Assembly (NCBI RefSeq): GCF_965641715.1
Contig: NZ_OZ282453.1
DNA length: 64,000 nucleotides
From: Escherichia coli
Lineage (GTDB): Bacteria; Pseudomonadota; Gammaproteobacteria; Enterobacterales; Enterobacteriaceae
Strand: one strand, 5' to 3'
Shown one piece after another: positions 1 through 64,000 of this stretch; positions within the stretch are counted from its first letter, which is position 1; every line of letters begins with the position of its first letter. Under the pieces are notes generated by a model that saw only the letters and a list, made by a program, of their open reading frames with translations, was not told the origin of the DNA and ran no database searches. The translations under genes were made by a program, and so were the position numbers.

Positions 1-76
1 TTTCACCGCATTTCATTGCAACAATTATGAAACAAGGCTAAACCCAATATTCGGTTTCTTAACTTTGCGGTGCGCT

Positions 77-1663
77 ATGGCACATCCACCACGGCTGAAT
101 GACGACAAACCGGTTATCTGGACGGTATCTGTAACGCGCCTGTTCGAGCTGTTTCGCGATATCAGCCTCGAGTTTGATCACCTGGCGAACATTACCCCTA
201 TTCAGCTTGGCTTTGAAAAAGCAGTGACCTACATCCGCAAGAAACTGGCAAACGAACGCTGTGACGCCATCATCGCTGCTGGCTCTAACGGCGCGTACCT
301 GAAAAGCCGCCTATCAGTGCCAGTTATTTTGATTAAACCGAGCGGCTACGATGTGTTACAGGCACTGGCAAAAGCCGGAAAACTCACCTCTTCTATCGGC
401 GTTGTCACTTATCAGGAAACTATTCCGGCACTGGTGGCGTTTCAAAAAACCTTTAATTTGCGCCTCGATCAACGTAGCTACATTACCGAGGAAGACGCAC
501 GCGGGCAGATTAACGAGCTAAAAGCTAACGGCACCGAAGCGGTGGTCGGTGCGGGGCTGATTACCGATCTGGCAGAAGAAGCCGGAATGACCGGAATTTT
601 TATCTATTCCGCCGCCACCGTGCGCCAGGCGTTCAGCGATGCGCTGGATATGACGCGCATGTCGTTACGCCATAACACTCACGATGCCACCCGCAACGCC
701 CTGAGAACTCGTTACGTGCTGGGCGATATGCTCGGTCAATCACCACAGATGGAACAAGTACGGCAGACTATTTTGCTGTATGCCCGCTCCAGTGCAGCGG
801 TGTTGATTGAGGGGGAAACGGGGACGGGCAAAGAGCTGGCGGCCCAGGCAATTCATCGGGAATATTTTGCCCGCCACGATGCGCGACAGGGCAAAAAGTC
901 GCATCCGTTTGTTGCCGTCAACTGCGGGGCGATTGCCGAATCGCTGCTGGAAGCGGAGCTGTTTGGCTATGAGGAAGGGGCGTTTACCGGCTCGCGACGC
1001 GGAGGTCGTGCCGGGCTGTTTGAAATCGCCCACGGTGGCACGCTGTTTTTGGATGAGATTGGCGAAATGCCGCTACCTTTGCAGACCCGGCTGCTGCGGG
1101 TGCTGGAAGAAAAAGAGGTCACCCGCGTCGGCGGGCATCAGCCTGTTCCGGTGGATGTACGGGTCATTAGCGCCACTCACTGCAATCTGGAAGAAGATAT
1201 GCGGCAAGGGCAGTTTCGCCGTGACCTGTTTTATCGGCTGAGTATTTTGCGTCTGCAATTGCCACCACTGCGCGAGCGGGTGGCGGATATTCTTCCGCTG
1301 GCGGAAAGCTTTTTGAAAGTGTCTCTGGCGGCGCTCTCCGCCCCGTTTTCTGCCGCATTACGCCAGGGATTACAGGCAAGCGAAACCGTGCTGGTGCACT
1401 ACGACTGGCCGGGCAATATTCGAGAACTGCGCAATATGATGGAGCGACTGGCGCTGTTTTTAAGTGTGGAACCGACGCCGGATTTAACGCCGCAGTTTTT
1501 GCAGCTGCTACTGCCGGAGCTGGCGCGCGAGTCGGCGAAAATTCCCGCTCCACGCTTACTGACACCACAACAGGCACTGGAGAAATTTAAAGGCGATAAA
1601 ACAGCAGCGGCGAATTATTTAGGCATCAGCCGGACGACGTTCTGGCGGCGGCTGAAAAACTGA
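77..1663 (+). CDS. prpR: Sigma-54-dependent propionate catabolism regulator PrpR
   Basis: 528 aa from first ATG inside tool ORF 65..1663; N-terminus [20 protein letters not shown]+ Walker A GETGTGKE and GAFTG sigma-54 contact motif; C-terminal HTH. Confidence 0.9.
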
Positions 1664-1665
1664 AC

Positions 1666-1697
1666 TGCCGAATGCAGCGCGAACGCTTTATCCGGCA
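1666..1697. repeat. Single REP-like palindromic unit between convergent prpR and yahO
   Basis: tgccgaatgcagcgcgaacgctttatccggca closely resembles one palindrome of the REP units in the array at 8409..8953. Confidence 0.55.
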
Positions 1698-1763
1698 TAA
1701 ATTTCAATAGATGATGATCACCGATAAACTTACGCATCGGGGATGTTTACATAGGGTTCAGAA

Positions 1764-2039
1764 TTACTTCTTCTTATAAATATTTGCCGTGCCGTGGATC
1801 TTATTGTCAGTTTGACCGGAGGTCAGTACCAACACATCAGCCCCTTTTTCATCCGCTTTTTTGATCAAATCCTCTTTCGCATCTGCGGTCGACATTTCAT
1901 TACTGGTTGAAATATCACCTATTTTTTCATATTGCGATTCGACTTTTTCAAATTCCGCTTTAGTCATCAATTCAGCGGCATAGACATTGGTAACGGCAAA
2001 CGCTAACGCACCGACTAACATTTTAGAGATTATTTTCAT
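1764..2039 (-). CDS. yahO: Small periplasmic protein YahO (DUF1471/YhcN family)
   Basis: 91 aa with N-terminal signal peptide [21 protein letters not shown]; matches remembered YahO. Confidence 0.85.
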
Positions 2040-2185
2040 ATTACGGCTCCAGAGTTGTTATCACACTATCACCCACCCACATTATTGGGTTGATTAATAA
2101 TTAGTTCAGTCAAGGCATAAACGCCAGTAACCGGAAATAAGACACTTTGTGATCTCTCTCGCACCCGATTATTTTTGGTAGAAAT

Positions 2186-2857
2186 ATGATGAAGTTACTT
2201 CACTTATTTATGGATGAAATCACTATGGATCCTTTGCACGCCGTTTACCTGACCGTAGGACTGTTCGTGATTACTTTTTTTAATCCGGGAGCCAATCTCT
2301 TTGTGGTAGTACAAACCAGCCTGGCTTCCGGTCGACGCGCAGGGGTGCTGACCGGGCTGGGCGTGGCGCTGGGCGATGCATTTTATTCCGGGTTGGGTTT
2401 GTTTGGTCTTGCAACGCTAATTACGCAGTGTGAGGAGATTTTTTCGCTTATCAGAATCGTCGGCGGCGCTTATCTCTTATGGTTTGCGTGGTGCAGCATG
2501 CGCCGCCAGTCAACACCGCAAATGAGCACACTACAACAACCGATTAGCGCCCCCTGGTATGTCTTTTTTCGCCGTGGATTAATTACCGATCTCTCTAACC
2601 CACAAACCGTTTTATTTTTTATTAGTATTTTCTCAGTAACATTAAATGCCGAAACACCAACATGGGCACGTTTAATGGCCTGGGCGGGGATTGTGCTCGC
2701 ATCAATTATCTGGCGAGTTTTTCTTAGTCAGGCGTTTTCTTTGCCCGCTGTGCGTCGTGCTTATGGGCGTATGCAACGCGTTGCCAGTCGGGTTATTGGT
2801 GCAATTATTGGTGTATTCGCGCTACGCCTGATTTACGAAGGTGTGACGCAGCGGTGA
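2186..2857 (+). CDS. yahN: LysE/RhtB-family amino-acid exporter
   Basis: 223-aa hydrophobic multi-TM protein, matches remembered YahN. Confidence 0.85.
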   Translation: MMKLLHLFMDEITMDPLHAVYLTVGLFVITFFNPGANLFVVVQTSLASGRRAGVLTGLGVALGDAFYSGLGLFGLATLITQCEEIFSLIRIVGGAYLLWFAWCSMRRQSTPQMSTLQQPISAPWYVFFRRGLITDLSNPQTVLFFISIFSVTLNAETPTWARLMAWAGIVLASIIWRVFLSQAFSLPAVRRAYGRMQRVASRVIGAIIGVFALRLIYEGVTQR

Positions 2858-2873
2858 GCAGATAATTTACTCT

Positions 2874-3119
2874 CTACGTAATCAACCTGATTTGCCGAAT
2901 CCCGACCATCGGCGATGATAGCCCCCGTAATGCGTGGTCCTTATTTCCGATAAGTTTACTTGAGTCTTTAGCTTCCCATTTCAGCCCACTCTCCCCTGTG
3001 TGGGCTTTTTTCATTGGTCTGACCCGTCCTGAATAGCCAAACAATGGCAATGTTCCACTTTGCAGGGATGATAATAAGGGGATCTGATTCAGAAGAGTTT
3101 TGAAAAGTTGGACCGCCAT
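2874..3119 (-). CDS. yahM: Small uncharacterised protein YahM
   Basis: 81 aa from internal ATG of tool ORF 2874..3149; no recognisable motif; the yahN terminator hairpin lies on its antisense strand. Confidence 0.45.
   Translation of the reverse strand: MAVQLFKTLLNQIPLLSSLQSGTLPLFGYSGRVRPMKKAHTGESGLKWEAKDSSKLIGNKDHALRGLSSPMVGIRQIRLIT
2984..3011 (+). terminator. Intrinsic terminator downstream of yahN
   Basis: perfect 6-bp stem gcccac/gtgggc, 10-nt loop, then TTTTTT; about 125 nt after the yahN stop. Confidence 0.55.
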
Positions 3120-3531
3120 CGAGGCCTCGAACCCCGTACCATACAACAATCCTGGTTGTCGTCTGCTCTTCCTGATGAGCTAATGGCGGTTTTTGATATG
3201 AGCCTTACAGCATATTTTCTGTCAGGCTTGAGTGCGATGCGTAAGGTACAGAAAAGACCCCACACAAACATGATGGAATTATGATTTTTTTCATATGAAT
3301 GTCAACCCACACATTCACAAAACATCTGCATGAGATCATTTTTTATACACCGCATGGCTGCGAAACCACTACTGGTGCTTTTTTAAGCGAAGCGTCGCCG
3401 ATCACAACAAAATATCGGCGAAAAAGGCGGTGGAATGCCATTTGGCATACGGATATACAGATGAAATGATTACCTGCATTGCGATTCACTCTCTGGTGGA
3501 ATAACAACTTGCAGGTGGAACCCTTTCTGAA

Positions 3532-4347
3532 CTAAAGAGTGTAGCGGATTTTAACGTGCTTATTTACAGGATAATATCTGTCACCTAATTCCTGGACTCT
3601 ATTAGATATCCATTCATTTAATCGCGCATCATCTCTGTATGTTTTTACGTCCAGAACAGAGAGCAATAACATCACCAGTGATTCAGGAAAAACAGGGTAG
3701 ATATTTTTTAAGTGTAATAATAATCCATGCGCAAGTGCCTGCTTAATGGGCGCGTCTGTCTCCGGAATAGACGACATTTCGCGAAGCCATTTTTCCACAT
3801 GCATACACTCTTTCCCTTTAGGGAAAATTCTCAGCAAAGGCATATGGTGTTCAAGAAGAATACATTTGCAATCTGTTCGCACTGAATCGATAAACTGCAC
3901 TAATTTCTTAAGCCCGGTAAAGCGTCCAGCCTGCACGTTTGCTTTAATATCAAGAAACGCATCATCCTGGTCATATACCCAAACTGTCCCTTTTTGATTT
4001 TCAAGTATGCGAAAAACAAACTTAACCGGGTGATCAGGGTAATCCATCCAGTCATAAAATCCAGGGAAATCATTAAACTGCACATTTATGGTGAGTGCGT
4101 TATCGTCTGACCACTCACAGTCTCGTACGGCAGCCATGAGATGAATGAGTTTGTCGTCATCGACTAAATCATCACGACAATCATAAGGATAATCATAATA
4201 TTGTTTAATCAAAACCTTGAATATATCGACACAGGAAACCAGGGAGCTTTTGATATCCTCTGGTAACTGATTGTTTTTAACCGTATTAAGTATGCTTTGT
4301 TGCGTATATGGCATCAAATTATTGTGCGGAGCTTTTAATGATATCAT
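3532..4347 (-). CDS. yahL: Uncharacterised protein YahL
   Basis: 271-aa ORF with AT-rich codon usage; no recognised motif; position matches K-12 yahL. Confidence 0.7.
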   Translation of the reverse strand: MISLKAPHNNLMPYTQQSILNTVKNNQLPEDIKSSLVSCVDIFKVLIKQYYDYPYDCRDDLVDDDKLIHLMAAVRDCEWSDDNALTINVQFNDFPGFYDWMDYPDHPVKFVFRILENQKGTVWVYDQDDAFLDIKANVQAGRFTGLKKLVQFIDSVRTDCKCILLEHHMPLLRIFPKGKECMHVEKWLREMSSIPETDAPIKQALAHGLLLHLKNIYPVFPESLVMLLLSVLDVKTYRDDARLNEWISNRVQELGDRYYPVNKHVKIRYTL

Positions 4348-4589
4348 CGCGATCTCTCTTAAATAAAAATAAACGTCGCAGATAATAAAGCTCTGATTAA
4401 ACCAGGCACTATCAGAAATCGCTCATAACTAACGTGTGAAGTATTGTGTACTGGAGGGAGTTAATTTAACAATTTGAATTTACGTTATAGGTTTTACTGC
4501 TACTTTGATATTATTTCGCTCTCCTTAACTAAAAAGTTAAGTGGAGAGCGAAGTTAATATGTTAAACCACAGGGTATTTATTAATTTTT

Positions 4590-5639
4590 TCAGTCTGTTA
4601 GTGTGCGATTATCGATAACAAAACGATATTTCACATCACCACGCAGCATTCGCTCATAGGCTTCATTAATTTGATCGGCCCGAATCATCTCTATATCAGC
4701 CACGATGCCATGTTCGGCGCAAAAATCGAGCATCTCCTGAGTTTCTGGAATGCCGCCAATCATAGAACCGGCTATCGCACGGCGTTTCATGATCAGGTTG
4801 AAAACTTCCGGCGATTTATGCGGTGTCGCAGGCGCACCAACCAGCGTCATGGTACCATCACGCTTCAGCAAGGTGGTAAAATCGTCGAGATTATGTGGCG
4901 CAGCTACTGTATTCAAAATGAAATCGAAACTCTTCAGATGAGCCGCCATCTCATCGGCATTGCGTGAGTTAACAACTTCATCGGCCCCCAGGGCTTTTGC
5001 CGCTTCGCGTTTTGCCTCAGAAGTGGTAAATGCCACCACATGTGCCCCCATCGCGTGGGCCAGCTTAATCCCCATATGTCCCAGACCGCCGATGCCGACC
5101 ACGCCCACTTTTTTACCCGGCCCGGCCTGCCAGTGACGTAGCGGCGAATACGTGGTGATCCCTGCACACAACAAAGGAGCCACCGCCGCCAGCTGCTCTT
5201 GCGGGTGACGAATACGCAGAACATATCGCTCATGAACGACGATCTGTTGTGAGTAGCCGCCCAGCGTATGGCCCGGTTCGTCCGGCGTCGGCGAGTTATA
5301 GGTGCCGGTCATGTGATCACAGTAGTTTTCCAGCCCGTCTTCACACTCTTCGCAATGTTTACAACTGTCGACAATGCAGCCGACACCGACCAGATCGCCC
5401 AGCGCATGTTTTTCTACCTGATCACCAACGGCTACCACACGCCCCACAATTTCATGACCCGGCACGCAGGGGTAAACCGTCCCCGCCCACTCGGAACGGA
5501 CCTGGTGGAGATCGGAATGGCAGACGCCACAGTAAGCGATTTCGATTTTGACATCATTCGGTCCCGGTTCACGCCGGGTGATATCCATCGGTTCAAGTGG
5601 TTGTTTAGCGGAATATGCACCAACAGCTTTGATCTTCAT
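4590..5639 (-). CDS. yahK: Zn-dependent NADPH aldehyde reductase (cinnamyl-alcohol dehydrogenase family)
   Basis: 349 aa; Zn ligand motifs GHEIVG and CxxCxxC (CKHCEEC); Rossmann motif GVVGIGGLGH. Confidence 0.9.
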   Translation of the reverse strand: MKIKAVGAYSAKQPLEPMDITRREPGPNDVKIEIAYCGVCHSDLHQVRSEWAGTVYPCVPGHEIVGRVVAVGDQVEKHALGDLVGVGCIVDSCKHCEECEDGLENYCDHMTGTYNSPTPDEPGHTLGGYSQQIVVHERYVLRIRHPQEQLAAVAPLLCAGITTYSPLRHWQAGPGKKVGVVGIGGLGHMGIKLAHAMGAHVVAFTTSEAKREAAKALGADEVVNSRNADEMAAHLKSFDFILNTVAAPHNLDDFTTLLKRDGTMTLVGAPATPHKSPEVFNLIMKRRAIAGSMIGGIPETQEMLDFCAEHGIVADIEMIRADQINEAYERMLRGDVKYRFVIDNRTLTD

Positions 5640-6015
5640 TGTGTTTACTCCTGATTAGCTATGTGTATTTGGCGACGCCTGATATGTCATCGCGGCAAAA
5701 CGCGTCCATTGAATATAGCCAATATTTAAACCACCCGATCCAGCCCCAACATGCCGCGAGCCTGAATGAAACAGAGCAGCAACGTTCCCCATAAGGCGAG
5801 CGCCTATAAGTGTGATATTTGCTATCCGTAAAAGACTAAAATCGGCAAAACTGATGATCTTTTCACGTAGACAAATAGTTATCTACACAACGTCAATAAG
5901 GGCATATTCCTCAAAGATAATGTCCATTTCTGCCGACACACTCATATTCAGATTGCCCCACTCCCTGGGGCTTAAATCTCTTACTATTCACCGTTGCAGG
6001 CGTTTCAAATGCGCA

Positions 6016-7398
6016 TCAACCTGCCACACTCCCCCACACCAGTTGCCCTTTATGGAACGTTGCGGTTCTCGGCGAGATACGCGCCACCGCCTCGGCGGAA
6101 CAGGAGGCGTCCACCAGCACAAAGCTGGCGTCATCCTGCGCTTTTGGCCATACACGCTCGCCTTTTTCATTCAGCGGCAATACATCGCCAGTGGCTAAAA
6201 ACAGCGAACGGGAGAGGTTCTGTTCGTTAGGACGAATATAGAGCTGCGCGTAGAGATTGGCTTTTTCCAGCATGTCGCCCAGACCATAAGGCGACCAGTG
6301 GTCGATAACGCTGTCAGTGCCAGTCATCACTTTTACGCCTTTGTCGTGCAACTGTTTGAGCGGCATATGCAGCGTGCCAATCGGCACTGTCGAGGCGATA
6401 GAAATTTGCTGCACCGCCATCCGGTGCGCCAGTTCATCTACCTGTTGTTCGTTGAGCGTTGCCAGCGCAAAGGCGTGGCTGATGGTCAGCTTGCCCTTCA
6501 GCTGTGGCGTTTTCTCTACCGTTTCAACCATATAATTGATGGCCGCCACGCCTGCCGGAGTGGTTTCGTGCAGGTGAATATCGACGCCTTTGTCGTAGTC
6601 CAGCGCAATCTGGAACATGGTGTCGAGGGATTTTTCCATCGCGCCATCAACACTGGTCGGGTCCAGGCCGCCGACGTAATGCGCCCCCGCCTGCATCGCT
6701 TCACGCATCAAAGGTTCAGATTTCGACAGCAGCAAACCGTGCTGCGGGAAGGCGACGATTTCACACTCAAAGCCCGCCTGACGTCGCGCCAGCACCGCCT
6801 GCAAATTTTGCAGATTTTTCAGGCCGGAAACCGGTTCGATATTGCAGTGGCTGCGGGCAATGGTGGTGCCTTTCGACTGCAATAAATCAATCAGTTTTTC
6901 TGCCCGCTCCTGAGTGTACGGTTGCAGCTCCGGCAGCATTTTCTGCTCGAGTTTGATCATGTCCTGGATGGTGGTGCCTGCCGGACGATTGAGCGAGCGC
7001 CACGGCCCGCCGTAGAAGGTTTTGTCGAGATGAATATGCATGTCGCGGGTGGTGGGCAGCATCAGCTTACCGCCAGCGTCATAGTGCGGCAGCGTGGCGT
7101 CCGGATGCTGCTTGTTCTCGCGCAGGGCGACAATTTTGCCGTCCTGAATCTCCACGGTCTGGCGCGCCGTGCGGGTCTGCACCGCCACACCATTTTCGTA
7201 GTCAAAACCGGTTTCCAGCAGCACGTTGTCGAGATAGTAATGCGGGTCAGTGATTTTCATGGTGTTGTTCGCTTCGCAGTTTAGGGTGCCAGCTACCGCC
7301 GCATGGGCGAGCGGCACAGAGGTACCAAACAGCGCGGCGGCGGTGACCATCTTACCGCTCTGGCTCAAAAACTCACGGCGGCTATTGTTTTCTTTCAT
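6016..7398 (-). CDS. yahJ: Amidohydrolase-superfamily deaminase with twin-arginine signal
   Basis: 460 aa; N-terminal SRREFLS Tat motif followed by hydrophobic stretch and AHA; metal-dependent amidohydrolase-like body. Confidence 0.85.
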   Translation of the reverse strand: MKENNSRREFLSQSGKMVTAAALFGTSVPLAHAAVAGTLNCEANNTMKITDPHYYLDNVLLETGFDYENGVAVQTRTARQTVEIQDGKIVALRENKQHPDATLPHYDAGGKLMLPTTRDMHIHLDKTFYGGPWRSLNRPAGTTIQDMIKLEQKMLPELQPYTQERAEKLIDLLQSKGTTIARSHCNIEPVSGLKNLQNLQAVLARRQAGFECEIVAFPQHGLLLSKSEPLMREAMQAGAHYVGGLDPTSVDGAMEKSLDTMFQIALDYDKGVDIHLHETTPAGVAAINYMVETVEKTPQLKGKLTISHAFALATLNEQQVDELAHRMAVQQISIASTVPIGTLHMPLKQLHDKGVKVMTGTDSVIDHWSPYGLGDMLEKANLYAQLYIRPNEQNLSRSLFLATGDVLPLNEKGERVWPKAQDDASFVLVDASCSAEAVARISPRTATFHKGQLVWGSVAG

Positions 7399-7407
7399 CT
7401 TACGTCC

Positions 7408-8358
7408 TTACGTTTTAATAATGTGGGTGCCCGTTTCACCGCGCAGCGCCGCTGGCAGGCATTCCGGCGTGGTGATAATCACTTCTTTACCGCCCTGTTC
7501 CAGGAACGTCAGGCTGGCGATGATTTTTGGCAACATGCTGCCGGGCGGGAAATGTCCTTCCTGCATATAGCGAGTCATGGTGGCAATATCCACCCGATCC
7601 AGCGCCTGCTGCTCGGGTTTGCCAAAATGAATACACACTTTTTCCACCCCGGTGGTGATCACCAGAATGTCGGCGTGAATTTCACGGGCCAGCAGCGCGG
7701 TAGAGAGATCTTTGTCGATAACCGCGTCCACGCTTTGGTAATCCCCCGCTTCAGTACGCACTACCGGAATTCCACCGCCGCCCGCGCCAATTACGACAAA
7801 ACCTTGTTGGATCAGCGCTTTAATGGCAGGTGCTTCGACAATACGTTTCGGTTCCGGCGAGGCGACCACGCGGCGATAGCCCCGCCCGGCATCTTCAACA
7901 AAACACCAGTCAGGGTTTGCCTTTTGTAATTCGTCACGCTGGCTTTCACTGAAGAATGCGCCGATGGGCTTGGTGGGATGGGCAAAACCTGGATCGTTTT
8001 TATCCACTTCCACCTGAGTCACCACGGTGACGGCTTTCTTCTCGCCGTGACGCGCCAGCCGGTTATTCAGCGCCTGTTGGATCAGATAGCCGATGCCGCC
8101 TTGCGTATCTGCCACACAGTTCGCCAGCGGCGTTAAGGGCAGCCCTTCGCGCTCGTGGGCAATCTCCGCACGGCGTAAATCCAGCCCGACCTGCGGCCCG
8201 TTACCGTGGGTCAGCACAATGTCGTAATCGGAAGCCAGCATTTCCAGCACCGTATCGGCGACGGCTTTCACCGCCTCCGCCTGATGCTCAATCGACTGGC
8301 TGGCGTTATCTTTGATAATGCTGTTGCCACCAATGGCAACGACCACAAGCTCTTTCAT
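7408..8358 (-). CDS. yahI: Carbamate kinase-like protein
   Basis: 316 aa; amino-acid kinase fold with N-terminal VVVAIGGNSI motif, matches remembered YahI. Confidence 0.85.
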   Translation of the reverse strand: MKELVVVAIGGNSIIKDNASQSIEHQAEAVKAVADTVLEMLASDYDIVLTHGNGPQVGLDLRRAEIAHEREGLPLTPLANCVADTQGGIGYLIQQALNNRLARHGEKKAVTVVTQVEVDKNDPGFAHPTKPIGAFFSESQRDELQKANPDWCFVEDAGRGYRRVVASPEPKRIVEAPAIKALIQQGFVVIGAGGGGIPVVRTEAGDYQSVDAVIDKDLSTALLAREIHADILVITTGVEKVCIHFGKPEQQALDRVDIATMTRYMQEGHFPPGSMLPKIIASLTFLEQGGKEVIITTPECLPAALRGETGTHIIKT

Positions 8359-8408
8359 GTTGTTATGTCCGCTACAGAGGGTGATGGGGTTATGACCAAC
8401 GCCAGACT

Positions 8409-8953
8409 GCCTGATGCGCTACGCTTATCAGGCCTACAAATTCTCGTGCCACTCGTGGGCCGGATAAGGCGTTCACGCCGCATCCGGCAATGGTGACAAA
8501 TGCCTGATGCGCTACGCTTATCAGGCCTACAAATTCTCGTGCCATTCGTGGGCCGGATAAGGCGTTCACGCCGCATCCGGCAATGGTGACAAATGCCTGA
8601 TGCGCTACGCTTATCAGGCCTACAAATTCTCGTGCCATTCGTGGGCCGGATAAGGCGTTCACGCCGCATCCGGCAATGGTGACAAATGCCTGATGCGCTA
8701 CGCTTATCAGGCCTACAAATTCTTGCGCCACTTGTAGGCCGGATAAGGCGTTCACGCCGCATCCGGCAATGGTGACAAATGCCTGATGCGCTACGCTTAT
8801 CAGGCCTACAAATTCTTGCGCCACTTGTAGGCCGGATAAGGCGTTCACGCCGCATCCGGCAATGGTGACAAATGCCTGATGCGCTACGCTTATCAGGCCT
8901 ACAGATTCTTGCGCCATTCGTAGGCCGGATAAGGCGTTCACGCCGCATCCGGC
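8409..8953. repeat. Tandem REP/BIME array, about six copies of a 93-bp unit
   Basis: unit starts at 8409, 8502, 8595, 8688, 8781 and 8874; each unit carries two imperfect palindromes; copies differ at a few positions. Confidence 0.9.
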
Positions 8954-8966
8954 ATGAACATGTAGG

Positions 8967-10385
8967 TCAGACGCCGTAACGTTCGCACCAGCCAAGAATG
9001 GCTTTCTCGAAGCAGGCAAAAGGTGGATGCACAATGCCCGCGCCAATCATGCCGACGCCCGCATCTTTATGGGCGATGGCGGTGTTGATCACTGGCAGAA
9101 TGCCGCTGCTACCCACGCGGGTGATGTCGATTGCCGACGGCACGCCCATAAAACCAAGCAGCGGAATGGTGACGTTGGGGTTTTCGCCAAGGGTGATTTC
9201 GCGCATCTGACGGGAGAAATCGATAGCCTCTTCCACCGTGCCACCCACCAGCGCGACGATTGCAGGCGCGGTCGCCATGGCAAATCCGCCAATACCGTAG
9301 GTTTCGGTGATGGCACTGTCGCCGATATCCAGCCCCGAATCTTCCGGCTTATAACCGGCAAACATCGGGCCGATCACCTGCTGCGCTGGGCCGGTAAACC
9401 ACTGCCCCGGCAGGCCGCTGACCCGCAGGCCGAACTCGACGCCGTTACGCGCCATGGTGGTAACGACGGTGCTGTATTCGATGCCGTGCGCCGCATCCAT
9501 CGCCGCTTTACACATCGCCATCCACGTCGGGCCGGAGAAGTAATCGCTACTGGCAACAAACTCAAACACTTCGCGCTGTTGCGCGACGGAATAGCCCGCC
9601 TGGATAATCCCCGGCGTCAGCGCCTGAATCAGCAGCGTCGTCCCGGCGTTATTGCGGTTATGGCACTCATCGCCCATATGCAGCGCCTGCGCCAGCATTA
9701 AGCGCAGATCGATTTCGCCGATAATTTTCATCGCATCGCGCAGTATTGGTCCCTGCACATCACGCATCCAGTTCAGGCGGTCAATCACGCTCTGGTCGTT
9801 AGCGCCCATACGCAAAATCTTCGCCATCTGCTCGCTCATGTTGGTATAAGCGATGTTGCCGTAGGTTTTGTTTTTTACGATGTGCATAAACATCGAGGCC
9901 GAGGTAACACCCGCCATCGATCCCACGCAGTCGTGCTCGTGACACGGCGAGAAGGTGATCTCCCCGGAAGCCGCCAGTTCAGCCGCCTCGTCGAGATCTT
10001 TCGCCAGTCCTTCGAACACCAGCGCTCCGGTGACCGCGCCTTTCATCGCGCCGCACATTTTTTCCCAGGTGATCGGCGGCCCGGCGTGAAGAATGGTTTT
10101 CGGCGTCATGCCCGGCACCACGTTAATCGCCTGATCAAAACCAATCAGCACCGGATGCGACTGGATAATGCGCTCCAGCGCCTGCTGGTTAGCGGCGGCG
10201 ATTTTGTCTGCCAGCGGCGAATCGGCAATGTTATCCAGCGCCTGCACCACCTGCATATTGCCCTGCCCCGGCGGCGTCCAGTCGAGTTGAGTCACTTCTA
10301 CATGCTGCTTTTTAAGAAAATCGCTAAACATGGCGATGCCGACGTTAATAACGTTCAATGGTTGGCTAAACAGTGACTGGCTCAT
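8967..10385 (-). CDS. yahG: DUF1116-family protein, YlbE-like
   Basis: 472-aa ORF, matches remembered YahG; 1-nt overlap with yahF. Confidence 0.8.
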   Translation of the reverse strand: MSQSLFSQPLNVINVGIAMFSDFLKKQHVEVTQLDWTPPGQGNMQVVQALDNIADSPLADKIAAANQQALERIIQSHPVLIGFDQAINVVPGMTPKTILHAGPPITWEKMCGAMKGAVTGALVFEGLAKDLDEAAELAASGEITFSPCHEHDCVGSMAGVTSASMFMHIVKNKTYGNIAYTNMSEQMAKILRMGANDQSVIDRLNWMRDVQGPILRDAMKIIGEIDLRLMLAQALHMGDECHNRNNAGTTLLIQALTPGIIQAGYSVAQQREVFEFVASSDYFSGPTWMAMCKAAMDAAHGIEYSTVVTTMARNGVEFGLRVSGLPGQWFTGPAQQVIGPMFAGYKPEDSGLDIGDSAITETYGIGGFAMATAPAIVALVGGTVEEAIDFSRQMREITLGENPNVTIPLLGFMGVPSAIDITRVGSSGILPVINTAIAHKDAGVGMIGAGIVHPPFACFEKAILGWCERYGV

Positions 10386-11932
10386 CAGGCTTCCTCCCCT
10401 TTGCAGATAAATTCACGCGCCAGCAATCCGGTATTGGTGCTGCTGCTCGCCAGAATCACTCCGGCATCAAGCAGCATCTGGCTTTGTTGTTCTAACGATG
10501 GCGTATCAAGATCGGTACCCAGCACATAGGCGAGAATGATCAACTCTCGTCCTTCGGCAGCGGCGATCGCTTTCGCTTCTTTGATCGCCTCGATGGTGGA
10601 GCCGACCGGATCTTCATGCGATCCAAATCCGAGCACAAAATCCATCACGATCACCGCCACTTCTGGATCGCGCGCCTCTTCGAGCAAGCGACTGATGCGG
10701 TTGGTGGGGTCAATCATTGGATGCGGCTTGCCGTTGGTGAAGTCGTCATCGCCAAAGTCGAGGAAGGTGTGTTTGATGCTGCGGTTGATATCTTTCAGGC
10801 GGAATTCCGGATCGGGCTGAATGTTGCTGTAGACATCGCCATGTTTTTCCATCACCGCGAACATGGTTTCGTCGCACAACGTGCCGCCGCAGAACAGGCC
10901 ACGAATGTATTTCTGCTGCGGTTGCAGACGCGCACGCACATCCGCAATCAACGGCTGGTTCAGGGTATGCAGGTCGAGATGTTCTTGTTTCACGCCGGAG
11001 AGCATCACCGCTTTTAGCGCCGCTTCTTTGCTGCCGCGGGCAAACTGTAGCCCCTGCTCATCCACTGGCGTTTCGCCACGACCGAGGAAGCAGACCACCA
11101 CCGGCTTGCGGCAGGCGCGCGCACGTTCCAGCACTTTGCGGGCCACCGCAGGCGCAGGCGGTTTGGAGATCAGCGCAATGATTTCAGTTTGCGGATCGTT
11201 TTCCAGCATCCCGATGGCATCGAGCATCATCAGGCCGCCGATTTTCTCGCTCAGGTCGCGCCCGCCGGTGCCAATCAGTTGCGAAACGCCACCGCCAAAT
11301 TCATGAATGCGGACGCTCAACTCCTGGCTGCCGGTGCCGGATGCGCCAACAATACCGATGTTGCCGCGACGCACGGCGTTACCAAAACAGAGCGACGCGC
11401 CGTTGATAATCGCCGTGCCACAGTCTGGCCCCATCATCAGCAGCCCTTTTTCGTGGGCCAGTTGCTTGAGCGCCAGTTCATCTTCAACTGAGACGTTATC
11501 GGAAAACAGCATCACGTTGAGATCGTTTTGCAGCGCCTGACGCGCTTCGCGAGCGGCAAACAGACCGTTGACCGAAATCACCGCCAGGTTACTTTCCGGG
11601 ATATGCTTTTTGGCGCTGGCAATAGTGGCGTAACGCGCCTCGTGCGAGCCGCTTTGCGCTTTGGTGTTGAACAGTTCTTCAATCTCCACCAGCAACTGCT
11701 CGTTGTCCGCCCCCGATTTACCATTGATGACAATCATCAGGTCGCCGTTTTTCGCCTGCTCCAGCTCCGGCGTCAGCAGTCCTAAATTTTTCAGCACACC
11801 TTTGTTCATTTCGGTCGCCATCGCCACAAATGCCTGCTCGACGCCGTCGAGTTTATTTGCACGCGTGGAGATAGACATCAGCGAGACAGAATCAAAATAG
11901 GTATTCGGTTTAATGACTATTTTAACTGACAT
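10385..11932 (-). CDS. yahF: FdrA-like protein with succinyl-CoA synthetase alpha-type fold
   Basis: 515 aa; CoA-binding/ligase-like glycine-rich segments (GIVGASGTG); matches remembered YahF. Confidence 0.8.
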   Translation of the reverse strand: MSVKIVIKPNTYFDSVSLMSISTRANKLDGVEQAFVAMATEMNKGVLKNLGLLTPELEQAKNGDLMIVINGKSGADNEQLLVEIEELFNTKAQSGSHEARYATIASAKKHIPESNLAVISVNGLFAAREARQALQNDLNVMLFSDNVSVEDELALKQLAHEKGLLMMGPDCGTAIINGASLCFGNAVRRGNIGIVGASGTGSQELSVRIHEFGGGVSQLIGTGGRDLSEKIGGLMMLDAIGMLENDPQTEIIALISKPPAPAVARKVLERARACRKPVVVCFLGRGETPVDEQGLQFARGSKEAALKAVMLSGVKQEHLDLHTLNQPLIADVRARLQPQQKYIRGLFCGGTLCDETMFAVMEKHGDVYSNIQPDPEFRLKDINRSIKHTFLDFGDDDFTNGKPHPMIDPTNRISRLLEEARDPEVAVIVMDFVLGFGSHEDPVGSTIEAIKEAKAIAAAEGRELIILAYVLGTDLDTPSLEQQSQMLLDAGVILASSSTNTGLLAREFICKGEEA

Positions 11933-12785
11933 AATTCCCTCCGTAGGTTTGGCTCAGCGCACAACCATCGGCCATGCCATACAGCATGTCGCAGCCGGAA
12001 CTGGAGCCAATATGTTTAATTTTTTCTATTGCCTGAGTTGCGTTCCCAGGGATGTCATAAATAATGTTGTGAATAAAACGATGAATATTTTCCCGGCAGC
12101 GTTGTTGTAATGCGGCTTCCAGCGTTATGGCACTTAATAACGTGGTATTATTTCTGCCGCGTTGCAAGCCGAGATAAAATTCCTCTTTGTATTTTCCCGC
12201 CGGATGCCCGGAAATAAATAAAATAAGTGCCAGACCTGTTAAATAATCATCGGCTAATGGCGTAAGGCCAATCCCTAAGCCCATCATACTGGCGACCGCT
12301 GAGGCGATATTTTGTTTATCGTTTACTGTCTGAATAACTGCCCGTCGTTTAATATGTAATTCTTTATTTAACGCCTGATAAAACGGATTATCGCCGCGAT
12401 AATTAAACAGGGTTTCATTTTCCCCCAGGTGCTGATGAATAATGTCGTGCCACTGTTGCCAGGCGATAAGGTGAAAATTCACAGCGGTCATTTGCAAGGT
12501 TGGGGACAGCCAACGCCGACAACGACTCATCTCTATATGAAGATGTTGACCAACCGTAATACCTTGATCGTCAAACTGAACCTTATCACCATGCCGGAAC
12601 AGATCATCAAAGTGAGTGAGTGCCAACCGACAACTGTTTGGCGCATTGTCGTACTCTTCACAAAGCAGCGTCAGCAACTGCTGGCGAGCCGGGAGTGCGA
12701 TATTTACCGCTCTGGCAAAGACCTGTTCAACCTGTCCTTGCCCCCGCTGCGCCAGAAAATCCGCATCCGCAGTTAGCGCCCACAC
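11922..12785 (-). CDS. yahE: DUF2877-family protein, YlbF-like
   Basis: 287-aa ORF overlapping yahF start by 11 nt (translational coupling). Confidence 0.75.
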   Translation of the reverse strand: MWALTADADFLAQRGQGQVEQVFARAVNIALPARQQLLTLLCEEYDNAPNSCRLALTHFDDLFRHGDKVQFDDQGITVGQHLHIEMSRCRRWLSPTLQMTAVNFHLIAWQQWHDIIHQHLGENETLFNYRGDNPFYQALNKELHIKRRAVIQTVNDKQNIASAVASMMGLGIGLTPLADDYLTGLALILFISGHPAGKYKEEFYLGLQRGRNNTTLLSAITLEAALQQRCRENIHRFIHNIIYDIPGNATQAIEKIKHIGSSSGCDMLYGMADGCALSQTYGGNYVS

Positions 12786-12824
12786 ACACCGTTTTTCTGG
12801 TGTGTTGATAGCAAGCCTCCCGGT

Positions 12825-13430
12825 TTATGCACCTGCGGCAATCAGTAACTGCGCAATCTCTTCAAAGCCCCGTTCTCGCGCCAGTTCCAGTGGCGTTTTG
12901 CCATATTTATCGGTCAGATGCGGGCTGGCACCGTGTTCCAGCAATAACTGCACAATCGCCTGCTGTTTAATACCACCATCATTAAGCACAATCGCTTCCA
13001 GTAGCGGCGTCCAGCCTACATGGTTGGTCTGGTTAACGTTAATCTCCGTATACGCCAAAAGCTCTTTTACAATACTTAAATGGCCTTTTTCACAGGCAGG
13101 CGTCAGGCCGACACCGCCAAAACGGGTTACGCAATTAAGATCGGGTTTAGCCGGTAAAATAATTCGTAGTAGCGTTAAATCATCGTTCAGACAGCTAATT
13201 AAAAAAGGATTTAAACAGGTATGATCTTGTTTATTAATATCCGCTCCGGCGTCAATTAATGCCTGAACGCAAGCATATTGCTGATATAAACTTGCCAGCG
13301 TAATTGCCGTTTTCCCCTGACGGTCGCAGGTATTAATATCGACACCCAGCGCAAGGCAGTTTTTTACTTTATCGATATCACCCTGTTGTGCAGCCAATAA
13401 ATAGTCGGCAGGTAGATTTTTTATACTCAT
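12825..13430 (-). CDS. yahD: Ankyrin-repeat protein
   Basis: 201 aa with repeated ankyrin-like G-TPL/ALxxG..LL motifs. Confidence 0.8.
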   Translation of the reverse strand: MSIKNLPADYLLAAQQGDIDKVKNCLALGVDINTCDRQGKTAITLASLYQQYACVQALIDAGADINKQDHTCLNPFLISCLNDDLTLLRIILPAKPDLNCVTRFGGVGLTPACEKGHLSIVKELLAYTEINVNQTNHVGWTPLLEAIVLNDGGIKQQAIVQLLLEHGASPHLTDKYGKTPLELARERGFEEIAQLLIAAGA

Positions 13431-13687
13431 TCACATTCCCCTGGTTTTTGTGGCTGTTTTCGATGAATTGAGAATAGCAACGATAATCTGATAAAAGAAC
13501 CCGCTTAAATTTAATTCGCCGTATTTCGCCTTTTTGTTGAATGATGTTCAACAATCTTTTCGCAGTGTGCGGTAGTGCAATATTTGTTTCTTTGACCCGA
13601 TACCCTTTCACTCAATCAGGTTTTATTTCTCTATAGTCTGCACATGTAAGAGTAGCTTTCGTCCATGTCTAACCAGAGGGGAACAAG

Positions 13688-14185
13688 ATGAACGGACTCA
13701 CGGCAACGGGTGTCACCGTCGGTATTTGTGCAGGGCTTTGGCAGTTAGTGTCTTCACATGTCGGGCTCTCTCAGGGATGGGAATTATTAGGAACGACAGG
13801 CTTCGTCGCCTTTTGCAGTTTTTATGCCGCAGGCGGCGGTAAATCGGGGTTTATCAGAAGTCTGGCGGTTAATTATTCCGGGATGGTGTGGGCGTTTTTC
13901 GCCGCGCTGACTGCCGGTTGGCTGGCCACTGTAAGTGGACTGTCCGCGTTCTGGGCGAGCGTAATTACTACCGTACCCTTCTCGGCGGTGGTGGTCTGGC
14001 AAGGGCGTTTCTGGTTACTGTCATTTATTCCCGGTGGCTTTCTCGGCATGACGCTGTTTTTTGCCAGCGGGATGAACTGGACGGTGACGTTACTGGGTTT
14101 TCTGGCGGGTAACTGCGTGGGGATAATTTCAGAATATGGTGGACAAAAATTAAGCGAAGCGACGACTAAACGCGACGGGTATTAA
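13688..14185 (+). CDS. yahC: Small inner-membrane protein
   Basis: 165 aa, about four hydrophobic helices; divergent from yahD. Confidence 0.75.
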   Translation: MNGLTATGVTVGICAGLWQLVSSHVGLSQGWELLGTTGFVAFCSFYAAGGGKSGFIRSLAVNYSGMVWAFFAALTAGWLATVSGLSAFWASVITTVPFSAVVVWQGRFWLLSFIPGGFLGMTLFFASGMNWTVTLLGFLAGNCVGIISEYGGQKLSEATTKRDGY

Positions 14186-14276
14186 AAGTTATTCAAAAAT
14201 GATTATCTATCTTTAACCGATACCTCTACAGTCATAGCTGGAGAAATTCATAGTAGATAATGGCGAGAATGGTTTA

Positions 14277-15209
14277 ATGAACTCAATTTTTACCGAAGAG
14301 AATCTGTTGGCATTTACTACCGCTGCGCGTTTTGGCAGCTTCAGTAAAGCCGCAGAAGAGTTGGGTTTAACCACTTCCGCCATTAGCTACACCATCAAGC
14401 GTATGGAGACGGGGCTGGATGTGGTGCTGTTCACTCGCAGTACCCGCAGCATTGAGTTAACGGAGTCCGGGCGTTATTTTTTCCGCAAAGCTACCGACCT
14501 GCTGAATGATTTTTATGCCATCAAACGTAGCATAGATACTATTTCGCAGGGCATAGAAGCGCGTGTGCGCATTTGTATTAATCAGCTGCTTTATACGCCC
14601 AAACACACCGCGCGCTTATTACAGGTGCTGAAAAAGCAGTTTCCTACCTGCCAGATTACCGTGACGACCGAAGTGTATAACGGCGTCTGGGATGCGATTA
14701 TTAATAATCAGGCCAATATCGCCATCGGCGCACCCGATACACTACTGGACGGCGGCGGTATTGATTACACTGAAATTGGCGCGATTCGCTGGGCTTTTGC
14801 TATCGCCCCGGATCACCCGTTAGCCTTTGTGCCGGAACCCATCGCCGAAAGCCAACTGCGTCTCTACCCTAATATTATGGTGGAGGACACCGCGCATACG
14901 ATTAATAAAAAAGTGGGCTGGTTGCTGCACGGGCAGGAGTCGATTCTGGTGCCAGATTTCAACACCAAATGTCAGTGCCAGATTTTAGGTGAAGGGATTG
15001 GTTTTTTGCCGGATTACATGGTCCGTGAGGCGATGACGCAATCCCTGCTGGTTACCCGACAAATCCATAATCCGCGCCAGGATTCGCGCATGTTACTGGC
15101 GACTCAGCATTCTGCTACGGGTCAGGTGACGCAGTGGATTAAAAAACAATTTGCGCCAAATGGCATATTAACGGGGATCTATCAGGATTTACTGCATCGG
15201 GAGAATTAA
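14277..15209 (+). CDS. yahB: LysR-family transcriptional regulator
   Basis: 310 aa; N-terminal HTH (FTTAARFGSFSKAAEELGLTTSAISYTIKRME) and LysR substrate-binding domain. Confidence 0.85.
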   Translation: MNSIFTEENLLAFTTAARFGSFSKAAEELGLTTSAISYTIKRMETGLDVVLFTRSTRSIELTESGRYFFRKATDLLNDFYAIKRSIDTISQGIEARVRICINQLLYTPKHTARLLQVLKKQFPTCQITVTTEVYNGVWDAIINNQANIAIGAPDTLLDGGGIDYTEIGAIRWAFAIAPDHPLAFVPEPIAESQLRLYPNIMVEDTAHTINKKVGWLLHGQESILVPDFNTKCQCQILGEGIGFLPDYMVREAMTQSLLVTRQIHNPRQDSRMLLATQHSATGQVTQWIKKQFAPNGILTGIYQDLLHREN

Positions 15210-15250
15210 TCGCTGCCAACCTCCCGATGCGCTGTGAATAGCGGTTTACA

Positions 15251-16339
15251 TCAACCACCTGCTTTCATTACCCATTCAGAGATAAATTTATTACCCGGAA
15301 CTGGCGGGGAGTACAAATAGCCCTGCAAAAAGTGAACGCCTTTACCGATCATTAAATCCGCCTGCTCCTGGGTTTCTACCCCTTCCGCTACGATACTCAG
15401 ACCAGGCTTACGCGCCAGTTCGACAATATTGTCCACAATATGACCGGAGATTTCGTCGACACTCGCCATTTGCACAAACGACTTGTCAATTTTAATAAAA
15501 TCGACCGGAAACGCCTGCAGATAACGATAGGTCGCATAACCCGTACCAAAGTCATCCAGCGCAAAGGTAATGTTGTGCTGATGAAGGCTGTCAAATATCG
15601 CTCTGGCTTCTGGCGTTACCGGAATAGGGTTACGTTCCGTTAGCTCGAGAACCAGTTTGATTTTATCGTTTCCTAATTTCTTGACCAGGTTCAGGCATTC
15701 TTTTTCAAATCCCGCGGCCAAAAAACAACCCGCCGAGACGTTGATACCAATATGGAAATTATCCGGCAGCAAATGTTTTACCGGCATCAGAATATCCGCA
15801 GTCTGTTTCATCAGTTGGCGGGTCATTATGACAATAAGACCGGATGACTCCGCCAGAGGAATAAACTGATCCGGTGGGATAATTCCCGTTTGTGGATGTT
15901 CCCAGCGGACAAGCACTTCACAGCCCGTCAGTACCCCAGTCTGCGCGCAGAAAACCGGTTGGATCCACGGTTTGAATTCGTGGTTTTCCAACGCCAGACT
16001 GATGGCTTCAGGCGTGACGATATGGTGATAGTGATTATCATTAATATATCTATGACTATTACTACCCGTGGCGGATATGATCTCCGGATTGTACTGAAAG
16101 AAAATATCGCGCCAGAAAGTAATATCGCTCTGAATCCCCAGTTTCTCAAAGAGCTGTTTCTTTTGATGTGAAATTGTCTTTGCACTGCGATTTCTGTACT
16201 GTGATATTTCTGTTACAGACATTCCCTGCATCAGCAGCTTGAGTAGCAGTCGTTCTTTCTCGGATACGCTACCAGGCAATGACAAATGAACCGTTGTACC
16301 GAACTCTTGCAGAAAAACACGAAAATCACATGAATTCAT
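15251..16339 (-). CDS. pdeL: c-di-GMP phosphodiesterase PdeL (LuxR-type HTH plus EAL domain)
   Basis: 362 aa from ATG at 16339 (tool ORF starts 2 codons upstream at GTG); EAL-domain motifs; N-terminal LuxR HTH. Confidence 0.9.
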   Translation of the reverse strand: MNSCDFRVFLQEFGTTVHLSLPGSVSEKERLLLKLLMQGMSVTEISQYRNRSAKTISHQKKQLFEKLGIQSDITFWRDIFFQYNPEIISATGSNSHRYINDNHYHHIVTPEAISLALENHEFKPWIQPVFCAQTGVLTGCEVLVRWEHPQTGIIPPDQFIPLAESSGLIVIMTRQLMKQTADILMPVKHLLPDNFHIGINVSAGCFLAAGFEKECLNLVKKLGNDKIKLVLELTERNPIPVTPEARAIFDSLHQHNITFALDDFGTGYATYRYLQAFPVDFIKIDKSFVQMASVDEISGHIVDNIVELARKPGLSIVAEGVETQEQADLMIGKGVHFLQGYLYSPPVPGNKFISEWVMKAGG

Positions 16340-17170
16340 GAACACACCTTTTATCTTTTATCGCTGTTCAGTATGAGTGATTACCTGTGGATTCCTGAGC
16401 ACACATAAGGGGTAACCATAAACATTAGCGATGCCATACGTATAACATCCCACATCACTATCAAGAAGATTATCTTTACCTCTGATGCTCGCTCAAAAAC
16501 AGTTACGCTAAATACCTTAAAAAGGTAATCACAAGTCAAACTCAGGAGATAATCACGCAAGAATGCAATATTAAAATTCAGATACTCATTTTTGGTAATA
16601 AAGAAGTAGTTGGACTATTTCGATATTTATAATTTCCCACTACGTATTGATGCCCACTCATGAGTAAAGGCGCATTATATGAATTTAACAATCCAGATCA
16701 ACTGAAAATACCTCAACCTCATAAACACATAGCGTCAACATTCAATGACATAATGAGTAAAGATGTTGGTTATGCATACACGTCATTACTCTATGCCTAT
16801 CCCTTAACAACCTGCCTTTTAAGACTGAATCCATTCAGCAATAGATAGCCAACATTATAACAATGACAATAAAAACAATATTTAAAACAATCAATAAAAT
16901 ATCAGACACAGACAATTAAACCTTAAACAACAAACGGTCACATTGATTTTAGTTGATTTGCGCTACGCGTTCCCATGAATAAAGCGTCATTTCAAATTAG
17001 CACCAATATTTACATTAAATAAGACTAAGCTTATTGAACATTCACAACAGTCCAAACGTAGGTTTTGGGCTTCAATAGTTCTTTTCTTTTTTATTATCTG
17101 TTGCCTGGCAATCATCAATCGATACTAAGGGCTTAACCGTACAGATATAACGTATCAAGAGGTAAGAGAA

Positions 17171-17200
17171 ACCGCGCCATATGCAGACATGGCGCGGTTT
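17171..17200 (-). terminator. Hairpin terminator downstream of betT
   Basis: perfect 10-bp stem accgcgccat/atggcgcggt with 8-nt loop, 14 nt past the betT stop; T-rich flank. Confidence 0.6.
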
Positions 17201-17213
17201 TATGCAATAACAA

Positions 17214-19247
17214 TCACGCGTCCGGGAACATCACGCTATGGCCCGGCGCTTCACGATGGAGATGAATAAAGTTAAGGTGCCGCTCGTACTGGTCAAGAAT
17301 ATCGGTGATCACCTGCTCTTTGCTGTAGTCCATCAGGTCGTTGCCCTGGCTGCCTTCTAACAGGAAAGTTTCCAGCCGGTAGTAAGTCGATTTACCGCTA
17401 CGTGCGCGGTAGGTAAAGCCCGGCACCGAATATTGCTGCGGCCAAATCTGATAGACAAAGTTTTGCTCTTCGCCCATATGCACCAACAAATCCAGATGCC
17501 CCAACTGTTGTCCCTCTTCCGGCGGCAGGCTTTTTAGCTCCACGTACGCGCCGCGCAACCGCAACTCCTGCGCCACTTCTTCCATTGCCGGGTAACAGAC
17601 CGTCTCCATCATCTGTTTAGTGTAACGCGTGCCCGGATAATTCATCAGGCGCGAGAGACGTTTTTTCCAGCTCAGGCGATCCTGAAGCCCCAGCGGTCGC
17701 GGTGCGGTATCGCGGTTGGCACTTTCACGGCGGTAATCTTCTACCTTCAGAGATTTATACAACCCCGCCATCACGAAGAAGATCACAAAGCTGAACGGCA
17801 GCCCCATAATCACCGTGGTGTTTTGCAGCGCGGATATCCCGTTGGTCATCAGCATGCCGAGCGTCAGCAGGCCAATCGCCACCGACCAGAAGACGCGCAG
17901 CCAGCCGGGGGCGTCGCTGTTGATATCTTTAAGCTGCGAGGTGAAATTCCCCAGCACCAGCGCCCCGGAGTCCGCCGAGGTCACATAAAACAGCAGGCCA
18001 GTAATGGTGGCGACGGAGGCGCTAAAGGTAAACGCCGGATACTGCGCCAGCAGGCTGTAGAAGCCGCGCTCCGGATGGACCATCGCTTCCTCGGCAAATG
18101 CCGCTCCGCCGTGGATGATTTCATACAGCGCGCTATTGCCGAACACCGAGAGCCATAACAGCGTGAAGGTAAACGGAATAATCAACGTGCCCAGCACGAA
18201 CTGGCGAATGGTACGCCCACGCGAGATACGCGCCAGGAACAAGCCGACAAACGGCGACCATGCCACCCACCATGCCCAGAAGAAGAGCGTCCAGTTATTC
18301 ATCCACTCAACTGGACGGTCGAAGGCAAAACTGTTGAGCGTCATGCCCATAAAGCGATTCACATAGTCGCCAACATTCAGCACCAGTGCATTAAGCAGGA
18401 ACGAAGTGTCGCCCATAAACAACACGAACAGGATCAATCCCAGCGCCAGCGCGACATTAAGCTCCGATAACACGCGAATGCCCTTATCGACACCGGATGT
18501 CACCGAGATAGTGGCGATGATCACCGACAAGGCGATCAGTGCCGCTTTTGCCGCCATCGAATCGGGAATATCAAACAGTACGCTCAAGCCATAGTTAAGC
18601 TGCACCACACCGATACCGAGCGTAGTGGCAATACCGAAGATAGTGCCGATCACCGCTGCAATATCCACTGAGTGACCTATCGGCCCATTAATCCGTTTAC
18701 CGAAGATCGGGTACAGCGCCGAGCGGATGGTGAGCGGCAAATTATAACGATAGCTAAAGTATCCGAGCGCCATGCCCATCAGCGCATACATCGACCAGCC
18801 GGTTAAGCCGTAGTGAAACAGCGTCCAGACCATCGCCTGACGCGCGGCCTCAATCGTCTGTCCCGCACCTTCCGGCGGCTGCATATACTGCGTTACCGGT
18901 TCGGCTACGGAAAAGAACATCAGATCGATACCGATCCCGGCAGCAAACAGCATCGCCGCCCAACTCAGCAGGCTGAATTCCGGTTTGGATTGTTCTGGCC
19001 CGAGCTTCACCGAACCAAAACGCGAACAAGCGATACAGACCACAAAGACAATATAGAGCGTTGCCGCCAGCAGATAGTACCAACCGAAGGTTTTAGAAAC
19101 GCAGTCCAGCGTGCGGCCAATCCACAGGGCCGAGAAGTCGCGAAACAGGATCGTTGTCAGGGAAAACAACAAAATCAGTCCGGCGGAGGTGTAAAACACC
19201 ACCGGATTGATTTTGTCCTTTTCCCTGCTGTGTGAAAGGTCTGTCAT
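17214..19247 (-). CDS. betT: High-affinity choline transporter (BCCT family)
   Basis: 677-aa polytopic membrane protein matching remembered BetT. Confidence 0.92.
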   Translation of the reverse strand: MTDLSHSREKDKINPVVFYTSAGLILLFSLTTILFRDFSALWIGRTLDCVSKTFGWYYLLAATLYIVFVVCIACSRFGSVKLGPEQSKPEFSLLSWAAMLFAAGIGIDLMFFSVAEPVTQYMQPPEGAGQTIEAARQAMVWTLFHYGLTGWSMYALMGMALGYFSYRYNLPLTIRSALYPIFGKRINGPIGHSVDIAAVIGTIFGIATTLGIGVVQLNYGLSVLFDIPDSMAAKAALIALSVIIATISVTSGVDKGIRVLSELNVALALGLILFVLFMGDTSFLLNALVLNVGDYVNRFMGMTLNSFAFDRPVEWMNNWTLFFWAWWVAWSPFVGLFLARISRGRTIRQFVLGTLIIPFTFTLLWLSVFGNSALYEIIHGGAAFAEEAMVHPERGFYSLLAQYPAFTFSASVATITGLLFYVTSADSGALVLGNFTSQLKDINSDAPGWLRVFWSVAIGLLTLGMLMTNGISALQNTTVIMGLPFSFVIFFVMAGLYKSLKVEDYRRESANRDTAPRPLGLQDRLSWKKRLSRLMNYPGTRYTKQMMETVCYPAMEEVAQELRLRGAYVELKSLPPEEGQQLGHLDLLVHMGEEQNFVYQIWPQQYSVPGFTYRARSGKSTYYRLETFLLEGSQGNDLMDYSKEQVITDILDQYERHLNFIHLHREAPGHSVMFPDA

Positions 19248-19311
19248 CCAGTATCCCCACTGTTATTGTTACCATTTAAAATCAAATTCGTAACAATTAA
19301 GACACATTTTA

Positions 19312-19328
19312 TATTGAACGTCCAATCA
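19312..19328. promoter_or_regulatory. Candidate BetI operator dyad in the divergent betT-betI promoter region
   Basis: imperfect dyad tattgaacgtccaatca in the 128-bp divergent intergenic region; exact operator not verified. Confidence 0.3.
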
Positions 19329-19375
19329 ATAACCGCTTTAATAGATAAACAACGCTGATGAATGGAGTGGCGAAA

Positions 19376-19963
19376 ATGCCCAAATTGGGGATGCAGTCGA
19401 TCCGGCGCAGACAACTGATCGACGCCACACTGGAAGCAATAAATGAAGTGGGCATGCACGATGCAACGATCGCGCAGATCGCCCGCCGTGCAGGCGTTTC
19501 TACGGGGATCATCAGCCACTATTTCAGGGACAAAAATGGTCTGCTGGAAGCAACCATGCGCGATATCACCAGTCAGCTGCGTGACGCGGTTTTGAATCGA
19601 TTACATGCACTTCCGCAGGGCAGTGCAGAGCAGCGATTACAGGCGATTGTTGGCGGAAACTTCGATGAAACGCAGGTGAGCAGTGCGGCGATGAAAGCCT
19701 GGCTGGCGTTCTGGGCCAGCAGTATGCATCAGCCGATGCTCTATCGTTTACAGCAGGTCAGCAGCCGCCGCTTGCTGTCGAATCTGGTGAGCGAGTTTCG
19801 CCGCGAATTGCCGCGCCACCAGGCACAGGAAGCGGGCTACGGCCTTGCCGCGCTGATTGACGGATTATGGCTGCGCGCGGCACTGAGCGGCAAACCGCTG
19901 GATAAACCTCTCGCACACTCGCTGACCCGTCACTTTATTACTCAGCATTTACCCACCGATTAA
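19376..19963 (+). CDS. betI: TetR-family repressor BetI
   Basis: 195 aa starting [22 protein letters not shown] (tool ORF begins 6 codons upstream); TetR HTH. Confidence 0.9.
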
Positions 19964-19976
19964 CCGAGGAGACGTG

Positions 19977-21449
19977 ATGTCCCGAATGGCAGAACAGCAG
20001 CTTTATATACATGGTGGTTATACCTCCGCCACCAGCGGTCGCACTTTCGAGACCATTAACCCGGCCAACGGTAACGTGCTGGCGACCGTGCAGGCCGCCG
20101 GGCGTGAGGATGTCGATCGCGCCGTGAAGAGTGCCCAACAGGGGCAAAAAATCTGGGCGGCGATGACCGCTATGGAACGCTCGCGTATTCTGCGTCGGGC
20201 CGTTGATATTCTGCGTGAACGCAATGACGAACTCGCAAAACTGGAAACCCTCGACACCGGAAAAGCATATTCGGAAACCTCAACCGTCGATATCGTTACC
20301 GGTGCGGACGTGCTGGAGTACTACGCCGGGCTGATACCGGCGCTGGAAGGCAGCCAGATCCCGTTGCGTGAGACGTCATTTGTTTATACCCGCCGCGAAC
20401 CGCTGGGCGTGGTGGCGGGGATTGGCGCATGGAACTACCCGATCCAGATTGCCCTGTGGAAATCCGCCCCGGCGCTGGCGGCAGGCAACGCAATGATTTT
20501 CAAACCGAGCGAAGTCACCCCGCTTACCGCGTTAAAGCTGGCTGAAATTTACAGCGAAGCGGGCCTGCCGGACGGCGTATTTAACGTGTTGCCGGGCGTG
20601 GGCGCGGAGACCGGGCAATATCTGACCGAGCATCCGGGCATTGCCAAAGTGTCATTTACCGGCGGTGTCGCCAGCGGCAAAAAAGTGATGGCTAACTCGG
20701 CGGCCTCTTCCCTGAAAGAAGTGACCATGGAACTGGGCGGTAAATCACCGCTGATCGTTTTCGATGATGCGGATCTCGATCTCGCCGCCGATATCGCCAT
20801 GATGGCAAACTTCTTCAGCTCCGGTCAGGTGTGTACCAATGGCACCCGCGTCTTCGTTCCGGCGAAATGCAAAGCCGCATTTGAACAAAAGATTCTGGCG
20901 CGCGTTGAGCGCATTCGCGCGGGCGACGTTTTCGATCCGCAAACTAACTTCGGCCCGCTGGTCAGCTTCCCGCATCGCGATAACGTGCTGCGCTATATCG
21001 CCAAAGGCAAAGAGGAAGGCGCGCGCGTACTGTGCGGCGGCGATGTACTGAAAGGCGATGGCCTCGATAACGGCGCATGGGTCGCGCCGACTGTGTTCAC
21101 CGATTGCAGCGACGATATGACCATCGTGCGTGAAGAGATCTTCGGGCCAGTGATGTCCATTCTGACCTACGATTGGGAAGACGAAGTCATTCGCCGCGCT
21201 AACGATACCGACTACGGCCTGGCGGCGGGCATCGTGACGGCGGACCTGAACCGCGCGCATCGCGTCATTCATCAGCTGGAAGCGGGTATTTGCTGGATCA
21301 ACACCTGGGGCGAATCCCCGGCAGAGATGCCCGTTGGCGGCTATAAACACTCCGGCATTGGTCGCGAGAACGGCGTGATGACGCTCCAGAGTTACACCCA
21401 GGTGAAGTCCATCCAGGTTGAGATGGCTAAATTCCAGTCCATATTCTAA
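19977..21449 (+). CDS. betB: Betaine aldehyde dehydrogenase
   Basis: 490 aa; aldehyde dehydrogenase motifs ELGGKSP and catalytic-Cys region [12 protein letters not shown]. Confidence 0.92.
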
Positions 21450-21462
21450 CCAGGAGGTTTAT

Positions 21463-32396: not shown

Positions 32397-33260
32397 ATGG
32401 AGAATGTTATGATCAGGCAGAAGATTTTGCAGCAACTCCTGGAGTGGATTGAGTGCAATCTCGAGCACCCTATCTCAATCGAAGATATCGCACAGAAATC
32501 TGGCTACAGTAGACGCAATATCCAGCTCCTGTTCAGAAACTTCATGCATGTGCCGCTGGGAGAATACATTCGCAAACGAAGACTTTGCCGGGCAGCTATT
32601 CTTGTCCGACTGACAGCGAAATCTATGCTTGATATTGCACTATCTTTGCATTTTGATTCACAGCAGTCATTCAGTCGTGAATTTAAAAAATTATTCGGAT
32701 GCACTCCCCGAGAATACCGGCTCCGTGATTATTGGGATCTGGAAAATATCTTCCCTCCATTTTTAGCACGCCAACATCAAAAAACTGATTGCACATTAAT
32801 CCATTTCCCAGAAACACGTATTTTTGGCAATGCATTTAAATATGATGTTGAAATATCGAATAAATCACCGGATGAAGAAGTTAAACTGCGACGTCATTAT
32901 TTAGCCAGATATATGAAGAATTTTAAGACGGATATCTATTTCGTCTCAACGTTTAAACCATCAACAAAGTCGGTCGATTTACTCACAGTTGAAAGCTTTG
33001 CTGGTACGGTATGTGAACATGCTGACATGCCGAAAGAGTGGACAACGACCCGAGGACTTTATGCCTCTTTCCGTTATGAAGGAAACTGGAAACATTACTC
33101 TGACTGGGTGCGGAACATCTATCTAATAGAGTTGCCTGCAAGAGGGTTAGCCAGAGTGAACGGCAGCGATATTGAGCGCTTTTATTACAATGAAGATTTC
33201 GTAGAAAAGGATTGCAATGATGTTGTTTGCGAAATTTTTATCCCCGTTCGTCCTCTTTAG
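32397..33260 (+). CDS. ykgA: Rob-like AraC-family regulator (N-terminal HTH, C-terminal effector domain)
   Basis: 287 aa; AraC HTH in the first ~110 residues (SFSREFKKLFGCTPREYR); start could instead be ATG at 32409. Confidence 0.75.
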   Translation: MENVMIRQKILQQLLEWIECNLEHPISIEDIAQKSGYSRRNIQLLFRNFMHVPLGEYIRKRRLCRAAILVRLTAKSMLDIALSLHFDSQQSFSREFKKLFGCTPREYRLRDYWDLENIFPPFLARQHQKTDCTLIHFPETRIFGNAFKYDVEISNKSPDEEVKLRRHYLARYMKNFKTDIYFVSTFKPSTKSVDLLTVESFAGTVCEHADMPKEWTTTRGLYASFRYEGNWKHYSDWVRNIYLIELPARGLARVNGSDIERFYYNEDFVEKDCNDVVCEIFIPVRPL

Positions 33261-33288
33261 CCTGTAACTCCATCACATGAGATTTACC

Positions 33289-33364
33289 CTACCCTGCCAC
33301 CGTCTAATCGGTAGCAGGGTAGGTATTCAGTAAATAATGGCGCTGCGCATGTCAACGCCATTAT
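33289..33364. terminator. Two hairpins between convergent ykgA and eaeH (probable bidirectional terminator)
   Basis: stem ctaccctgc/gcagggtag (33289..33322) and perfect 10-bp stem aataatggcg/cgccattatt (33333..33364) with A/T-rich flanks. Confidence 0.5.
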
Positions 33365-33384
33365 TATTTATTACATCGTCGCTT

Positions 33385-36300
33385 TTATTTCTCCTCCGCG
33401 TCTTCAGTCTCTGCAGCAACGGCGTTAATTGTCACCTTCACAGGCGTCATTTCGTACCCGCCATACGTCAGTGCGTTGAATGTGAACGTATAGACACCTG
33501 GCTTGCTGGTACTAAATGTACGCGTGATTTTCCCACCTGAGAAATGGTCAGCCTTCGACGGCAGGAATTGATAATCCTTCTCCGTCACTCCTTCCGGAGC
33601 CTCAATGTCGACCCACATACTTCCTCCTACGGGATTGACTCCCGCCATCAGGGTAACCGTCATTGTTGCAGTAGTCTTCCCGTCCGCCACCAGAGAATCT
33701 ACACGTTCTGGAGATGCGGCGAGCACCGCGTTTTTATCATCCGCGACGAATTTAGATTCAGCAGTTTTCGTCGATACCTGACCGTTGGCCTGTTCCACTT
33801 TCGCCGTGAGTGTATATGTCGCTGCGATAGTGGTAGAGCCGGTGAAAACAGCCTGTCCTTGCTCATTAGTTTTCGCCGTCCCTTTAGGATCCAGAACTAA
33901 ATTTTCCGAGCTGGCAGTCAGCGTCACGTCGCTATCCTTCAACAGGTTGTTATTGGCATCAGTCACCGTAACTTTATACGTTTGTTTGGTTTTGCCATCC
34001 GCCACTGCACGGTTGCCAATCACCTCAATACTGGAGATGGTCGCCGTAGTCTTATCGGCCACAAACGTTACAGACTGCGCATTTGAAGGCTGGTCATTTC
34101 CTGCCGACGCCGTGATCTCATACGTTCCGGCAGTCACGGAGACCACTTTCAGTTCCGCTTTACCCTCCTTGTCGGCGTTCACCATGATATTACCGTCTGC
34201 AAGCGGTTTGACGCCCCGAGGCAGATTAAAGACGACCACAGCGCCAGGCAGAAGGTTGCCGTATTGATCCTTAACCGTTGCCGTCAGCGTAAAGGCATCA
34301 TTGTCGTTTGCCACTTTTGGCGTGCTGCCATCAACCTCCAGGGTCGCCTGACCGGTACTGAAATCCGCCTTGAATTTCACCGTAACCGTCTTCTGAGCAT
34401 TATTCACTGAGGCCGTGATGCTGTGTTCCCCGGCAACCGTTGACATAAGCTCAATGTCCACTTTCCCTGCCGCATTGGTTGTTACTGTATTCCCCGTCTT
34501 GCTGGTCACACCCTGCGGTAAAGTCAGCGTAACTTCTTGCCCCTGCAACGGGTTACCATAGCTGTCCACGACGGTCAGGGTTATCTGGTTAGCAGACTGT
34601 CCATTAGCCAGTTGGTTATTAACCTTCACTGTCATATCACGAATCTCAGCCTTAGATGCGTCACCTGCAACGTTCAGCACCAGTGGCTGAGCAACGGCAT
34701 TTTGGCCGTTCACTCGCGGCATCACAGACAACTGACCCGCGGCAGATCCCAGCGTTAAGGTCGACACGTAGACCCCATTACCTTTCTCTGTCCAGTTTCC
34801 TGCTGAAGGACGCTCACTCCCCGTGCTGGCGGCACCGCTAAACACTGGTGCATCTGGCTTCAGCCCGGTGACCGGGTTCCCGTACGCATCCTTCACGGTG
34901 AAGGTGAGTTCCGTCGTCGTTTTGACGGTCGGAGCCTTATTGTCCGCAACAAGCGTAGAGTTCGCTGATGACATCTCTCCGGCGATGACCGTCAACTGCG
35001 CGGCTTCGGTGGCTGCTGGCTGGCCGTTGAAGAGAGGCATGACGCGAAGCTCGCCCGTCTTTCCACCTGTAGTCAACGTAGCAACATAGGAACCGTTACC
35101 TTTTTCGGTCCAACTGGAAACGGTCGCCCCTTCAGAGGCGGTCCCCGTCAAACTTGCCGACAACGCAAGACCACTGATAGCGTTGCCATGCGCATCTTTC
35201 GCCACCAGCGTCACGGTTGTGCTTTCGCCGGCTTTTACGTGATCTTCTGCGACAGAGACTTTCGACTGGTTTGAAGATAACGCATCAGCCACCACGGTTA
35301 CTTTTGCCGCATTTGCTGCCGCATTCTGTCCATTTAGCTTCGGCATAACTTCTAATTCACCCGCCGTAGAGCCGAGAGTAATCTGCGCAGTCCACGTCCC
35401 ATCACCATTATTTGTCCAGCCCGATGCCGTAGAACCTTCAGCAGCGGCACCCGCTAATGACGGCGCTTCCGGCGTGAGGCTGGTCACAGGGTTGTCATAG
35501 GCATCTTTTACCGTCCAGATTGCCGTAACTGTACCCCCAACCACCGGTTTATCAGGATTCAGGGTGATGGACGAATGTGCTGCATCAAGCGGCCCGGCAA
35601 CAAACTTCAGCGTTTGTTGTAATGTGCCCAGCTGATACTGCTCGCTGAAAGCACGCACAACAACGTTTCCGGCACGGGTCGAAGAAACCGTGGCGCTGTA
35701 AACGCCTGGTTTTATTTCCGAAATGGCACCAACGGTTACACCATTAGTGTCTTGCGGAACAAATCGCAAGCGGCTGGCTTCTCCCGTCACCGGATTACCC
35801 TCGGAGTCCACCGCAGTCAACGTCAACGTATAGGCTTGCTGACCATCAGCAACCACGTCACCTGACGGCTCGTTAGCGCTCAGGGTGGAGTTTGCCACAT
35901 CCATCATCGTGGCCCGCAGTTCTGCAGTGACGGTTTTGCTCATGCCATCAACGCTAACAGTAATCGTTGCCTCACCTGACTGCGTTCCGGTAGTAAAGAC
36001 AGACTGATACACCCCTGCTTCAGTTTCGGTGAACTCACCCAGTGTTGGCTTTGCCTGTGATTTAGTGGCCTTCAGGGAACGAGTCACAATATTTCCAGCC
36101 GGTTTGAAAGTTAGTTCAGTCTTGATCTGATCTTTCATGCCCGTGACTGGCTGGCCCTCGGCGTCGCGCAGAGACAGCACCAGCGGTTTTTGCTCATTAC
36201 CGTTAGCAAGCATTTGAATACGGCTCTGACCGTCAAGCGTTAACGCCGTGCGATCGGCGCTCATACCTGCTCCGGTAATGACCACCTCTGTCTGCACGCG

Positions 36301-37635
36301 TTTTGAGGCATTGTCTTTGTTATCGTAGGCAACCGCAGAAATCGCATAATAATTGTCTTTGCCTGGACGATAAGCCGGGAGCGTTACTTGCCACTGACTA
36401 CCCTGACCGGTAATTTTGCCACCTTCAGCCAGTAATGACGGCGCTTCCCACTGCACATTTTTCAGTCCGTGAGTTGCTTTGCTGACCACAAGCCCCAGGG
36501 AAAGTGTCTGACCGCCCTTGCCTTCAATACGTTCAGGCAGAGCAATACGGATCACTTCAGATTTGCGGTACTCAAGAACGATGTTGTTATTACGCTCAAC
36601 CAGGTCATAGCGGCTGCCTGCCAGCATTCGACGCTCGCGAATGCTGTCTGTATCGAGTTGTTTCTCCAGAGGTTCGCCAATCCGATAATTAACTTCCAGG
36701 CCAAAGCGAGTGTCATTCTCACCACTCTTGCCCTGCTTATGCCCGGCACTCAGGGTCAGAAGAGGTACTGGCGTGTAATTCACTTCAGCGGTAATCGCAT
36801 GTGGATCTTTCTGGCGTTTATCTTTGCCAAACAGCCCGACTTCATCGCCATAATACTGCTCATACATCAGGCTTGCGCCAAGCTGCGGCCAGGCGGGTAA
36901 ATAGCCCTCAGCACGAATATCCCAGCCATTCGCCGGGCGTTCCTGATAATCCTCAACATCCGGCGATTTTTTCCAGCCAGAAGCCCGAATATAACCATTG
37001 GCGCTCAGTTTCAGATAATCGCGCCAGTATTCCGCACCAACACCAATGCGGGTATGACTACGGGATAAATCATGGTCGATAAAGGTGTTCACCCCCGCCA
37101 TCCAGTCATTTCCTGAAAAATGACGCCAGCCAAAACCAATATTTGACTGAGTACGATCGTCTGTACGATGTATTGCTCCCTGAGTGAACAACATATTTGT
37201 TGGCGTATCATAAATCGGATAAAGCATTTCCAGCGAAGAATCCTTCAGCGAGAAATCTTTATCGACATTCAGTTTGACGCGCGCAGTACCGTATTTCCCG
37301 AGCCACTCCTGTATTTCCTGGTTAGCTTTAGCGGTGGCCATTCCGGTAATAAAATTACGTGTCGCATCGCTATCTGGCTGACTGCTTAAAAATGTCCCGG
37401 CATTTGCGGCAAACGACGCGACATTTTTCTCCACGTTATTATCAGCAGTTACCGTAGTATTTCCCATGCTCAACCGTGGCTGAACAGCATGCTGCGCACG
37501 TGCCGCCATTACTGGGGTAAAAGTGACTGCGAGTGGAAAAAGAACCTGAACAGAGATATTTGCCCACGCCACGCAGCGGGCCAGAACTGAATAACGAAAT
37601 CGTGGTTGTTTATGACCTGTTTTATAACGTGACAT
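33385..37635 (-). CDS. eaeH: Intimin/invasin-family inverse-autotransporter adhesin (FdeC/EaeH), full length
   Basis: 1416-aa ORF; N-terminal signal and beta-barrel region, then many ~100-aa bacterial Ig-like repeats. Confidence 0.88.
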   Translation of the reverse strand: MSRYKTGHKQPRFRYSVLARCVAWANISVQVLFPLAVTFTPVMAARAQHAVQPRLSMGNTTVTADNNVEKNVASFAANAGTFLSSQPDSDATRNFITGMATAKANQEIQEWLGKYGTARVKLNVDKDFSLKDSSLEMLYPIYDTPTNMLFTQGAIHRTDDRTQSNIGFGWRHFSGNDWMAGVNTFIDHDLSRSHTRIGVGAEYWRDYLKLSANGYIRASGWKKSPDVEDYQERPANGWDIRAEGYLPAWPQLGASLMYEQYYGDEVGLFGKDKRQKDPHAITAEVNYTPVPLLTLSAGHKQGKSGENDTRFGLEVNYRIGEPLEKQLDTDSIRERRMLAGSRYDLVERNNNIVLEYRKSEVIRIALPERIEGKGGQTLSLGLVVSKATHGLKNVQWEAPSLLAEGGKITGQGSQWQVTLPAYRPGKDNYYAISAVAYDNKDNASKRVQTEVVITGAGMSADRTALTLDGQSRIQMLANGNEQKPLVLSLRDAEGQPVTGMKDQIKTELTFKPAGNIVTRSLKATKSQAKPTLGEFTETEAGVYQSVFTTGTQSGEATITVSVDGMSKTVTAELRATMMDVANSTLSANEPSGDVVADGQQAYTLTLTAVDSEGNPVTGEASRLRFVPQDTNGVTVGAISEIKPGVYSATVSSTRAGNVVVRAFSEQYQLGTLQQTLKFVAGPLDAAHSSITLNPDKPVVGGTVTAIWTVKDAYDNPVTSLTPEAPSLAGAAAEGSTASGWTNNGDGTWTAQITLGSTAGELEVMPKLNGQNAAANAAKVTVVADALSSNQSKVSVAEDHVKAGESTTVTLVAKDAHGNAISGLALSASLTGTASEGATVSSWTEKGNGSYVATLTTGGKTGELRVMPLFNGQPAATEAAQLTVIAGEMSSANSTLVADNKAPTVKTTTELTFTVKDAYGNPVTGLKPDAPVFSGAASTGSERPSAGNWTEKGNGVYVSTLTLGSAAGQLSVMPRVNGQNAVAQPLVLNVAGDASKAEIRDMTVKVNNQLANGQSANQITLTVVDSYGNPLQGQEVTLTLPQGVTSKTGNTVTTNAAGKVDIELMSTVAGEHSITASVNNAQKTVTVKFKADFSTGQATLEVDGSTPKVANDNDAFTLTATVKDQYGNLLPGAVVVFNLPRGVKPLADGNIMVNADKEGKAELKVVSVTAGTYEITASAGNDQPSNAQSVTFVADKTTATISSIEVIGNRAVADGKTKQTYKVTVTDANNNLLKDSDVTLTASSENLVLDPKGTAKTNEQGQAVFTGSTTIAATYTLTAKVEQANGQVSTKTAESKFVADDKNAVLAASPERVDSLVADGKTTATMTVTLMAGVNPVGGSMWVDIEAPEGVTEKDYQFLPSKADHFSGGKITRTFSTSKPGVYTFTFNALTYGGYEMTPVKVTINAVAAETEDAEEK

Positions 37636-38185
37636 TGAGATAATTTCCTGATGAACGAATTAACGAACATAGGCAGACACAAATAATGGCGTCTGCTTGT
37701 CAGAAAAACCGGGGATTTCCCGATTTCCTTTTCCGCAGAAAAGGAAATACCTTTATGTAAGAAAGTGCACCGCCACCTAATATATCCAGTGTCTGTAGCC
37801 ACTCATCAGGTGGTTGGGCGCGGGATTATATTTTTATTTATGGGTGAAAATTTAGCTTTTTGTGCAAGTCATTAAATAGATACCTAAGTTATATTTTTTA
37901 CTCTGCGGACAGTGAATAATTCATTATTCAGAGTGAATAATAATGGCCTGCCTTTAATTAACAACTATTGGAAATACGTCGAAGTAGGTATATACGCCAG
38001 GATAAACCGATATATTTTTTATGGATATTCATTTTCCTTTATCGGACTGTAAATTGCGGGGATATCGAACTTGTACTACTCATCTCAACACTCAAACAGA
38101 TTTATGAATTTCGTTCATAACCCCTGACAAATCCTGCCGTCTAATCGAGCTCTTCTCTTTACGTTATGCTTCTCATGAACGATAA

Positions 38186-41052
<2,867 letters not shown>

Positions 41053-41192
41053 CTATTATTTTAGCCACATTATTAGTAACAATGATAATCTGGCTGTATC
41101 GAAAATAATTCTAAACTTTCAGGAGATTTATTATGAATAAACGTATCCTCACGATTGTGCCATTCTTCTTACCGATATTCTGACACATATCA

Positions 41193-42119
41193 TCAATTTT
41201 CGAGTTTTACTCTTTTCTCCACCATAAAATCAATAAAAGCACGAACTTTAGAGGGCATTCTCACCCGTGATGAAACATAAATATAAAATCCAGGAAATGA
41301 AACAGCCCAATCCTCAAGAATCGGCTGTAACTTGCCCGCATTGATATGTTCAGCGATTGCAAAATCCAGATGTTGAATGATACCCGTTCCATTCAGCGCC
41401 ATTCGTATCATGCTTTCGTCATCATTAGAAATATACTTACCTGAAACCTCTATTTCGAACTCTTCATTACCCCCCACAACATTAGAAAACTCCCATGCAG
41501 AGAGTGCACCGCTACTTTTATGCCGCAACCGAAGGCAATTATGGTTACTCAGTTCCTGAGGCGTTTCAGGAATACCGTGTTCTTTTAAATAATCTGGCGA
41601 TGCCACAGTAACCAGTTTAATAAGCGGAGAAACAGGAACGGCAGTCATATGCTCATCCAGTCCTTGCTCAAGACGTATGCCCACATCACAGCCGTCCGCA
41701 ATAATGTTAGATAAACCGTCATCCATAATGAGTTCTATCTTTGTTTTGGGGTAACGAGTAAGAAACTCGCCAATATGAGGCTCAACAAGCATCCGTGCTG
41801 CAACACGGGAGGAATTTATTCTCAACAGGCCTGTAGGTTCAAGTTGGGTATCACCAACATCTTTCAAAGCATCATCAATTTGCCCCAAAGCCGACACCAG
41901 CACTTCATACAGACGCTGTCCTTCCTCAGTAAGCGACATATTGCGGGTCGTACGGTATATCAGCTTGGTGTTAAGACGTTCCTCAAGAGATTTTAAATTC
42001 TGGGACAATGCGGCCCGCGTAATACCCATTTCAGAAGCGGCTCTGGAAAAACTGCCGGCACGAACAATCAGCGCAAACCAGGCAAGAGAAGGCAAAATTG
42101 AAGGCTCTATTTTCATCAT
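41193..42119 (-). CDS. LysR-family transcriptional regulator
   Basis: HTH FSRAASEMGITRAALSQNLKSLEERL; start assigned to MMKIEP (tool ORF extends to 42182); divergent from the hydrolase gene. Confidence 0.75.
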   Translation of the reverse strand: MMKIEPSILPSLAWFALIVRAGSFSRAASEMGITRAALSQNLKSLEERLNTKLIYRTTRNMSLTEEGQRLYEVLVSALGQIDDALKDVGDTQLEPTGLLRINSSRVAARMLVEPHIGEFLTRYPKTKIELIMDDGLSNIIADGCDVGIRLEQGLDEHMTAVPVSPLIKLVTVASPDYLKEHGIPETPQELSNHNCLRLRHKSSGALSAWEFSNVVGGNEEFEIEVSGKYISNDDESMIRMALNGTGIIQHLDFAIAEHINAGKLQPILEDWAVSFPGFYIYVSSRVRMPSKVRAFIDFMVEKRVKLEN

Positions 42120-42275
42120 TGTAAACCTTAACTTAACACTGTGATAGATATTAGACCATTGATGATAACCAATACAAGTCATACTATTACGCCGTTCTCG
42201 ATATGAACACGAATGCCAGTTGCGGATAATAGAAATGATATTTAAATCTGTTTAGGCAAATCCCCGGAGCTTGAA

Positions 42276-43196
42276 ATGAAAACTGTTTCGATAAAACACA
42301 CTTACTGGGATATAGCTGCTGATATCTATTTCCCTGACGATTTTAATAGTGAAAAAAAGTATCCTGCCATTATCAGCGCCCATCCAATTGGAAGCTGCAA
42401 AGAACAGACATCGGGTAGTGTGTATGGTGCCGCCCTGGCAAAAGCTGGCTTTATCGTCATTGCTTTTGATGCCAGTTTTCAGGGTAGCAGCGGTGGGGAA
42501 CCGCGTTATCAGGAAGATCCAACAATGCGAGTAAAAGACTTCAGCATTGTCGTTGATTACCTTACCAGCTTACCTTACGTTGATGCCGGGCGTATTGGTG
42601 TACTGGGTATTTGTGGTGGAGGTGGATATGCCATTAATGCCGCAATGACAGAACGTCGAATTAAAGCTATTGGTACTGTCACGGGTGCAAACTACGGGCG
42701 TCTTATGCGTGAGGGATTTACAGCGTTTAATCCTATCGGAGCACTCGAAGCAATAGCGCAACAAAGAACAGACGAAGCTAACGGCGCAAAACTTCGCGTA
42801 GATGATTTACTCCCCTCTTCTCCGGATGCAGCTCTTGAAGCGGGATTAACAGAAATAGACCTTTTTGAAGCCACAGAATATTATCGTTCGCCACGAGGCT
42901 GTGCACCTAATGGGGTAAATCGTTCGCTATTCTCACATCAGACTGTTGCCGTGGGTTGGGATGCATTTCATCTTGCAGAAGTGCTGTTAACTCAACCAAT
43001 AATGGTTGTGGTGGGCGATAGAGTGGGCGCATTTGGTGCCTACCGTGACGGCTGCGAAATTATTGGCCGCGCTGCTTCAAAACATAAAGAGCTGGTCGTG
43101 GTTGAAGGTTATTCACATTACGACCTGTATGATAAGCCAGAACCTGTGAAACAGGCACTCGATAAATTAATTCCTTTTTATAAAACACATTTGTAA
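42276..43196 (+). CDS. Alpha/beta-fold hydrolase with Cys nucleophile (dienelactone-hydrolase-like)
   Basis: 306 aa; nucleophile-elbow motif GICGGGG; C-terminal GYSHYDLYD (His region); no signal peptide. Confidence 0.75.
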   Translation: MKTVSIKHTYWDIAADIYFPDDFNSEKKYPAIISAHPIGSCKEQTSGSVYGAALAKAGFIVIAFDASFQGSSGGEPRYQEDPTMRVKDFSIVVDYLTSLPYVDAGRIGVLGICGGGGYAINAAMTERRIKAIGTVTGANYGRLMREGFTAFNPIGALEAIAQQRTDEANGAKLRVDDLLPSSPDAALEAGLTEIDLFEATEYYRSPRGCAPNGVNRSLFSHQTVAVGWDAFHLAEVLLTQPIMVVVGDRVGAFGAYRDGCEIIGRAASKHKELVVVEGYSHYDLYDKPEPVKQALDKLIPFYKTHL

Positions 43197-43440
43197 TAAT
43201 TTTACAGGGAGATTTCTTATCTCCCTTATATTTATCCTTTACTGACTACACAACAATAATAAAATTACTCAAAAAGAAATTTCATTAAAGAAACAAAAAA
43301 GCAGCAACTCAATTATTAAGATTATTAGAAACCCTTTGAAGGGATTATAAATAAAGCCAGAAATCTTGGTTCCAAAGCTGGCAACAACTAACCAGTTAAA
43401 ACATACGCATCAAAATCAGATAAACATTTGAGGTATTGTT

Positions 43441-44583
43441 ATGACAAATAAACACCCATCATTGTTTTCTCCTTTTATGCTGACAGAAAAAATAAAGCTA
43501 CGTAATCGTATCGTTATGGCTCCTATGACGACCTGGTCAGCGAATCCTGATGGAACCATCTCTGAGCAAGAACTCGAATTTTATAAACGCCGCTCACAAA
43601 ATGTTGGTTTAGTAATAACAGGATGTACCTATGTCACGCCAAGCGGCATTGGGTTTACTCATGAATTTGCCGCGTATGACGACCGTTTCATTAACAGCCT
43701 TGAAAAGTTAGCAGCGGCAGCCAAAAGTGGGGGTGCTCCGGCTATTTTGCAGATTTTCCACGCCGGTAATAAAGCCATCCCGGAGCTTGTACCAAATAAC
43801 GATGTTATTAGTGCCAGCGCATCAAGCGTAAAATCTGGTGACTTTATGAAGAGAGTGGTACAAAGCAGGGAAATGACTGAAAACGAAATTCAGGAAACCA
43901 TTAGAGCATTCGGAGATGTCACAAAAAGGGCGATTAAAGCAGGTTTTGATGGCATTGAACTTCATGGTGCGCACGGATTCCTTCTACAGAATTTCTTCTC
44001 CCCTCTATTTAACCAGCGTAATGACCGATGGGGAGGAGATCTCGAAGGACGTATGCGCTTCCCGCTGGCCGTATTACAGGAAGTAAAAAATGTAGTCTAT
44101 GAATATGCGACAAAGCCCTTTGCCATCGGTTACAGAATATCTCCTGAAGAATCTGCAACAGGGGGGCTGCGGATAGAGGATACTTATAAACTCCTTGATC
44201 GGCTCATTTCATCCGGTATTTCGTATATACATACCTCGCTGGTCAGTATTAACGAAAGCTACCCTGTTGAGTCGCCAAATGGCCCCCGAACTATTGAATT
44301 GATTTTAAATCATATTGCAGGCAGAGTGCCGGTAATCGCTGCAGGTAAAATACGCACACCGTCTCAGGCTCAAGAAGCAATTTCCACTGGCCTGCCACTT
44401 GTTGCGATCGGTAAAGGGCTGGTGATAAATCCAGAATGGGTGACTTTAGCTGAATCAGGTAGAGGCCATGAAATTCAAACAACCCTTAATCCACAACTTG
44501 TTCCTGAATTAACCATTCCGGATAAACTATGGGATCAAATTCAGGCATCGAAAGGAACTGGCTGGTTTCCGTTAATGGATTAA
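43441..44583 (+). CDS. NADH:flavin oxidoreductase (Old Yellow Enzyme family)
   Basis: 380 aa; OYE motifs HGAHGFLLQNFFSP and DRWGG. Confidence 0.8.
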   Translation: MTNKHPSLFSPFMLTEKIKLRNRIVMAPMTTWSANPDGTISEQELEFYKRRSQNVGLVITGCTYVTPSGIGFTHEFAAYDDRFINSLEKLAAAAKSGGAPAILQIFHAGNKAIPELVPNNDVISASASSVKSGDFMKRVVQSREMTENEIQETIRAFGDVTKRAIKAGFDGIELHGAHGFLLQNFFSPLFNQRNDRWGGDLEGRMRFPLAVLQEVKNVVYEYATKPFAIGYRISPEESATGGLRIEDTYKLLDRLISSGISYIHTSLVSINESYPVESPNGPRTIELILNHIAGRVPVIAAGKIRTPSQAQEAISTGLPLVAIGKGLVINPEWVTLAESGRGHEIQTTLNPQLVPELTIPDKLWDQIQASKGTGWFPLMD

Positions 44584-45056
44584 ATATCTATTACTCTCCC
44601 GAGAGTAAAACTATCAAATCAATGAGTAACTGATACAGCCTCACAAATTCTTTCAGATAATTAACCCGTCACTGCGGCACGTTCTCTCATAAGGCGTGCC
44701 TGCAGTGTAATCCAGTATGTATCCGGCATAGTTGACGGTTTAATAGAGCTCAATTCCTCGCCCAGGTTACCAACAACGATATCTTGTATAACACCCCAGG
44801 AGATACGACATTATGATGAGATGCGATATGCTCCTCAGCGCCAATCAACGCCAGGACTGGGCCAGTCTTGAGATCAGACTCATTCCCGGAACTGACTTCA
44901 GGCGACATATATCAATGACGTTGGTGCAATAAAAGATAGCCGATGTAATACATCTATTCAAATTTGTGATACATATCAAAAAATTGGTTGACCAAACTCG
45001 TTATTTATATAAGGGCACTTACGAAGTGCGCTCTTTTTTAAAGCGAGGAAGTACCA

Positions 45057-45158
45057 ATGAAAGAGAATAAAGTACAACAAATCAGTCATAAACTGATTAA
45101 TATCGTTGTTTTTGTCGCAATTGTAGAATACGCCTATTTATTTCTCCATTTCTATTAA
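45057..45158 (+). CDS. ykgR: 33-aa small hydrophobic protein (YkgR-like)
   Basis: ATG with GAGG-type RBS (aagcgaggaagtaccaATG); MKENKVQQISHKLINIVVFVAIVEYAYLFLHFY has a single predicted TM helix. Confidence 0.5.
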   Translation: MKENKVQQISHKLINIVVFVAIVEYAYLFLHFY

Positions 45159-45491
45159 TAACGGCAATAAACTGTTCACTTCAGTGATATTTAAAATATG
45201 CATCCTCTCCCTTTTTGTAAGTAATTATTATATCCGTGGGAGAGGAATACACGCTGTCAGGTAATCAATCATACTGCGATAAATCATCGGCCAGTAAAGT
45301 GGAGATAACCTCCATTCTCGAAAAATCCATACTCTCAGCGAAACTATCATCAATCACTCATCCAGGCGTTTATGGGAGCGTCGCCAATGGCTGTTAACAA
45401 TGCCAGAGTTCCCCGTTGAGGAAATTCCACATACCACTAATGGTCACAGGGATTGGGTGTTGAAATGATCCGGATGAGCATGTATCTTTAT

Positions 45492-45513
45492 GGTTATGTT
45501 ATAACATAACAGG
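45492..45513. promoter_or_regulatory. Zur box upstream of ykgM-ykgO
   Basis: perfect 18-bp palindrome gttatgttataacataac, 9 nt upstream of the ykgM ATG, matching the Zur operator core TGTTATA-TATAACA. Confidence 0.8.
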
Positions 45514-45521
45514 CAAAAATG

Positions 45522-45785
45522 ATGAAGCCCAATATCCATCCTGAGTATCGTACTGTGGTGTTCCACGACACCAGTGTTGATGAGTACTTTAAAATCGGCT
45601 CGACTATCAAAACAGACCGTGAGATTGAGCTGGATGGCGTAACGTATCCGTACGTAACAATTGATGTCTCTTCGAAATCGCACCCGTTCTATACAAGGAA
45701 GCTGAGAACAGTGGCATCAGAAGGAAATGTTGCACGGTTCACCCAACGTTTTGGTCGTTTTGTTAGCACGAAAAAGGGGGCATGA
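45522..45785 (+). CDS. ykgM: Ribosomal protein L31 paralogue, type B (zinc-independent)
   Basis: 87 aa [18 protein letters not shown]; lacks the CxxC zinc ribbon of L31. Confidence 0.9.
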
Positions 45786-45925
45786 TGAAAGTCCTTAACT
45801 CTCTGCGTACCGCAAAAGAACGCCATCCAGACTGTCAGATTGTGAAGCGAAAAGGACGGCTATATGTGATTTGTAAATCTAATCCACGCTTTAAGGCCGT
45901 TCAGGGTCGTAAGAAAAAACGTTGA
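45785..45925 (+). CDS. ykgO: Ribosomal protein L36 paralogue (zinc-independent)
   Basis: 46 aa [46 protein letters not shown]; start overlaps the ykgM stop. Confidence 0.85.
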
Positions 45926-45976
45926 TTTAAAATTCGACGAATTAACGATATTTGTCTGATTAATAATCAGACCGGA

Positions 45977-46013
45977 TTAATGTTGGTGTATTTATTACAC
46001 CAGCATTAATTTT
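45977..46013 (+). terminator. Intrinsic terminator after ykgO
   Basis: 14-bp stem ttaatgttggtgta/tacaccagcattaa (one G-U pair), 5-nt loop, then TTTT. Confidence 0.6.
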
Positions 46014-46940
46014 CCTGGGGATGTATCTTCCTGTTCATTTAAGGTCAACTGCCTGACGTTTCTCTCCGAATATTCCATTATATTAATGTTGACTTGTTGA
46101 CCAGCTTCGCCCCTGTATGCTGGCATCAACCCTCTTTTAGACTGAACACGCCACTCAGTTTCCTCCCTTTGCGACGCAGCCTGCATTTACACTCAAACTG
46201 TTAAGATGATAAATGTGGTAAATCTGTTGGTACTGACATAAAAACGTTTACGCCACAGGAACGGCCTGATCCACCGGTAACCCCGTCGCCGACGTTCGAG
46301 TGCCAGTTAGAGTAACGCGCACAGATGACTGAATGCAGTGCCCTGGCAAAGAGGCCATCGTTCCGGTGACAACTGGCAGTCTTCGTTTAACTTCACTTAA
46401 TCTGGCTCTTAGGGGGCTTACCGGACAGATGACGTACTTACACCTGTTTAATTTTTCATCACTTATTGGGATGAACACCCATAACCATTTTGTGCGGCAT
46501 GTTAACCCATTAAAACACCTTACTGATTGGCAAATCATCTTTAATTATGACTCATGATAGTTTTATATTCTATTTCTTATCATTTAGACTTGTTTTTTTA
46601 CTAGTCCATTACACAACACATTAAGACTATTCCTAACATCTCAGGGCAAAGTTCCTGGCTAATATAAAATGCAAGTAAGAATTGAACGTTATATTGCCAA
46701 TAACCTTATGAAACTGAATGTCTTTTTCTTCTTATCAAAAAAGCAATATTTTCATTTTTTGTAAATATTGACTTAACCATGGAATTCATTTTCTGTTCAC
46801 ATATTGACACTCATCAGGAAAAAAACATAAATTTAAACCTAATCGAAATAATTAAAACTTAATCTCGTTTAACCTATATTGATATGTGCTACGTATCTTA
46901 TTTACTTCCGATTTACTAAAGAAACTGAATGTACCTGTAA

Positions 46941-47552
<612 letters not shown>

Positions 47553-47626
47553 ACTCCAGGCAAGTTAGTTTTAAAAAATGACTCACTGGGACATCACGTC
47601 CTCAATTCAACTCGGGAAGAAATACA

Positions 47627-48214
47627 ATGAAAAAAAAGGTTCTGGCAATAGCTCTGGTAACGGTGTTTACCGGCATGGGTGTGGCGCAGGCTGCTGATGT
47701 AACAGCTCAGGCTGTAGCGACCTGGTCGGCAACAGCCAAAAAAGACACCACCAGTAAGCTGGTTGTGACGCCACTCGGTAGCCTGGCGTTCCAGTATGCC
47801 GAAGGCATTAAAGGTTTTAACTCACAGAAAGGTCTATTTGACGTGGCTATCGAAGGTGACTCAACGGCTACCGCCTTTAAACTGACCTCACGTCTTATCA
47901 CCAACACATTAACCCAGTTGGATACCTCAGGTTCCACACTGAATGTGGGCGTGGATTATAACGGCGCGGCAGTCGAAAAAACTGGCGATACCGTGATGAT
48001 CGATACCGCCAACGGCGTACTGGGCGGCAACCTTAGCCCGCTGGCAAACGGTTACAATGCCAGCAATCGTACCACCGCACAGGATGGTTTCACTTTCTCC
48101 ATCATCAGCGGCACCACCAATGGTACCACCGCAGTAACCGATTACAGCACTCTACCGGAAGGCATCTGGAGCGGCGACGTTAGCGTACAGTTCGACGCGA
48201 CCTGGACCAGTTAA
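47627..48214 (+). CDS. ecpA: Major pilin of the E. coli common pilus (EcpA/MatB)
   Basis: 195 aa with signal peptide ending VAQA; Thr/Ser/Gly-rich pilin-like body. Confidence 0.9.
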
Positions 48215-48271
48215 TCTCTCTGATGTACCAGCAGGGGTAGCCCCCCTGCTTTATTCCTGGACGGAATTGTT

Positions 48272-48940
48272 ATGAAAAAGCACCTTCTGCTTCTCGCTCT
48301 GCTGTTATCCGGAATATCTCCGGCCCAGGCGCTGGATGTCGGCGATATATCATCGTTTATGAACAGTGACAGCAGCACGCTGAGCAAAACGATCAAAAAC
48401 AGTACCGACAGTGGTCGCCTTATCAATATCCGTCTCGAACGGCTCTCTTCACCGCTTGACGACGGGCAGGTTATCTCAATGGACAAGCCGGACGAGTTGC
48501 TACTCACTCCCGCCAGCTTGCTGCTACCCGCCCAAGCCAGCGAAGTGATCCGCTTCTTCTATAAGGGACCAGCAGATGAAAAAGAGCGCTACTACCGCAT
48601 TGTCTGGTTTGATCAGGCCCTCAGTGATGCGCAGCGCGATAATGCCAACCGCAGCGCTGTGGCCACTGCTTCCGCCCGCATCGGCACCATTCTGGTCGTC
48701 GCCCCCCGCCAGGCAAACTACCACTTTCAGTACGCCAACGGCACCCTGACAAATACAGGAAATGCGACGCTGCGGATCCTCGCCTACGGCCCCTGCCTGA
48801 AAGCCGCCAATGGTAAAGAGTGTAAAGAGAATTACTACCTGATGCCGGGCAAGTCGCGTCGTTTTACCCGCGTGGACACTGCGGATAACAAAGGACGGGT
48901 TGCACTTTGGCAGGGTGATAAGTTCATTCCCGTGAAATAG
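48272..48940 (+). CDS. ecpB: ECP periplasmic chaperone
   Basis: 222 aa with signal peptide; second gene of the ecp operon. Confidence 0.85.
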
Positions 48941-48965
48941 ATAGCTGTGCAGATGGATAACGACA

Positions 48966-51491
48966 ATGCCTTTACGACGGTTCTCCCCAGGACTGAAAGC
49001 CCAGTTTGCCTTCGGCATGGTCTTTTTGTTCGTTCAGCCCGATGCCAGCGCTGCTGACATAAGTGCGCAGCAAATAGGTGGGGTGATTATTCCGCAGGCC
49101 TTCAGTCAGGCGCTCCAGGACGGCATGAGCGTCCCGCTTTACATTCATCTCGCCGGTAGCCAGGGTCGCCAGGACGATCAGCGAATCGGCAGCGCTTTTA
49201 TCTGGCTGGATGATGGACAGCTACGCATCCGGAAAATACAGCTGGAAGAGAGTGAAGATAACGCCAGTGTCAGCGAACAAACTCGACAGCAGCTGATGGC
49301 TCTGGCGAACGCCCCGTTCAATGAGGCCCTTACCATCCCCCTGACTGACAACGCGCAGTTGGATCTCAGCTTGCGCCAACTGCTGCTGCAGCTGGTGGTC
49401 AAGCGCGAAGCGCTGGGCACCGTACTACGCTCACGTAGCGAAGACATCGGGCAGTCCAGTGTTAACACCCTCAGCAGCAATCTGAGCTATAACTTGGGCG
49501 TCTATAACAACCAGTTGCGTAACGGCGGGAGCAACACATCCAGCTATCTGTCGCTGAATAACGTTACTGCGCTGCGCGAACATCATGTGGTGCTCGACGG
49601 CTCGCTGTACGGGATCGGTAGCGGTCAACAGGACAGTGAATTATATAAAGCGATGTATGAACGCGATTTTGCCGGTCACCGATTTGCCGGTGGAATGCTC
49701 GACACCTGGAACTTGCAGTCCTTAGGGCCGATGACCGCCATTTCAGCAGGGAAGATTTACGGCCTTTCCTGGGGAAACCAGGCCAGCTCCACCATCTTCG
49801 ACAGCAGCCAGTCAGCCACGCCAGTGATCGCCTTTTTACCGGCGGCGGGCGAAGTACATCTCACCCGTGATGGGCGGTTACTAAGCGTTCAGAACTTCAC
49901 CATGGGCAATCATGAAGTGGATACCCGGGGTCTACCGTACGGTATTTACGATGTGGAAGTTGAGGTGATCGTTAACGGTCGCGTGATCAGCAAACGCACT
50001 CAACGGGTCAATAAGCTGTTTAGCCGGGGGCGCGGCGTCGGTGCACCACTGGCGTGGCAGATATGGGGCGGTAGCTTTCATATGGATCGCTGGTCGGAAA
50101 ACGGGAAAAAGACGCGACCAGCTAAAGAGAGTTGGCTGGCAGGTGCCTCGACCTCCGGCTCACTGAGTACGCTTAGCTGGGCGGCAACGGGATATGGATA
50201 CGATAATCAGGCGGTGGGTGAAACCCGTCTGACGCTGCCGCTTGGGGGAGCGATCAACGTTAACCTGCAAAATATGCTGGCCAGTGACAGCTCATGGAGC
50301 AACATCGCCAGCATCAGCGCCACTCTACCGGGAGGCTTTAGTTCGCTGTGGGTTAACCAGGAAAAAACCCGCATTGGCAATCAATTGCGACGTAGCGATG
50401 CCGACAACCGTGCAATCGGCGGCACACTCAACCTGAACTCACTGTGGTCGAAGCTGGGCACATTCAGCATCAGCTACAATGATGACCGCCGTTACAACAG
50501 CCATTATTACACGGCAGATTACTATCAAAATGTCTACAGCGGTCCCTTTGGTTCGCTTGGCCTGCGGGCCGGTATTCAGCGCTATAACAACGGCGACAGC
50601 AACGCCAATACAGGGAAATATATCGCTCTCGATCTCTCGCTACCACTGGGCAACTGGTTTAGCGCAGGGATGACTCATCAAAACGGCTACACCATGGCAA
50701 ACCTGTCAGCACGCAAGCAGTTTGATGAAGGGACCATTCGCACTGTTGGTGCCAATCTGTCACGAGCCATCTCCGGCGATACCGGTGATGACAAAACTCT
50801 CAGTGGTGGGGCGTATGCACAGTTCGACGCTCGCTACGCCAGCGGAACGCTGAACGTCAATAGCGCGGCGGACGGCTACGTCAATACCAATTTAACCGCC
50901 AATGGCAGCGTCGGCTGGCAGGGTAAAAACATTGCTGCCAGCGGGCGGACTGATGGCAACGCTGGGGTGATATTCAACACCGGGCTGGAGGACGACGGTC
51001 AGATCAGCGCCAAAATCAACGGGCGGATTTTCCCGCTTAACGGCAAGCGTAACTATCTCCCGCTCTCTCCCTATGGAAGATATGAGGTGGAGTTACAGAA
51101 CAGCAAAAACTCACTCGACAGTTACGATATCGTCAGCGGTCGCAAAAGTCATCTGACTCTCTATCCAGGCAATGTCGCTGTCATTGAGCCAGAGGTGAAG
51201 CAGATGGTTACCGTCTCCGGTCGTATCCGTGCGGAAGACGGCACACTGCTGGCTAACGCACGGATTAACAACCATATCGGCCGAACCCGAACCGATGAAA
51301 ACGGCGAGTTTGTCATGGATGTGGACAAGAAATACCCCACTATCGATTTTCGCTACAGTGGCAATAAAACCTGCGAAGTGGCACTGGAACTCAACCAGGC
51401 GCGCGGTGCCGTCTGGGTCGGTGATGTGGTCTGCAGCGGCCTCTCATCGTGGGCGGCGGTGACGCAGACAGGAGAAGAGAATGAGAGTTAA
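48966..51491 (+). CDS. ecpC: ECP outer-membrane usher
   Basis: 841 aa with signal peptide; size and position of the usher. Confidence 0.88.
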
Positions 51492-53124
51492 CCTACTGAT
51501 AGCGATGATAATCTTTGCGCTAATCTGGCCTGCAACCGCGCTCAGAGCTGCAGTGAGCAAAACAACCTGGGCGGATGCACCGGCACGCGAGTTTGTGTTT
51601 GTCGAAAACAACTCAGACGACAACTTTTTCGTCACTCCTGGCGGGGCGCTGGATCCGCGCCTGACCGGTGCCAACCGCTGGACCGGTTTAAAATACAATG
51701 GTTCAGGAACCATCTATCAGCAAAGCCTCGGCTATATTGATAACGGTTACAACACCGGCCTTTATACCAACTGGAAGTTTGATATGTGGCTGGAAAATTC
51801 ACCAGTTTCATCTCCTTTAACTGGCTTGCGCTGCATCAACTGGTACGCTGGGTGTAATATGACCACCAGTCTTATCCTGCCGCAAACCACCGACGCCAGT
51901 GGATTTTATGGCGCGACGGTGACCAGCGGCGGCGCGAAGTGGATGCACGGCATGTTGTCAGACGCGTTTTACCAGTATCTGCAACAAATGCCCGTCGGCA
52001 GCAGCTTTACAATGACCATCAATGCCTGCCAGACCTCTGTGAACTATGACGCCAGCAGCGGCGCACGCTGTAAGGATCAGGCCTCCGGCAACTGGTATGT
52101 TCGCAACGTCACCCATACGAAAGCAGCAAATCTACGGTTGATAAATACCCACTCGCTGGCGGAAGTATTTATCAACAGCGACGGAGTACCGACTCTGGGC
52201 GAAGGGAACGCCGACTGCCGGACGCAAACCATCGGCAGCCGTTCAGGATTAAGTTGTAAGATGGTTAACTATACCCTGCAAACAAACGGACTCAGCAACA
52301 CCTCAATCCATATATTCCCGGCGATCGCCAACTCGTCGTTAGCCTCGGCCGTCGGGGCGTACGATATGCAGTTCAGTCTGAATGGCAGTTCATGGAAACC
52401 GGTGAGCAATACTGCCTATTACTACACCTTCAACGAGATGAAGAGCGCAGACTCGATCTATGTTTTCTTCTCGAGCAACTTCTTTAAGCAGATGGTGAAC
52501 CTCGGGATCAGCGATATCAACACCAAAGATCTATTCAACTTTCGCTTTCAGAACACCACATCACCGGAGTCTGGCTGGTATGAATTTTCTACCTCCAACA
52601 CGCTGATTATCAAACCCCGTGATTTCAGCATCAGTATTATCTCCGATGAATATACTCAGACACCGTCGCGGGAGGGATATGTTGGCAGCGGCGAGTCGGC
52701 ACTCGATTTCGGCTATATCGTAACCACCAGCGGTAAAACAGCTGCCGACGAAGTGCTGATCAAGGTGACCGGACCCGCGCAGGTGATTGGCGGGCGCTCC
52801 TATTGTGTCTTCAGCTCCGATGACGGTAAGGCGAAAGTACCGTTCCCGGCGACGCTTTCCTTTATTACCCGCAACGGAGCTACAAAAACCTACGATGCCG
52901 GGTGCGATGATAGCTGGCGGGATATGACCGATGCGCTGTGGCTGACCACACCGTGGACTGATATCTCTGGCGAAGTGGGGCAGATGGATAAGACCACAGT
53001 CAAATTTTCGATTCCAATGGATAACGCCATTTCGCTGCGTACGGTAGATGATAACGGCTGGTTTGGCGAAGTCAGCGCTTCAGGAGAAATTCATGTTCAG
53101 GCGACGTGGCGTAACATTAACTAA
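51481..53124 (+). CDS. ecpD: ECP tip adhesin / minor pilin
   Basis: 547 aa with signal peptide; overlaps ecpC end by 11 nt. Confidence 0.85.
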
Positions 53125-53803
53125 GGCCCTGCTGACAGCGGTCTGTATGCTGGCGGCACCTTTGACACAGGCGATTTCGGTCGGCAATCTGACATTTTCG
53201 CTGCCGTCCGAGACTGACTTTGTCAGCAAACGTGTAGTGAATAACAACAAAAGCGCACGGATATACCGTATTGCCATCAGTGCTATTGATAGCCCGGGCA
53301 GCAGTGAATTGCGCACCCGACCGGTGGATGGTGAACTGCTTTTCGCCCCCCGCCAGCTGGCGTTGCAGGCTGGTGAGAGCGAGTATTTTAAATTTTACTA
53401 TCATGGTCCACAGGATAACCGCGAGCGCTACTACCGGGTCTCATTTCGCGAGGTCCCCACTCGTAACCAGACAAGACGCAGCCCAACCGGCGGCGAGGTC
53501 AGCACGGAGCCGGTGGTGGTGATGGATACCATTCTGGTAGTACGACCACGTCAGGTTCAGTTTAAATGGTCCTTCGACAAGGTGACAGGAACGGTAAGTA
53601 ACACTGGCAACACATGGTTTAAGCTACTGATTAAGCCAGGATGTGATTCGACCGAAGAGGAAGGCGATGCCTGGTATCTACGTCCGGGAGACGTGGTTCA
53701 TCAGCCTGAGTTACGTCAGCCGGGGAATCATTATCTGGTCTATAACGACAAATTCATTAAGATTAGCGATTCCTGTCCGGCTAAGCCCCCTTCGGTGGAC
53801 TAA
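53093..53803 (+). CDS. ecpE: ECP second chaperone
   Basis: 236 aa from ATG at 53093 preceded by aggagaa RBS (tool ORF starts 15 codons upstream); paralogous to EcpB (shared ERYYR and ILVV-PRQ motifs). Confidence 0.8.
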
Positions 53804-54115
53804 GACTTATCCATCGGTCGAGGGAAGAATTCCACCTCAGAGACTCAAAAATCGTTTAAATGATGTGGAAGCGATCGTCAATATCACCTGTAACGATGGG
53901 CTTTCCCATATGCACACCATAGTGTTCAGGAGACACGGAAAGGTACCAGGCAGCCTGCTAACGAGTGGTTTATTCACGAATTAGTACGTAAAATCGGTAA
54001 CGGCTGGAAATCATTCAATACTCACACTATCGAAAGTACACCAGCCAACCGCGGTACGTTCTTACATACGATGTACCGCTGTTCTCTTTACGATTTATAG
54101 CTGTACTGGTGAATT

Positions 54116-54445
54116 ATGAGCAATCTGAATCCATGCATGACGTGTGGTGCCTGTTGTGCATTTTTCCGCGTCTCTTTTTACTGGGCCGAAGCCGACGATG
54201 CTGGCGGCACTATTCCCGCCAGGCTCACTGAACAAATATCCCCTTTTCACCGATGCATGAGCGGTACCAATCAGAAAAACCCCCGATGTATTGCCCTTGC
54301 AGGAACCCCGGGCAAAAATGCCTGCTGCACGATATATAAAAATCGATCGTCCACATGCAGAGAATTCGCCATGTCTGGTGAGAACGGAGTCGTCAATGAG
54401 GCTTGCAATCGTGCAAGGGCTAAATACGGGCTGACACCGTTATAA
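54116..54445 (+). CDS. ykgJ: Cysteine-cluster protein (putative zinc/iron-chelating domain)
   Basis: 109 aa with [11 protein letters not shown] cluster plus further Cys residues. Confidence 0.8.
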
Positions 54446-54464
54446 ACATAAATTAATTGCACTG

Positions 54465-54497
54465 CCCCGCCAGCGATAATAGCGGGGCTTCGTTTTT
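54465..54497 (+). terminator. Intrinsic terminator after ykgJ
   Basis: stem ccccgc/gcgggg with 11-nt loop, followed by cttcgTTTTT. Confidence 0.6.
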
Positions 54498-54644
54498 CAG
54501 GGGTAACAAAACCCGAAACTTCTTCTATTTGCCAGCAACAATGCCTCTCTTCTGTAGCGTTCTTCGGATCTACATCATCCTAAAGTAGCGCGATATACTC
54601 ACTGACTATCTGAATCAGAATATAAAAAGCAATGTTTTTAACCT

Positions 54645-54676
54645 ATAAAAATGGCGCTGTATTTGCGCCATTTTTA
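54645..54676. terminator. Bidirectional terminator between convergent ykgJ and yagU
   Basis: 8-bp stem aatggcgc/gcgccatt flanked by an A-run upstream and T-run downstream. Confidence 0.65.
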
Positions 54677-54688
54677 TCATTCAATGCA

Positions 54689-55303
54689 TTATCTGTTTGA
54701 GCCTAAGGGGATCTCAGGGTCTGGCTCATGAGTAATTCTGTTTCGTAAATCTCTGCGAATAATTTCAATGGACCAGAACCAGACTAAATGTCCAAAAATT
54801 TCAGAAACATTCTCATACCACGGGAGATCAAACAGAGGTGGTGTCAGTCCCATGAGAGGGAATGAAATCATATGAACAAAAAGTTGGGCTAAAGCACCTG
54901 CCAGTAAGCCCTGCCAGAGTTTAATTTTTGGAAATACTTCAGCGACCACACAATAACCGACAGCAAACACTATCGAAAAGATAATGTGCGTAACACCAAC
55001 CCAGTTAAAGACATGCCCGGCAAAGGTATAAACAGCCGCATTGGGATCTGTCAGCCCCAGCCAGTCTCGAAGAAAAATATACGGAGGATTGAGAAAATTA
55101 CGCGAGCAATCAATTTGCCCAGCAGCCCTGATTAATGATTCCGGGCCACACGCTGCATTAAACATATCCACCGGGCTACGTGGCGGCAATGGAACTTCAG
55201 CCCCCCACTTCACAAATGCGGAAACAACGCCAGCAATCAGCCCAATGAATGCAGCAAGACCATAACGTCTGCGGTTCGGTGGAGTTTGTTCAAATATATT
55301 CAT
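54689..55303 (-). CDS. yagU: Inner-membrane protein (DUF1440)
   Basis: 204 aa with several hydrophobic helices; matches remembered YagU. Confidence 0.85.
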
Positions 55304-55400
55304 ATCTACCCTGCTTGTACCATTATGTTATACACCTCTTTAGGAGTATTCATAAAACAAGGTAAATGTAAAGAACTGTATTGTTTTGTATAACAAGATG

Positions 55401-55444
55401 GTTGTCTAATCGCCAAAGAATAGTTGTCTAATCGCCAAAGAATA
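55401..55444. repeat. Perfect 22-bp tandem duplication in the yagU-paoA divergent intergenic region
   Basis: gttgtctaatcgccaaagaata occurs twice back to back (55401..55422 and 55423..55444). Confidence 0.9.
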
Positions 55445-55742
55445 TAAGCACCATCATTTCTCCCTATTTTTATATTAGAAGTGACATAGATTTGCAGGGT
55501 GATGCAGAGCTGACAATCACAGGTTTCCTTATCGGTTTTTGCATCGTACAACTAAAGCAATAAACCAGCTCCCATCATCATCAACATCCCGGCGAACATG
55601 AATTTATTAGCCGGGCTCATAGCTGCATTCGCGTTTTAAGAATAATCCTCCTGCTGTCGCCGACTATGCTTAACGTTTAAAAAAGCATCAGCACTCTCGC
55701 AACGCACTCTTATTTTCCCCTTTAGAATACCGGAGGCCTGGT

Positions 55743-56432
55743 ATGAGCAACCAAGGCGAATACCCCGAAGATAATCGGGTTGGGAAGCACGAGCCGCACG
55801 ATTTTAGTTTGACCCGTCGCGATCTGATTAAAGTGAGCGCCGCAACGGCGGCGACCGCCGTGGTTTATCCTCATTCTACGCTTGCGGCAAGCGTTCCGGC
55901 AGCTACACCCGCGCCTGAGATAATGCCCCTGACACTTAAGGTGAACGGCAAAACCGAGCAGCTTGAAGTGGATACCCGAACCACGCTACTGGACGCTTTG
56001 CGTGAAAATCTGCATTTGATCGGTACCAAGAAAGGTTGCGATCACGGACAGTGCGGAGCCTGTACCGTGCTGGTCAATGGTCGCAGGCTTAATGCCTGCC
56101 TGACGCTGGCAGTCATGCATCAGGGGGCCGAGATCACCACCATTGAAGGACTGGGTTCACCAGATAATCTTCACCCCATGCAGGCGGCCTTTATCAAGCA
56201 TGATGGCTTCCAGTGCGGCTACTGCACCTCCGGGCAAATTTGCTCATCAGTAGCGGTGCTAAAAGAGATTCAGGACGGCATTCCCAGTCACGTCACGGTC
56301 GATTTGGTTTCCCCTCCAGAAAGAACTGCCGATGAGATCCGTGAACGTATGAGCGGCAACATCTGTCGCTGTGGTGCATACGCTAACATCCTTGCCGCCA
56401 TTGAAGACGCTGCGGGGGAGATAAAATCATGA
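55743..56432 (+). CDS. paoA: Periplasmic aldehyde oxidoreductase, 2Fe-2S subunit
   Basis: 229 aa; Tat signal [18 protein letters not shown]; two [2Fe-2S] cysteine motifs ([11 protein letters not shown] and [11 protein letters not shown]). Confidence 0.92.
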
Positions 56433-57385
56433 AGGCGTTTACCTATGAACGAGTGAACACCCCCGCCGAGGCGGCACTTAGCGCTCAGCGCGTACCCGGC
56501 GCAAAATTTATCGCGGGCGGGACCAATCTGCTGGACCTGATGAAGCTGGAAATTGAAACGCCCACCCACCTTATCGATGTGAACGGCCTCGGGCTCGATA
56601 AGATCGAAGTGACCGACGCGGGTGGGCTGCGCATCGGCGCACTGGTACGGAACACCGACCTGGCGGCTCACGAGCGCGTGCGTCGTGATTACGCGGTACT
56701 CTCCCGCGCCCTGCTCGCTGGCGCGTCTGGTCAGTTACGTAATCAGGCAACCACCGCAGGTAATCTGCTCCAGCGCACGCGCTGCCCCTATTTTTACGAC
56801 ACCAATCAGCCCTGCAATAAGCGCCTGCCCGGGAGCGGCTGCGCGGCGCTTGAAGGCTTTAGCCGTCAGCACGCGGTGGTAGGCGTAAGCGAAGCCTGCA
56901 TTGCCACCCATCCGAGCGATATGGCGGTCGCAATGCGGTTGCTGGATGCGGTGGTGGAAACCATCACGCCGGAGGGAAAGACTCGCAGTATCACACTGGC
57001 TGATTTTTATCACCCACCGGGGAAAACGCCGCACATTGAAACCGCCCTGCTTCCCGGTGAGCTTATCGTTGCGGTGACGTTACCTCCGCCGCTCGGCGGA
57101 AAACATATCTACCGTAAAGTGCGCGATCGCGCCTCCTACGCCTTTGCCCTGGTATCGGTCGCGGCGATTATTCAGCCTGACGGCAGCGGGCGCGTCGCGC
57201 TGGGCGGAGTAGCACATAAGCCCTGGCGCATTGAGGCTGCGGATGCTCAGCTATCCCAGGGGGCGCAGGCCGTATATGACGCGCTGTTCGCCAGCGCCCA
57301 TCCCACCGCTGAAAACACCTTTAAACTCCTGTTGGCGAAGCGAACGCTTGCCTCCGTACTGGCTGAAGCGAGGGCACAAGCATGA
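56429..57385 (+). CDS. paoB: Periplasmic aldehyde oxidoreductase, FAD-binding subunit
   Basis: 318 aa; CO-dehydrogenase medium-subunit-like; 4-nt overlap with paoA. Confidence 0.9.
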
Positions 57386-59580
57386 AATTTGATAAACCCG
57401 CAGGGGAAAACCCGATCGATCAGCTGAAGGTTGTCGGTCGTCCCTATGACCGCATCGACGGACCGCTGAAAACTACCGGCACGGCACGCTACGCCTACGA
57501 ATGGTTTGAAGAAGCTCCCAACGCCGCCTATGGCTATATCGTCGGTTCCGCCATTGCCAAAGGACGCCTCACCGCCCTTGATACGGACGCCGCGCAAAAA
57601 GCGCCGGGCGTACTGGCTGTCATTACCGCCAGTAACGCCGGGGCACTCGGCAAAGGCGACAAAAACACCGCCAGGCTGTTAGGCGGTCCCACTATTGAGC
57701 ACTATCATCAGGCCATTGCGCTGGTAGTGGCCGAGACCTTCGAACAGGCGCGAGCGGCGGCCTCGCTGGTGCAGGCGCACTATCGCCGTAATAAAGGAGC
57801 TTACTCCCTGGCGGACGAAAAACAGGCCGTCAGTCAGCCGCCGGAAGACACGCCCGACAAAAACGTCGGTGACTTTGACGGGGCTTTCTCCTCCGCTGCG
57901 GTGAAGATTGATGCTACCTACACGACCCCGGACCAGAGCCATATGGCGATGGAGCCGCATGCCTCGATGGCCGTCTGGGATGGAAATAAGCTTACTCTCT
58001 GGACCTCAAATCAGATGATTGACTGGTGCCGCACCGATCTGGCAAAAACGCTGAAAGTGCCCGTGGAGAATGTGCGTATTATCTCCCCGTATATCGGCGG
58101 AGGGTTTGGCGGCAAGCTGTTCCTGAGAAGCGATGCGCTGCTGGCGGCCCTCGCCGCCCGAGCGGTGAAACGTCCGGTTAAAGTGATGCTCCCCCGCCCC
58201 TCTATTCCCAATAACACCACGCACCGCCCCGCCACCCTTCAGCACTTGCGTATCGGTGCCGACCAGAGCGGGAAAATCACCGCTATCTCACATGAAAGCT
58301 GGTCTGGAAACCTGCCCGGCGGCACGCCGGAAACGGCGGTACAGCAAAGCGAATTACTCTACGCCGGGGCAAACCGTCATACCGGCCTGCGGCTCGCCAC
58401 GCTTGATTTGCCGGAAGGGAACGCCATGCGTGCGCCCGGCGAAGCCCCCGGTCTGATGGCGCTCGAAATCGCGATCGACGAACTGGCGGAAAAAGCGGGC
58501 ATCGATCCCGTCGAGTTTCGCATCCTGAATGACACTCAGGTTGACCCCGCCGACCCGACGCGCCGCTTCTCTCGCCGTCAGCTTATCGAGTGCTTGCGCA
58601 CCGGAGCGGATAAATTTGGTTGGAAGCAGCGCAACGCCACACCCGGACAGGTGCGCGACGGGGAGTGGCTAGTCGGCCACGGCGTCGCGGCGGGCTTTCG
58701 CAATAATCTGCTGGAAAAATCGGGGGCTCGGGTTCACCTCGAACAAAACGGCACCGTTACCGTGGAAACGGACATGACCGACATTGGCACCGGCAGCTAC
58801 ACCATTCTGGCCCAGACGGCAGCGGAAATGCTTGGCGTACCGCTGGAGCAGGTTGCGGTTCACCTCGGCGATTCCAGTTTCCCGGTTTCTGCGGGTTCTG
58901 GTGGACAATGGGGCGCGAATACCTCCACCTCCGGCGTTTACGCCGCCTGTGTGAAGCTTCGCGAAATGATTGCCTCGGCAGTCGGGTTTGATCCTGAGCA
59001 GTCGCAGTTTGCCGACGGCAAGATTACCAACGGTACCCGAAGCGCCACGCTAAATGAGGCCACCGCAGGCGGCAGACTGACAGCGGAAGAGAGTATTGAA
59101 TTCGGAACACTGAGCAAGGAGTACCAGCAGTCGACCTTTGCCGGGCATTTTGTGGAGGTCGGCGTGCATAGCGCGACGGGAGAAGTTCGGGTCCGGCGTA
59201 TGCTCGCTGTGTGTGCTGCAGGACGCATCCTGAATCCGAAAACTGCACGCAGCCAGGTCATTGGCGCAATGACTATGGGCATGGGCGCGGCACTGATGGA
59301 GGAGCTGGCGGTGGATGACCGTTTGGGCTACTTCGTTAATCACGATATGGCGGGGTATGAGGTGCCGGTCCATGCGGATATCCCAAAACAGGAAGTGATT
59401 TTCCTGGATGATACCGACCCCATATCCTCCCCGATGAAGGCCAAAGGTGTCGGTGAGCTGGGCCTGTGCGGCGTGAGCGCGGCTATCGCCAACGCGGTGT
59501 ATAACGCCACCGGTATTCGGGTACGCGATTATCCCATCACTCTGGATAAGCTGCTCGATAAGCTGCCGGATGTGGTTTAA
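57382..59580 (+). CDS. paoC: Periplasmic aldehyde oxidoreductase, molybdopterin subunit
   Basis: 732 aa; xanthine-dehydrogenase-family MoCo-binding large subunit; 4-nt overlap with paoB. Confidence 0.92.
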
Positions 59581-59589
59581 GGAGGAACA

Positions 59590-60546
59590 ATGTCATACCC
59601 GCTTTTTGATAAAGACGAACACTGGCATAAGCCAGAGCAGGCGTTTCTCACCGATGACCACCGGACCATTCTGCGCTTCGCCGTAGAGGCGCTAATGTCC
59701 GGTAAAGGAGCGGTGCTGGTGACGCTGGTGGAGATACACGGCGGCGCGGCGCGCCCGCTCGGGGCGCAGATGGTGGTGCGCGAAGATGGTCGTTACTGCG
59801 GTTTTGTCTCTGGCGGCTGCGTGGAGGCCGCTGCCGCTTTTGAAGCGCTGGAGATGATGGGCTCAGGCCGCGATCGCGAAATTCGCTATGGTGAAGGTTC
59901 GCCGTGGTTTGACATCGTTCTGCCCTGCGGCGGTGGGATCACGCTGACGCTCCATAAACTACGCACGGCACAGCCTCTGCTCGCCGTGCTGAACCGCCTG
60001 GAACAGAGAAAACCGGCGGGTCTGCGCTACGATCCGCAAGCACAATCGCTGGTGTGCCTGCCCACGCAAACCCGGACGGGCTGGAATCTCAATGGCTTTG
60101 AGGTGGGGTTCAGGCCATGCGTCAGGCTGATGATTTACGGACGTTCTCTTGAGGCGCAGGCGACCGCGAGTCTTGCAGCAGCCACAGGCTATGACAGCCA
60201 TATCTTCGATCTTTTTCCGGCCTCAGCCAGCGCTCAGATCGATACCGATACGGCGGTCATTTTGCTGTGCCATGATCTCAACCGGGAGCTGCCAGTGTTG
60301 CAGGCCGCGCGAGAAGCAAAACCCTTTTATCTCGGCGCATTGGGCAGCTATCGAACCCACACGTTACGTCTGCAAAAGCTCCACGAGCTGGGATGGTCCA
60401 GGGAGGAGACAGCGCAAATCCGGGCGCCCGTCGGGATATTCCCCAAAGCCCGGGATGCGCATACTCTGGCACTCTCCGTGCTGGCAGAAGTCGCCTCTGT
60501 ACGTCTCCATCAGGAGGAGGATTCATGCCTGCCCCCGTCGTCCTGA
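59590..60546 (+). CDS. paoD: XdhC-like molybdenum cofactor insertion chaperone
   Basis: 318 aa immediately downstream of paoC. Confidence 0.88.
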   Translation: MSYPLFDKDEHWHKPEQAFLTDDHRTILRFAVEALMSGKGAVLVTLVEIHGGAARPLGAQMVVREDGRYCGFVSGGCVEAAAAFEALEMMGSGRDREIRYGEGSPWFDIVLPCGGGITLTLHKLRTAQPLLAVLNRLEQRKPAGLRYDPQAQSLVCLPTQTRTGWNLNGFEVGFRPCVRLMIYGRSLEAQATASLAAATGYDSHIFDLFPASASAQIDTDTAVILLCHDLNRELPVLQAAREAKPFYLGALGSYRTHTLRLQKLHELGWSREETAQIRAPVGIFPKARDAHTLALSVLAEVASVRLHQEEDSCLPPSS

Positions 60547-60653
60547 TCCTTGCGGCCGGGCGTGGAGAGCGCTTTCTCGCCTCTGGGGGAAATACCCATA
60601 AATTAAGAGAAAAAATCTGCAGTAGCCGTTTTAGAAAATCACCTAAATCGTTT

Positions 60654-60683
60654 AAAAGAGCGCCCAACCCATAGTGGGCGCTC
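60654..60683 (-). terminator. Intrinsic terminator after the MFS transporter gene (minus strand)
   Basis: 9-bp stem gagcgccca/tgggcgctc with 8-nt loop; on the minus strand it is followed by a TTTT run. Confidence 0.55.
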
Positions 60684-60726
60684 ATCGCCTTGGGTAACTT
60701 ATTCAGCAACGCGCGCCCTCGCCGGA

Positions 60727-61920
60727 CTAAAGCGCACCGGCCTTCTGGCGTGCGGTAACAAAGGTCAGTACGCCCGCGCAAAGGAGCAGCACACTACTCA
60801 TGGCAAACGTACTCTGCCAGCCAAGGCGGTCAAACACGATGCCTCCTGCCGTTGATCCAAGGGCGATTGAGAGCTGAATCACCGCGACCATGAGCCCGCC
60901 TCCGGCTTCGGCGTTGTCAGGCAACGTACGCGCAATCCATGTCCACCATCCGGTTGGCGCGGCGGTGGCCAGCATGCCCCAGAGTCCTAACAGCAGCGAG
61001 ACCGTCCAGACGTGATGCCCGGTAAGCATCAGACCGATGGCAATGACGGCCATCAGTCCGGGTATGGCCATCAGCGTGGGGTAGAATTTTCTGTTGAGAA
61101 ATGTCGAAACAACCAGCGTGCCAATAAAACCGGCCACGCCGATAATCAGCAAAATCAACGACAAGCCTAAGGAATTAACCCGTGTCACCGACTCCAGAAA
61201 CGGGCGCACATAGGTGAATAGCGCAAACTGCCCCATGAAAAACAGGCCACAAGCTATCATGCCGACCACAACCATGCGGCGGCTAAATAAGCGGAATACC
61301 GCGCCACATGACGTGTGGCTTTTATTCGCATCCATGCTGGGCAGACTAATGCACTGCCAGATAAAGGCGACAACCGCCATGGGCACCAGGCACAAGAAAG
61401 CGCCTCGCCATCCGACCGTAGCCCCCAGATAGCTTCCCAGCGGCGCGGCCACGACCGTCGCCAGCGCATTACCGGCGTTGAAAATCGCCAGCGCACGCGT
61501 GACCTGATGCTGCGGCACCAGACGAATCGCCGTTGCCGCTGACATCGACCAGAATCCGCCAATGGCCACACCAATCATCGCACGACCGACCATATACATC
61601 AGATAACTGGTAGCCAGCGCAATAATAAGCCCCGATACGGCCATCAGAACCGTCATCCCCAGCAGCAGGAACTTACGATTCATCTTTCCAGCTAGCGTTG
61701 AAAGCGTCAGGCTGGTCAGAACCGCCAGCGCGCCGGAGATAGCAATCCCCTGCCCTGCCAGCCCCTCCGTCACGCCTAAATCGCGGGTAATCGGCGTGAG
61801 CAGGCTGACGGGCATAAATTCAGAAGCAATCAGCACAAACACGCACAGGGTCATGGCAAAAATACCGCCCCAGTATGCGCGCTGATGATGAGGTGATAGT
61901 GTTTGGCTTAGTGTCGACAT
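60727..61920 (-). CDS. MFS transporter (DHA1-like efflux type)
   Basis: 397 aa, about 12 hydrophobic helices; 76 nt downstream of the hydrolase gene on the same strand. Confidence 0.8.
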   Translation of the reverse strand: MSTLSQTLSPHHQRAYWGGIFAMTLCVFVLIASEFMPVSLLTPITRDLGVTEGLAGQGIAISGALAVLTSLTLSTLAGKMNRKFLLLGMTVLMAVSGLIIALATSYLMYMVGRAMIGVAIGGFWSMSAATAIRLVPQHQVTRALAIFNAGNALATVVAAPLGSYLGATVGWRGAFLCLVPMAVVAFIWQCISLPSMDANKSHTSCGAVFRLFSRRMVVVGMIACGLFFMGQFALFTYVRPFLESVTRVNSLGLSLILLIIGVAGFIGTLVVSTFLNRKFYPTLMAIPGLMAVIAIGLMLTGHHVWTVSLLLGLWGMLATAAPTGWWTWIARTLPDNAEAGGGLMVAVIQLSIALGSTAGGIVFDRLGWQSTFAMSSVLLLCAGVLTFVTARQKAGAL

Positions 61921-61995
61921 AGTGAAATTTCACAAAGATCAGGATAAAAGCCACCGGCCATAGACCGGTGGCTTTGCATCAATTCAGGAGAGGTT

Positions 61996-63132
61996 TTATT
62001 TCAGTTTGGCCTGGAAAAATTGTTCGAACTTCGCGAAAGGTATTTTTCCGGCCACGTTATCGTACAGGTCCACGTGATTTGCTCCTGGTACCACCACCAG
62101 CTCTTTGTCGTTACTGCCAACCACCTTGTAAGCATCTTCAGCAAAATAGCGTGAATGCGCTTTCTCACCGGTCACAATCAGCGTCGGGATGGTGATTTCA
62201 CTGGCGTAGCTCAACAGCGGCATATTCATAAATGACAGCGGCATCGTTGCCGTCCACGCCCCGGTAGAGTTAACGGAACGTTCGTGGAAGCCGCGCGGCA
62301 TGCGATAGTAGTCAAAGAACTCTTTCAGTACCGGATGAGGATTTGCCGGCAGCGTTTCTGGCAGAATACGCTCGCCCGCACTGACCTTGCCGTTGCTATC
62401 GACATTAATATCATGACCACCGTGAGCGAACGTTCCGCTCTGCGCATCCTTCCAGCGCTGTTCATTCAGATATTGCAGAACAGCACGACGGTCGGCGGTA
62501 GAATAACGGTCTTCGCCATCCCCCACACCATGGCCCATCGCCCGGCTCATGTCATACATCACGCTGGTAGCAACCGCTTTAACGCGGGTATCCATCGCCA
62601 CGTCGTTCAGCGCCATGCCACCCCAGCCACAAATACCGAGCAGCCCGATACGGTTGCGATCTACCTCTTTTTGCAGCCCTAAGAAATCCACCGCCGCGCT
62701 GAAATCTTCAGTGTTGATATCCGGTGAGGCGACGTTTCGCGGATAGCCGCCGCTTTCCCCGGTGTAAGAAGGATCGAACGCCAGGGTAACAAACCCTCGT
62801 TCCGCCAGCGTCTGCGCATACAAGCCGCTGGATTGCTCTTTCACCGCGCCAAATGGCCCACTGACCGCAATCGCCGCCAGCTTGCGATCGCCACGGTCTT
62901 TAGGCAGGTAAAGATCGCCCACTAAGGTGATGCCATATCGGTTCGGGAACGATACTTTACGGTGATCGACTTTCTGGCTCTCGGCGAACGTTTTATCCCA
63001 TTTATCGGTCATGGACACAGGGGCATTAGGATTGGTTGAATCAGCATAACTCATTGTCGTGACTCCACTTAATGATGCGAAAAGCAGCATGGCCGGCATC
63101 GCGGTTTTTAGCGTTCGGGTGAAGGCTTTCAT
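61996..63132 (-). CDS. Secreted alpha/beta-fold hydrolase with Cys nucleophile, paralogue of 42276..43196
   Basis: start set at MKAFTRTL; signal peptide ending SYADS; shares KEQ-SG-Y, AFD-S, GICGxGG and HxDLYD motifs with the other hydrolase. Confidence 0.75.
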   Translation of the reverse strand: MKAFTRTLKTAMPAMLLFASLSGVTTMSYADSTNPNAPVSMTDKWDKTFAESQKVDHRKVSFPNRYGITLVGDLYLPKDRGDRKLAAIAVSGPFGAVKEQSSGLYAQTLAERGFVTLAFDPSYTGESGGYPRNVASPDINTEDFSAAVDFLGLQKEVDRNRIGLLGICGWGGMALNDVAMDTRVKAVATSVMYDMSRAMGHGVGDGEDRYSTADRRAVLQYLNEQRWKDAQSGTFAHGGHDINVDSNGKVSAGERILPETLPANPHPVLKEFFDYYRMPRGFHERSVNSTGAWTATMPLSFMNMPLLSYASEITIPTLIVTGEKAHSRYFAEDAYKVVGSNDKELVVVPGANHVDLYDNVAGKIPFAKFEQFFQAKLK

Positions 63133-63318
63133 AAAAATCCCCATAAAAAACAACAGAGAGATACAGGTTTCCGACGGACAACGCTGCGGTGCTTTACTTT
63201 GATGGGGTCATTATAGTGAGCAGAATTAGTGCTGATTAGGGGGCGATTAATGCTAAGATTAATACCATATTGTTATAAATTAATGCGAAGATTGCCGGCA
63301 TGAAGGGGGGATGTTTCA

Positions 63319-64000
63319 ATGGCGAAAAGGGAGAACTACAACGAGCTGTACCTGTTTATGCAGGTGGTTCGAGAAGGCAGCTTTACCGCAGCGGCTCAGC
63401 GGCTGGGTCTTGCTCAGTCAGGAGTCAGCCGTTCTGTTCGCGAGCTTGAAGAAAGGCTGGGTGTCCAGCTGCTAGTGCGCACCACGCGTAAACTGTCGCT
63501 GACACAAGCAGGCGAGCAGCTCTACCAGAAGACGGCATCTGGATTTGAAATGTTAGATCTTGGGCTTGCCACACTGGCGCACTATCGAGAGACGCCCTCC
63601 GGCACGGTGCGTATCAATGCCAGCCAGCACGCGATTGATAAATGCCTGCTGCCAAAGCTGGCGGTATTTAAACAGCGATATCCTGATATCCGGCTTGAAC
63701 TGATAAATGAGAGCCGGTTCGTCGATATCATCGAGGAAAGATTCGATGCAGGTGTCCGCCTGGGGCCTGAAGTCGGCCAGGGTATGGTCGCGGTACGCAT
63801 CACGCCCGATATGGAGATGGCAATTGTGGGGACTCCGGAACATTTTCGTCGCTATGGTTTTCCGCAAACTCCGGCGGATTTAAAGGCGCATCCCTGTATC
63901 GCCTATCAGTTTGCCGACGGCAGCGTATACCAGTGGGAACTCAATCAGGATGATAAAAAAATCACTCATCGCCCTGAAGGGCAATGGGCCCTATCCGACA
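63319..64000 (+). CDS. LysR-family transcriptional regulator (3' end beyond window)
   Basis: MAKRENYNELYLFMQVVREGSFTAAAQRLGLAQSGVSRSV HTH; runs off the window end; divergent from hydrolase-MFS. Confidence 0.8.
   Translation, partial: MAKRENYNELYLFMQVVREGSFTAAAQRLGLAQSGVSRSVRELEERLGVQLLVRTTRKLSLTQAGEQLYQKTASGFEMLDLGLATLAHYRETPSGTVRINASQHAIDKCLLPKLAVFKQRYPDIRLELINESRFVDIIEERFDAGVRLGPEVGQGMVAVRITPDMEMAIVGTPEHFRRYGFPQTPADLKAHPCIAYQFADGSVYQWELNQDDKKITHRPEGQWALSD

Follow-up and report, generated by a model that had tools for sequence, protein, structure and literature searches.

A hairpin antisense to the annotated yahM frame of Escherichia coli is likely the Rho-independent terminator of yahN

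Typical intrinsic terminators carry hairpin loops of 3–5 nt. The hairpin located downstream of yahN in Escherichia coli has in common with the intrinsic terminators of this species a G+C-rich stem of 7 bp, a run of six U residues that follows immediately, a position past a stop codon and a one-directional layout. It departs from the typical case in that its loop of 10 nt is at the long end, that it resides inside an annotated convergent coding sequence and that a mapped 3' end was not found. The locus also resembles the excludons, as yahM and yahN are listed among 165 convergent transcriptional overlaps detected by RNA-seq in MG1655 (ExcludonFinder; PMC12288877). Unlike in excludons, however, one of the partners is probably an untranslated stretch at the end of the xtpA mRNA and not a second protein gene. 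The minus-strand locus coincides with that of the published gene xtpA (b4845), including the transcription start site and ATG at position 3271, the ORF of 60 codons and the tRNA-like element at positions 3109–3189 of the 64-kb stretch of DNA analysed here, hereafter called the window. According to Muto et al. (J Biochem 2022), as cited through RegulonDB v12, xtpA is a leaderless mRNA with a tRNA-like sequence. Since xtpA is annotated in the K-12 RefSeq record and published, this minus-strand feature is already known; an earlier note on the window, made from the sequence alone, had overlooked the leaderless mRNA and its tRNA-like element. What we add is that the tRNA-like part is invariant even where a stop is present at xtpA codon 4, and that its origin lies in the argN slot of phages.

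Two further comparisons help to place the locus. The chromosomal element is like the phage argN slot in its length of 81 nt and in its expanded anticodon arm, which is also present in phiP27, mEp460 and pHX138. In contrast to the phage cluster, the chromosomal copy is solitary, that is, without ileZ, argO, Q or lysis genes nearby, and it is served by a promoter of its own and embedded in an ORF. The yahM frame, which is listed among uncharacterised genes (PMC11551758), is akin to the spurious or orphan y-ome ORFs of K-12, as it lacks homologues in other species, belongs to no family, has no function and shows neutral-like variation. Unlike other orphan ORF calls, the false call of yahM has a nameable cause, namely an AUG in the acceptor stem of the tRNA-like element combined with a Shine–Dalgarno (SD)-like motif in its T-loop. 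Measured against these systems, the hairpin is probably a terminator of the ordinary kind, accompanied by a probable mis-annotation of yahM.

The window derives from the E. coli chromosome, is 100% identical to strain 88-3493 and is oriented opposite to K-12. Window positions convert to K-12 coordinates by 345404 + (3119 − window coordinate), as there are no indels relative to K-12 in this region (Table 1). Nine records labelled as plasmids contain the chromosomal yahN–xtpA segment according to our scans of E. coli records; these copies may represent mis-assigned replicons or large chromosomal inserts. Further upstream in the window, positions 1624–1697 on the minus strand, between the prpR stop codon and yahO, yield a weak REP/naRNA4-like Rfam match (29 bits, below the gathering score) and also harbour a terminator-like hairpin. 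A published Term-seq 3' end at K-12 346858 (+) maps to this segment, indicating that the yahO terminator abuts the end of the convergent prpR gene.

Table 1. Features at the yahN–xtpA locus, in window coordinates.
Feature	Position	Strand	Source or remark
prpR	65–1663	+	ORF list, RefSeq annotation
yahO	1764–2039	−	ORF list, RefSeq annotation
yahN, 223 aa	2186–2857	+	ORF list, RefSeq, Pfam LysE, TIGR00949
yahN 3' UTR (putative)	2858–2982	+	antisense to yahM codons 47–81; co-conserved with yahN
intrinsic-terminator motif	2983–3011	+	7-bp stem AGCCCAC/GUGGGCU, 10-nt loop, U6; antisense to yahM codons 37–46
yahM annotated ORF, 81 codons + stop	2874–3119	−	RefSeq annotation of the 100% identical strain
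xtpA, leaderless, 60 codons	3089–3271	−	K-12 RefSeq b4845, 345252–345434; 31-nt overlap with yahM
tRNA-like cloverleaf, 81 nt	3109–3189	−	ARAGORN, MFE structure
sigma-70 promoter of the xtpA transcript	3278–3305	−	TTGACA, 16 nt, CATAAT
yahL	3532–4347	−	ORF list, RefSeq annotation

The earlier note had described a hairpin of the form gcccac-N10-gtgggc followed by TTTTTT at 2984–3011, and had placed it within the 81-codon minus-strand ORF yahM. A sequence ruler proves these coordinates exact, and the RefSeq annotation of the identical strain confirms the location inside yahM. On the plus strand, the arms occupy 2984–2989 (gcccac) and 3000–3005 (gtgggc), flanking the loop tctcccctgt (2990–2999), and the T-run extends from 3006 to 3011. 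In addition, T3006 can pair with A2983, which extends the stem to 7 bp with 5 G-C pairs. The hairpin starts 126 nt past the yahN stop codon (2855–2857) and is co-oriented with yahN; on the opposite strand, hairpin and T-run together read as yahM codons 37–46 (KKAHTGESGL). The segment 2970–3020 folds with −14.1 kcal/mol (z = −2.25), and an equally good fold of −13.1 kcal/mol is obtained for the hairpin on the minus strand. There, however, the stem is preceded by AAAAAA and followed by GAAAUGGG, providing no U-tract, and thus the terminator motif is one-way and belongs to the plus strand. The sequence features expected of an intrinsic terminator are found here: a G+C-rich stem-loop with an immediate U6, which satisfies the usual requirement of 4–6 or more U residues, downstream of and co-oriented with yahN. 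A strict scan of both strands of the window (perfect 7-bp stem, at least 5 G-C pairs, loop of at most 10 nt, at least 6 T in 8) returned this hairpin as the single site, compared to a mean of 0.03 sites in 30 dinucleotide shuffles (128 kb scanned). A standard terminator scan missed it because its loop limit is 8. An Rfam match to the "Betaproteobacteria toxic sRNA" (20 bits, E = 0.62) was rejected, as it reflects the generic terminator shape only. Likewise, a phage origin of the hairpin, the spacer or YahM was rejected; the 81 nt of the tRNA-like element alone match phages.

Conservation of the hairpin was assessed in a comparison anchored on YahN, using one genome per species. Orthologues of yahN are present in Escherichia, Citrobacter, Salmonella arizonae and diarizonae, and Edwardsiella. 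The window sequence downstream of yahN is Escherichia-specific, and neither the hairpin nor yahM has a homologue at the yahN loci of Citrobacter, Salmonella and Edwardsiella. Among E. coli, a divergent "E. coli" clade (L006) and E. albertii, the 14 stem bases and the six T residues show zero changes; the two differences in the E. albertii hairpin both affect loop bases. The yahN UTR around the hairpin diverges by 10–16% in the divergent clade and E. albertii. Over the entire 3' UTR, identity is 90.5% for the divergent clade and 84.3% for E. albertii, and the corresponding values for the yahN coding sequence are 87.2% and 82.3%. The hairpin is absent from Escherichia sp. E1V33, where the UTR is replaced, and from Escherichia sp. 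MOD1-EC7003, where it is deleted. In some B2 strains, a single C is missing from the 5' arm and a single T from the U-tract, leaving a fold of ~−7 versus −14 kcal/mol and a U5; the idea that this double deletion is compensatory was rejected, as the stem is weakened. Of 5171 complete E. coli records, 83% match the 60 nt up to the end of the U-tract perfectly, and ~17% deviate. The weakening in B2 and the absence from two Escherichia lineages imply that selection on the hairpin is not strong. As judged from these alignments, the motif appears to be under some, albeit not strict, constraint.

The same comparison revealed rearrangements in the neighbourhood. Three B2-type E. coli strains do not carry yahL, and yahK directly follows the xtpA module; two of these three have the weakened hairpin and all three a frameshifted yahM. 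In MOD1-EC7003, the hairpin, the tRNA-like element and the promoter of the latter have been lost through two deletions, so that yahN almost joins a truncated yahL. These deletions indicate that the hairpin/tRNA-like module is dispensable in that lineage.

The gene upstream of the hairpin is predicted to encode a LysE-family amino-acid exporter (Pfam LysE, E = 8e-60; TIGR00949). In the curated Term-seq data of Adams et al., no 3' end is listed at K-12 345500–345559 on either strand; the neighbouring yahO terminator is detected there. Weak expression of yahN in LB and M63 may account for the missing yahN end. TERMITe provided no matches for the yahN 3' end either. The claim of the earlier note that the hairpin terminates yahN thus finds support in position, orientation, canonical features and conservation, but not in a 3' end listed for yahN in the Term-seq set of Adams et al.

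As to the coding frame around the hairpin, the earlier note had left two options, namely that yahM is not a real protein-coding gene or that its codons are constrained by the antisense RNA structure. A version of the second option would be a young protein gene, arisen de novo and restricted to non-B2 E. coli, that is translated under particular conditions and in which the stretch KKAHTGESGL is fixed by the antisense yahN terminator. The frame of 81 codons is indeed intact in most sampled A/B1/D-type strains and annotated there by PGAP, and the codons covering the hairpin are invariant in the non-B2 alleles. However, the pattern of variation argues against such a gene. Across 11 E. coli alleles, yahM shows 3 synonymous SNPs as against 11 non-synonymous ones and 1 nonsense SNP, corresponding to a pN/pS of 1.26 in this small sample, as compared to 0.09 for yahN (35 synonymous and 10 non-synonymous SNPs in 11 alleles). 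One nonsense and three frameshift yahM alleles are included in this set: O157 carries the nonsense mutation Q12*, and PGAP flags yahM as "frameshifted" in three B2 strains. In the other lineages, the frame ends after 11 codons (divergent clade), 31 codons (E. albertii) or 17 codons (E1V33). A search of 5.8 billion protein clusters with YahM returned 61 matches, all from E. coli/Shigella and many of them truncated. YahM variants of ~80 aa with 47–66% identity switch reading frame and back, and these mosaics indicate that the openness of the frame was kept while the amino-acid sequence was not, which likewise speaks against a de novo gene. Neither a Pfam, NCBIfam or PHROG family nor a phage tblastn match was found for YahM.

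The start region of yahM provides an explanation for its annotation. The ATG (3117–3119) falls within the 3' acceptor strand AUGGCGG of the tRNA-like element, and the SD-like GAGG, 5 nt before this AUG, is the T-loop of the element. Gene finders therefore call yahM because the T-loop supplies an SD-like sequence at a suitable place. This sequence might be counted in favour of a young protein gene, but the cloverleaf sequesters both the AUG and the SD. The yahM frame as a whole is a composite of three parts that are unrelated to one another: codons 1–4 belong to the end of the tRNA-like element, codons 5–36 to a fast-evolving spacer, and codons 37–81 are antisense to the yahN terminator and 3' UTR.

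Published ribosome profiling is in line with the comparative evidence. At the yahM start, 0 CPM were recorded in 5/5 cell-free INRI-seq replicates and 0 in in-vivo Ribo-RET (PMC9825163 Table S2), with the qualification that INRI-seq misses ~30% of annotated starts and that a genuine start at the yahM AUG could be masked by the structure around it. In the same INRI-seq data, yahM RNA was in the pool and the starts of yahN, yahL, yahK and yahO were detected (PMC9825163). INRI-seq also gave a weak out-of-frame signal within the yahM oligo, at an ATG at window ~3028 (K-12 345495; 7 CPM, 3 replicates), which would give an ORF of 5 codons. The genes of the yahM locus have no entry in an acid-stress Ribo-seq supplement. 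Taken together, no purifying selection, broken frames and no initiation signal at the start, in vitro or in vivo, bear out the first of the two options: yahM is most likely an annotation artefact rather than a functional protein gene. A constraint on its codons by the antisense RNA structure is not needed, and we regard the de novo gene as very unlikely.

The transcript that traverses the yahM frame originates from the xtpA promoter. The xtpA ORF of the window agrees with K-12 b4845 in position and sequence, and its ATG is located at the transcription start site. The promoter matches the consensus at 11/12 positions, the transcript starts 7 nt downstream of it, and the promoter is conserved in all four Escherichia lineages. 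Adams et al. (2021) constructed a yahM fusion from the same start site, for which the cloning primer begins ATGTTTGTGTGG, and a Reg-Seq preprint confirmed the yahM promoter and reported its repression by IHF. Thus, an active promoter is present upstream of yahM, as a de novo protein gene would require, but it belongs to the leaderless xtpA ORF. The xtpA ORF is intact in E. coli and E1V33, and a TAG occupies codon 4 in E. albertii and the divergent clade; codons 5–27 show a dN/dS of 0.5–0.9. PHROG matches were obtained neither for XtpA nor for YahL. An E. coli-like metagenome bin (a MAG labelled Proteobacteria) has a 1-nt deletion at window ~3241 that cuts xtpA to 21 aa, which may be an assembly error. 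Adams et al. mapped a 3' end at K-12 345390, corresponding to window 3133 in the T-arm of the tRNA-like element, and a Rho termination region at K-12 345585 (score 6.2, p = 3e-33), corresponding to window ~2938 inside yahM. Rho termination within the yahM frame fits an untranslated tail and is a further argument against a yahM protein gene.

These data also bear on the possibility that the hairpin mainly serves the xtpA RNA. Here, exonucleolytic trimming after Rho termination would stop at the stem, thereby setting and protecting the mature 3' end, and the likeness to a yahN terminator would be secondary. In fact, the hairpin is equally stable on the minus strand, the Rho region lies ~45 nt downstream of it on that strand, and 3'-5' exonuclease trimming is described for Rho-dependent transcripts (PMC6061677). 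Yet the Adams et al. Term-seq lists contain no plus-strand K-12 3' end at 345540–345559, where such trimming should leave one, and the sole Term-seq end in the locus, 345390, is within the tRNA-like element. In addition, the perfect T6 on the yahN side would have no role. The distribution among lineages is equally hard to reconcile with a service to xtpA: E. albertii has kept the hairpin together with the yahN UTR while its spacer toward xtpA is unrelated, and E1V33 possesses xtpA without the hairpin. We therefore rate a primary role in xtpA RNA maturation as very unlikely.

The element at the core of the xtpA transcript deserves separate consideration. The MFE fold of the element takes the shape of a cloverleaf that comprises a 7-bp acceptor stem, both a D and a T arm and an encoded CCA; ARAGORN calls it a tRNA-like gene. 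The "anticodon" arm consists of a 7-bp stem and a 6-nt loop, CCAGGA, and thus departs from the canonical 5-bp stem and 7-nt loop (U33, purine 37); the Rfam tRNA model gave no match to the element at E <= 1. Both observations indicate that it is tRNA-like and not a decoding tRNA. The element is 77–86% identical to the argN slot, which is the middle of the ileZ-argN-argO cluster found downstream of Q in lambdoid/Stx phages and a phage-like plasmid. The rest of the yahN–yahL spacer yielded no phage matches. Among phages, the anticodon arm of the argN-slot tRNA is unusually variable: the anticodon is TCG (canonical tRNA-Arg) in PhiR49_2 and TGG in TL-2011c, and phiP27, mEp460 and pHX138 carry non-canonical 81-nt forms that are labelled "tRNA-OTHER".

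The chromosomal element is strikingly constrained. It is identical at 81/81 positions in E1V33, the divergent clade and E. albertii, whereas its flanks are 75–87% identical or unalignable. Its 60-nt core is perfect in 95.8% of E. coli records versus 76.8% for the spacer, and the single change in O157 converts a G.U pair of the T-stem to G-C. As the element is invariant despite the stops at xtpA codon 4 and a dN/dS of 0.5–0.9, protein coding alone would not explain its conservation, as far as four lineages allow this to be judged. We tentatively suggest that the functional minus-strand product could be the tRNA-like RNA rather than YahM, and perhaps not mainly the XtpA peptide either, the element being a domesticated copy of a lambdoid-phage argN; this reading is somewhat doubtful at present.

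Considering all lines of evidence, we find it likely that the hairpin and its U-tract constitute the Rho-independent terminator of yahN and that the yahM frame around it is not a functional protein gene. The yahN mRNA would end at the U-tract of the motif after a 3' UTR of ~150 nt, and the hairpin would keep yahN transcription from entering the xtpA/tRNA-like module in antisense orientation. In the opposite direction, the leaderless xtpA mRNA would start at 3271, read through the hairpin, which offers no U-tract that way, and be stopped by Rho near 2938. The yahN and xtpA transcripts would accordingly overlap at ~2938–3012, and yahM would represent a chance open frame that runs from the acceptor strand of the tRNA-like element through the spacer into the antisense of the yahN terminator and 3' UTR. 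That the hairpin is instead a chance palindrome or a decaying relic without present function is highly improbable: weakening in part of phylogroup B2, absence from two Escherichia lineages and no mapped 3' end in the Adams et al. Term-seq lists would agree with it, but a motif expected ~0.03 times per 128 kb is found just past a stop codon and correctly oriented, with stem and U-tract unchanged across ~16% background divergence.

For the annotation of E. coli, our results support removing yahM (b0327) from the protein genes or flagging it. Signals reported as "yahM" in transcriptomic data should be attributed to the xtpA/tRNA-like transcript together with its tail, which Rho terminates. As predicted from the sequence, the hairpin provides yahN with a concrete 3' boundary. 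The tRNA-like element is strictly conserved irrespective of the state of the xtpA frame, which suggests a function at the RNA level; if the tRNA-like RNA is indeed the functional product, the yahN terminator would also shield this RNA gene from antisense transcription.

Follow-up and report, generated by a model that had tools for sequence, protein, structure and literature searches.

The yah genes of Escherichia coli raise the question of whether they encode a carbamoyl-transfer system and, if so, on which compound it acts. A 2024 survey of the y-ome places yahC, -E, -G, -H, -I, and -J among the uncharacterized genes (PMC11551758), and the literature that we searched yielded no substrate for the cluster and, as the sole phenotype of the Yah proteins, a yahJ mutant that was mildly impaired in competition in mice (CI, 0.70; PMC7549933). 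We analyzed the locus within a 64,000-nucleotide stretch of E. coli DNA (the window), in which an original prediction had described six tightly packed genes on one strand, divergent from genes for a membrane protein (yahC) and a LysR regulator (yahB). We reproduced these coordinates and located both yahC and yahB on the opposite strand (Table 1). The six genes are intact and arranged as yahD-E-F-G, a 608-bp spacer, and yahI-J; yahE and yahF overlap by 11 nt and yahF and yahG by 1 nt, and 9 nt separate yahI from yahJ, all as predicted. RefSeq uses the same gene names for E. coli loci that are near-identical to this one.

TABLE 1 Features of the yah locus, with positions counted from the first nucleotide of the window
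Feature	Position	Strand	Description
yahJ	6016-7398	minus	Metal-dependent amidohydrolase, AtzC / cytosine-deaminase branch, predicted Tat-exported
yahI	7408-8358	minus	Carbamate kinase paralogue
REP/BIME tandem array	8408-8954	none	93-nt unit x 5.9, yahG-yahI spacer
yahG	8967-10385	minus	AllG-family (DUF1116) subunit
yahF	10385-11932	minus	FdrA/AllF-like subunit, succinyl-CoA-synthetase-alpha-like
yahE	11922-12785	minus	GTG start; AllH-family (DUF2877) subunit
yahD	12825-13430	minus	Ankyrin-repeat protein, first gene of putative operon
Divergent control region	13431-13687	none	Between yahD and yahC
yahC	13688-14185	plus	Small DUF1097 membrane protein
yahB	14277-15209	plus	LysR-type regulator, AllS paralogue

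We then compared the Yah proteins with the reference system of the allantoin regulon, AllF-AllG-AllH, AllK, and AllS of E. coli (Kim & Kim 2022, 2024, 2025). Direct comparison with K-12 gave 39% identity between YahF and AllF (E value, 7e-103), 45% between YahG and AllG (2e-119), 24% between YahE and AllH (2e-9), and 38% between YahI and AllK/YbcF (1e-56), and YahB was 39% identical to AllS (9e-73). YahF scored 492.5 bits against the NCBIfam FdrA profile (NF004760; cut-off, 433), contains the Pfam domains CoA_binding and Ligase_CoA, and matched the FdrA structure (PDB 3DMY, 4.8e-83); YahG matched Pfam AllG (PF06545, 1.4e-88), YahE matched Pfam AllH (PF11392, 4.9e-27), and YahI, encoded downstream of yahG on the same strand with the REP/BIME array in between, reached 650 bits against a carbamate kinase profile (NF009007; cut-off, 266). 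By profile and pairwise tests, all three subunit families of the AllFGH type (AllF/FdrA, AllG, and AllH) are thus present in the window. These significant homologies agree with the earlier description of YahF as FdrA-like, YahG as YlbE-like, YahE as YlbF-like, and YahI as a carbamate kinase, and the parallel to fdrA-ylbE-ylbF-ybcF was borne out. That set had been called a proposed oxamate carbamoyltransferase; the assignment is now experimental, as purified AllF-AllG-AllH was shown in 2024 to have oxamic transcarbamylase activity (PMC11326118). We conclude that the yah locus is a genuine paralogous version of an enzyme system that is already known. To judge from these alignments, YahE, -F, -G, and -I and YahB are one-to-one paralogues of AllH, -F, -G, and -K and AllS (24 to 45% identity), sharing their Pfam families and translationally coupled genes, but with the gene order E-F-G in yah versus F-G-H in all.

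We propose that YahF and YahG would form the core of a phosphorolytic carbamoyltransferase, converting a ureide R-NH-CO-NH2 (probably an acyl-urea) and phosphate into R-NH2 and carbamoyl phosphate, which YahI would use with ADP to yield ATP, NH3, and CO2. Natural FdrA-AllG fusion proteins exist and support the view that the F and G subunits act as a single enzyme. YahE appears to be an AllH-like accessory subunit, fast evolving (∼50% identity between enterobacterial genera where YahG reaches ∼90%) and with a pattern of loss newly noted here: neither system depends fully on its AllH-type subunit, since allFG without AllH still gave 7% of oxamate (PMC11326118) and yahE was absent from 25 species loci in an HMM search. 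A different chemistry, in which YahF would be an acyl-CoA synthetase activating an organic acid, with the kinase and the amidohydrolase working independently, seems to us very improbable. The two domains of YahF, its alignment to succinyl-CoA synthetase alpha, and its RefSeq product name ("acyl-CoA synthetase FdrA") point in that direction, but AllF, to which YahF is homologous, was purified as part of a transcarbamylase and is not a CoA ligase (PMC11326118). Moreover, the alignment to the SucD profile ends at residue 241, before the loop of the catalytic His246, with YahF continuing as LQFARGS, and CoA chemistry does not account for the linkage to carbamate kinase, which adjoins yah-type genes in most loci and in several phyla.

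Evaluation of YahG across genomes revealed that YahG-type proteins are 65 to 99% identical to each other in Proteobacteria and Firmicutes (65 to 79% for YahG between phyla, and 75 to 79% between YahG and the proteins of Brevibacillus, Janthinobacterium, and Azospirillum) and at most 49% identical to any other AllG-family protein. Among 1.84 billion representatives, one full-length 50%-identity cluster alone lay above 49% identity to YahG. Of all proteins of the module, YahG is under the strongest constraint, and it has a 57-residue N-terminal extension relative to AllG. The E. coli genome retains both the yah and the all sets, and none of the yah-type neighborhoods that we examined contained all genes. 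Given this separate identity group and the absence of linkage to allD or allantoin genes, we rejected the idea that YahEFG are orthologues proper of AllFGH. The yah type, newly recognized here, appears by sequence to be a separate and very tight orthogroup, and it differs from the all system also in its much stronger conservation and in that it does not substitute for allFGH in K-12, where deletion of allF or allG reduces oxamate to zero although yahEFG is intact (PMC11326118).

These data bear on the possibility that YahEFG is a second oxamate carbamoyltransferase, expressed under other conditions and acting on oxalurate that does not derive from allantoin but is imported or formed by hydrolysis of parabanic acid. 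The yah and all sets share the three Pfam families and the kinase partner, and minimal modules (LysR, ankyrin, F, G, permease gene X, and kinase) would suffice if import provides a free carbamoyl donor. In addition, Enterococcus faecalis carries a yah-type H-F-G cluster, with a G protein (structure 3CLQ) ∼70% identical to YahG, and an oxamate transcarbamylase inducible by oxalurate and parabanate is attributed to this species in classical work (refs 78 and 79 of PMC6022934); this would favor oxalurate as the substrate if that enzyme is the product of the cluster. The K-12 deletions speak against oxalurate, with the reservation that they may reflect noninduction rather than inactivity, and so do the clean identity gap between YahG-type and other AllG proteins, the retention of both sets by one genome, and the recurrence of deaminases and nucleobase-type permeases described below, for which oxalurate does not account. 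We therefore regard oxalurate as a possible but rather unlikely substrate.

We then looked into the partners that recur across phyla in yah-type loci, namely an ankyrin protein, a carbamate kinase, a nucleobase-type permease, and a deaminase. YahD, previously described as an ankyrin-repeat protein joining the set, indeed matched ankyrin profiles, and nearly every yah-type locus has an ankyrin gene; that of some Bacillales, Trichococcus, and Azospirillum encodes an ankyrin-TPR fusion, and the K-12 all cluster has no ankyrin gene. YahD is a hallmark of the yah type and may be a type-specific partner of the enzyme; compared to the all system, the yah loci further add an amidohydrolase predicted to be exported by Tat and a permease family of their own. 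As regulators, they encode either LysR proteins resembling AllS/PunR or members of the PucR family. The permease is either the product of gene X or an NCS1 carrier with allantoin permease as best family match. X of related loci had no Pfam or NCBIfam match, and its AlphaFold model was poor (pLDDT, 55), with all Foldseek matches to the UraA/SLC26/AZG fold (E ∼1e-4, TM ∼0.4); its homologues are named xanthine or AGZA permeases by the sources, and one has PF00860 on record. In Enterobacterales and Trichococcus the deaminase is a member of the YahJ family, and in Bacillales it is a CDA enzyme resembling guanine deaminase (1WKQ, 1.5e-31), two unrelated folds serving one role. Several loci (Janthinobacterium, Shimwellia, and a plasmid module) are without a deaminase, suggesting that deamination is optional.

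YahJ is an amidohydrolase, as predicted: it scored 716 bits against NF005312 (cut-off, 447), a family named only "amidohydrolase," matched Pfam Amidohydro_3/1, and contains an HxH metal motif within DMHIHLD. Its best solved relative was the AtzC-like 6NBO (5e-44), alongside AtzC (2QT3) and CodA. We rejected YahJ as a cytosine deaminase equivalog (NF005759, 70 bits versus a cut-off of 403), and its scores for subfamilies NF005748 and NF006685 were 103 and 83 bits (cut-offs, 438 and 483). The N terminus, MKENNSRREFLSQSGKMVTAAALFGTSVPLAHA, combines SRREFL, a hydrophobic stretch, and AHA, and such a Tat motif (S/T-R-R-x-F-L, h-region, and A-x-A) is retained in 75 of 75 YahJ orthologues. YahJ is therefore predicted to be periplasmic, which is newly noted here, and it has been listed as a Tat substrate of unassigned function (PMC7549933). 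Consequently, the earlier view that YahJ joins the set stands as to its family, but not as a simple joining of the cytoplasmic enzymes. Although CodA, of codBA, and the N-isopropylammelide aminohydrolase AtzC belong to the same amidohydrolase branch, the Tat signal of YahJ has no counterpart in either protein in these alignments, in which the first ∼75 to 105 residues of YahJ lie outside every match, and YahJ is linked to a carbamoyl-transfer operon.

Permease gene X is absent from the window. The yahG-yahI slot, which is the position of X in 58 other species loci, here holds a REP/BIME array that the original prediction did not mention, with 98% matches between copies and a spacer of 608 bp versus 421 bp in K-12. 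The array region carries two ORFs of 197 and 218 aa built of 31-aa repeats, which are artefactual because the tandem array creates them; we thus discarded "yahH" as a phantom gene. Across species loci, 17 contain yahC only, 58 contain X only, and none contains both, so the Escherichia lineage appears to be without the cognate permease and to have yahC instead, which is also newly noted. YahC, a DUF1097 protein in RefSeq (dN/dS, 0.07 to 0.08), had no NCBIfam match.

One could see in this arrangement a disabled and silent remnant, whose enzymes lost access to their substrate when X gave way to the array. Besides the missing permease and the repeats in its slot, this would fit decades of K-12 work from which no function emerged, the split of yahF into two ORFs in the draft genome of the E. 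albertii type strain, and the gain of a separate X-containing module by 142 of the 5426 E. coli genomes (a complete X-type module is carried on ∼70 conjugative E. coli plasmids). However, dN/dS values against E. albertii and E. whittamii, hence within Escherichia and after the loss of X, were 0.02 to 0.09 for seven genes (0.20 for yahE), and 4982 of 5426 complete E. coli genomes match the locus over at least 80% of the query. Conservation extends to the operator motifs upstream, and the X-less arrangement, found in 17 species loci from several genera, always comes with yahC, which looks like replacement and not decay. A remnant is thus improbable. Purifying selection acts strongly on all genes of the locus, and the label "cryptic" used earlier should therefore not be taken to mean decay. 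Together with the synteny in 80 species loci, retention and low dN/dS also show that the genes are not chance ORFs.

The best NCBIfam matches of YahB were AllS (267 bits; cut-off, 372) and PunR (238 bits; cut-off, 345), which rules out that YahB is AllS itself and leaves a LysR-family paralogue. In every locus without yahC, yahB is directly divergent from yahD. A ten-genus alignment, from Escherichia to Providencia, combined with an inverted-repeat search revealed in the control region a conserved inverted repeat, TTGTTGAA-N5-TTCAACAA (13534-13554), that contains T-N11-A, and three further conserved motifs: TGCACTACCGCAC (13567-13579), GAATTAAATTTAAGCGG (13501-13517), and the -10-like TTGCTATTCT (13471-13480). 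A generic sigma-70 scan of the region returned nothing on the minus strand. These motifs may be bound by YahB or another factor.

In the arginine and agmatine deiminase pathways, a deiminase, a catabolic OTCase or PTCase, a carbamate kinase, and an antiporter work together. The yah system would follow a similar logic, with conversion of an amidine or guanidine into a ureide by deamination, phosphorolysis of that ureide to carbamoyl phosphate, ATP formation by carbamate kinase, and a dedicated transporter, but would assemble it from nonhomologous parts. Profile searches found no ATCase/OTCase-fold protein at the locus, so that only the kinase is homologous, and the deaminase belongs to the amidohydrolase superfamily or the CDA fold, is not guanidino-group modifying, and is predicted to be periplasmic in Enterobacterales. 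We thus rejected yah as a member of these pathways; the likeness is one of functional logic. Other comparable systems are a third E. coli paralogue set, in the tkt1 island of APEC O1 ("GR 29" of BEN2908), with an isochorismatase-like hydrolase, yahE/F/G-like genes, a carbamate kinase, and a CodB-like permease, and the allFGHK genes of nitrifiers, which adjoin biuret and triuret hydrolases (PMC3349570, PMC12928451, PMC12625717). They share the F/G(/H)-plus-kinase platform and a nucleobase-type permease with yah, but their feeder is a RutB/BiuH-like cysteine hydrolase instead of a deaminase of the YahJ type, their listed components include no ankyrin protein, and the GR 29 DUF1116 protein is 46% identical to YahG. 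The same E. coli genome encodes another purine-linked catabolic pair, the YgeW carbamoyltransferase and the YqeA carbamate kinase of the anaerobic uric-acid cluster (PMC12507026), with YgeW having the classical transcarbamylase fold, unrelated in sequence to YahEFG.

Overall, we favor, with a probability of about 0.5, the reading that the yah locus encodes a second phosphorolytic carbamoyltransferase of the AllFGH type together with a carbamate kinase, acting on a ureide other than allantoin-derived oxalurate; the distinct ureido or carbamoyl substrate suggested by the original prediction is plausible. The ureide would either enter the cell as such or arise from an N-heterocycle resembling a purine or another nucleobase. 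Periplasmic YahJ would convert a precursor bearing an amino or imino group into its oxo form by deamination, releasing a first NH3, and the oxo compound would then enter, in most genera through AzgA-like permease X and in Escherichia through YahC or a carrier encoded elsewhere. YahB, as an AllS-like LysR activator, would induce the operon by acting at the palindrome conserved upstream of yahD. The different predicted compartments of YahJ and the cytoplasmic enzymes, the absence of permease X from the window, and the several loci without a deaminase count against this scheme, and since the locus encodes no ring-opening enzyme, opening of a heterocyclic substrate would fall to an enzyme encoded elsewhere, to spontaneous hydrolysis, or to a novel activity of YahFG. 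Most likely, the locus would let the cell gain ATP and ammonia from a nitrogen compound resembling a purine.

We aligned the Yah proteins directly with those of the Escherichia coli K-12 allantoin cluster. The original prediction, which read yahDEFG-yahIJ as a carbamoyl-transfer module paralleling fdrA-ylbE-ylbF-ybcF, was borne out, as all four proteins matched (24 to 45% identity, E 2e-9 to 2e-119), and YahB matched the LysR activator AllS, an addition to the parallels first drawn. Family searches gave the same assignments: YahG belongs to Pfam AllG (PF06545) and YahE to AllH (PF11392), and YahF and YahI fall above the cut-offs of the NCBIfam FdrA and carbamate-kinase subfamilies, respectively, the latter as had been anticipated for YahI. 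The all proteins had been presented as a proposed oxamate carbamoyltransferase plus carbamate kinase; that function is right, yet it is no longer a mere proposal, since purified AllF-AllG-AllH is an oxamic transcarbamylase (PMC11326118) and AllK is a catabolic carbamate kinase (PMC9843812). Together, the homologies and these published functions support the carbamoyl-transfer reading, and the yah locus, which has the sequence characteristics of the family, would work like AllFGH-AllK. It differs in its ankyrin partner, in a deaminase predicted to be exported by Tat, and in having a permease family and a regulator of its own, and it is not an AllFGH orthologue, since tests of orthology and of linkage to allantoin genes failed. 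The homology itself was already known, as RefSeq and Pfam label the proteins AllG, AllH, and FdrA family members; new here are the anatomy, the distribution, and the predictions for the yah module. The AllFGH and AllK papers (PMC11326118, PMC9843812) do not mention the yah genes, and in a 2024 survey of the y-ome, yahC, -E, -G, -H, -I, and -J stand as a cluster without characterization (PMC11551758). No work on the function of the cluster emerged from literature searches on yahD-J, DUF1116/DUF2877, FdrA with ankyrin, and Tat with YahJ.

Features of the yah locus, with the closest K-12 allantoin-cluster protein where one was aligned
Feature	Position	Strand	Remarks
yahK	4590-5639		349-aa ORF
yahJ	6016-7398	minus	
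yahI	7408-8358	minus	AllK, 38% identity, E 1e-56
Artefactual ORF	8355-8948	minus	197 aa, product of the 93-nt BIME array
Artefactual ORF	8390-9046	minus	218 aa, product of the 93-nt BIME array
REP/BIME tandem array	8408-8954		93-nt units, 5.9 copies, 98% matches; in yahG-yahI spacer
yahG	8967-10385	minus	AllG, 45% identity, E 2e-119
yahF	10385-11932	minus	AllF, 39% identity, E 7e-103
yahE	11922-12785	minus	GTG start; AllH, 24% identity, E 2e-9
yahD	12825-13430	minus	
Conserved island	13471-13480		TTGCTATTCT, -10 element-like
Conserved island	13501-13517		GAATTAAATTTAAGCGG
Perfect inverted repeat	13534-13554		TTGTTGAA-N5-TTCAACAA, holds a T-N11-A core
Conserved island	13567-13579		TGCACTACCGCAC
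yahC	13688-14185	plus	
yahB	14277-15209	plus	AllS, 39% identity, E 9e-73

The gene names are identical to those of the RefSeq annotation, and the overlaps and gaps first quoted are exact. The described layout of six same-strand genes opposite yahC and yahB was also right but omitted the spacer between yahG and yahI, which holds the BIME array and measures 608 bp, versus 421 bp (two units fewer) in K-12; each of the two spacer ORFs translates into six copies of a 31-residue unit. The adjoining yahK is intact in the window and annotated as frameshifted in strain PD4 (locus L001, 4576-5624), otherwise the closest strain. YahK, an aldehyde reductase, was rejected as a pathway member because it shows no synteny outside Escherichia.

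Scanning one genome per species yielded 475 YahG relatives, of which the best 80 loci were kept. When the window proteins were mapped on these best 80 of 475, the module yahB/yahD-E-F-G-(X)-yahI-J, where X is a permease-like gene, proved conserved across Enterobacterales and Aeromonas. YahG is exceptionally constrained: its identity is 86 to 99% within Enterobacterales, 75 to 79% in Janthinobacterium, Azospirillum, Brevibacillus, Paenibacillus, and Psychrobacillus, ∼70% to an Enterococcus faecalis structure (3CLQ), and 65% in Trichococcus; horizontal transfer may contribute to the high cross-phylum values. A search of 1.84 billion 50%-identity representatives returned 3,330 proteins matching YahG at E ≤ 0.001, only one of which, at full length, exceeded 49% identity, the rest, including AllG, lying at or below 49%. 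Given this gap, we regard the yah type as an orthogroup in its own right rather than a duplication peculiar to E. coli. Some natural proteins from metagenomes (P0369 and P0373 among them) are single chains of ∼1,000 residues that join an FdrA-like half at the N terminus to an AllG-like half at the C terminus, and such fusions support the idea that F and G would act as one enzyme. In E. faecalis (locus L089, 9751-11155), gene calling divides the AllG-type gene into ORFs of 77 and 384 aa, and the alignment of the 421-residue 3CLQ chain starts at YahG residue 58; the N-terminal extension of ∼57 residues may be split off or unused there.

The AllH-like subunit YahE, in turn, is weakly constrained, with ∼50% identity between enterobacterial genera where YahG has ∼90% and a dN/dS of 0.20 versus 0.02 to 0.09 for its neighbors. 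That this fast divergence is specific to Escherichia was rejected, as YahE is fast in all lineages. When we searched with an HMM of YahE orthologues, 25 informative species loci had no matching ORF within 10 kb; these loci, which belong to Enterobacter, Leclercia, Lelliottia, Silvania, Huaxiibacter, a Serratia, and Aeromonas cavernicola, retain D, F, G, X, I, J, and B. This absence agrees with the 7% of wild-type oxamate that remains with allFG lacking allH (PMC11326118).

The X gene, found between yahG and yahI in 58 of the 80 species loci (best 80 of 475), encodes a membrane protein of 512 to 530 residues, 84 to 95% identical within Enterobacterales and 69 to 81% in Janthinobacterium, Azospirillum, and Psychrobacillus. 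X has no sequence match in Pfam, NCBIfam, or the PDB, and its homologues are named xanthine permease or AGZA-family permease in public sources. A Foldseek search with an AlphaFold model returned only 7+7 UraA-fold carriers (SLC26/BicA, UraA, SVCT1, UapA, AZG2); the model had 12 near-identical sequences as input and a low pLDDT of 55, so we take only the fold class from it. Among the same best 80 of 475 loci, X occurs alone in 58 and yahC alone in 17, with both in none; Escherichia, Kluyvera, Raoultella, some Klebsiella, Pseudocitrobacter, and Citrobacter amalonaticus have yahC and lack X, and the BIME array occupies the X slot in the window. Since X is present in several phyla, it is probably ancestral, and in the Escherichia arrangement the small DUF1097 protein YahC, which may itself be a transporter, thus seems to have taken the place of X. 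YahC, X, and a 394-aa Lactobacillales membrane protein show no detectable mutual similarity, so that a single diverged transporter family was rejected.

Yah-type neighborhoods in other phyla hold the same parts list made from different building blocks. With H, F, and G denoting the AllH-, FdrA/AllF-, and AllG-like proteins, we found ankyrin-H-F-G-X-kinase-LysR in Janthinobacterium; LysR beside ankyrin-F-G-X-kinase in Shimwellia; H-F-G-NCS1 permease-kinase-small CDA-fold deaminase in Brevibacillus and Paenibacillus, the former also with a divergent PucR and an ankyrin gene; PucR beside H-F-G-ankyrin/TPR fusion, then an NCS1 permease and a CDA deaminase, in Sporosarcina and Psychrobacillus, the latter also with a kinase and X; PucR beside two YahJ-family amidohydrolases-ankyrin/TPR-H-F-G-membrane protein-triple RidA protein in Trichococcus; and PucR beside H-F-G-membrane protein in E. 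faecalis. The best family match of the NCS1 carrier is allantoin permease (434 bits, below the cut-off of 620). The CDA-fold deaminase is nearest to Bacillus subtilis guanine deaminase (1WKQ, 1.5e-31), and the nearest solved relatives of YahJ are AtzC-like proteins and cytosine deaminase; the two Trichococcus amidohydrolases exceed the NF005312 cut-off, share 36% identity with YahJ, and lack a signal peptide. The YahJ-family and CDA-fold enzymes thus place two unrelated deaminase folds at the same position in the cluster, which argues that hydrolytic deamination of an amino-N-heterocycle would be a real, though optional, first step. Two genes downstream of F-G in Trichococcus collinsii (locus L090, 12971-14239), a 422-residue protein with three RidA (enamine/imine deaminase, RutC-like) domains hints at the release of an enamine or imine product.

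YahJ itself starts with a textbook twin-arginine signal (SRREFL, a hydrophobic stretch, and AHA), and the RR-x-F-[LI] motif is kept in 75/75 orthologues. A virulence study listed YahJ among predicted Tat substrates of unknown function and reported a mild competitive defect of the mutant (competitive index, 0.70) (PMC7549933). YahJ is predicted to be periplasmic from this signal, so that in Gram-negative bacteria the deaminase would act outside the cytoplasm and its product would need import.

By homology, YahF and YahG, with YahE and probably YahD, would transfer the carbamoyl group of a ureide to phosphate, and YahI would convert carbamoyl phosphate and ADP into ATP, NH3, and CO2. This resembles the deaminase, catabolic carbamoyltransferase, carbamate kinase, and transporter logic of the arginine- and agmatine-deiminase pathways. 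YahF has CoA_binding and Ligase_CoA domains (Pfam) and aligns with succinyl-CoA synthetase alpha (SucD residues 65 to 241; probability, 97.9%), and the reaction may be the phosphorolysis half-reaction of that enzyme, an acyl phosphate being formed with an amide leaving instead of CoA. The profile alignment, in which we sought the synthetase phosphohistidine, ends at SucD residue 241, just short of the catalytic His246 loop, and we therefore say nothing firm about a phosphohistidine in YahF. Beyond the SucD-aligned part, YahF and AllF share an invariant GDDxFTxG(K/R)PHPMIDP motif. A non-carbamoyl, CoA-ligase function strikes us as very improbable.

Three features suggest that the substrate is a compound resembling a purine or another nucleobase, or else its acyl-urea breakdown product: the carriers are of nucleobase type, the deaminases resemble guanine deaminase or AtzC/CodA, and the regulators are like PucR or AllS/PunR. 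We give a probability of about 50% to a distinct ureide fed by deamination. The module encodes no ring-opening enzyme, a weakness of any heterocycle hypothesis. Oxalurate, supplied externally or from parabanic acid, is a possible, if clearly less probable, substrate of the yah type as well. This main rival would suit the deaminase-less minimal modules, which fit an imported ready-made carbamoyl donor, and E. faecalis, which has a yah-type cluster and which, in work cited in PMC6022934, is described with an oxalurate- and parabanate-inducible oxamate transcarbamylase. However, the carriers, deaminases, and regulators do not point to allantoin-derived oxalurate, and deletion of allF or allG in K-12 abolishes oxamate despite intact yahEFG (PMC11326118), although this may only reflect a lack of induction.

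In every yahC-less locus among the best 80 of 475, yahB is directly divergent from yahD, which is how LysR regulators usually sit relative to the genes they control. When the sequence upstream of yahD was aligned across ten genera, four conserved islands stood out from otherwise diverged sequence; of these, the palindrome is a candidate YahB site. In a generic sigma-70 and terminator scan, shuffled controls had more matches than the real sequence, which had none on the coding strand, so we claim no promoter. A sigma-54 or NtrC pattern in the upstream motifs, judged by eye, was rejected because the spacing was unfit, and GAATTAAATTTAAG has some likeness to an ArcA box, on which we base no claim.

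With E. albertii and E. whittamii, both of the X-less arrangement, as references, dN/dS was 0.02 to 0.05 for yahI, -G, -F, -J, and -B and 0.07 to 0.09 for yahD and yahC. The locus thus does not seem to be decaying, which speaks against a disabled remnant in Escherichia, a quite unlikely alternative. Between window positions 6016-16345 and E. albertii, dS was 0.17 to 0.34 for yahD-J and 0.69, 0.77, and 1.20 for yahC, yahB, and pdeL, respectively; the low yahD-J values are compatible with operon exchange between Escherichia species after their split. In a draft genome of E. albertii NBRC 107761 (locus L006, 5616-7169), yahF lies in two ORFs (216 and 283 aa), reflecting either a pseudogene or a sequencing error. 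Two Pseudocitrobacter loci are mosaic relative to 6016-13430 (YahF, -G, -I, and -J, 96 to 99%; YahC, -D, and -E, 55 to 75%), a pattern suggestive of recent recombination or transfer, with its breakpoint lying between yahE and yahF. None of 5,426 complete E. coli genomes is identical to the window; the best identity of the yah stretch is 98.1%, and at least 80% of it is present in 4,982 of them. Best identities are 98.0 to 98.1% for 6016-41000 and 99.1% for 41000-64000, a region (ecp fimbriae, paoC) at least 80% covered in only 900 genomes.

With the Citrobacter X gene as a DNA query, homologues turned up in 142 of the 5,426 genomes, at 106 places on plasmids and 46 on chromosomes. IncFII plasmid p24A16CRGN010_A (NZ_JBVWEU010000002.1, 3107-11540) carries LysR beside ankyrin-AllH-FdrA-AllG-X-carbamate kinase, without yahJ and flanked by IS1, IS3, ISL3, and IS100 remnants. 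Its proteins are 88 to 96% identical to those of the Citrobacter freundii group versus 52 to 93% to those of the window; since this module is distinct from the chromosomal one, some E. coli strains carry two yah-type modules. In PLSDB, 86 plasmid records match X, 78 of them predicted conjugative and 70 at ≥99% identity, with many listed from chicken, duck, and other avian sources. The tkt1 island of APEC O1 holds a third and more distant F/G/kinase set, accompanied by an isochorismatase-like hydrolase (PMC3349570, PMC12928451). A bolder and fairly unlikely reading is that the yah-type module is a self-contained, horizontally mobile machine that takes up a purine-derived N-heterocycle and converts it directly into carbamoyl phosphate and ATP, needing no separate hydrolase to open the ring and having the ankyrin protein as an obligatory enzyme subunit. 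Its parts, the ankyrin, FdrA-like, and AllG-like proteins with or without the AllH-like one, an AzgA-like permease, and the carbamate kinase, would act on, e.g., a urate or guanine oxidation product such as parabanate, or an s-triazine. If true, nucleobases would be fermented with a yield of ATP by a new route, and its selection in uric-acid-rich guts would explain the spread on conjugative plasmids, many from poultry isolates.

The yah genes are among the densest blocks left in the E. coli y-ome. The substrate search is now narrowed to nucleobase-like compounds and acyl-ureas, and experiments can start from YahB and its candidate conserved operator, from permease X, which E. coli lacks, from the predicted periplasmic deaminase, and from the dispensable AllH-like subunit. 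Not every FdrA/DUF1116/DUF2877 trio should be annotated as an oxalurate enzyme, as is already practice in metagenome studies. AllFGH was recognized as a new carbamoyltransferase class only in 2024, and its sister module forms a separate, cross-phylum, plasmid-mobile orthogroup, which implies that bacteria of gut and soil may obtain ATP and ammonia by fermenting at least one further ureide or N-heterocycle.

Follow-up and report, generated by a model that had tools for sequence, protein, structure and literature searches.

The N-terminus of the Escherichia coli amidohydrolase YahJ is, as read from its sequence, a genuine and conserved signal of the twin-arginine (Tat) type, and the product of the gene is very probably an amidohydrolase of the AtzC/cytosine-deaminase type, a (beta/alpha)8 barrel with a single metal, which is made with a cleavable Tat signal of 33 residues. 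Given the classic Tat signal at its start, there is little doubt that YahJ acts in the periplasm, and the most economical reading of its native location, which we infer, places it there beside the cytoplasmic YahEFG and YahI. The gene was analysed within a window, i.e., the whole stretch of 64,000 nucleotides taken from the contig NZ_OZ282453.1 (assembly GCF_965641715.1).

The Tat signal of YahJ is already known, and for some twenty years YahJ has figured in published compilations of the Tat substrates of E. coli. For example, YahJ is given as a Tat substrate, by TatP prediction, in Table 2 of PMC7549933, and b0324 stands in the TATFIND-based table of Tat substrates in PMC3027627. The former study also reports that an ExPEC strain from which yahJ had been deleted was modestly less fit in vivo, with a competitive index of 0.70 (p = 0.02), and in PMC11551758 yahJ is still found among the uncharacterised genes.

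The signal peptide of YahJ and its conservation

The translation of positions 6016-7398 on the minus strand gives a protein of 460 aa with the N-terminus MKENNSRREFLSQSGKMVTAAALFGTSVPLAHAAVAGTLNCEANN, in which the following features are recognised:

6016..7398, minus strand: yahJ coding sequence, 460 aa plus stop, with the mature catalytic domain from about residue 50 to 460
7300..7398, minus strand: signal peptide of yahJ, codons 1-33, MKENNSRREFLSQSGKMVTAAALFGTSVPLAHA; predicted cleavable Tat signal, listed in PMC7549933 Table 2
7366..7383, minus strand: twin-arginine motif S6-R7-R8-E9-F10-L11, conserved over the species-level loci
7309..7350, minus strand: hydrophobic core M17-L30, MVTAAALFGTSVPL, rich in Ala, Thr, Gly and Ser
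7300..7308, minus strand: c-region A31-H32-A33, predicted signal peptidase I site with cleavage before A34
7405..7409, minus strand: Shine-Dalgarno AAGGA of yahJ, with a 6-nt spacer to the ATG, overlapping the yahI stop codon

The ATG occupies 7396-7398, and the segment 7300-7398 corresponds exactly to codons 1-33, the last residues of which are A-H-A. A sequence-only reading had described an S-R-R-x-F-L motif, a hydrophobic core and an AxA site in this segment, and all three are borne out by the translation, by the uniqueness of the pattern in the window and by its conservation in 79 of 80 species. The motif follows the Tat consensus S/T-R-R-x-F-L-K except at the final K, a known variable position, which is replaced by S12; a conserved Lys is located five residues past the motif Leu (L11), instead of directly after F-L. 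The small residues at -3 and -1 before A34 are those expected at a signal peptidase I site, so that cleavage is predicted at this point. The c-region reads SVPLAHA, with no Lys or Arg and hence no basic “Sec-avoidance” residue, which is frequent in Tat signals and is not obligatory.

The signals of SufI/FtsP, AmiA, AmiC, CueO, MdoD and YcbK, which belong to cofactor-free or metal-only substrates, are similar to that of YahJ, with a length of about 30 residues, three parts, S/T-R-R-x-F-L, a mildly hydrophobic core rich in Ala, Gly and Thr, and AxA, and YahJ is listed in the same table as these substrates (PMC7549933 Table 2). YahJ differs from them in the Ser that replaces the consensus Lys after F-L and in the absence of a basic residue from its c-region.

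The window was also scanned in six frames for a composite Tat pattern, in which RRx[FLIVM][LIVMF] is followed by 13 or more uncharged residues and then by AxA. Of the 979 candidate starts that have 100 or more codons after them, a single one matched, and this was the start of yahJ. A looser Tat pattern also recovered YagT/PaoA at 55743, the other known Tat substrate of the window, which serves as a positive control.

Of the 80 species-level loci, which spanned Gamma- and Alphaproteobacteria, 79 retain RRxF[L/I], and the sole exception is cut off by the end of its contig. The R-R pair, the F at +2 and the L/I at +3 are each present in 79/79 of these loci, with S at -1 in 65/79, while the core, the c-region and the linker around this conserved motif vary freely; A-[YH]-A or A-x-A is found at the same distance from the RR in the orthologues. 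Similarly, RRxF[L/I] is kept in 114 of the 120 clusters of close orthologues, and the exceptions are four YahI-YahJ fusions, one truncated sequence and one sequence with R-H.

At or below about 45% identity, most homologues begin around YahJ residue 50 and are thus devoid of the N-terminal extension, and given that the whole extension is missing from these distant proteins, the signal can be seen as a detachable module. Closely related Bacillaceae homologues, at about 70% identity, occur both with and without the extension, which indicates that the chemistry works in either compartment. In Priestia, Metabacillus and Ectobacillus, tatA and tatC come immediately after the signal-bearing homologue, whose signal has the form SRR[KRE]F[LI], and share its strand, and no tat genes were found near the signal-less homologue of Sutcliffiella. 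This arrangement is similar to that of phoD-tatAd-tatCd in Bacillus subtilis, in which a Tat substrate is encoded beside its own translocase, although the passenger is a phosphodiesterase in that system and an amidohydrolase in the YahJ homologues. There are no tat genes next to the yahJ of E. coli, the product of which would use the general TatABC.

With regard to the other neighbours of the homologues, one lies directly downstream of a TonB-dependent receptor gene, some have nucleobase-type permease genes nearby, and a Bmp/ABC nucleoside-type transporter adjoins one cytoplasmic homologue. An internal start at Met47, which would produce a cytoplasmic isoform, was considered as a general mechanism and rejected, given that no Shine-Dalgarno-like sequence is found upstream of this codon and that the Met is missing in many orthologues.

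Fold and probable chemistry of the hydrolase

YahJ matches the amidohydrolase profile NF005312 with 716 bits, against a cutoff of 447, and the profile begins at residue 49. The AlphaFold2 model has a mean pLDDT of 90.7, and its values exceed 90 from about residue 50 onwards, while residues 1-5 and 15-45 have values below 50. In this model, YahJ is predicted to form a (beta/alpha)8 barrel with an adjoining beta-sandwich, for which AtzC and CodA are the nearest in fold; the Foldseek search returned 6nbo with a TM of 0.88, AtzC with 0.85 and CodA with about 0.75, and phmmer matched YahJ to 6nbo at 5e-44, with AtzC and CodA next. The matched PDB chains, which have 390-430 residues, align from YahJ residue 76 or later and leave the N-terminal extension uncovered.

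The residues H121, H123, D125, K126, Q219, H275, H277 and D362 are invariant across 58 homologues, at least 90% of which also conserve H308, and the HxHLDK of YahJ aligns with 6nbo. The metal and catalytic residues of this class are thus all present, namely the HxH that follows strand 1, the His residues further on and the Asp that follows strand 8, and presumably correspond residue by residue to the ligands of CodA and AtzC. AtzC (N-isopropylammelide isopropylaminohydrolase) and CodA (cytosine deaminase) share the HxH, the later His and the Asp with YahJ, from which they differ in an identity of only 21-29% and in the about 48 N-terminal residues (signal and linker) that YahJ adds.

As the AtzC-type isopropylaminohydrolases and the cytosine deaminases are the nearest solved relatives, the hydrolysis of an exocyclic C-N bond, with removal of the amine, is more likely for YahJ than the opening of a ring. 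The initial reading had proposed either a ring-opening or a deaminating step, and of these two the deaminating one agrees with the relatives of YahJ, whereas ring opening has become the less likely. No recognisable ring-opening enzyme was found in the yah cluster.

The yah cluster and the linkage of yahJ to it

Of 5426 complete E. coli genomes, 4944 have a match that covers 80% or more of the cluster, which in the window comprises, in addition to yahJ:

7408..8358, minus strand: yahI, carbamate kinase family (NF009007, 650 bits), without signal peptide by N-terminal analysis
8359..8966, no strand: REP/BIME array (the “yahH” region) between yahG and yahI, recognised in the sequence
8967..10385, minus strand: yahG, AllG-like (DUF1116; PF06545, E = 1e-88)
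10385..11932, minus strand: yahF, FdrA/AllF-like (NF004760, 492 bits; Pfam CoA_binding and Ligase_CoA domains)
11922..12785, minus strand: yahE, AllH-like (DUF2877; PF11392, E = 2.7e-27)
12825..13430, minus strand: yahD, ankyrin-repeat protein (Pfam Ank families), with no signal peptide in E. coli by N-terminal analysis
13688..14185, plus strand: yahC, divergent, small polytopic membrane protein of DUF1097 (PF06496)
14277..15209, plus strand: yahB, LysR-type regulator (Pfam HTH_1 and LysR_substrate)

The N-terminal analysis found no RR motif or signal-like N-terminus in YahE, YahF, YahG, YahI or YahD, in agreement with the earlier statement that YahEFG and YahI have no signal peptides. The co-export of YahEFG and YahI with YahJ was rejected by inference, given that these are nucleotide-dependent enzymes (with a CoA-ligase-like fold and an ADP-needing carbamate kinase), for which the cytoplasm is the expected compartment.

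YahEFG and YahI represent the three AllF (FdrA), AllG (DUF1116) and AllH (DUF2877) families together with a carbamate kinase, i.e., the families of AllFGH and AllK in the anaerobic allantoin pathway. AllFGH, the paralogue of YahEFG, is a characterised oxamic transcarbamylase, for which the phosphorolysis of an N-carbamoyl compound to carbamoyl phosphate is known (PMC11326118). The allantoin pathway is entirely cytoplasmic, whereas the yah cluster ends with a hydrolase predicted to be exported and adds an ankyrin and a membrane protein. The “yahH” region is described in PMC11551758 as filled with REP23 sites.

The gap between yahI and yahJ has only 9 nt and the Shine-Dalgarno of yahJ overlaps the yahI stop, which suggests that the two genes are co-expressed. 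A LysR gene adjoins the yahJ homologues in most loci, and yahD accompanies yahJ even at loci that have no yahEFGI. Some Alphaproteobacteria have an ankyrin partner with a signal peptide of its own, and the searches of the PDB and of the literature with YahD returned generic ankyrin matches only.

The genes yahEFGI are found beside yahJ in 33 of the 80 species-level loci and are absent from the other 47, where yahJ is usually accompanied just by the LysR gene. Given this, it is possible, if on the doubtful side, that YahJ is exported and yet functionally independent of YahEFG and YahI, with YahB and YahD as its partners, in which case the E. coli operon would join two modules and there would be no compartment-split pathway. 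Erwinia, Cedecea and Enterobacter sp. Ag1, which have only yahB-yahD-yahJ, are consistent with such independence, as are the YahD-like ankyrin genes found directly downstream of yahJ in the loci L002, L065 and L078, and the E. coli plasmids that carry yahB/D/E/F/G, a gene for a 12-TM protein and yahI, with a yahJ cut off after codon 11. On the other hand, the full cluster, ending in the Tat-bearing amidohydrolase, is kept from Escherichia to Aeromonas and Providencia, and the arrangement F5 - Ank/TPR - AllH - AllF - AllG - carbamate kinase - Tat-amidohydrolase, adjoined by a PucR-type regulator, recurs with a hydrolase that is only 35% identical to YahJ, which, together with the 9-nt gap and the overlapping Shine-Dalgarno, argues against two unrelated modules. 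The pathway split between two compartments, as originally proposed, is thus favoured by the signal-less YahE/F/G/I and by a linkage that persists down to 35% identity, and it is weakened by the 47 of 80 species in which yahJ stands without yahEFGI.

The 12-TM protein has 516 aa, and its permease-like gene is located between yahG and yahI in 25 loci of other species, at the position taken in E. coli by the REP array; a tblastn search found no remnant of this gene in the window. The source annotations name the protein a xanthine/AzgA-like permease, and this NCS2/AzgA label comes only from the source names and from a precomputed PF00860 match in one of 120 relatives. The protein itself had no match in Pfam or NCBIfam, nor a sequence match in the PDB, and its comparison by hhalign with two Xan_ur_permease proteins, in which the profiles were very shallow, reached a probability of 0.5%. 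The yahC gene is present only in clusters without the 516-aa gene, a mutual exclusion that may stem from a single ancestral rearrangement. From this distribution, circumstantial as it is, YahC might be suspected of being an importer, as had been suggested before.

Route of export and the proposed pathway

It is quite improbable that the signal exports YahJ mainly via Sec, or via both pathways, with an RR motif that is not decisive. The SVPLAHA segment without a basic residue and the missing consensus Lys after F-L would be compatible with some routing through Sec, and the reporter-fusion study of Tullman-Ercek et al. from 2007, which reportedly covered the YahJ signal, is said to have found that many Tat signals of E. 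coli are promiscuous if the reporter joined to them is compatible with Sec. However, the core of YahJ has a peak hydrophobicity of 1.63 (Kyte-Doolittle, 10-residue window), which is inside the range of published E. coli Tat signals (1.82 +/- 0.33, n = 24) and well under that of the Sec signals used for comparison (2.58 +/- 0.31, n = 10), and its 33 residues compare with a mean of 33.3 for Tat and of 21.9 for the same Sec set. The YahJ signal thus has the three-part structure, with the longer n-region and a core less hydrophobic than in Sec signals. In addition, R-R, F and L/I are invariant in 79/79 loci, which would not be required of a Sec signal, three Bacillaceae genera have tatA-tatC immediately after the homologue, and barrels that fold and acquire their metal in the cytoplasm are typical passengers of Tat.

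Another alternative, which has little probability, is that the N-terminus is an uncleaved membrane anchor or a lipoprotein signal. There is a precedent in OPH/PTE of Brevundimonas diminuta, which is, to judge from the title under which PMC9306846 cites Gorla et al. 2009, a Tat-targeted and metal-dependent (beta/alpha)8 enzyme of the amidohydrolase superfamily, as YahJ would be, and many enterobacterial orthologues have a Cys (C41) after the signal. OPH contains two metal ions and reportedly associates with the membrane, whereas YahJ is of the single-metal AtzC/CodA type, with a signal peptidase I site and no lipobox. The conserved A-[YH]-A of the c-region fits signal peptidase I, and the core, of only about 14 residues, is weakly hydrophobic. 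The lipoprotein signal was rejected, as T38-L39-N40 before C41 form no lipobox and many orthologues do not have the Cys.

The YahJ N-terminal 50 residues score 14.2 bits with TIGR01409 (TAT_signal_seq), below the cutoff of 16.7, and have no match to the Pfam TAT_signal. In a calibration on ten accepted E. coli Tat signals, only five passed TIGR01409, with WcaM at 14.8 and no match for AmiA, AmiC, FhuD or YcbK. This profile is insensitive and is no defining biological feature of Tat signals, and as it misses half of the accepted signals, the sub-threshold score of YahJ carries little weight. Given this, a vestigial or chance RR motif, like the remnant Tat motif of NarG, in a YahJ that stays in the cytoplasm beside YahEFG and YahI is very improbable, even if all other enzymes of the cluster are cytoplasmic and the approximately 70%-identity Bacillaceae homologues exist with and without the extension, since the complete three-part signal with its AxA site is conserved in 79/80 species, is matched uniquely in the window, has tatAC beside it in Bacillaceae and belongs to a protein published as a Tat substrate.

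In the Tat-dependent export that is preferred here, YahJ would fold in the cytoplasm and take up its metal (Zn or Fe) there, TatABC would recognise S-R-R-E-F-L and export the folded protein, and signal peptidase I would cut it after A31-H32-A33. The mature periplasmic enzyme may then hydrolyse an exocyclic C-N bond of a nucleobase-like or triazine-like N-heterocycle, in a deamination or a dealkylamination.

A second layer of this mechanism, which is plausible and put forward tentatively, would apply to E. coli and to about 40% of the related species. The product, or the nitrogen released from it, would be imported by an inner-membrane carrier, for which most enterobacteria would use the conserved 516-aa, 12-TM protein and E. 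coli might use YahC. In the cytoplasm, a carbamoyl intermediate would then be processed by the AllFGH-like carbamoyltransferase YahEFG and by the carbamate kinase YahI, to yield ATP, NH3 and CO2.

A broader and unlikely reading is that the YahJ-type hydrolases mark an unrecognised system of N-heterocycle salvage or catabolism, the first step of which takes place outside the cytoplasm, and which would combine a Tat hydrolase, an ankyrin partner, the 12-TM carrier or YahC, and cytoplasmic AllFGH-like and carbamate kinase enzymes. In such a system, the hydrolase would have its own TatAC pair in Bacillaceae, and the signal-less YahD of E. coli might leave the cytoplasm bound to YahJ, by Tat “hitchhiking”. 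The unclassified and unusually conserved 12-TM carrier would be replaced by YahC in the E. coli-type cluster, and the AllFGH-like carbamoyltransferase and the carbamate kinase would gain ATP and ammonia from the imported product.

The Tat signal alone adds nothing new, and its value is in the constraint that it provides on the uncharacterised cluster from yahB through yahJ. Any pathway proposed for this cluster has to assign the AtzC/CodA-like hydrolase to the periplasm, and the carbamoyltransferase and carbamate kinase to the cytoplasm, and must therefore include a transport step. The tatAC genes beside the homologue of Bacilli, the permease-like gene set against the REP array and yahC, and the signal-bearing ankyrin partner all provide starting points for finding the substrate of the cluster.

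The yahJ gene and its export signal

In the E. coli cluster, yahI, a REP array, yahG, yahF, yahE and yahD lie in that order upstream of yahJ, and yahC and yahB follow beyond yahD in divergent transcription. For an 8.8-kb query, the best matches showed 98.2% identity, and 4944 of 5426 complete E. coli genomes cover at least 80% of its length.

Features in the window
6016-7398, minus strand: yahJ ORF, 460 codons, translated product beginning MKENNSRREFLSQSGKMVTAAALFGTSVPLAHAAVAGTLNCEANN
7300-7398, minus strand: Tat signal of YahJ, exactly codons 1-33
7396-7398, minus strand: yahJ ATG
7405-7409, minus strand: AAGGA, 6-nt spacer to the yahJ ATG, overlapping the stop codon of the upstream gene yahI
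8359-8966: REP/BIME array, 608 bp, in the yahG-yahI spacer, containing the 'yahH' ORF
12825-13430: yahD, protein without signal peptide

The yahI and yahJ genes share a reading frame, with a gap of only 9 nt (7399-7407), and a few database entries (P0001-P0003, P0008) are YahI-YahJ fusions of 677-780 aa, presumably stop-codon variants or sequencing errors, in which the Tat signal would sit internally.

A six-frame scan was made with a composite Tat pattern, RRx[FLIVM][LIVMF] followed by a run of 13 or more uncharged residues and then AxA, at starts with at least 100 codons downstream; of 979 candidate starts in the 64-kb window, only that of yahJ matched. A looser pattern also recovered YagT/PaoA at 55743 and one false positive within a membrane protein. 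YagT/PaoA carries the second accepted Tat signal of the window (55743-55901, plus strand).

Along the hydrophobic core of YahJ (M17-L30), Kyte-Doolittle hydrophobicity peaks at 1.63, which is typical of 24 E. coli Tat signals (1.82 +/- 0.33; PMC7549933, Table 2) and well under that of ten Sec signals (2.58 +/- 0.31), and the length of the whole signal, 33 residues, equals the Tat mean in the same comparison. The TIGR01409 profile scored 14.2 bits on YahJ, under the cutoff of 16.7, and the Pfam search of YahJ gave no TAT_signal match, which weighs little because TIGR01409 passes only five of ten accepted E. coli Tat signals, with no score for AmiA, AmiC, FhuD and YcbK.

The YahJ signal was reportedly tried with reporter fusions by Tullman-Ercek et al. 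in 2007. The signal is already known rather than a new finding, given that published lists contain YahJ: it is one of 25 predicted Tat substrates, its signal given as MKESNSRREFLSQSGKMVTAAALFGTSVPLAHA, in a study where the competitive index of delta-yahJ in mice was 0.70 (p = 0.02; PMC7549933), and b0324 yahJ stands in a table derived from Dilks et al. 2003 (PMC3027627). The yah cluster was still among the uncharacterised genes in a 2024 listing (PMC11551758), and no paper on its biochemistry was found in the literature searched.

Conservation of the signal and type of enzyme

Close relatives (71% identity or more) form 120 clusters, of which 114 have R-R at the same place, the exceptions being four YahI-YahJ read-through fusions, one N-terminally truncated form and one R-H (Xenorhabdus szentirmaii). 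A species-level set of 80 loci, one genome per species at 58-98% identity, was drawn from Enterobacterales, Aeromonas, Shewanella, Halomonas, Rhizobiales and Paracoccus; RRxF[L/I] is kept in 79, and the sole exception ends at a contig end. Within the motif, R, R, F and L/I never change and S precedes RR in 65/79; the core, the c-region and the linker leading to the catalytic domain are freely variable. To judge from the sequences, a functional targeting signal should show just such an invariant motif in variable surroundings. Given the unique composite match and this conservation, the Tat motif, core and AxA site noted in the sequence-only reading are real.

The signal is a module separable from the enzyme. 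NF005312, the NCBIfam amidohydrolase profile (716 bits), begins at YahJ residue 49, and in the AlphaFold2 model (mean pLDDT 90.7) confidence is high from about residue 50 onward, with pLDDT below 50 at residues 1-5 and 15-45. Among 50%-identity representatives, homologues at or below about 45% identity mostly start near residue 50 and are signal-less, and a few distant ones again bear SRR-type N-termini. In Bacillaceae, forms with and without the extension occur among relatives that share about 70% identity with one another, some of the short ones probably being start-codon miscalls.

A PDB sequence search placed the AtzC-annotated 6nbo first (5e-44), followed by AtzC and cytosine deaminases, and the fold search of the model gave the same ranking (TM 0.88, 0.85 and about 0.75, respectively). 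Residues H121, H123, D125, K126, Q219, H275, H277 and D362 are invariant in 58 homologues, and H308 is kept in at least 90%, which fits the single-metal AtzC/CodA subgroup. Therefore, of the two reactions first proposed, ring opening or deamination, hydrolysis of an exocyclic C-N bond is the more likely. A metal-loaded barrel that folds before export would be a sensible Tat passenger.

Neighbouring genes and a possible transport step

Genes at the loci compared
L003, 10001-12438 (Priestia): YahJ homologue, tatA, tatC
L091, 6001-8498 (Metabacillus): YahJ homologue, tatA, tatC
L092, 6001-8474 (Ectobacillus): YahJ homologue, tatA, tatC
L014, 7461-9008: 516-aa gene
L006, 7300-8847: 516-aa gene
L008, 2228-3763: 516-aa gene
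L065, 11432-12109: YahD-like gene
L078, 6119-6796: YahD-like gene
L002, 2937-3611: YahD-like gene

At the three Bacillaceae loci, tatA and then tatC directly follow, on the same strand, a homologue with an SRR-type signal (e.g., FSRRRFISHASKIGGASAVLGV). This resembles phoD-tatAd-tatCd of B. subtilis, where a Tat substrate gene likewise stands beside translocase genes; no description of the YahJ-homologue arrangement was found in the literature searched. No tat genes lie near the signal-less homologue of Sutcliffiella cohnii. These gene neighbourhoods support the Tat reading independently of the signal sequence. Elsewhere (L007, 6672-11458), a TonB-dependent receptor gene immediately precedes the gene of a Tat-bearing homologue (about 50% identity), an arrangement which would agree with an enzyme that works in the periplasm on a substrate taken up from outside. 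In its database entry, this homologue seems to carry a frameshift at the C-terminus.

Between yahG and yahI, 25 loci encode a 516-aa protein with about 12 hydrophobic segments (the 12-TM gene). It is 65-98% identical over Proteobacteria and Firmicutes, and 71% in a distant cluster whose hydrolase is only 35% identical. The source annotation names a xanthine or AzgA-like permease, but profile comparison did not bear out this label, and no Pfam, NCBIfam or PDB sequence match was obtained. Some homologues have genes for nucleobase-type permeases or nucleoside ABC transporters nearby, which may hint at a nucleobase-like substrate.

In E. coli, the REP/BIME array occupies the exact site of the gene in those 25 other species, no remnant of it was found in the window, and the spacer measures 608 bp versus about 420 bp in the best-matching E. 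coli genome. The DUF1097 membrane protein gene yahC occurs only in clusters without the 12-TM gene (E. coli, E. albertii, Pseudocitrobacter, Kluyvera, Raoultella and Klebsiella spallanzanii), and the two never share a cluster among the loci compared. This exclusion may stem from one evolutionary event, and the suggested uptake via YahC, although speculative, would fit it.

The 12-TM gene is carried by 142/5426 E. coli genomes, for the most part on plasmids. One of these plasmids, pSA186_2 (NZ_CP022731.1, L094, 3107-12307), was examined: it has a second yah-like cluster, which reads LysR, ankyrin, DUF2877, FdrA, DUF1116, 12-TM gene and carbamate kinase, and its yahJ is interrupted after codon 11 (MKESDRRREFL) by an insertion beside IS elements.

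Linkage of YahJ to YahEFGI

The N-termini of YahD, YahE, YahF, YahG and YahI have neither an RR motif nor signal-like character, so the claim that YahEFG and YahI lack signal peptides holds. YahE is of the AllH family, YahF of the AllF family and YahG of the AllG family, and YahI is a carbamate kinase; the paralogous AllFGH is a characterised oxamic transcarbamylase (PMC11326118).

A periplasmic location of YahJ is likely from its signal. A compartment-split pathway would be plausible, given the signal-less partners and the cluster ending in a Tat-bearing hydrolase in 33/80 species; it is optional rather than general, as yahJ occurs without yahEFGI in 47/80, usually with a LysR regulator alone. 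The link between yahJ and yahEFGI is therefore optional. This absence, together with Erwinia, Cedecea and one Enterobacter, which retain only yahB-yahD-yahJ, would also suit two separate modules in the E. coli operon and no split pathway, a reading that we regard as possible but somewhat doubtful, given the linkage in 33 species and the same cluster type, beside a PucR-type regulator, in the distant contig with the 35%-identical hydrolase.

[quoted passage not shown] Owing to these signals and to the yahB-yahD-yahJ sets, the ankyrin protein seems to belong with YahJ and not with YahEFGI, and E. coli YahD might possibly be exported by Tat hitchhiking.

The signal is thus confirmed as real and conserved, and the interpretation first placed on it is partly supported. 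The Tat signal as stated adds little, and the side observations offer modest leads on the function of the cluster.

Follow-up and report, generated by a model that had tools for sequence, protein, structure and literature searches.

The fdeC locus

Our analysis covered a window of 64,000 nucleotides of Escherichia coli DNA, in which a long gene on the minus strand lies between an AraC-type regulator and an aldo/keto reductase (AKR) gene:

32397..33260, plus strand: convergent neighbour, AraC-type HTH regulator (ykgA homologue), from synteny and Pfam
33385..37635, minus strand: fdeC (eaeH) coding sequence, intact, from the open reading frame (ORF) list, its translation and megablast annotation
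37636..38200, no strand assigned: divergent intergenic or regulatory region between fdeC and the aldo/keto reductase gene, from composition and comparison
38201..39052, plus strand: divergent neighbour, aldo/keto reductase, from synteny

According to the ORF list, the gene is one frame of 1416 codons plus a stop, opening with ATG, and its 1416-aa translation contains no internal stops, so that the single uninterrupted 4.25-kb ORF described in the first-pass annotation is borne out. Its start codon is the one used by RefSeq fdeC annotations in other strains. In thousands of genomes, megablast matches bear the annotation "fdeC: inverse autotransporter adhesin FdeC", and the NCBI entry identical to the protein carries the name "inverse autotransporter adhesin FdeC [Escherichia coli]". 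The identification as FdeC/EaeH, also made in the first-pass annotation, further holds at the level of alignment: the protein aligns with UTI89 FdeC over 1416 aa at 94.8% identity and with no gaps, and with FdeC of strain D7 at 99.1% identity. Moreover, the crystallised FdeC fragment (PDB 4e9l) aligned to aa 595–1008 (phmmer E 4e-248, 414 residues), with about 17 differences counted by eye on the printed alignment (about 96%).

The order of genes around fdeC, rclABC – AKR – AraC regulator – fdeC – AKR island – ykgR/ykgMO – ecp, is syntenic with the annotated fdeC loci of strains D7, PS10-3, 2824 and UTI89. The gene thus occupies the canonical fdeC locus, which extends from the ykgA-type AraC regulator and rcl to ykgR-ykgMO-ecp. 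Pfam HTH_18/HTH_AraC domains were found on the AraC-type neighbour in loci with identical FdeC; we regard this gene as genomic context and at most as a candidate regulator. The aldo/keto reductase gene is the first of a six-gene island (to 44583) which is present or absent among strains, and strains without the island retain a 90-nt remnant.

Nothing that we found contradicts the identification, and the ORF is almost certainly the intact chromosomal fdeC (eaeH) of Escherichia coli, encoding a type Ve (inverse autotransporter) adhesin whose function we infer from its orthologues. That the long ORF might instead be an assembly or reading artefact, or conceal a defect such as a wrong start codon so that no full-length product is made, is highly improbable. 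Beyond the general caution that one window cannot prove expression, we found no support for it; many independent public assemblies contain the identical 1416-aa protein (30 contigs and 54 collection blocks), different lineages share the start codon and upstream region, and the match to the barrel profile runs from one end to the other.

Among 5426 complete E. coli genomes, fdeC was matched by megablast in 5082, with a coverage of 80% or more in 4585 (about 85%); published shares of strains with intact fdeC are 67–83%. Full-length fdeC is therefore usual in E. coli, and strains with a broken gene, K-12 being one, are a minority. An intact copy is neither a distinguishing mark of the strain nor a pathotype marker; intact fdeC was already known, and there is nothing new in finding one.

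Domain architecture and relation to intimin and invasin

The first-pass annotation had described an intimin/invasin-family protein with a long array of Ig-like repeats, and the domain annotation that it proposed recovered both the barrel and the Ig-like domains:

37495..37635, minus strand: probable extended Sec signal peptide, aa 1–47, sequence read by eye
36586..37410, minus strand: inverse-autotransporter beta-barrel domain, aa 76–350, from Pfam PF11924 IAT_beta and the structures 4e1t and 4e1s
36247..36564, minus strand: first extracellular Ig-like domain (D00-like), aa 358–463, from the 6tqd_A match, between the barrel and the first repeat
33394..36246, minus strand: nine tandem Ig-like (Big_1/Invasin_D3) domains, aa 464–1414, followed by a short acidic tail, from a self-built HMM and Pfam
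34612..35853, minus strand: stretch equivalent to the crystallised FdeC fragment 4e9l, from phmmer

Residues 1–47 comprise a basic N-region, a hydrophobic core and, as read by eye, A-R-A (aa 45–47) followed by Q48, features which suggest an extended Sec signal peptide. This N-terminus differs at 0–4 of the first 100 aligned positions from the D7, PS10-3, UTI89 and OkiPb proteins. The beta-barrel, on which the first-pass annotation had made its identification depend, is present: Pfam PF11924 IAT_beta matches aa 76–350 with E 2.4e-110 and 368.9 bits (cut-off 22.3), covering profile positions 3–279 of 279, and solved barrels align to aa 113–357 (invasin 4e1t, E 9e-84; intimin 4e1s, E 4.5e-72). 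The domain is a complete IAT barrel of the 12-strand type.

Behind the barrel, the intimin chain 6tqd_A matches aa 358–474 (E 1.2e-10), and an iterated self-built HMM resolved nine consecutive Ig-like repeats of about 100 aa at aa 464–1414, each with E 1e-25 to 1e-33; Pfam assigned nine stretches to Invasin_D3 and four to Big_1. The D00-like domain and the nine repeats together make ten Ig-like domains, which confirms the long array. The barrel is thus N-terminal (aa 76–350) and the Ig-like passenger C-terminal (aa 358–1414), the inverted order of this family, and the last 108 aa of the protein are the ninth repeat. Pfam gave no match to a LysM domain or to a lectin-like C-terminal tip, and the only cysteine, C21, lies within the signal-peptide-like segment, leaving the mature protein cysteine-free.

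Like FdeC, intimin (Eae) and Yersinia invasin use type Ve secretion and combine a homologous barrel with an Ig-like passenger, whereas FdeC lacks LysM, the C-type-lectin-like receptor-binding tip and cysteines in the mature protein, and has more Ig domains. The shared barrel and Ig-domain fold, structures that match parts of the protein and significant E-values from the NCBIfam intimin and Inv models could be taken to mean that the gene encodes intimin or a Yersinia-type invasin which binds Tir or integrins through a lectin-like tip. However, the intimin_all model reached only 385 bits against a curated cut-off of 1400 and Ve_Inv_Crono_N 316 bits against 710, and invasin 1cwv matched just one or two generic Ig domains (E 1e-14). 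In addition, LysM is absent, the last domain is an Ig repeat, the mature protein has no cysteine and therefore cannot form a disulfide-bonded lectin domain, and the locus is that of fdeC and not the LEE. We consequently rejected this identity, which has virtually no chance of being correct. YeeJ and IatA-D belong to the same family as FdeC and are encoded at other loci (PMC5595812, PMC6714894). The YeeJ barrel has been reported to be 59% identical to that of FdeC (PMC5595812, PMC6714894), but YeeJ carries a LysM domain and a lectin tip, and the NCBIfam IatC model scored 642 bits on our FdeC against a cut-off of 2400.

Allele variation and the broken gene of K-12

The FdeC studied in ExPEC (ECOK1_0290 of IHE3034, UTI89 allele class, CFT073; PMC3324786, PDB 4e9l) shares with our protein the length of 1416 aa (UTI89), the locus and the organization of a barrel with ten Ig-like domains. 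The two differ allelically, with the differences from UTI89 FdeC concentrated in aa 700–800 and 1000–1400, so that the C-terminal domains deviate from the studied ExPEC allele. The allele in the window is a recombinational mosaic of several lineages, and because of this mosaic structure the best megablast identity of the gene is only 98.2–98.8%. This low value had raised the suspicion of Shigella or an unusual lineage, which we dropped in view of the mosaic and of the many E. coli assemblies with the exact protein. FdeC/EaeH of EHEC O157:H7 and ETEC is an orthologue at the same locus which differs only by allele-level sequence variation (Easton et al. 2014; PMC7864753).

The first-pass annotation described eaeH of K-12 as a short fragment at IS3, and this is correct: in the BW25113 genome, fdeC is an 876-nt N-terminal fragment directly abutting IS3, and the K-12 gene is also described as a pseudogene by Nesta et al. 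2012 (PMC3324786). The K-12 copy retains the same start codon, an upstream region about 96.6% identical to ours and a first 876 nt that are 96.9% identical. In contrast to the gene in the window, only this N-terminal part is left, since IS3 cuts eaeH and also truncates the neighbouring AraC-type gene, and K-12 lacks the six-gene reductase/LysR island upstream of fdeC. FdeC is already familiar as an adhesin conserved widely in E. coli and as a vaccine candidate; the intact copy means that the strain, unlike K-12, keeps the gene as most natural isolates do, and adds little beyond annotation.

Expression and function

By analogy with orthologues that are 92–99% identical, FdeC would be exported by Sec, and BAM, assisted by TAM, would insert its barrel into the outer membrane. 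For FdeC of CFT073, such insertion via BAM and TAM, surface exposure of the passenger and ten Big domains have been reported (Heinz et al. 2016, PMC4943183). The C-terminal passenger would then be threaded out through the barrel and fold domain by domain into a rod; from the 126 Å that three domains span in the crystal, ten domains may reach roughly 40 nm. As published for its orthologues, this rod might bind collagens I, III, V and VI as well as epithelial cells, and could promote biofilm formation when expressed.

The first-pass annotation had deduced functional adhesin capacity from the intact copy. The intactness stands, while the capacity goes beyond it: intactness is no proof of expression, because published work finds fdeC silent in vitro, and adhesion phenotypes are strain-dependent or even opposite. 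FdeC is undetectable in standard culture and is induced on host contact (PMC3324786) or expressed at 39–42 °C (PMC11143625; PMC5854682). The gene might thus be intact but cryptic, being silenced by H-NS nearly always and acting mainly on motility, biofilm or envelope physiology instead of host adhesion. This is a possibility to which we give clearly less than even weight. It is in line with the detection of FdeC only on host contact or from about 39 °C upwards, with the AT-rich upstream region, and with deletion phenotypes: an fdeC deletion in APEC IMT5155 raised both adhesion and motility (PMC11143625), and an eaeH deletion in EDL933 left HEp-2 adherence unaffected (PMC7864753). On the other hand, the eaeH deletion in strain SS17 abolished HEp-2 adherence (PMC7864753), recombinant FdeC attaches to collagens and cells, and mice are protected by immunisation (PMC3324786). 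Moreover, long as it is (4.25 kb), the ORF has stayed intact in about 85% of complete genomes, which argues for selection on the protein.

Composition of the upstream region and H-NS

The intergenic region at 37636–38200 measures exactly 565 bp and has a GC content of 37.5%, lower than that of the window (50.0%) or the fdeC ORF (52.2%); among all 565-bp windows it ranks at the 4.5th percentile. The earlier description of this region as strongly AT-rich fits its core at 37836–38035 (about 29–31% GC), whereas the region as a whole is only moderately so. AT content peaks in another part of the window, at about 46000–46900. Of the 5426 E. coli genomes, 5047 contain the upstream region, and its sequence can be aligned between lineages, K-12 among them.

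Silencing by H-NS, which the first-pass annotation had suggested from the composition, is an already published idea for fdeC: control by H-NS and temperature is attributed to Easton et al. 2014 (AEM 80:7337), as cited in PMC6714894, PMC11143625 and PMC5854682. In our strain, H-NS bound to the AT-rich upstream region would by analogy normally silence fdeC transcription, and this silencing may be lifted by temperatures of about 39 °C and higher, by alkaline pH or by contact with host cells. The upstream region of an O157:H7 genome is 97.9% identical to ours, and the published regulation by H-NS and temperature can be expected to apply.

A conserved segment just upstream of fdeC

The last approximately 235 bp before the fdeC start, three hairpins included, are conserved across Escherichia lineages, and the following elements were delineated:

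37821..37868, minus strand: candidate promoter segment, an invariant 20-mer and a perfect TATAAT, from sequence conservation
37673..37748, minus strand: three conserved sense-strand hairpins ahead of the start codon, from fold z-score and conservation
37723-37748, minus strand: hairpin 1, an 11-bp perfect palindrome, from fold and conservation
37710-37722, minus strand: hairpin 2, a short GC hairpin followed by GTTTTTCTG (37701-37709), a U-run, from fold and conservation
37673-37696, minus strand: hairpin 3, from fold and conservation

The 20-mer CTTGCACAAAAAGCTAAATT at 37849-37868 and the TATAAT at 37825-37830 are both unchanged in six Escherichia sequences, among them that of the divergent E69 lineage; no E69-type upstream sequence was found among the 5426 E. 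coli genomes, and one scan of a genome collection retrieved none of the fdeC loci of E. albertii, E. fergusonii, E. marmotae and E. ruysiae. A generic scan for sigma-70 promoters and terminators gave no enrichment over shuffled sequences (3 versus 5.5 and 6 versus 5.6) and did not select this pair. By eye, we also noted a sigma-32-like CTTGCAC-N15-CACCCAT and dropped it, its -10-like part being unconserved in E. whittamii and E69.

The predicted fold of this segment lies well below that of shuffled controls (z-score -4.08), and the hairpins are kept in E. whittamii, Escherichia sp. E1V33 and E69, with just one compensatory change, G-C to A-U in hairpin 3. An Rfam search of 33000–38600 at E<=1 returned just a chance miRNA match (21.8 bits; gathering score 90), and the upstream region contains no convincing small ORFs. 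We considered an RNA thermometer in a transcribed leader and found no support for it: in partition-function calculations, the probability that the Shine-Dalgarno sequence is unpaired stays flat at about 0.14 from 25 to 42 °C, and 17% of the upstream-shuffled controls occlude it equally well or better. RNAalifold pairs the U-run after hairpin 2 with the Shine-Dalgarno region.

It is conceivable, though we consider it rather unlikely, that 37636-37868 forms an undescribed cis-regulatory module, perhaps an operator, perhaps a 5′ leader that is structured or resembles an attenuator, which may add to induction by temperature and host contact alongside H-NS. Its conservation from E. coli to E. whittamii and E69 and its fold relative to shuffled controls speak for such a module, the single compensatory change and the outcome for the RNA thermometer against it. 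If true, this conserved, structured region might account in part for the activation of FdeC expression by high temperature or host contact, and it is the sole lead with some research value at this locus.

The fdeC gene and its product

The ORF listing of the window places fdeC (eaeH) at 33385..37635 on the minus strand, with an ATG start, 1416 codons and no internal stops in its translation, in agreement with the coordinates and length of the uninterrupted ORF in the first-pass annotation. This ORF is a textbook gene, here in the intact form that is usual for it. The search against Pfam revealed a complete inverse-autotransporter (IAT) beta-barrel at aa 76-350 (PF11924, E 2.4e-110, profile positions 3-279 of 279) and a passenger in which Invasin_D3 matches nine stretches and Big_1 four; no LysM domain was detected. 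Among solved-structure sequences, the barrels of invasin (4e1t) and intimin (4e1s) match aa 113-357, the intimin D00-D0 structure 6tqd matches aa 358-474, and the crystallised FdeC fragment 4e9l matches aa 595-1008 (E 4e-248), where about 17 of 414 residues differ by manual count. An HMM iterated on FdeC itself identified nine contiguous Ig-like repeats of about 100 residues at aa 464-1414, which together with the D00-like domain give ten Ig-like domains, as many as Heinz et al. 2016 (PMC4943183) count in FdeC. These results bear out the earlier description of an intimin/invasin-family adhesin with an Ig-repeat array. Since the C-terminal domain is a further Ig repeat and the sole cysteine, C21, lies within the putative signal-peptide region, the protein lacks a disulfide-bonded lectin-like tip of the intimin/invasin kind. 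The NCBIfam models for intimin, invasin, IatC, Ilp, SinH and YchO all match the barrel but score far under their curated cut-offs, and we therefore rejected these named relatives as identities for the window protein.

Occurrence and mosaic structure of the allele

Megablast found a match to fdeC in 5082 of 5426 complete E. coli genomes, with at least 80% of the gene covered in 4585; the full-length ones among the matches listed are annotated as "fdeC: inverse autotransporter adhesin FdeC". The locus is canonical, running from rclABC, an aldo/keto reductase and an AraC-type regulator (the ykgA homologue, convergent with fdeC) through fdeC to ykgR-ykgMO and the ecp operon. At the protein level, identity to FdeC of the comparison strains is 99.1% (D7), 98.2% (PS10-3), 94.8% (UTI89, of equal length and aligned with 0 gaps) and 91.7% (OkiPb01696), which together with the 4e9l match confirms the FdeC assignment. 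NCBI already lists the exact 1416-aa protein under the name "inverse autotransporter adhesin FdeC [Escherichia coli]", and the cluster to which it belongs at 90% identity has 17,949 members. Many independent assemblies encode an identical FdeC. In contrast, K-12 BW25113 and one K-12-like strain retain only the first 876 nt of the gene, directly followed by an IS3 that has cut short the AraC-type gene as well. The account of Nesta et al. 2012 (PMC3324786) agrees with this state of the K-12 gene, which the first-pass annotation had correctly described as a short fragment abutting IS3.

A 200-nt sliding comparison with other strains revealed that the allele (33261-38200) is a mosaic. Strain 2824 is almost identical over the upstream region and the initial ~3 kb of fdeC but differs by ~18% at gene nt ~3036-4236, where D7 and PS10-3 are the near-identical strains instead. 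The closing bin, which starts at gene nt ~4236 and takes in the 124-bp 3′ flank, matches UTI89 with 5 differences versus 65-92 for the others. Apparent breakpoints lie near window positions 34600 and 33400. The C-terminal tail (...ETEDAEEK) is likewise close to that of UTI89 (...DTEGAEEK), whereas D7 ends in ...ETENGEEEMP. Because of this mosaicism, the best whole-gene DNA identity among complete genomes is at most 98.8%. The pattern reflects ordinary recombination between surface-protein alleles, and the mosaic allele itself is common in public data.

Between fdeC and ykgR, a six-gene block (38201-44583) encodes two aldo/keto reductases, two LysR regulators, an alpha/beta hydrolase and an NADH-dependent flavin oxidoreductase. 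The window, UTI89, 2824 and PS10-3 carry this block, whereas K-12, D7 and OkiPb01696 lack it and retain just a 90-nt gene remnant ~550 bp upstream of fdeC; the homology break lies ~15 nt from the reductase start.

Proposed function and expression

The architecture of FdeC was tested on the window sequence, and what follows on its mechanism is drawn from studies of orthologues. FdeC would be exported by Sec, its N-terminal barrel inserted by BAM with TAM assisting, and its C-terminal passenger extruded; this scheme follows work on CFT073 FdeC (PMC4943183). The passenger would form an extended rod of Ig domains. With 126 Å for three FdeC domains in the crystal (PMC3324786), we extrapolate roughly 40 nm for ten.

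Recombinant FdeC bound collagens I, III, V and VI as well as epithelial cells, and the protein was not detected in ordinary culture but appeared upon host-cell contact (PMC3324786). In EHEC and APEC, its expression requires about 39-42 °C (PMC11143625, PMC5854682). Mutant phenotypes are strain-dependent: deletion of fdeC raised adhesion and motility in APEC IMT5155 (PMC11143625), left HEp-2 adherence unaffected in EDL933 and abolished it in SS17 (PMC7864753). An intact gene is thus necessary but far from sufficient for the "functional adhesin capacity" proposed in the first-pass annotation. Overall, the underlying observation is confirmed and its interpretation supported.

The upstream region and a conserved pre-start module

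From the fdeC start codon to the divergent aldo/keto reductase (start 38201), the intergenic region measures exactly 565 bp. Its GC content is 37.5%, whereas the whole window has 50.0% and the ORF 52.2%. Among all windows of 565 bp it ranks at the 4.5th percentile, and GC falls to ~30% in a core of 200 bp (37836-38035). The AT-richness noted earlier is therefore real; that of the core is consistent with H-NS-type silencing, though no proof of it. H-NS dependence of fdeC is the topic of Easton et al. 2014 (AEM 80:7337), as cited in PMC6714894, PMC11143625 and PMC5854682. The most AT-rich stretch of the window lies elsewhere, at ~46000-46900 (565-bp windows down to 29.7% GC), and by synteny with annotated genomes appears to surround ykgL, upstream of ecpR and the ecp pilus operon.

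The whole ~550 bp upstream can be aligned among lineages including K-12, and the region occurs in 5047 of 5426 E. coli genomes. Scanning one genome per species with a degenerate pattern yielded three more Escherichia loci, from E. whittamii, Escherichia sp. E1V33 and the divergent "E. coli" E69. The upstream homology of E69 is limited to the ~235 nt nearest the ATG, and these ~235 bp are conserved from E. coli through E. whittamii to the E69 lineage. They include three sense-strand hairpins (hp1-hp3) between a perfect TATAAT and the start codon:

Features of the conserved pre-start module (window coordinates)
37849-37868, minus strand: invariant 20-mer, start of the shared block
37825-37830, minus strand: perfect TATAAT, in the shared block
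37723-37748, minus (sense) strand: hp1, perfect 11-bp palindrome, invariant
37710-37722, minus (sense) strand: hp2, GC hairpin, then the U-run GTTTTTCTG
37673-37696, minus (sense) strand: hp3, one compensatory G-C to A-U change in E69

The predicted RNA fold of the segment lies ~4 SD below shuffled sequences (z-score -4.1), and it matches no Rfam family. RNAalifold predicts pairing between the U-run and the Shine-Dalgarno region, which led us to consider a fourU-like RNA thermometer. The test did not support this candidate, since the predicted Shine-Dalgarno occlusion is constant from 25 to 42 °C and equalled by 17% of shuffled controls; the literature searched contained no paper linking an RNA thermometer with FdeC or EaeH. 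The block may work at the RNA level, as a structured leader or an attenuator, or as an operator in the DNA. The only possible novelty here is that it represents an undescribed cis-regulatory element, which seems unlikely to us.

Further homologues

The E69 homologue (L010, CP089930.1) is 90% identical to window FdeC over its first 530 aa, where the locus ends. An E69-type upstream region occurs in 0 of 5426 complete E. coli genomes, and E69 is probably a separate Escherichia lineage. The barrel motif WDIRAEGYLP was also found six times in one Bartonella choladocola genome (BBC0122; L019-L024) and in uncultured Bartonella MAGs (L009, L011). In tblastn, the Bartonella loci share 33-59% identity with FdeC over up to ~1300 residues, which suggests that B. 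choladocola BBC0122 encodes FdeC-like inverse autotransporters as a multi-copy family.

Follow-up and report, generated by a model that had tools for sequence, protein, structure and literature searches.

The small membrane protein gene ykgR in an Escherichia coli genome and the conserved hairpin of its probable leader

The ykgR gene and its surroundings

The 64,000-nucleotide stretch of Escherichia coli chromosomal DNA analysed here, hereafter referred to as the window, carries a 33-codon open reading frame (ORF) preceded by a short hairpin and a T-run. The following elements were recognised in and around this ORF.

44942-44954, unstranded: 13-bp palindrome GATGTA-A-TACATC, the 5' edge of the conserved module, near-invariant in five lineages
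44965-44980, unstranded: CRP-like box TGTGA-N6-TCAAA, here TGTGATACATATCAAA, with one mismatch to TGTGA-N6-TCACA
44984-44995, unstranded: TTGGTTGACCAA, a conserved inverted repeat TTGGT-N2-ACCAA that includes the -35-like TTGACC
45002-45013, plus strand: A/T-rich zone, the inferred -10 region, with the overlapping candidates TATTTA, TATATA and TATAAG
45015-45029, plus strand: 6-bp stem-loop GCACUU-ACG-AAGUGC, the proposed 5'-leader hairpin of the ykgR mRNA
45034-45039, plus strand: U6 tract (TTTTTT), ending 5 nt before the Shine-Dalgarno (SD) sequence, with 5-6 T in all lineages
45045-45049, plus strand: SD sequence GAGGA, 7 nt ahead of the ykgR ATG
45057-45158, plus strand: ykgR coding sequence, ATG, 33 codons plus TAA, encoding the small inner-membrane protein YkgR
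45203-45246, plus strand: 3' stem-loop UCCUCUCCC / GGGAGAGGA, with a 26-nt A/U-rich loop that holds an inner helix, the 3' edge of the module

It is virtually certain that the ORF is ykgR, a gene that is annotated in RefSeq and has been studied experimentally. Its 33-aa product, MKENKVQQISHKLINIVVFVAIVEYAYLFLHFY (translated from 45057..45158, + strand), matched UniProt YKGR_ECOLI exactly in an exact-sequence look-up and was identical to the YkgR peptide of the K-12 counterpart b4671 (313141..313242), the two ORFs differing at a single, synonymous position. The NCBIfam equivalog NF041474 aligned with the peptide over its full length, residues 1-33 onto profile positions 1-33 (78.1 bits, cutoff 40, E = 2.6e-22), and the RefSeq annotation 'small membrane protein YkgR' lay beneath the match in thousands of genomes. 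The Pfam family PF28062 'YkgR' is assigned to orthologues in precomputed annotation, and our local Pfam copy gave no PF28062 match for the window peptide. The earlier note, made from the letters of the DNA, had reported a 33-aa ORF with a good ribosome-binding site and had pointed to a 33-aa ykgR near ykgM in K-12; both points held, with the ATG at 45057, GAGGA 7 nt upstream of it, and b4671 lying upstream of ykgM-ykgO. In E. coli, ykgR lies upstream of ykgM-ykgO in the same orientation. The distance given in the note, about 360 bp from the ORF to a Zur box, was roughly right, the ykgM ATG (45519) being 360 nt past the ykgR stop codon. Just ahead of ykgM, at 45497-45511, we found a Zur-box-like site with one mismatch to TGTTATANTATAACA, which we take to be the core pattern of the Zur box; a 23-nt Zur consensus gave no match with up to 3 mismatches. 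The size of the ORF alone is no better than chance, the 4.5 kb around ykgR holding 72 ORFs of 20 aa or more, and we take ykgR as real because it is conserved and backed by the literature. A search of Rfam over 43000-47500 returned nothing relevant (a folP match at E = 0.88 was at chance level).

We further compared the neighbourhood of ykgR between lineages. In E. albertii, the E. fergusonii-type loci and Escherichia sp. E1V33, homology to the window spans approximately 44942-45250 while the flanks differ: the DNA upstream of the palindrome is unrelated between lineages, and homology stops just past the 3' stem-loop. This module of about 310 bp contains the CRP-like box, the hairpin with its T-run, the SD sequence, the ORF and the 3' stem-loop. 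The 326-nt module of K-12 is 99% identical to that of the window, with the hairpin, T-run, SD sequence and 3' stem-loop all identical. In E. albertii, the DNA upstream of the module is unrelated and ykgMO follows downstream. The E. fergusonii-type loci have pieces of the oxidoreductase gene directly against the module; on the downstream side, the place of ykgMO is taken by integrase/phage genes, by PerC-family genes, or by genes for aldehyde dehydrogenase and amino-acid kinase, so that a position upstream of ykgMO is not universal in Escherichia. The window and K-12 also differ from each other, in that the hydrolase and oxidoreductase genes upstream are intact in the window, whereas in K-12 the oxidoreductase gene is reduced to its last 30 codons (the pseudogene ykgP), followed by eaeH/IS3. 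Since the module is conserved while its flanks differ, ykgR is self-contained and is not part of the ykgMO operon. It therefore lies outside this Zur-controlled operon, its tie to the oxidoreductase gene is loose, and it very probably forms an independent transcription unit, of which the ~115 bp upstream of the ATG would be the promoter and leader.

Conservation and distribution of ykgR

A query of ~1.4 kb around the site matched 5090 of 5426 complete E. coli genomes, with ykgR, ykgM, ykgO and ykgL as its annotated features, and a 271-bp ykgR segment was found in 5071 of the 5426. We compared five lineages, namely E. coli, the V6I allele of the E. fergusonii-type genomes, E. albertii, Escherichia sp. 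E1V33 and the Escherichia contig L002. All ten lineage pairs gave pN/pS values of 0.03-0.19, which is the conservation at the amino-acid level whose lack the earlier note had listed among the findings that would speak against the ORF. The gene is under purifying selection, and this is consistent with translation. Substitutions in the cytoplasmic part of the peptide comprised V6I, Q8E/K and H11N, while I22V was the only change within residues 13-33 and Glu24 was invariant. Around the SD sequence, AAAGCGAGGAA was unchanged across the five Escherichia lineages.

At the other end of the module, the 3' stem-loop folded far better than shuffled sequences (z = -3.45), and its pairing was kept in four lineages, with one compensatory pair and with U-G wobbles, which hold for the + strand alone. 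No U-tract directly follows this stem. From these features, we propose that the stem-loop at 45203-45246 may be the 3' end or a stabiliser of the ykgR transcript.

Within the material searched, ykgR is restricted to the genus Escherichia. An exhaustive HMMER search of 1.84 billion representatives returned 9 matches, three of which were Nextera-adapter chimeras, the adapter frames giving LSLIHI, CLLYTSDAAD and VSYTHLTLPT. One further match came from an assembly riddled with indels. Two apparent diverged homologues among these artefacts were rejected: the C-terminus of one (P0021, 77%) was encoded by a Nextera adapter at a contig end, and the locus of the other (P0024, 66%) carried scattered indels and no long ORFs. 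The remaining matches were truncated or frameshifted copies. We also scanned one genome per species across ~100,000 species with the degenerate DNA pattern K-h-h-N-h-h-h-F-h-A-h-h-E-Y (h = any NTN codon), and its only matches were E. albertii, Escherichia sp. E1V33 and a pair of very small contigs from Firmicutes assemblies. These contigs were discarded as contamination, since their ykgR ORF, together with 130 nt of upstream sequence, is exactly that of K-12.

Apparent distant homologues of YkgR in large protein collections were mostly adapter chimeras, error-bearing assemblies and contamination.

The upstream block and the hairpin

The block upstream of ykgR holds several candidate promoter elements. 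The palindrome at its 5' edge is a possible regulator site. The half-sites of the CRP-like box were invariant in the five lineages, variation being confined to the N6 spacer; the 64 kb held 4 such boxes against 1.8 expected by chance, and no report of CRP control of ykgR was found in the literature searched. Mean pairwise divergence was lowest in the palindrome/CRP zone (0.085) and highest in the hairpin (0.21), where it nears the divergence at synonymous sites (0.27-0.43), and indels within the block were confined to the stretch between the A/T-rich zone and the hairpin. Sigma-70 scoring, a rough measure based on approximate hexamer frequencies, identified no strong conserved promoter upstream of ykgR, and neither did a separate promoter scan. 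The most consistently conserved sigma-70-like match was TTCAAA-16-AAAAAT, with an implied transcription start site (TSS) at ~44991; the core promoter would then include the CRP box, and the hairpin would lie ~24 nt inside the leader. A self-consistent alternative is the layout of a class II CRP promoter, which would set the centre of the box (44972.5) at -41.5, the -10 element at TATTTA (45002-45007) and the TSS at ~45014. The -10 candidates in 45002-45013 all lack the -7 T, so that none of them combines it with the -11 A, and TTGACC stands at a usable -35/-10 distance only where a lineage has one additional base. Motifs for sigma-54, sigma-28 and sigma-E, checked by eye, had the wrong spacing or were unconserved. 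The supplementary tables of Cappable-seq and SMRT-Cappable-seq contained no match for a ykgR TSS.

The hairpin gcactt-acg-aagtgc and the six T residues described in the earlier note were present upstream of the ORF (45015-45029 and 45034-45039), with GCTC between them. The hairpin fold has a predicted energy of -9.3 kcal/mol (z = -1.6), and values across the five lineages ranged from -6.6 to -11 kcal/mol (z about -0.3 to -1.6). A local scan for the terminator pattern of a hairpin plus T-run gave 1 site versus 1.5 +/- 1.4 in shuffles, while under a stricter definition the whole window held 5 such motifs versus 1.0 +/- 1.1 in random sequence; the 401 nt around the site contained 18 pairs of 6-nt inverted repeats. 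By itself the hairpin is unremarkable, and its weight comes from its retention across lineages. Pairing was kept in 96.7% of cells in the five lineages, compared with 33-70% when the partner strand was slid. The third stem pair changes from AU (E. coli, E. fergusonii-type) to GU (L002) and GC (E1V33, E. albertii), and one-sided stem changes were mostly G-U wobbles valid on the + strand only (4 of 5 wobble-compatible by our own count, p ~0.19). Covariation, which was non-significant with five sequences (155 of 500 shuffles scored equally well), is suggestive only.

These statistics bear on the explanation that the hairpin has no RNA function and is a chance repeat, a part of the promoter or discriminator acting at the DNA level, or a protein-binding palindrome. 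The high local base rate of inverted repeats, a fold z of only -1.6 and the non-significant covariation all fit such an origin, as does TTGACC-16-TATAAG: this promoter match scores best in the E. fergusonii-type sequence, and transcripts from it would begin inside the stem, at about -36 relative to the ATG. However, TTGACC and TATAAG are too close together in E. coli and E1V33 (14 nt), and the pairing was retained even though no other part of the upstream block varies as much as these 15 nt, the changes making up an AU/GU/GC series plus G-U wobbles that only + strand RNA would allow. We consider this explanation unlikely.

The position of the hairpin bears on the two roles that the earlier note had offered for it, termination of transcripts from the upstream oxidoreductase gene or service as a leader element. 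The hairpin stands only 5-15 nt ahead of the ykgR SD sequence; its T-run reaches to 45039 and the SD sequence begins at 45045, which leaves no room for a promoter between them. The hairpin is thus not a terminator ahead of a ykgR promoter, and mRNAs from which ykgR is translated must start at or upstream of the U-tract, with the hairpin in the leader or at its start. We conclude that the hairpin is probably part of the ykgR leader rather than a terminator serving upstream genes; the leader role is the one that the evidence favours, short of proof. Taken as a whole, the reading of a known gene whose own leader includes the hairpin is on balance the one we adopt. With a TSS at ~45014, GCACUU/AAGUGC would form a 5'-terminal hairpin of the mRNA and guard it against decay that depends on the 5' end, and the U6 tract next to the SD sequence may be an A/U-rich landing site for the ribosome (S1) or Hfq and not a termination signal. 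The specific role of a 5'-terminal stabiliser, drawn by analogy, is tentative, and we give it slightly less than an even chance. Pairing between the U-tract and the SD region (GAGGAAG) was rejected as a mechanism, being marginal in the single-sequence fold (z = -0.7) and absent from the consensus fold.

The hairpin might also be part of a leader attenuator, in which transcription starts upstream (e.g., at ~44991) and the hairpin with its U-tract acts as a weak, possibly regulated intrinsic terminator within the 5' UTR. The pair fits the generic terminator pattern and belongs to a motif class that is enriched in the window (5 versus 1.0 in random sequence), and the promoter required, TTCAAA-16/17-AAAA(A/C)T, is the most consistently conserved match and has both key positions in its -10 element. 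In terms of a G+C-rich stem, 3 of the 6 pairs are G-C and U6 begins 4 nt past the perfect stem; if the stem is extended by two pairs (A45012-U45032 and G45013-C45031) across a G/G mismatch, U6 begins 1 nt past it in the consensus structure. However, the E. fergusonii-type sequence does not keep this extension, the stem is short and weak at the energies and z values given above, and the consensus fold shows no evident antiterminator structure. The Term-seq data of Adams et al. 2021 also argue against it. Their tables cover 3' ends up to 200 nt upstream of ORFs, for cultures in LB (OD 0.4 and 2.0) and M63 glucose, and all four complete supplementary tables, OD 2.0 included, contained no 3' end at K-12 313250-313289 and no 'ykgR' label. 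This negative is a weak one, since the tables report no 3' end at all for ykgR, whose expression may have been too low. Attenuation is quite unlikely in our assessment. The same holds for a broader and more speculative scheme in which the CRP-like box, hairpin and U-tract would together form a conditional attenuator or an S1/Hfq switch while the Glu24 helix docks on a membrane partner; if true, the leader device would tie YkgR synthesis to carbon or stationary-phase status.

That the hairpin and T-run insulate ykgR by blocking read-through from the NADH-flavin oxidoreductase gene, or from other upstream transcription, is very unlikely. The pattern is terminator-like, on the correct strand and downstream of a co-oriented gene, but it lies 430 nt beyond the oxidoreductase stop codon (44583), and a stronger hairpin at 44670-44708 is much nearer to that stop. 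Moreover, the hairpin is conserved with ykgR where the upstream gene is different or degraded: E. albertii has retained it next to unrelated upstream DNA, and the E. fergusonii-type loci have retained it with only oxidoreductase fragments upstream. With no promoter space before the SD sequence, efficient termination would silence ykgR too, and the Term-seq tables report no 3' end at the site. The terminator role suggested earlier is thus not supported, and the hairpin should not be taken as the terminator of the oxidoreductase gene.

The reading of YkgR as a type I toxin-like hydrophobic peptide under the control of an antisense RNA can practically be set aside: the peptide is small and hydrophobic, was screened beside Hok toxins as an RseP substrate according to PMC10470546, and has an antisense promoter-like match (TGGAGA-17-TACAAT) inside its ORF, but the -10 of this match, the only one found in a search for a conserved antisense RNA, is unconserved (TACGAT, AACAAC and TACAAC in other lineages), promoter-like matches in the region fall below shuffle expectation (3 versus 4.8), Rfam gave no relevant match over 43000-47500, PMC7549839 and PMC7558204 describe routine plasmid overexpression and a fusion tag with good yields, and the parts of the literature covered by our search report no toxicity.

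The YkgR protein and comparison with known systems

Residues 13-33 of YkgR are hydrophobic (mean Kyte-Doolittle +1.9, compared with -1.6 for residues 1-12), and residues 1-12 contain 3 Lys and 1 Glu. The suggestion that the second half of the peptide is a plausible single transmembrane (TM) helix was borne out by this profile and by published work on YkgR as a small single-pass membrane protein; the TM helix would take up the C-terminal two thirds of the peptide. Its primary discovery papers are reportedly Hemm 2008, Hemm 2010 and Fontaine 2011.

According to PMC7549839, His-tagged YkgR expressed from a plasmid was seen in vivo, and a photo-cross-linker at V6 gave a cross-link to SRP that was ribosome-independent, formed after release from the ribosome, and was lost when membranes were added. 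PMC7549839 and PMC10502375 present YkgR as the second case of post-translational SRP recognition among small membrane proteins, and the latter also describes its induction in stationary phase. PMC10470546 places YkgR among the class I substrates of the site-2 protease RseP, which cleaved it in 4 of 4 in vivo and in vitro assays. The review PMC7558204 credits the N-in/C-out topology of YkgR to Fontaine et al. 2011 and mentions its use as a periplasmic fusion tag. The portions of the literature searched give no physiological function or partner for YkgR. A conserved, buried Glu24 in a near-invariant helix would suit an intramembrane contact with a larger membrane protein. By analogy with other bacterial small membrane proteins, this suggests that YkgR may act through such a contact, because the helix is near-invariant, Glu24 is conserved, and substitutions between lineages fall mostly in the cytoplasmic N-terminus.

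The ykgR observation is real and correctly identified, and it was already known. What our analysis adds is the assignment of the hairpin to the ykgR leader, a description of the conserved CRP-like box and 3' stem-loop, and the findings that ykgR is genus-restricted and modular and that several of its apparent homologues are database artefacts. These are small refinements only and matter little for discovery.

Compared with known systems, the ykgR hairpin shares with a canonical terminator in the window (54652-54670) a stem with at least 3 G-C pairs and a T-run that follows. The terminator at 54652-54670 is bidirectional, with the T-run directly after the stem on both strands, whereas 4 nt (GCTC) intervene in the ykgR hairpin, which also differs from a canonical terminator in its weak stem, its position next to an SD sequence and the lack of a Term-seq 3' end. 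Nor does it stand at the end of a transcription unit, being 430 nt past the upstream stop codon and with its T-run ending 5 nt before the ykgR SD sequence. Enterobacterial mRNAs such as that of ompA carry 5'-terminal stabilising stem-loops in their 5' UTRs. In the proposed ykgR leader the elements come in the same order, first a short stem-loop predicted at or close to the 5' end, then a single-stranded U-rich stretch and then the SD sequence, although the likeness is one of resemblance only.

As a protein, YkgR has its counterparts in YohP, YshB, YoaJ, YncL, AcrZ, CydX and MgrB, all of which, like YkgR, are shorter than 50 aa and have one TM helix. Partners of AcrZ, CydX and MgrB are defined. 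YkgR shows no sequence similarity to any of the seven; they are, however, described, as YkgR is, as stress- or stationary-phase-associated, YohP has post-translational SRP recognition in common with YkgR, and YshB, YncL and others share with it cleavage by RseP.

The oxidoreductase gene and the edges of the ykgR module

The 33-codon gene for the small inner-membrane protein YkgR lies in a block of about 310 bp that is conserved among Escherichia lineages between lineage-specific flanks, hereafter referred to as the ykgR module (about 44942-45250). We placed the following features in and around it.

43441-44583: intact gene for an NADH-dependent flavin oxidoreductase (380 aa)
44670-44708: strong imperfect inverted repeat, CACUGCGGCACG...CGUGCCUGCAGUG, ~90 nt past the oxidoreductase stop codon
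44942-44954: palindrome of 13 bp (GATGTA-A-TACATC) that lies exactly at the module's 5' boundary
45057-45158 (+): ykgR
45159-45518: ykgM-ykgR intergenic region
45203-45246: stem-loop downstream of ykgR, with a 9-bp G+C-rich stem and a 26-nt A/U-rich loop
45460-45488: ykgM promoter-like site TTGAAA-17-TATCTT
45497-45511: Zur-box-like palindrome, just downstream of the promoter-like site

Homology between the window and K-12 starts at 44492, and the K-12 pseudogene ykgP (K-12 313716..313805) corresponds to the last 30 codons of the window oxidoreductase gene (44494-44583). The region of the inverted repeat that follows this gene had a fold z of -2.77, and no T-run followed the repeat on either strand. 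The repeat may form the oxidoreductase transcript's 3' structure, or it may be REP-like; the segment that holds it (44592-44928) is missing from the E. fergusonii-type loci. Used only for comparison, an element elsewhere in the window (54652-54670) consists of a perfect, G+C-rich inverted repeat of 6 bp (TGGCGC/GCGCCA) whose stem is adjoined by T-runs on both strands, and it has the look of a textbook intrinsic terminator that works in both directions.

The palindrome at the 5' boundary was nearly invariant across Escherichia lineages, and is a candidate binding site for some regulator. The 3' boundary coincides with the stem-loop downstream of ykgR, which was likewise conserved (z = -3.45; one compensatory pair). 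Directly past this stem-loop, the DNA of the four E. fergusonii-type loci (L004-L007, about 3200-6100) differed from strain to strain, containing integrase or phage genes, genes of the PerC family, or genes for aldehyde dehydrogenase and amino-acid kinase. In E. fergusonii-type genomes, the ykgR module adjoins an insertion and rearrangement hot spot.

Spurious YkgR homologues and ykgR copies from probable contamination

Three protein-collection matches (P0017, P0021, and P0022) were rejected as untrimmed-adapter chimeras at contig ends, their C-termini (CLLYTSDAAD.., LSLIHI, and VSYTHLTLPT..) between them representing all three frames in which the Nextera adapter CTGTCTCTTATACACATCT can be read; for P0021, the stretch concerned is 3079-3106 of the unassigned Escherichia contig L002. 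The most diverged match (P0024, 66%) derives from an E. coli-like locus (L003; GCA_900603405.1, 1-6105) in which indels are scattered and long ORFs are lacking upstream of ecpR; it looks like the product of a low-accuracy assembly rather than a genuine variant. Furthermore, ykgR and its 130 upstream nucleotides were identical to E. coli K-12 on short contigs of two Firmicutes assemblies, 'Sulfoacidibacillus thermotolerans' (L009, 403 bp) and 'Alkalicoccobacillus porphyridii' (L011, 264 bp, coverage 0.79); this identity almost certainly reflects laboratory E. coli contamination of both.

The ykgM-ykgR intergenic region

In a K-12 background, a spontaneous suppressor mutation that gave a ydgH deletion mutant back its detergent tolerance was mapped between ykgM and ykgR, as a T->C substitution (PMC11705850). 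The gene immediately preceding ykgR on L002 is YdgH/BhsA-like. The Zur-box-like palindrome is overlapped by a second such match (45492-45506). The promoter-like site agrees with the ykgMO promoter in the list of Shimada et al. 2014 (PMC3946193), who noted H-NS for this spacer.

Follow-up and report, generated by a model that had tools for sequence, protein, structure and literature searches.

The ykgM-ykgO operon of an Escherichia coli chromosome, its Zur operator and a G59R allele of bL31B

The 64 kb stretch of Escherichia coli DNA analysed here (the window) carries two short consecutive genes for ribosomal proteins on its plus strand, ykgM (45522..45785), coding for a type B bL31 of 87 aa, and ykgO (45785..45925), coding for a type B bL36 of 46 aa. 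With its RefSeq start, ykgM matches the NCBIfam type B L31 model NF002462 at 117.3 bits (cut-off 86) and PF01197 at 82.1 bits (cut-off 27), and its product is 99% identical to K-12 YkgM. The same is true for ykgO, whose product scores 91 bits against the NCBIfam type B L36 model NF002021 (cut-off 70), also matches PF00444, and is identical to the K-12 protein (RL362_ECOLI). Of 5,426 complete E. coli genomes, 5,061 have a match to the 701 bp locus, with ykgM and ykgO annotated there, and about 13 copies of the gene pair from complete E. coli assemblies are on records that are classed as plasmid. Overall, we assign the region, with a probability of about 0.95, to the Zur-repressed E. coli ykgM-ykgO operon that codes for zinc-independent paralogues of bL31 and bL36.

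The corresponding K-12 operon (b0296/b4506, coding for bL31B/bL36B, with operator PL31p) has the same genes in the same order with the same one-nucleotide overlap, and it has the same neighbours, namely ykgR upstream and ykgL and ecpR (of ecpR-ecpABCDE) downstream. This ykgR-ykgMO-ykgL-ecpR region is inverted relative to K-12, and the claim of an earlier sequence-only reading of this DNA that the locus anchors strand and orientation stands. However, there are 28 differences from K-12 over the 701 bp. The window departs from K-12 by a G59R substitution in YkgM, by a T to C change at 45514, by an ATG rather than a GTG at 45782 and by a frameshifted ykgL. The surroundings also differ upstream of ykgR, where K-12 has ykgP and eaeH pseudogenes and IS3 while the window has, between 33385 and 44583, an intact fdeC-type ORF of 1,416 aa (33385-37635) and genes for a LysR regulator, an alpha/beta hydrolase and an NADH-dependent flavin oxidoreductase, an arrangement that is alike in strain D8. 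Elsewhere in the window there are five tandem matches to Rfam naRNA4 (nucleoid-associated ncRNA 4, CssrE) on the plus strand at 8458-8899, 93 nt apart and scoring 78 bits each, as well as a full-length Rfam IS009 match on the minus strand at 54484-54683 (189.8 bits).

Both gene products have lost zinc ligands that are present in RpmE and RpmJ. YkgM is without any cysteine, with the CSC and CSKC motifs of RpmE aligning to TSV and SSKS, and YkgO retains two of the four ligands of the RpmJ C-x2-C-x12-C-x5-H site, with the first Cys replaced by His and the His replaced by Phe. Judged by these residues, YkgM and YkgO are the zinc-free forms of bL31 and bL36. Type B L31 chains are present among the PDB structures listed, and bL31B and bL36B are both modelled in the E. 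coli ribosome structure 6i7v, in which YkgO is chain 6i7v_C5. The two forms of bL31 are reported to have different effects on growth and on reading-frame maintenance (bL31A vs bL31B; PMC7363858), and L31p is reported to repress expression of L31 (rpmE) (PMC9825181).

Closer comparison of ykgM with its relatives revealed that codon 59 (45696-45698) is AGG (Arg) in the window instead of GGG (Gly), which turns HPFYTG into HPFYTR; K-12 and strain D8 both have G at 45696. All 4,790 complete E. coli genomes with a match to a 62-mer at this position are one base off, and none of them has G59R. Among close bL31B cluster representatives, 129 of 130 have glycine at position 59, as do 114 of 117 bL31B representatives at 50% identity, where the three exceptions are proteins with a length outside the usual 86-88 aa. 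The glycine is also present in RpmE and in the Pseudomonas aeruginosa bL31B of structure 8rd8. Arg59 of the window protein thus replaces a near-invariant residue, the glycine of an HPF(Y/F)TG motif located where the chain leaves the N-terminal domain, although this glycine is not a formal criterion of the family. By its model score the window YkgM still classes as a type B bL31, with G59R being an allelic deviation.

The second change lies just ahead of the gene. A Shine-Dalgarno-like AGG for ykgM can be read on the plus strand at 45511..45513, and the base directly after it, 45514, is C here vs T in K-12. Among 5,040 records from E. coli, eight have this C, four of them being O157:H7 Z18xx strains, and it is also found at the related draft locus L006. 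If the AGG functions as supposed, the T to C change would remove one potential pair between the Shine-Dalgarno and anti-Shine-Dalgarno sequences. There is also an extra in-frame ATG (45519-45521) three nucleotides before the annotated ykgM start.

Since G59R affects a conserved glycine and the rare change at 45514 is near the Shine-Dalgarno-like sequence, bL31B, and so the protein side of the remodelling unit, may be less than fully wild type in this lineage. The best surviving alternative to our main reading extends this to a locus where regulation is normal and YkgO is normal, but where G59R together with the 45514 change makes ykgM a weakened or altered-function allele, so that the bL31B gained on zinc starvation would work poorly or be poorly expressed. 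The rarity of both changes, the conservation of the glycine and an unchanged ykgO are all in its favour. What speaks against a weakened gene is that the ORF is intact and still reaches 117 bits on the type B model, and that the allele persists, which a tolerated or even selected variant explains better than a dead gene does. Specifically, the exact G59R protein is found on 41 public contigs. Three draft assemblies (L003, L005 and L006) code for the same YkgM and have only 2-4 differences from the window in about 6 kb, while another locus (L004) codes for the same protein with two synonymous differences in ykgM and with flanks that are about 5% diverged. Because L003, L005 and L006 share the protein with the diverged L004, G59R is a natural allele that occurs on at least two backgrounds. 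On balance we consider the alternative rather unlikely. We are similarly doubtful that this lineage has a non-wild-type L31 paralogue for zinc starvation, whether by decay of ykgM or by selection for an altered bL31B. The idea that the window is altered or is not E. coli DNA was also considered, and it was rejected given the existence of the near-identical drafts L003, L005 and L006; among complete E. coli genomes none exceeds 99.3% identity over the 701 bp locus.

Regarding the junction of the two genes, the ykgM stop codon TGA (45783-45785) and the ykgO start codon ATG (45785-45787) share one base in the sequence TGATG, and a G-rich, Shine-Dalgarno-like AAGGGGG is located 6-8 nt upstream of ykgO. 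The earlier description of a one-nucleotide overlap is thus exact with the RefSeq starts, but the ATGA junction given with it is not, as an ATGA with its 4-nt overlap is what an alternative start at 45782 would give. Such an extra in-frame ATG does exist three nucleotides before ykgO (45782-45784), where K-12 has GTG. As a separate observation, nine proteins of 128-152 aa have both L31 and L36 Pfam domains. These apparent ykgM-ykgO fusions could be frameshift or assembly artefacts at TGATG or could be real, and most of them come from short metagenome or read-assembly contigs.

Upstream of ykgM lies GTTATGTTATAACATAAC (45493-45510, no strand assigned), which a script check verified as the perfect 18-bp palindrome that had been noticed from the letters; the symmetry is lost when one more base is taken in on each side. 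It is an even repeat of 9+9 with arms that adjoin without a spacer. It escaped an inverted-repeat search that required arms of at least 12 nt, because its own arms are only 9 nt long and adjacent. The distance from its end to ykgM had been given as 9 nt, and this needs correction to 11 nt when counted to the annotated ATG (45522) or to 8 nt when counted to the first in-frame ATG (45519). Palindromy alone was rejected as evidence for an operator, as about 0.31 perfect palindromes of at least 18 bp are expected by chance per 64 kb. The significance of the site therefore comes from its match to Zur sites and from its position.

The match to Zur sites was assessed with the structure-based purine/pyrimidine skeleton RNNNYRNNRYNNYRNNNY and the 20-nt, two-dimer IUPAC pattern TGWNAYRWTATAWYRTNWCA of Gilston et al. 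(PMC4219657). GTTATGTTATAACATAAC agrees with RNNNYRNNRYNNYRNNNY at every R/Y position and has the central TATA. The 20-bp site that surrounds it (45492-45511) matches TGWNAYRWTATAWYRTNWCA at 19 of 20 positions, and the one deviation, a G in place of T at position 1, is also present at K-12 ykgM. Within two mismatches this pattern has one site in the 64 kb window (0.18 expected), and the 18-mer itself has no second match in the window even when up to three mismatches are allowed (0.01 expected). A position weight matrix scan, which had been proposed as a check, was also run using a symmetrised, leave-one-out matrix made from the K-12 znuAC, zinT and pliG operators only, with ykgM excluded. With this matrix the ykgM site scores 23.3 bits, next to 23.6-25.9 bits for the training sites and 13.7 bits for the next best position in the window. 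Forty simulated windows gave maxima of 13.3 +/- 1.9 bits, the highest being 17.9.

An exact-DNA scan of species-representative genomes found GTTATGTTATAACATAAC in at least 120 other genome stretches, where by a rough calculation about 4 matches in 298 Gb would be due to chance. The 80 exact matches listed are from Alpha-, Beta- and Gammaproteobacteria or from unclassified proteobacterial MAGs. Alpha- and betaproteobacterial carriers include Bradyrhizobium, Pelagibacter, Thauera, Castellaniella and others, and among the matches listed several genomes have two or three exact copies. When 150 of the first ORFs on either side of the matches were scanned against Pfam, the commonest families were 24 cobW-type GTPases, 14 FUR family members, 10 ABC ATPases, eight ZnuA, five FolE2, five TonB-dependent receptors, four ZinT, four L31 and two ZrgA. 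The gene families that flank the 18-mer across Proteobacteria are those of the zinc-starvation regulon. Three independent tests (the Gilston motif, the leave-one-out matrix and the zinc-regulon association) thus identify the palindrome as a Zur operator, as its resemblance to the Zur operator core had suggested in the sequence-only reading.

The operator has also been conserved in a way that connects it to published work. The 57 bp from 45457 to 45513, which contain the putative promoter and the operator, have no differences from K-12 while the 74 bp that precede them have nine, and 3,051 of 5,051 E. coli records have the 57-bp block at 100% identity. Results obtained with the K-12 operator carry over to the window because of this identity. 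In K-12 the operator is bound cooperatively by two Zur dimers, with an apparent Kd of 0.025e-18 M^2, the tightest among the four operators, and 560-fold repression in vivo at the L31p operator, and it is the most perfectly palindromic operator and among the tightest binders (PMC4219657 and its Table 3). Expression of a ykgM-lacZ fusion rises about 1000-fold when zur is mutated or TPEN is added (PMC7297116), and calprotectin induces ykgM about 2,500-fold and ykgO about 1,000-fold in E. coli Nissle (PMC10410751). The zur gene itself is absent from the 64 kb window.

Analysis of the region between 45200 and 46200 gave one sigma-70-like site, a 9/12 consensus match that alone is not significant, as 2.6 such sites are expected in shuffles. 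It is composed of a -35-like hexamer TTGAAA (45460..45465, plus strand), which is inside the 57-bp conserved block, and a -10-like hexamer TATCTT (45483..45488, plus strand) after a 17-nt spacer, with a predicted start near 45495. K-12 and the divergent locus L004 both have this TATCTT. In the literature we found a mapped start for Yersinia pestis but none for E. coli ykgM, and for this reason the hexamers and the start of the ykgMO promoter are still inferred. Between the -10-like hexamer and the 18-bp core there is an offset of 4 nt, and the core extends over the predicted start. The earlier statement that the palindrome overlaps the likely promoter needs correction as to the hexamers, which it does not overlap. 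In the Y. pestis orthologue the Zur sites do overlap the -10 (PMC2706843), and a Zur footprint of the reported length of about 30 bp would reach both the -10 and the start site here.

The predicted start bears on a second alternative, in which the palindrome would act mainly at the RNA level as a 5' mRNA hairpin that controls stability or translation, instead of or besides being an operator. A start near 45495 would place most of the palindrome in the 5' UTR, and RNA from 45493 to 45535 folds into a 7-bp hairpin with an MFE of -8.6 kcal/mol (z -2.9). However, any perfect palindrome would fold in this manner. In addition, the 18-mer recurs ahead of unrelated zinc genes, in many cases in the space between two divergent genes, which fits a protein-binding DNA site, and direct binding of Zur to this operator DNA has been published (PMC4219657). 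We thus consider a mainly RNA-level role very unlikely. Rfam, searched at gathering thresholds over 45000-46300, gave no hit, and hence no known leader or riboswitch. Finally, the notion that the palindrome serves another Fur-family regulator, such as the iron sensor Fur, rather than Zur has in its favour that Fur-family boxes are all AT-rich inverted repeats and that the 14 FUR-family neighbours are Pfam assignments, which alone cannot separate Zur from Fur, but it merits next to no credence given that the other neighbours are zinc specific (ZnuA, ZinT, ZrgA, FolE2, cobW-type GTPases and C- type L31), that a central TATA is reported to separate Zur boxes from Fur boxes (PMC4219657) and that the zinc-operator matrix scores the site about as high as its own training sites.

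Downstream of ykgO there is a 15-bp hairpin (45976-45990/45996-46010) whose arms have 93% complementarity in the inverted-repeat search and which, with the U run that follows, forms a putative intrinsic terminator of ykgMO at 45976..46013 on the plus strand. The hairpin folds at -23.5 kcal/mol (z -5.9) vs -22.2 kcal/mol for the K-12 version, from which it differs by one G.U pair changed to A-U. Its AU-rich stem is followed by UUUU only or, should the stem open at its AU end, by UUAAUUUU. A consensus terminator scan called no terminator after ykgO. In PMC7297116 (Fig. 2A legend) a terminator is drawn there. We regard a terminator at 45976-46013 as plausible. The earlier description of a strong terminator is borne out as to a stable hairpin but is overstated in the word strong, since the U tract is short and the consensus scan was negative. 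A second small hairpin (GTCTGAT-TAATA-ATCAGAC, 45955-45973) is located between ykgO and the main hairpin.

The main hairpin falls within the 3' end of ykgL, a convergent ORF on the minus strand (45995-46186) that codes for 63 aa vs 75 in K-12 owing to a 1-nt deletion near 46026 and that is annotated as frameshifted in strain D8. Calprotectin is reported to induce ykgL along with ykgM and ykgO (PMC12279244), and this reported induction might stem from the 3' UTR of ykgMO, or from read-through, and not from a zinc-regulated gene of its own.

Taken together, the locus would operate as follows. With sufficient zinc, two Zur dimers loaded with Zn would bind 45492-45511 cooperatively and the operon would be silent, with RNA polymerase presumably being blocked because the operator lies just after the -10-like hexamer and over the predicted start. 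When cytosolic zinc is low, Zur would release the operator and the operon would be transcribed into one short mRNA, with ykgO probably being translated by coupling at the TGATG stop/start overlap and with transcription probably stopping at the hairpin at 45976-46010. YkgM and YkgO would then displace the zinc-binding RpmE and RpmJ in ribosomes, and YkgM would also repress rpmE. For Zur binding, for the size of repression and for incorporation into ribosomes this model draws on the literature for the identical K-12 operator, while the gene identities, the loss of zinc ligands, the identity of the operator, its conservation and the association with the zinc regulon come from the present analysis. 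The genes, the operator and the K-12 literature all agree with the sequence-only reading of this locus as the known zinc-starvation ribosome-remodelling unit, in which only minor points of position were wrong, and none of the results speaks against this identification.

Zur-dependent derepression, upon zinc starvation, of a C- paralogue of a zinc-ribbon ribosomal protein is also known from Bacillus subtilis (YtiA/RpmEB) and from mycobacterial C- ribosomal proteins, of which PDB 6dzi is an example. These Gram-positive and mycobacterial systems have other operator consensus sequences and other gene sets, which in mycobacteria are S14, S18, L28 and L33. Another known system is ykgM-rpmJ2 of Y. 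pestis, where a C- type L31 and an L36 are coded for by one operon under direct repression by Zur, with footprinting and primer extension showing a Zur box that overlaps the -10 and blocks RNA polymerase (PMC2706843). Note that start site and footprint were mapped there in another species. Within E. coli, the K-12 znuA/znuCB, zinT and pliG operators share with the ykgM site the RNNNYRNNRYNNYRNNNY skeleton and the central TATA, and they are likewise bound by two Zur dimers (PMC4219657). The even 9+9 form of the ykgM site resembles the alpha-proteobacterial consensus GATATGTTATAACATATC that is quoted in PMC2706843, and it is unlike the 11-1-11 form given for gamma-proteobacteria.

The locus is a solid annotation anchor that identifies the window as E. 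coli chromosome, and it adds nothing to the established Zur/ykgMO model. This switch serves as a biosensor for calprotectin/zinc and is studied as a case of ribosome heterogeneity. With the switch being already known, the G59R allele is the minor new lead that comes out of the analysis. If bL31B is indeed not wild type in this lineage, then G59R might alter the B1b/B1c intersubunit bridge or the repression of rpmE mRNA by YkgM. The allele is a ready-made natural variant for probing a conserved glycine in an intersubunit-bridge protein.

Follow-up and report, generated by a model that had tools for sequence, protein, structure and literature searches.

The region between the divergent genes yagU and paoA of Escherichia coli carries, in the stretch of DNA analysed here (64,000 nucleotides; hereafter, the window), a perfect tandem duplication of 22 bp that arose once and was inherited as its lineage diversified. 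It serves as a heritable marker of that lineage rather than being a new, private mutation. The explanation that best accommodates the evidence, with a probability of roughly 0.62, is that a single slippage-type duplication has been inherited within a weakly constrained spacer, where it would leave paoABCD unaffected and would alter the expression of yagU by a small amount or not at all.

The repeat and its setting

Based on both a direct reading of the sequence and the output of Tandem Repeats Finder (period 22, 2.0 copies, 100% matches, score 88), the unit GTTGTCTAATCGCCAAAGAATA occurs twice at 55401-55444, head-to-tail, without mismatch and without a spacer, as the first-pass annotation of this DNA had described. 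The distances given there, about 100 bp from yagU and about 300 bp from paoA, were likewise accurate, there being 98 bp between the repeat and the yagU ATG and 299 bp between it and the paoA ATG, within an intergenic region of 439 bp. Neither flanking base extends the repeat (G at 55400 versus the unit's last base, A, and T at 55445 versus its first base, G), and it is therefore exactly 44 bp long. No further occurrence of GTTGTCTAATCGCCAAAGAATA was found in the 64-kb window, even with up to three mismatches allowed. The copies are perfect, 100 shuffles of the sequence produced 0 matches to the 22-bp unit, and the repeat is beyond what chance would give. Relative to the mapped yagU transcription start site (TSS), the duplication spans positions -81 to -124. 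The features of the region are collected in Table 1.

Table 1. Coordinates of the yagU-paoA region in the window
Feature	Position	Strand	Description
yagU	54689-55303	-	DUF1440, acid-induced inner-membrane protein; ORF listing and RefSeq annotation of homologous loci
yagU TSS and -10 element	TSS 55320; TATAAC 55332-55327	-	17-nt leader; sequence identical to K-12; poor -35 element
CpxR ChIP-exo footprint, equivalent of	~55357-55399		-37 to -79 from yagU TSS; ends 1-2 bp before the repeat
CpxR/OmpR-type half-site run	55362-55392	+	GTAAA 55362-55366, GTAAA 55368-55372, GTATT 55378-55382, GTATA 55388-55392
Copy 1 of 22-bp unit, yagU-proximal	55401-55422		-81 to -102 from mapped yagU TSS
Copy 2 of 22-bp unit, paoA-proximal	55423-55444		-103 to -124 from mapped yagU TSS; single-copy genomes align to one copy only
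paoA	55743-56432	+	first gene of paoABCD; ORF listing and RefSeq annotation of homologous loci

Several open reading frames cross the repeat, including one of 81 aa in the window and one annotated by PGAP as 'hypothetical protein' (WP_000074141.1) in O145 strains; these were set aside as gene-caller noise, since their frame, length and presence vary by strain and by caller. On the other side of yagU, between that gene and ykgJ, there is a full-length match to the Rfam family IS009 at 54484-54683 on the minus strand (189.8 bits versus a gathering score of 117), which corresponds to the 166-nt sRNA EcsR2 (PMC4350180). It was the only hit in a permissive-threshold scan of 54400-56000, a scan that found no Rfam family in the yagU-paoA intergenic region.

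Distribution and ancestry of the duplication

The intergenic region was matched in 4,911 of 5,426 complete E. coli genomes, yet the two-copy form was present in none of those 4,911 and no match extended over the full 439 bp. The best matches, which belong to the O157:H7/O55:H7 group, span 417 bp, and other groups have 416, 406 or 405 bp; similarly, an 84-base query centred on the junction returned just two pieces, which overlap and together span 62 bp, the pattern that a single copy leaves. Universal conservation, which the first-pass annotation had named, in combination with a lack of regulatory effect, as an outcome that would refute its proposal, is thus not what is seen. When aligned, the window equals the O157 Sakai sequence plus 22 bp and one SNP, the SNP allele being alike in both copies. 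Among the GTDB species-representative genomes, an exact 20-mer of the unit gave 0 hits, and therefore the genome of the window and any other carrier are missing from that collection, whose E. coli representative bears another allele. There were also 0 hits for the junction 24-mer CGCCAAAGAATAGTTGTCTAATCG in the JGI metagenome contigs. Taken whole (1-64000), the window reaches an identity of just 98.0-99.0% with the best match among the 5,426 complete E. coli genomes, and which strain comes closest changes from segment to segment. Its source is an E. coli lineage that has no complete RefSeq genome, and it is because this lineage is not represented among the complete genomes that the duplication is missing from them.

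Carriers were sought as contigs that encode exactly the PaoA, PaoC and PaoB alleles of the window, or the PaoB allele of L016, itself one of the carriers. Six other GenBank assemblies, deposited by different submitters, have the same duplication (L016, L018-L021 and L023), bringing the number of carriers, the window included, to seven. In L018-L021 the intergenic region is 439 bp long, and over 7.4 kb these assemblies match the window at 99.81-100% identity, the carriers GCA_910705265.1 and GCA_012100115.1 being at 100% over this length. L016 and L023 have an intergenic region of 436 bp, made up of the same duplication together with a 3-bp deletion just on its yagU side; identity between L016 and the window is 99.35% over 3.1 kb. 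The number of copies is exactly two, both perfect, in every one of the seven, and three copies were seen in none. In a neighbour-joining tree built on 2,766 gap-free flank columns, with the extra copy masked, all seven carriers are monophyletic, with a within-clade divergence of 0-0.54% and the nearest non-carrier at 0.69%. The single-copy progenitor allele, identical in unit and flanks, exists in three O145:H28-type strains (L003, L004 and L010). Since there are six other carriers, which form one clade with the window and whose progenitor is known, the duplication is not an artefact, nor is it a recent private mutation, and it is virtually certain to be both real and inherited. The suggestion of a recent slipped-strand event can be kept as regards its type, given the single copy in L003, L004 and L010 and the polymorphism among E. 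coli; 'recent', on the other hand, does not fit a clade whose flanks differ by up to 0.54% and which has split into 439-bp and 436-bp allele types.

The 3-bp deletion shared by L016 and L023 (window equivalent 55394-55396) converts TATAACAAGATG to TATAAGATG and has the last CpxR-type half-site on one side of it and the repeat on the other. The net change in length in this sub-branch of the carrier clade is +19 bp, not +22 bp.

The yagU control region

All functional data on the region derive from K-12, and coordinates were transferred to the window by gap-free alignment from the yagU ATG to the unit. In K-12, transcription of yagU starts 17 nt upstream of the ATG (184 reads; Kim et al. 2012, PMC3415461), and a CpxR ChIP-exo peak covers the segment 54-96 bp upstream of the ATG (K-12 302894-302936; Choudhary et al. 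2020, PMC7657598). The gene is a direct CpxR target whose expression rises when cpxR is knocked out (log2 +3.6 in ethanol, +2.0 in LB; PMC7657598), and CpxR therefore represses it. The footprint takes in the four half-sites of Table 1, of which the last three (55368-55392) are in 10-bp phase, as is expected of a regulator of the OmpR/PhoB family, and the half-site stretch is invariant in 13 strains. A ChIP-seq summit for OmpR lies at -75 from the yagU ATG (~55378) in K-12, where induction of ompR activates yagU two-fold, and a weak ChIP-seq summit for Nac lies at -103 from the ATG, inside the unit (Aquino et al. 2017, PMC5217608). Physiologically, few genes are induced by acid as strongly as yagU, which also helps the cell to survive at pH 2 (PMC2270276, PMC1626474). 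In all carriers YagU is intact, and the protein is identical to that of K-12.

Two promoters proposed by consensus scans were rejected. TTTACA-N16-AATACT disagrees with the mapped start at 55320; TAGACA-N17-AACAAT, by which the repeat would be a duplicated working -35 element, disagrees with the same start and is not conserved in K-12. An RcsAB-box-like sequence, TATGAATACTCCTA (two mismatches), is located at 55341-55354 on the minus strand, where it coincides in part with the -35 region of the yagU promoter as mapped, and it is a candidate lead for the activation of yagU. Following an acid shift, yagU is co-induced with genes of the Rcs regulon (PMC2270276). Some E. coli lineages have a disrupted yagU, L032-L036 having a stop after 34 codons and L030 and L037 a frameshift that leaves 83 aa; apart from these, YagU is 100% identical across phylogroups.

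A regulator site within the unit?

The main rival to a near-neutral duplication, although an unlikely one, holds that the unit is or contains a regulator site for yagU, with a site for Nac, a distal low-affinity site of the OmpR/CpxR family, or a site for another factor as candidates. The doubled copies, two turns apart and thus on the same face of the helix, would then strengthen binding and alter the induction of yagU by acid, which would make the duplication a possibly adaptive cis-regulatory change. The case for Nac begins with the K-12 summit that falls inside the unit, but that peak, obtained in an induction experiment, is a weak one (height 4) and is resolved no further than ChIP-seq allows. 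A Nac-like ATC-N9-TAT is present at 55431-55445, but it is one mismatch away from ATA-N9-TAT, a low-information motif of only six specified bases, and is one of three such matches in the 439 bp; furthermore, it spans the right-hand boundary of the repeat, and its equivalent in the other copy is degraded to ATC-N9-TAG.

The location of the unit, at -81 to -102 and adjoining DNA bound by CpxR and OmpR, is typical of upstream activator sites. Against this, in K-12 data, which are not from a carrier strain, the in vivo CpxR footprint stops short of 55401 and the OmpR summit is at ~55378, both leaving the unit uncovered. There are no GTAAA-type half-sites in the unit. A scan for CpxR-like boxes that allowed up to two mismatches found none in 55401-55444, all boxes lying between 55329 and 55392, and scans with the OmpR 20-mer and RcsAB-box consensus sequences gave no match within the unit. 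With the CpxR footprint and the OmpR summit beside the unit and no CpxR-type half-sites inside it, the idea of a duplicated regulator binding site, raised in the first-pass annotation, does not find support. Conservation of the unit's core, CTAATCGCCAA, extends across phylogroups, the duplication has been kept in seven of seven carriers, and the standing of yagU among the most strongly pH-regulated genes makes its control region a plausible target of selection (PMC2270276, PMC1626474), all of which would suit a functional site; the flanks of the unit, however, are hypervariable among strains. More doubtful still is the specific proposal that a doubled site, for Nac or for some other factor, at -92 and -114 rewires the response of yagU to pH or nitrogen in this lineage, possibly as an adaptation.

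The comparison with direct-repeat operators of the OmpR/PhoB family (CpxR GTAAA-N5-GTAAA and tandem OmpR sites) is instructive in both directions. Like them, the duplication is a direct repeat just upstream of a promoter bound by CpxR and OmpR, and its 22-bp period, near two helical turns, resembles that of tandem OmpR sites. Unlike them, it has no half-sites and stands outside the ChIP-exo footprint, the genuine half-site run being the neighbouring one at 55362-55392, and the unit is single-copy in almost all E. coli.

The paoA side and the remaining alternative

It is unlikely that paoA is affected. Its only mapped start is a weak one (4 reads) in K-12, located 7 nt upstream of the ATG (~55736; PMC3415461), and the repeat lies 292-335 bp upstream of it. 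That the duplication alters expression of paoABCD, for instance as a moved or doubled distal operator of the divergent pao promoter, is accordingly hard to credit: the repeat does belong to the intergenic region that the two genes share, and proximity led to the formal assignment of the CpxR ChIP-exo peak to both paoA and yagU, but paoA is not among the direct targets of CpxR (PMC7657598), the spacing on the paoA side of copy 2 is unchanged by a tandem duplication, the nearly invariant 140 bp proximal to paoA are untouched, and no regulator of the pao operon was found in the published literature. The earlier expectation of altered expression of the aldehyde oxidoreductase (pao) operon thus looks unlikely, with the repeat some 290 bp from that weak start and the paoA-proximal side as it was.

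The 140 bp upstream of paoA (55600-55742) hardly vary among 13 diverse strains, at 0-2 variable columns per 20, in contrast to the remainder of the intergenic region. They had no Rfam match in the permissive-threshold scan of 54400-56000 and may be a conserved leader of paoABCD or a control element. Further into the operon, paoB is an annotated frameshifted pseudogene in the closest complete relatives, i.e. O145:H28 strains and strain 99-3311 (L003 2527-3062; L004 12411-13366), and is intact, at 318 aa, in the window.

Least probable of all, to the point of being scarcely credible, is that the repeat is a sequencing or assembly artefact, as the first-pass annotation had allowed; nothing speaks for this beyond the absence of the two-copy form from the complete genomes, the JGI metagenome contigs and the species-representative genomes. 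As regards the complete genomes, that absence reflects a lineage missing from the collection (98.0-99.0% identity at best), and the artefact reading is effectively refuted by the six other assemblies from different submitters, whose two allele types are set apart by a 3-bp deletion and by SNPs.

Origin and consequence of the duplication

For the preferred reading, an inherited slippage-type duplication of little effect, the proposed course is that a single event, either replication slippage or unequal exchange, struck the GTTGTCTAATCGCCAAAGAATA allele that is still single-copy in O145:H28-type strains, and that the two-copy form, passed on vertically, is now fixed in a small E. coli lineage. 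The junction is without exact microhomology, offering only an imperfect similarity between AAGATG and AAGAATA (5 of 7; from a 2.2-copy alignment of Tandem Repeats Finder), and for that reason slippage is plausible but not proven. Two patches of the intergenic region vary the most, and the yagU-side edge of the unit is one of them, with 7-10 of 20 columns variable and several independent indels of 1-3 bp, whereas the adjoining yagU promoter has 0-2 variable columns per 20 and its half-sites do not vary in 13 strains. The second hypervariable patch is at 55566-55595, and there an 11-bp indel, CATCAACATCC, is missing in the 405- and 406-bp alleles; the same indel also disrupts a 22-codon ORF on the minus strand.

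Among known kinds of sequence change, the best parallel is with slippage-type intergenic duplications, which this one resembles in its perfect, head-to-tail and spacer-free copies, the single-copy progenitor in relatives, the indel-prone and weakly constrained site, and the inheritance within a clade. It differs from them in having no exact flanking microhomology and a copy number of one versus two only. Phase-variable (contingency) promoter repeats offer a second likeness, in that a repeat upstream of a promoter differs in copy number between strains. Contingency loci, however, consist of many units of 1-7 bp whose number varies among close relatives, whereas here there are two copies of 22 bp, and exactly two in 7/7 carriers across a clade divergence of up to 0.54%. 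As for the target-site duplication of a mobile element, the two copies abut, with nothing inserted between them. The duplication is a fresh instance of an ordinary class, and it represents no departure from known kinds of variation.

In terms of consequence, the duplication is situated immediately upstream of the DNA to which OmpR and the repressor CpxR bind in vivo, without reaching into it, and the change amounts to moving the two halves of the intergenic region 22 bp further apart and adding a spare copy of the -81 to -102 segment, which is without a demonstrated binding site. Since 22 bp represents ~2.1 helical turns, the relative helical face is shifted by just about one base pair. Moreover, because the duplication is tandem and its outer junctions are preserved, each flanking gene keeps an intact proximal copy at the original spacing. 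The duplication is probably near-neutral, then, albeit with three observations on the other side: the conservation of the unit core CTAATCGCCAA, the weak K-12 Nac summit inside the unit, and the persistence of two perfect copies in all seven sampled carriers, the last being compatible with selection but also with drift over this time scale.

Significance

Taken alone, the duplication is of little importance. Its junction 24-mer, CGCCAAAGAATAGTTGTCTAATCG, nevertheless provides a clean molecular marker for an E. coli lineage that is rarely sequenced, and the one-copy and two-copy alleles constitute a natural comparison with which the poorly characterised control region of yagU may be dissected. 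If it is true that the extra copy changes the output of yagU, the locus would illustrate, on a small scale, how duplication can bring about cis-regulatory evolution.
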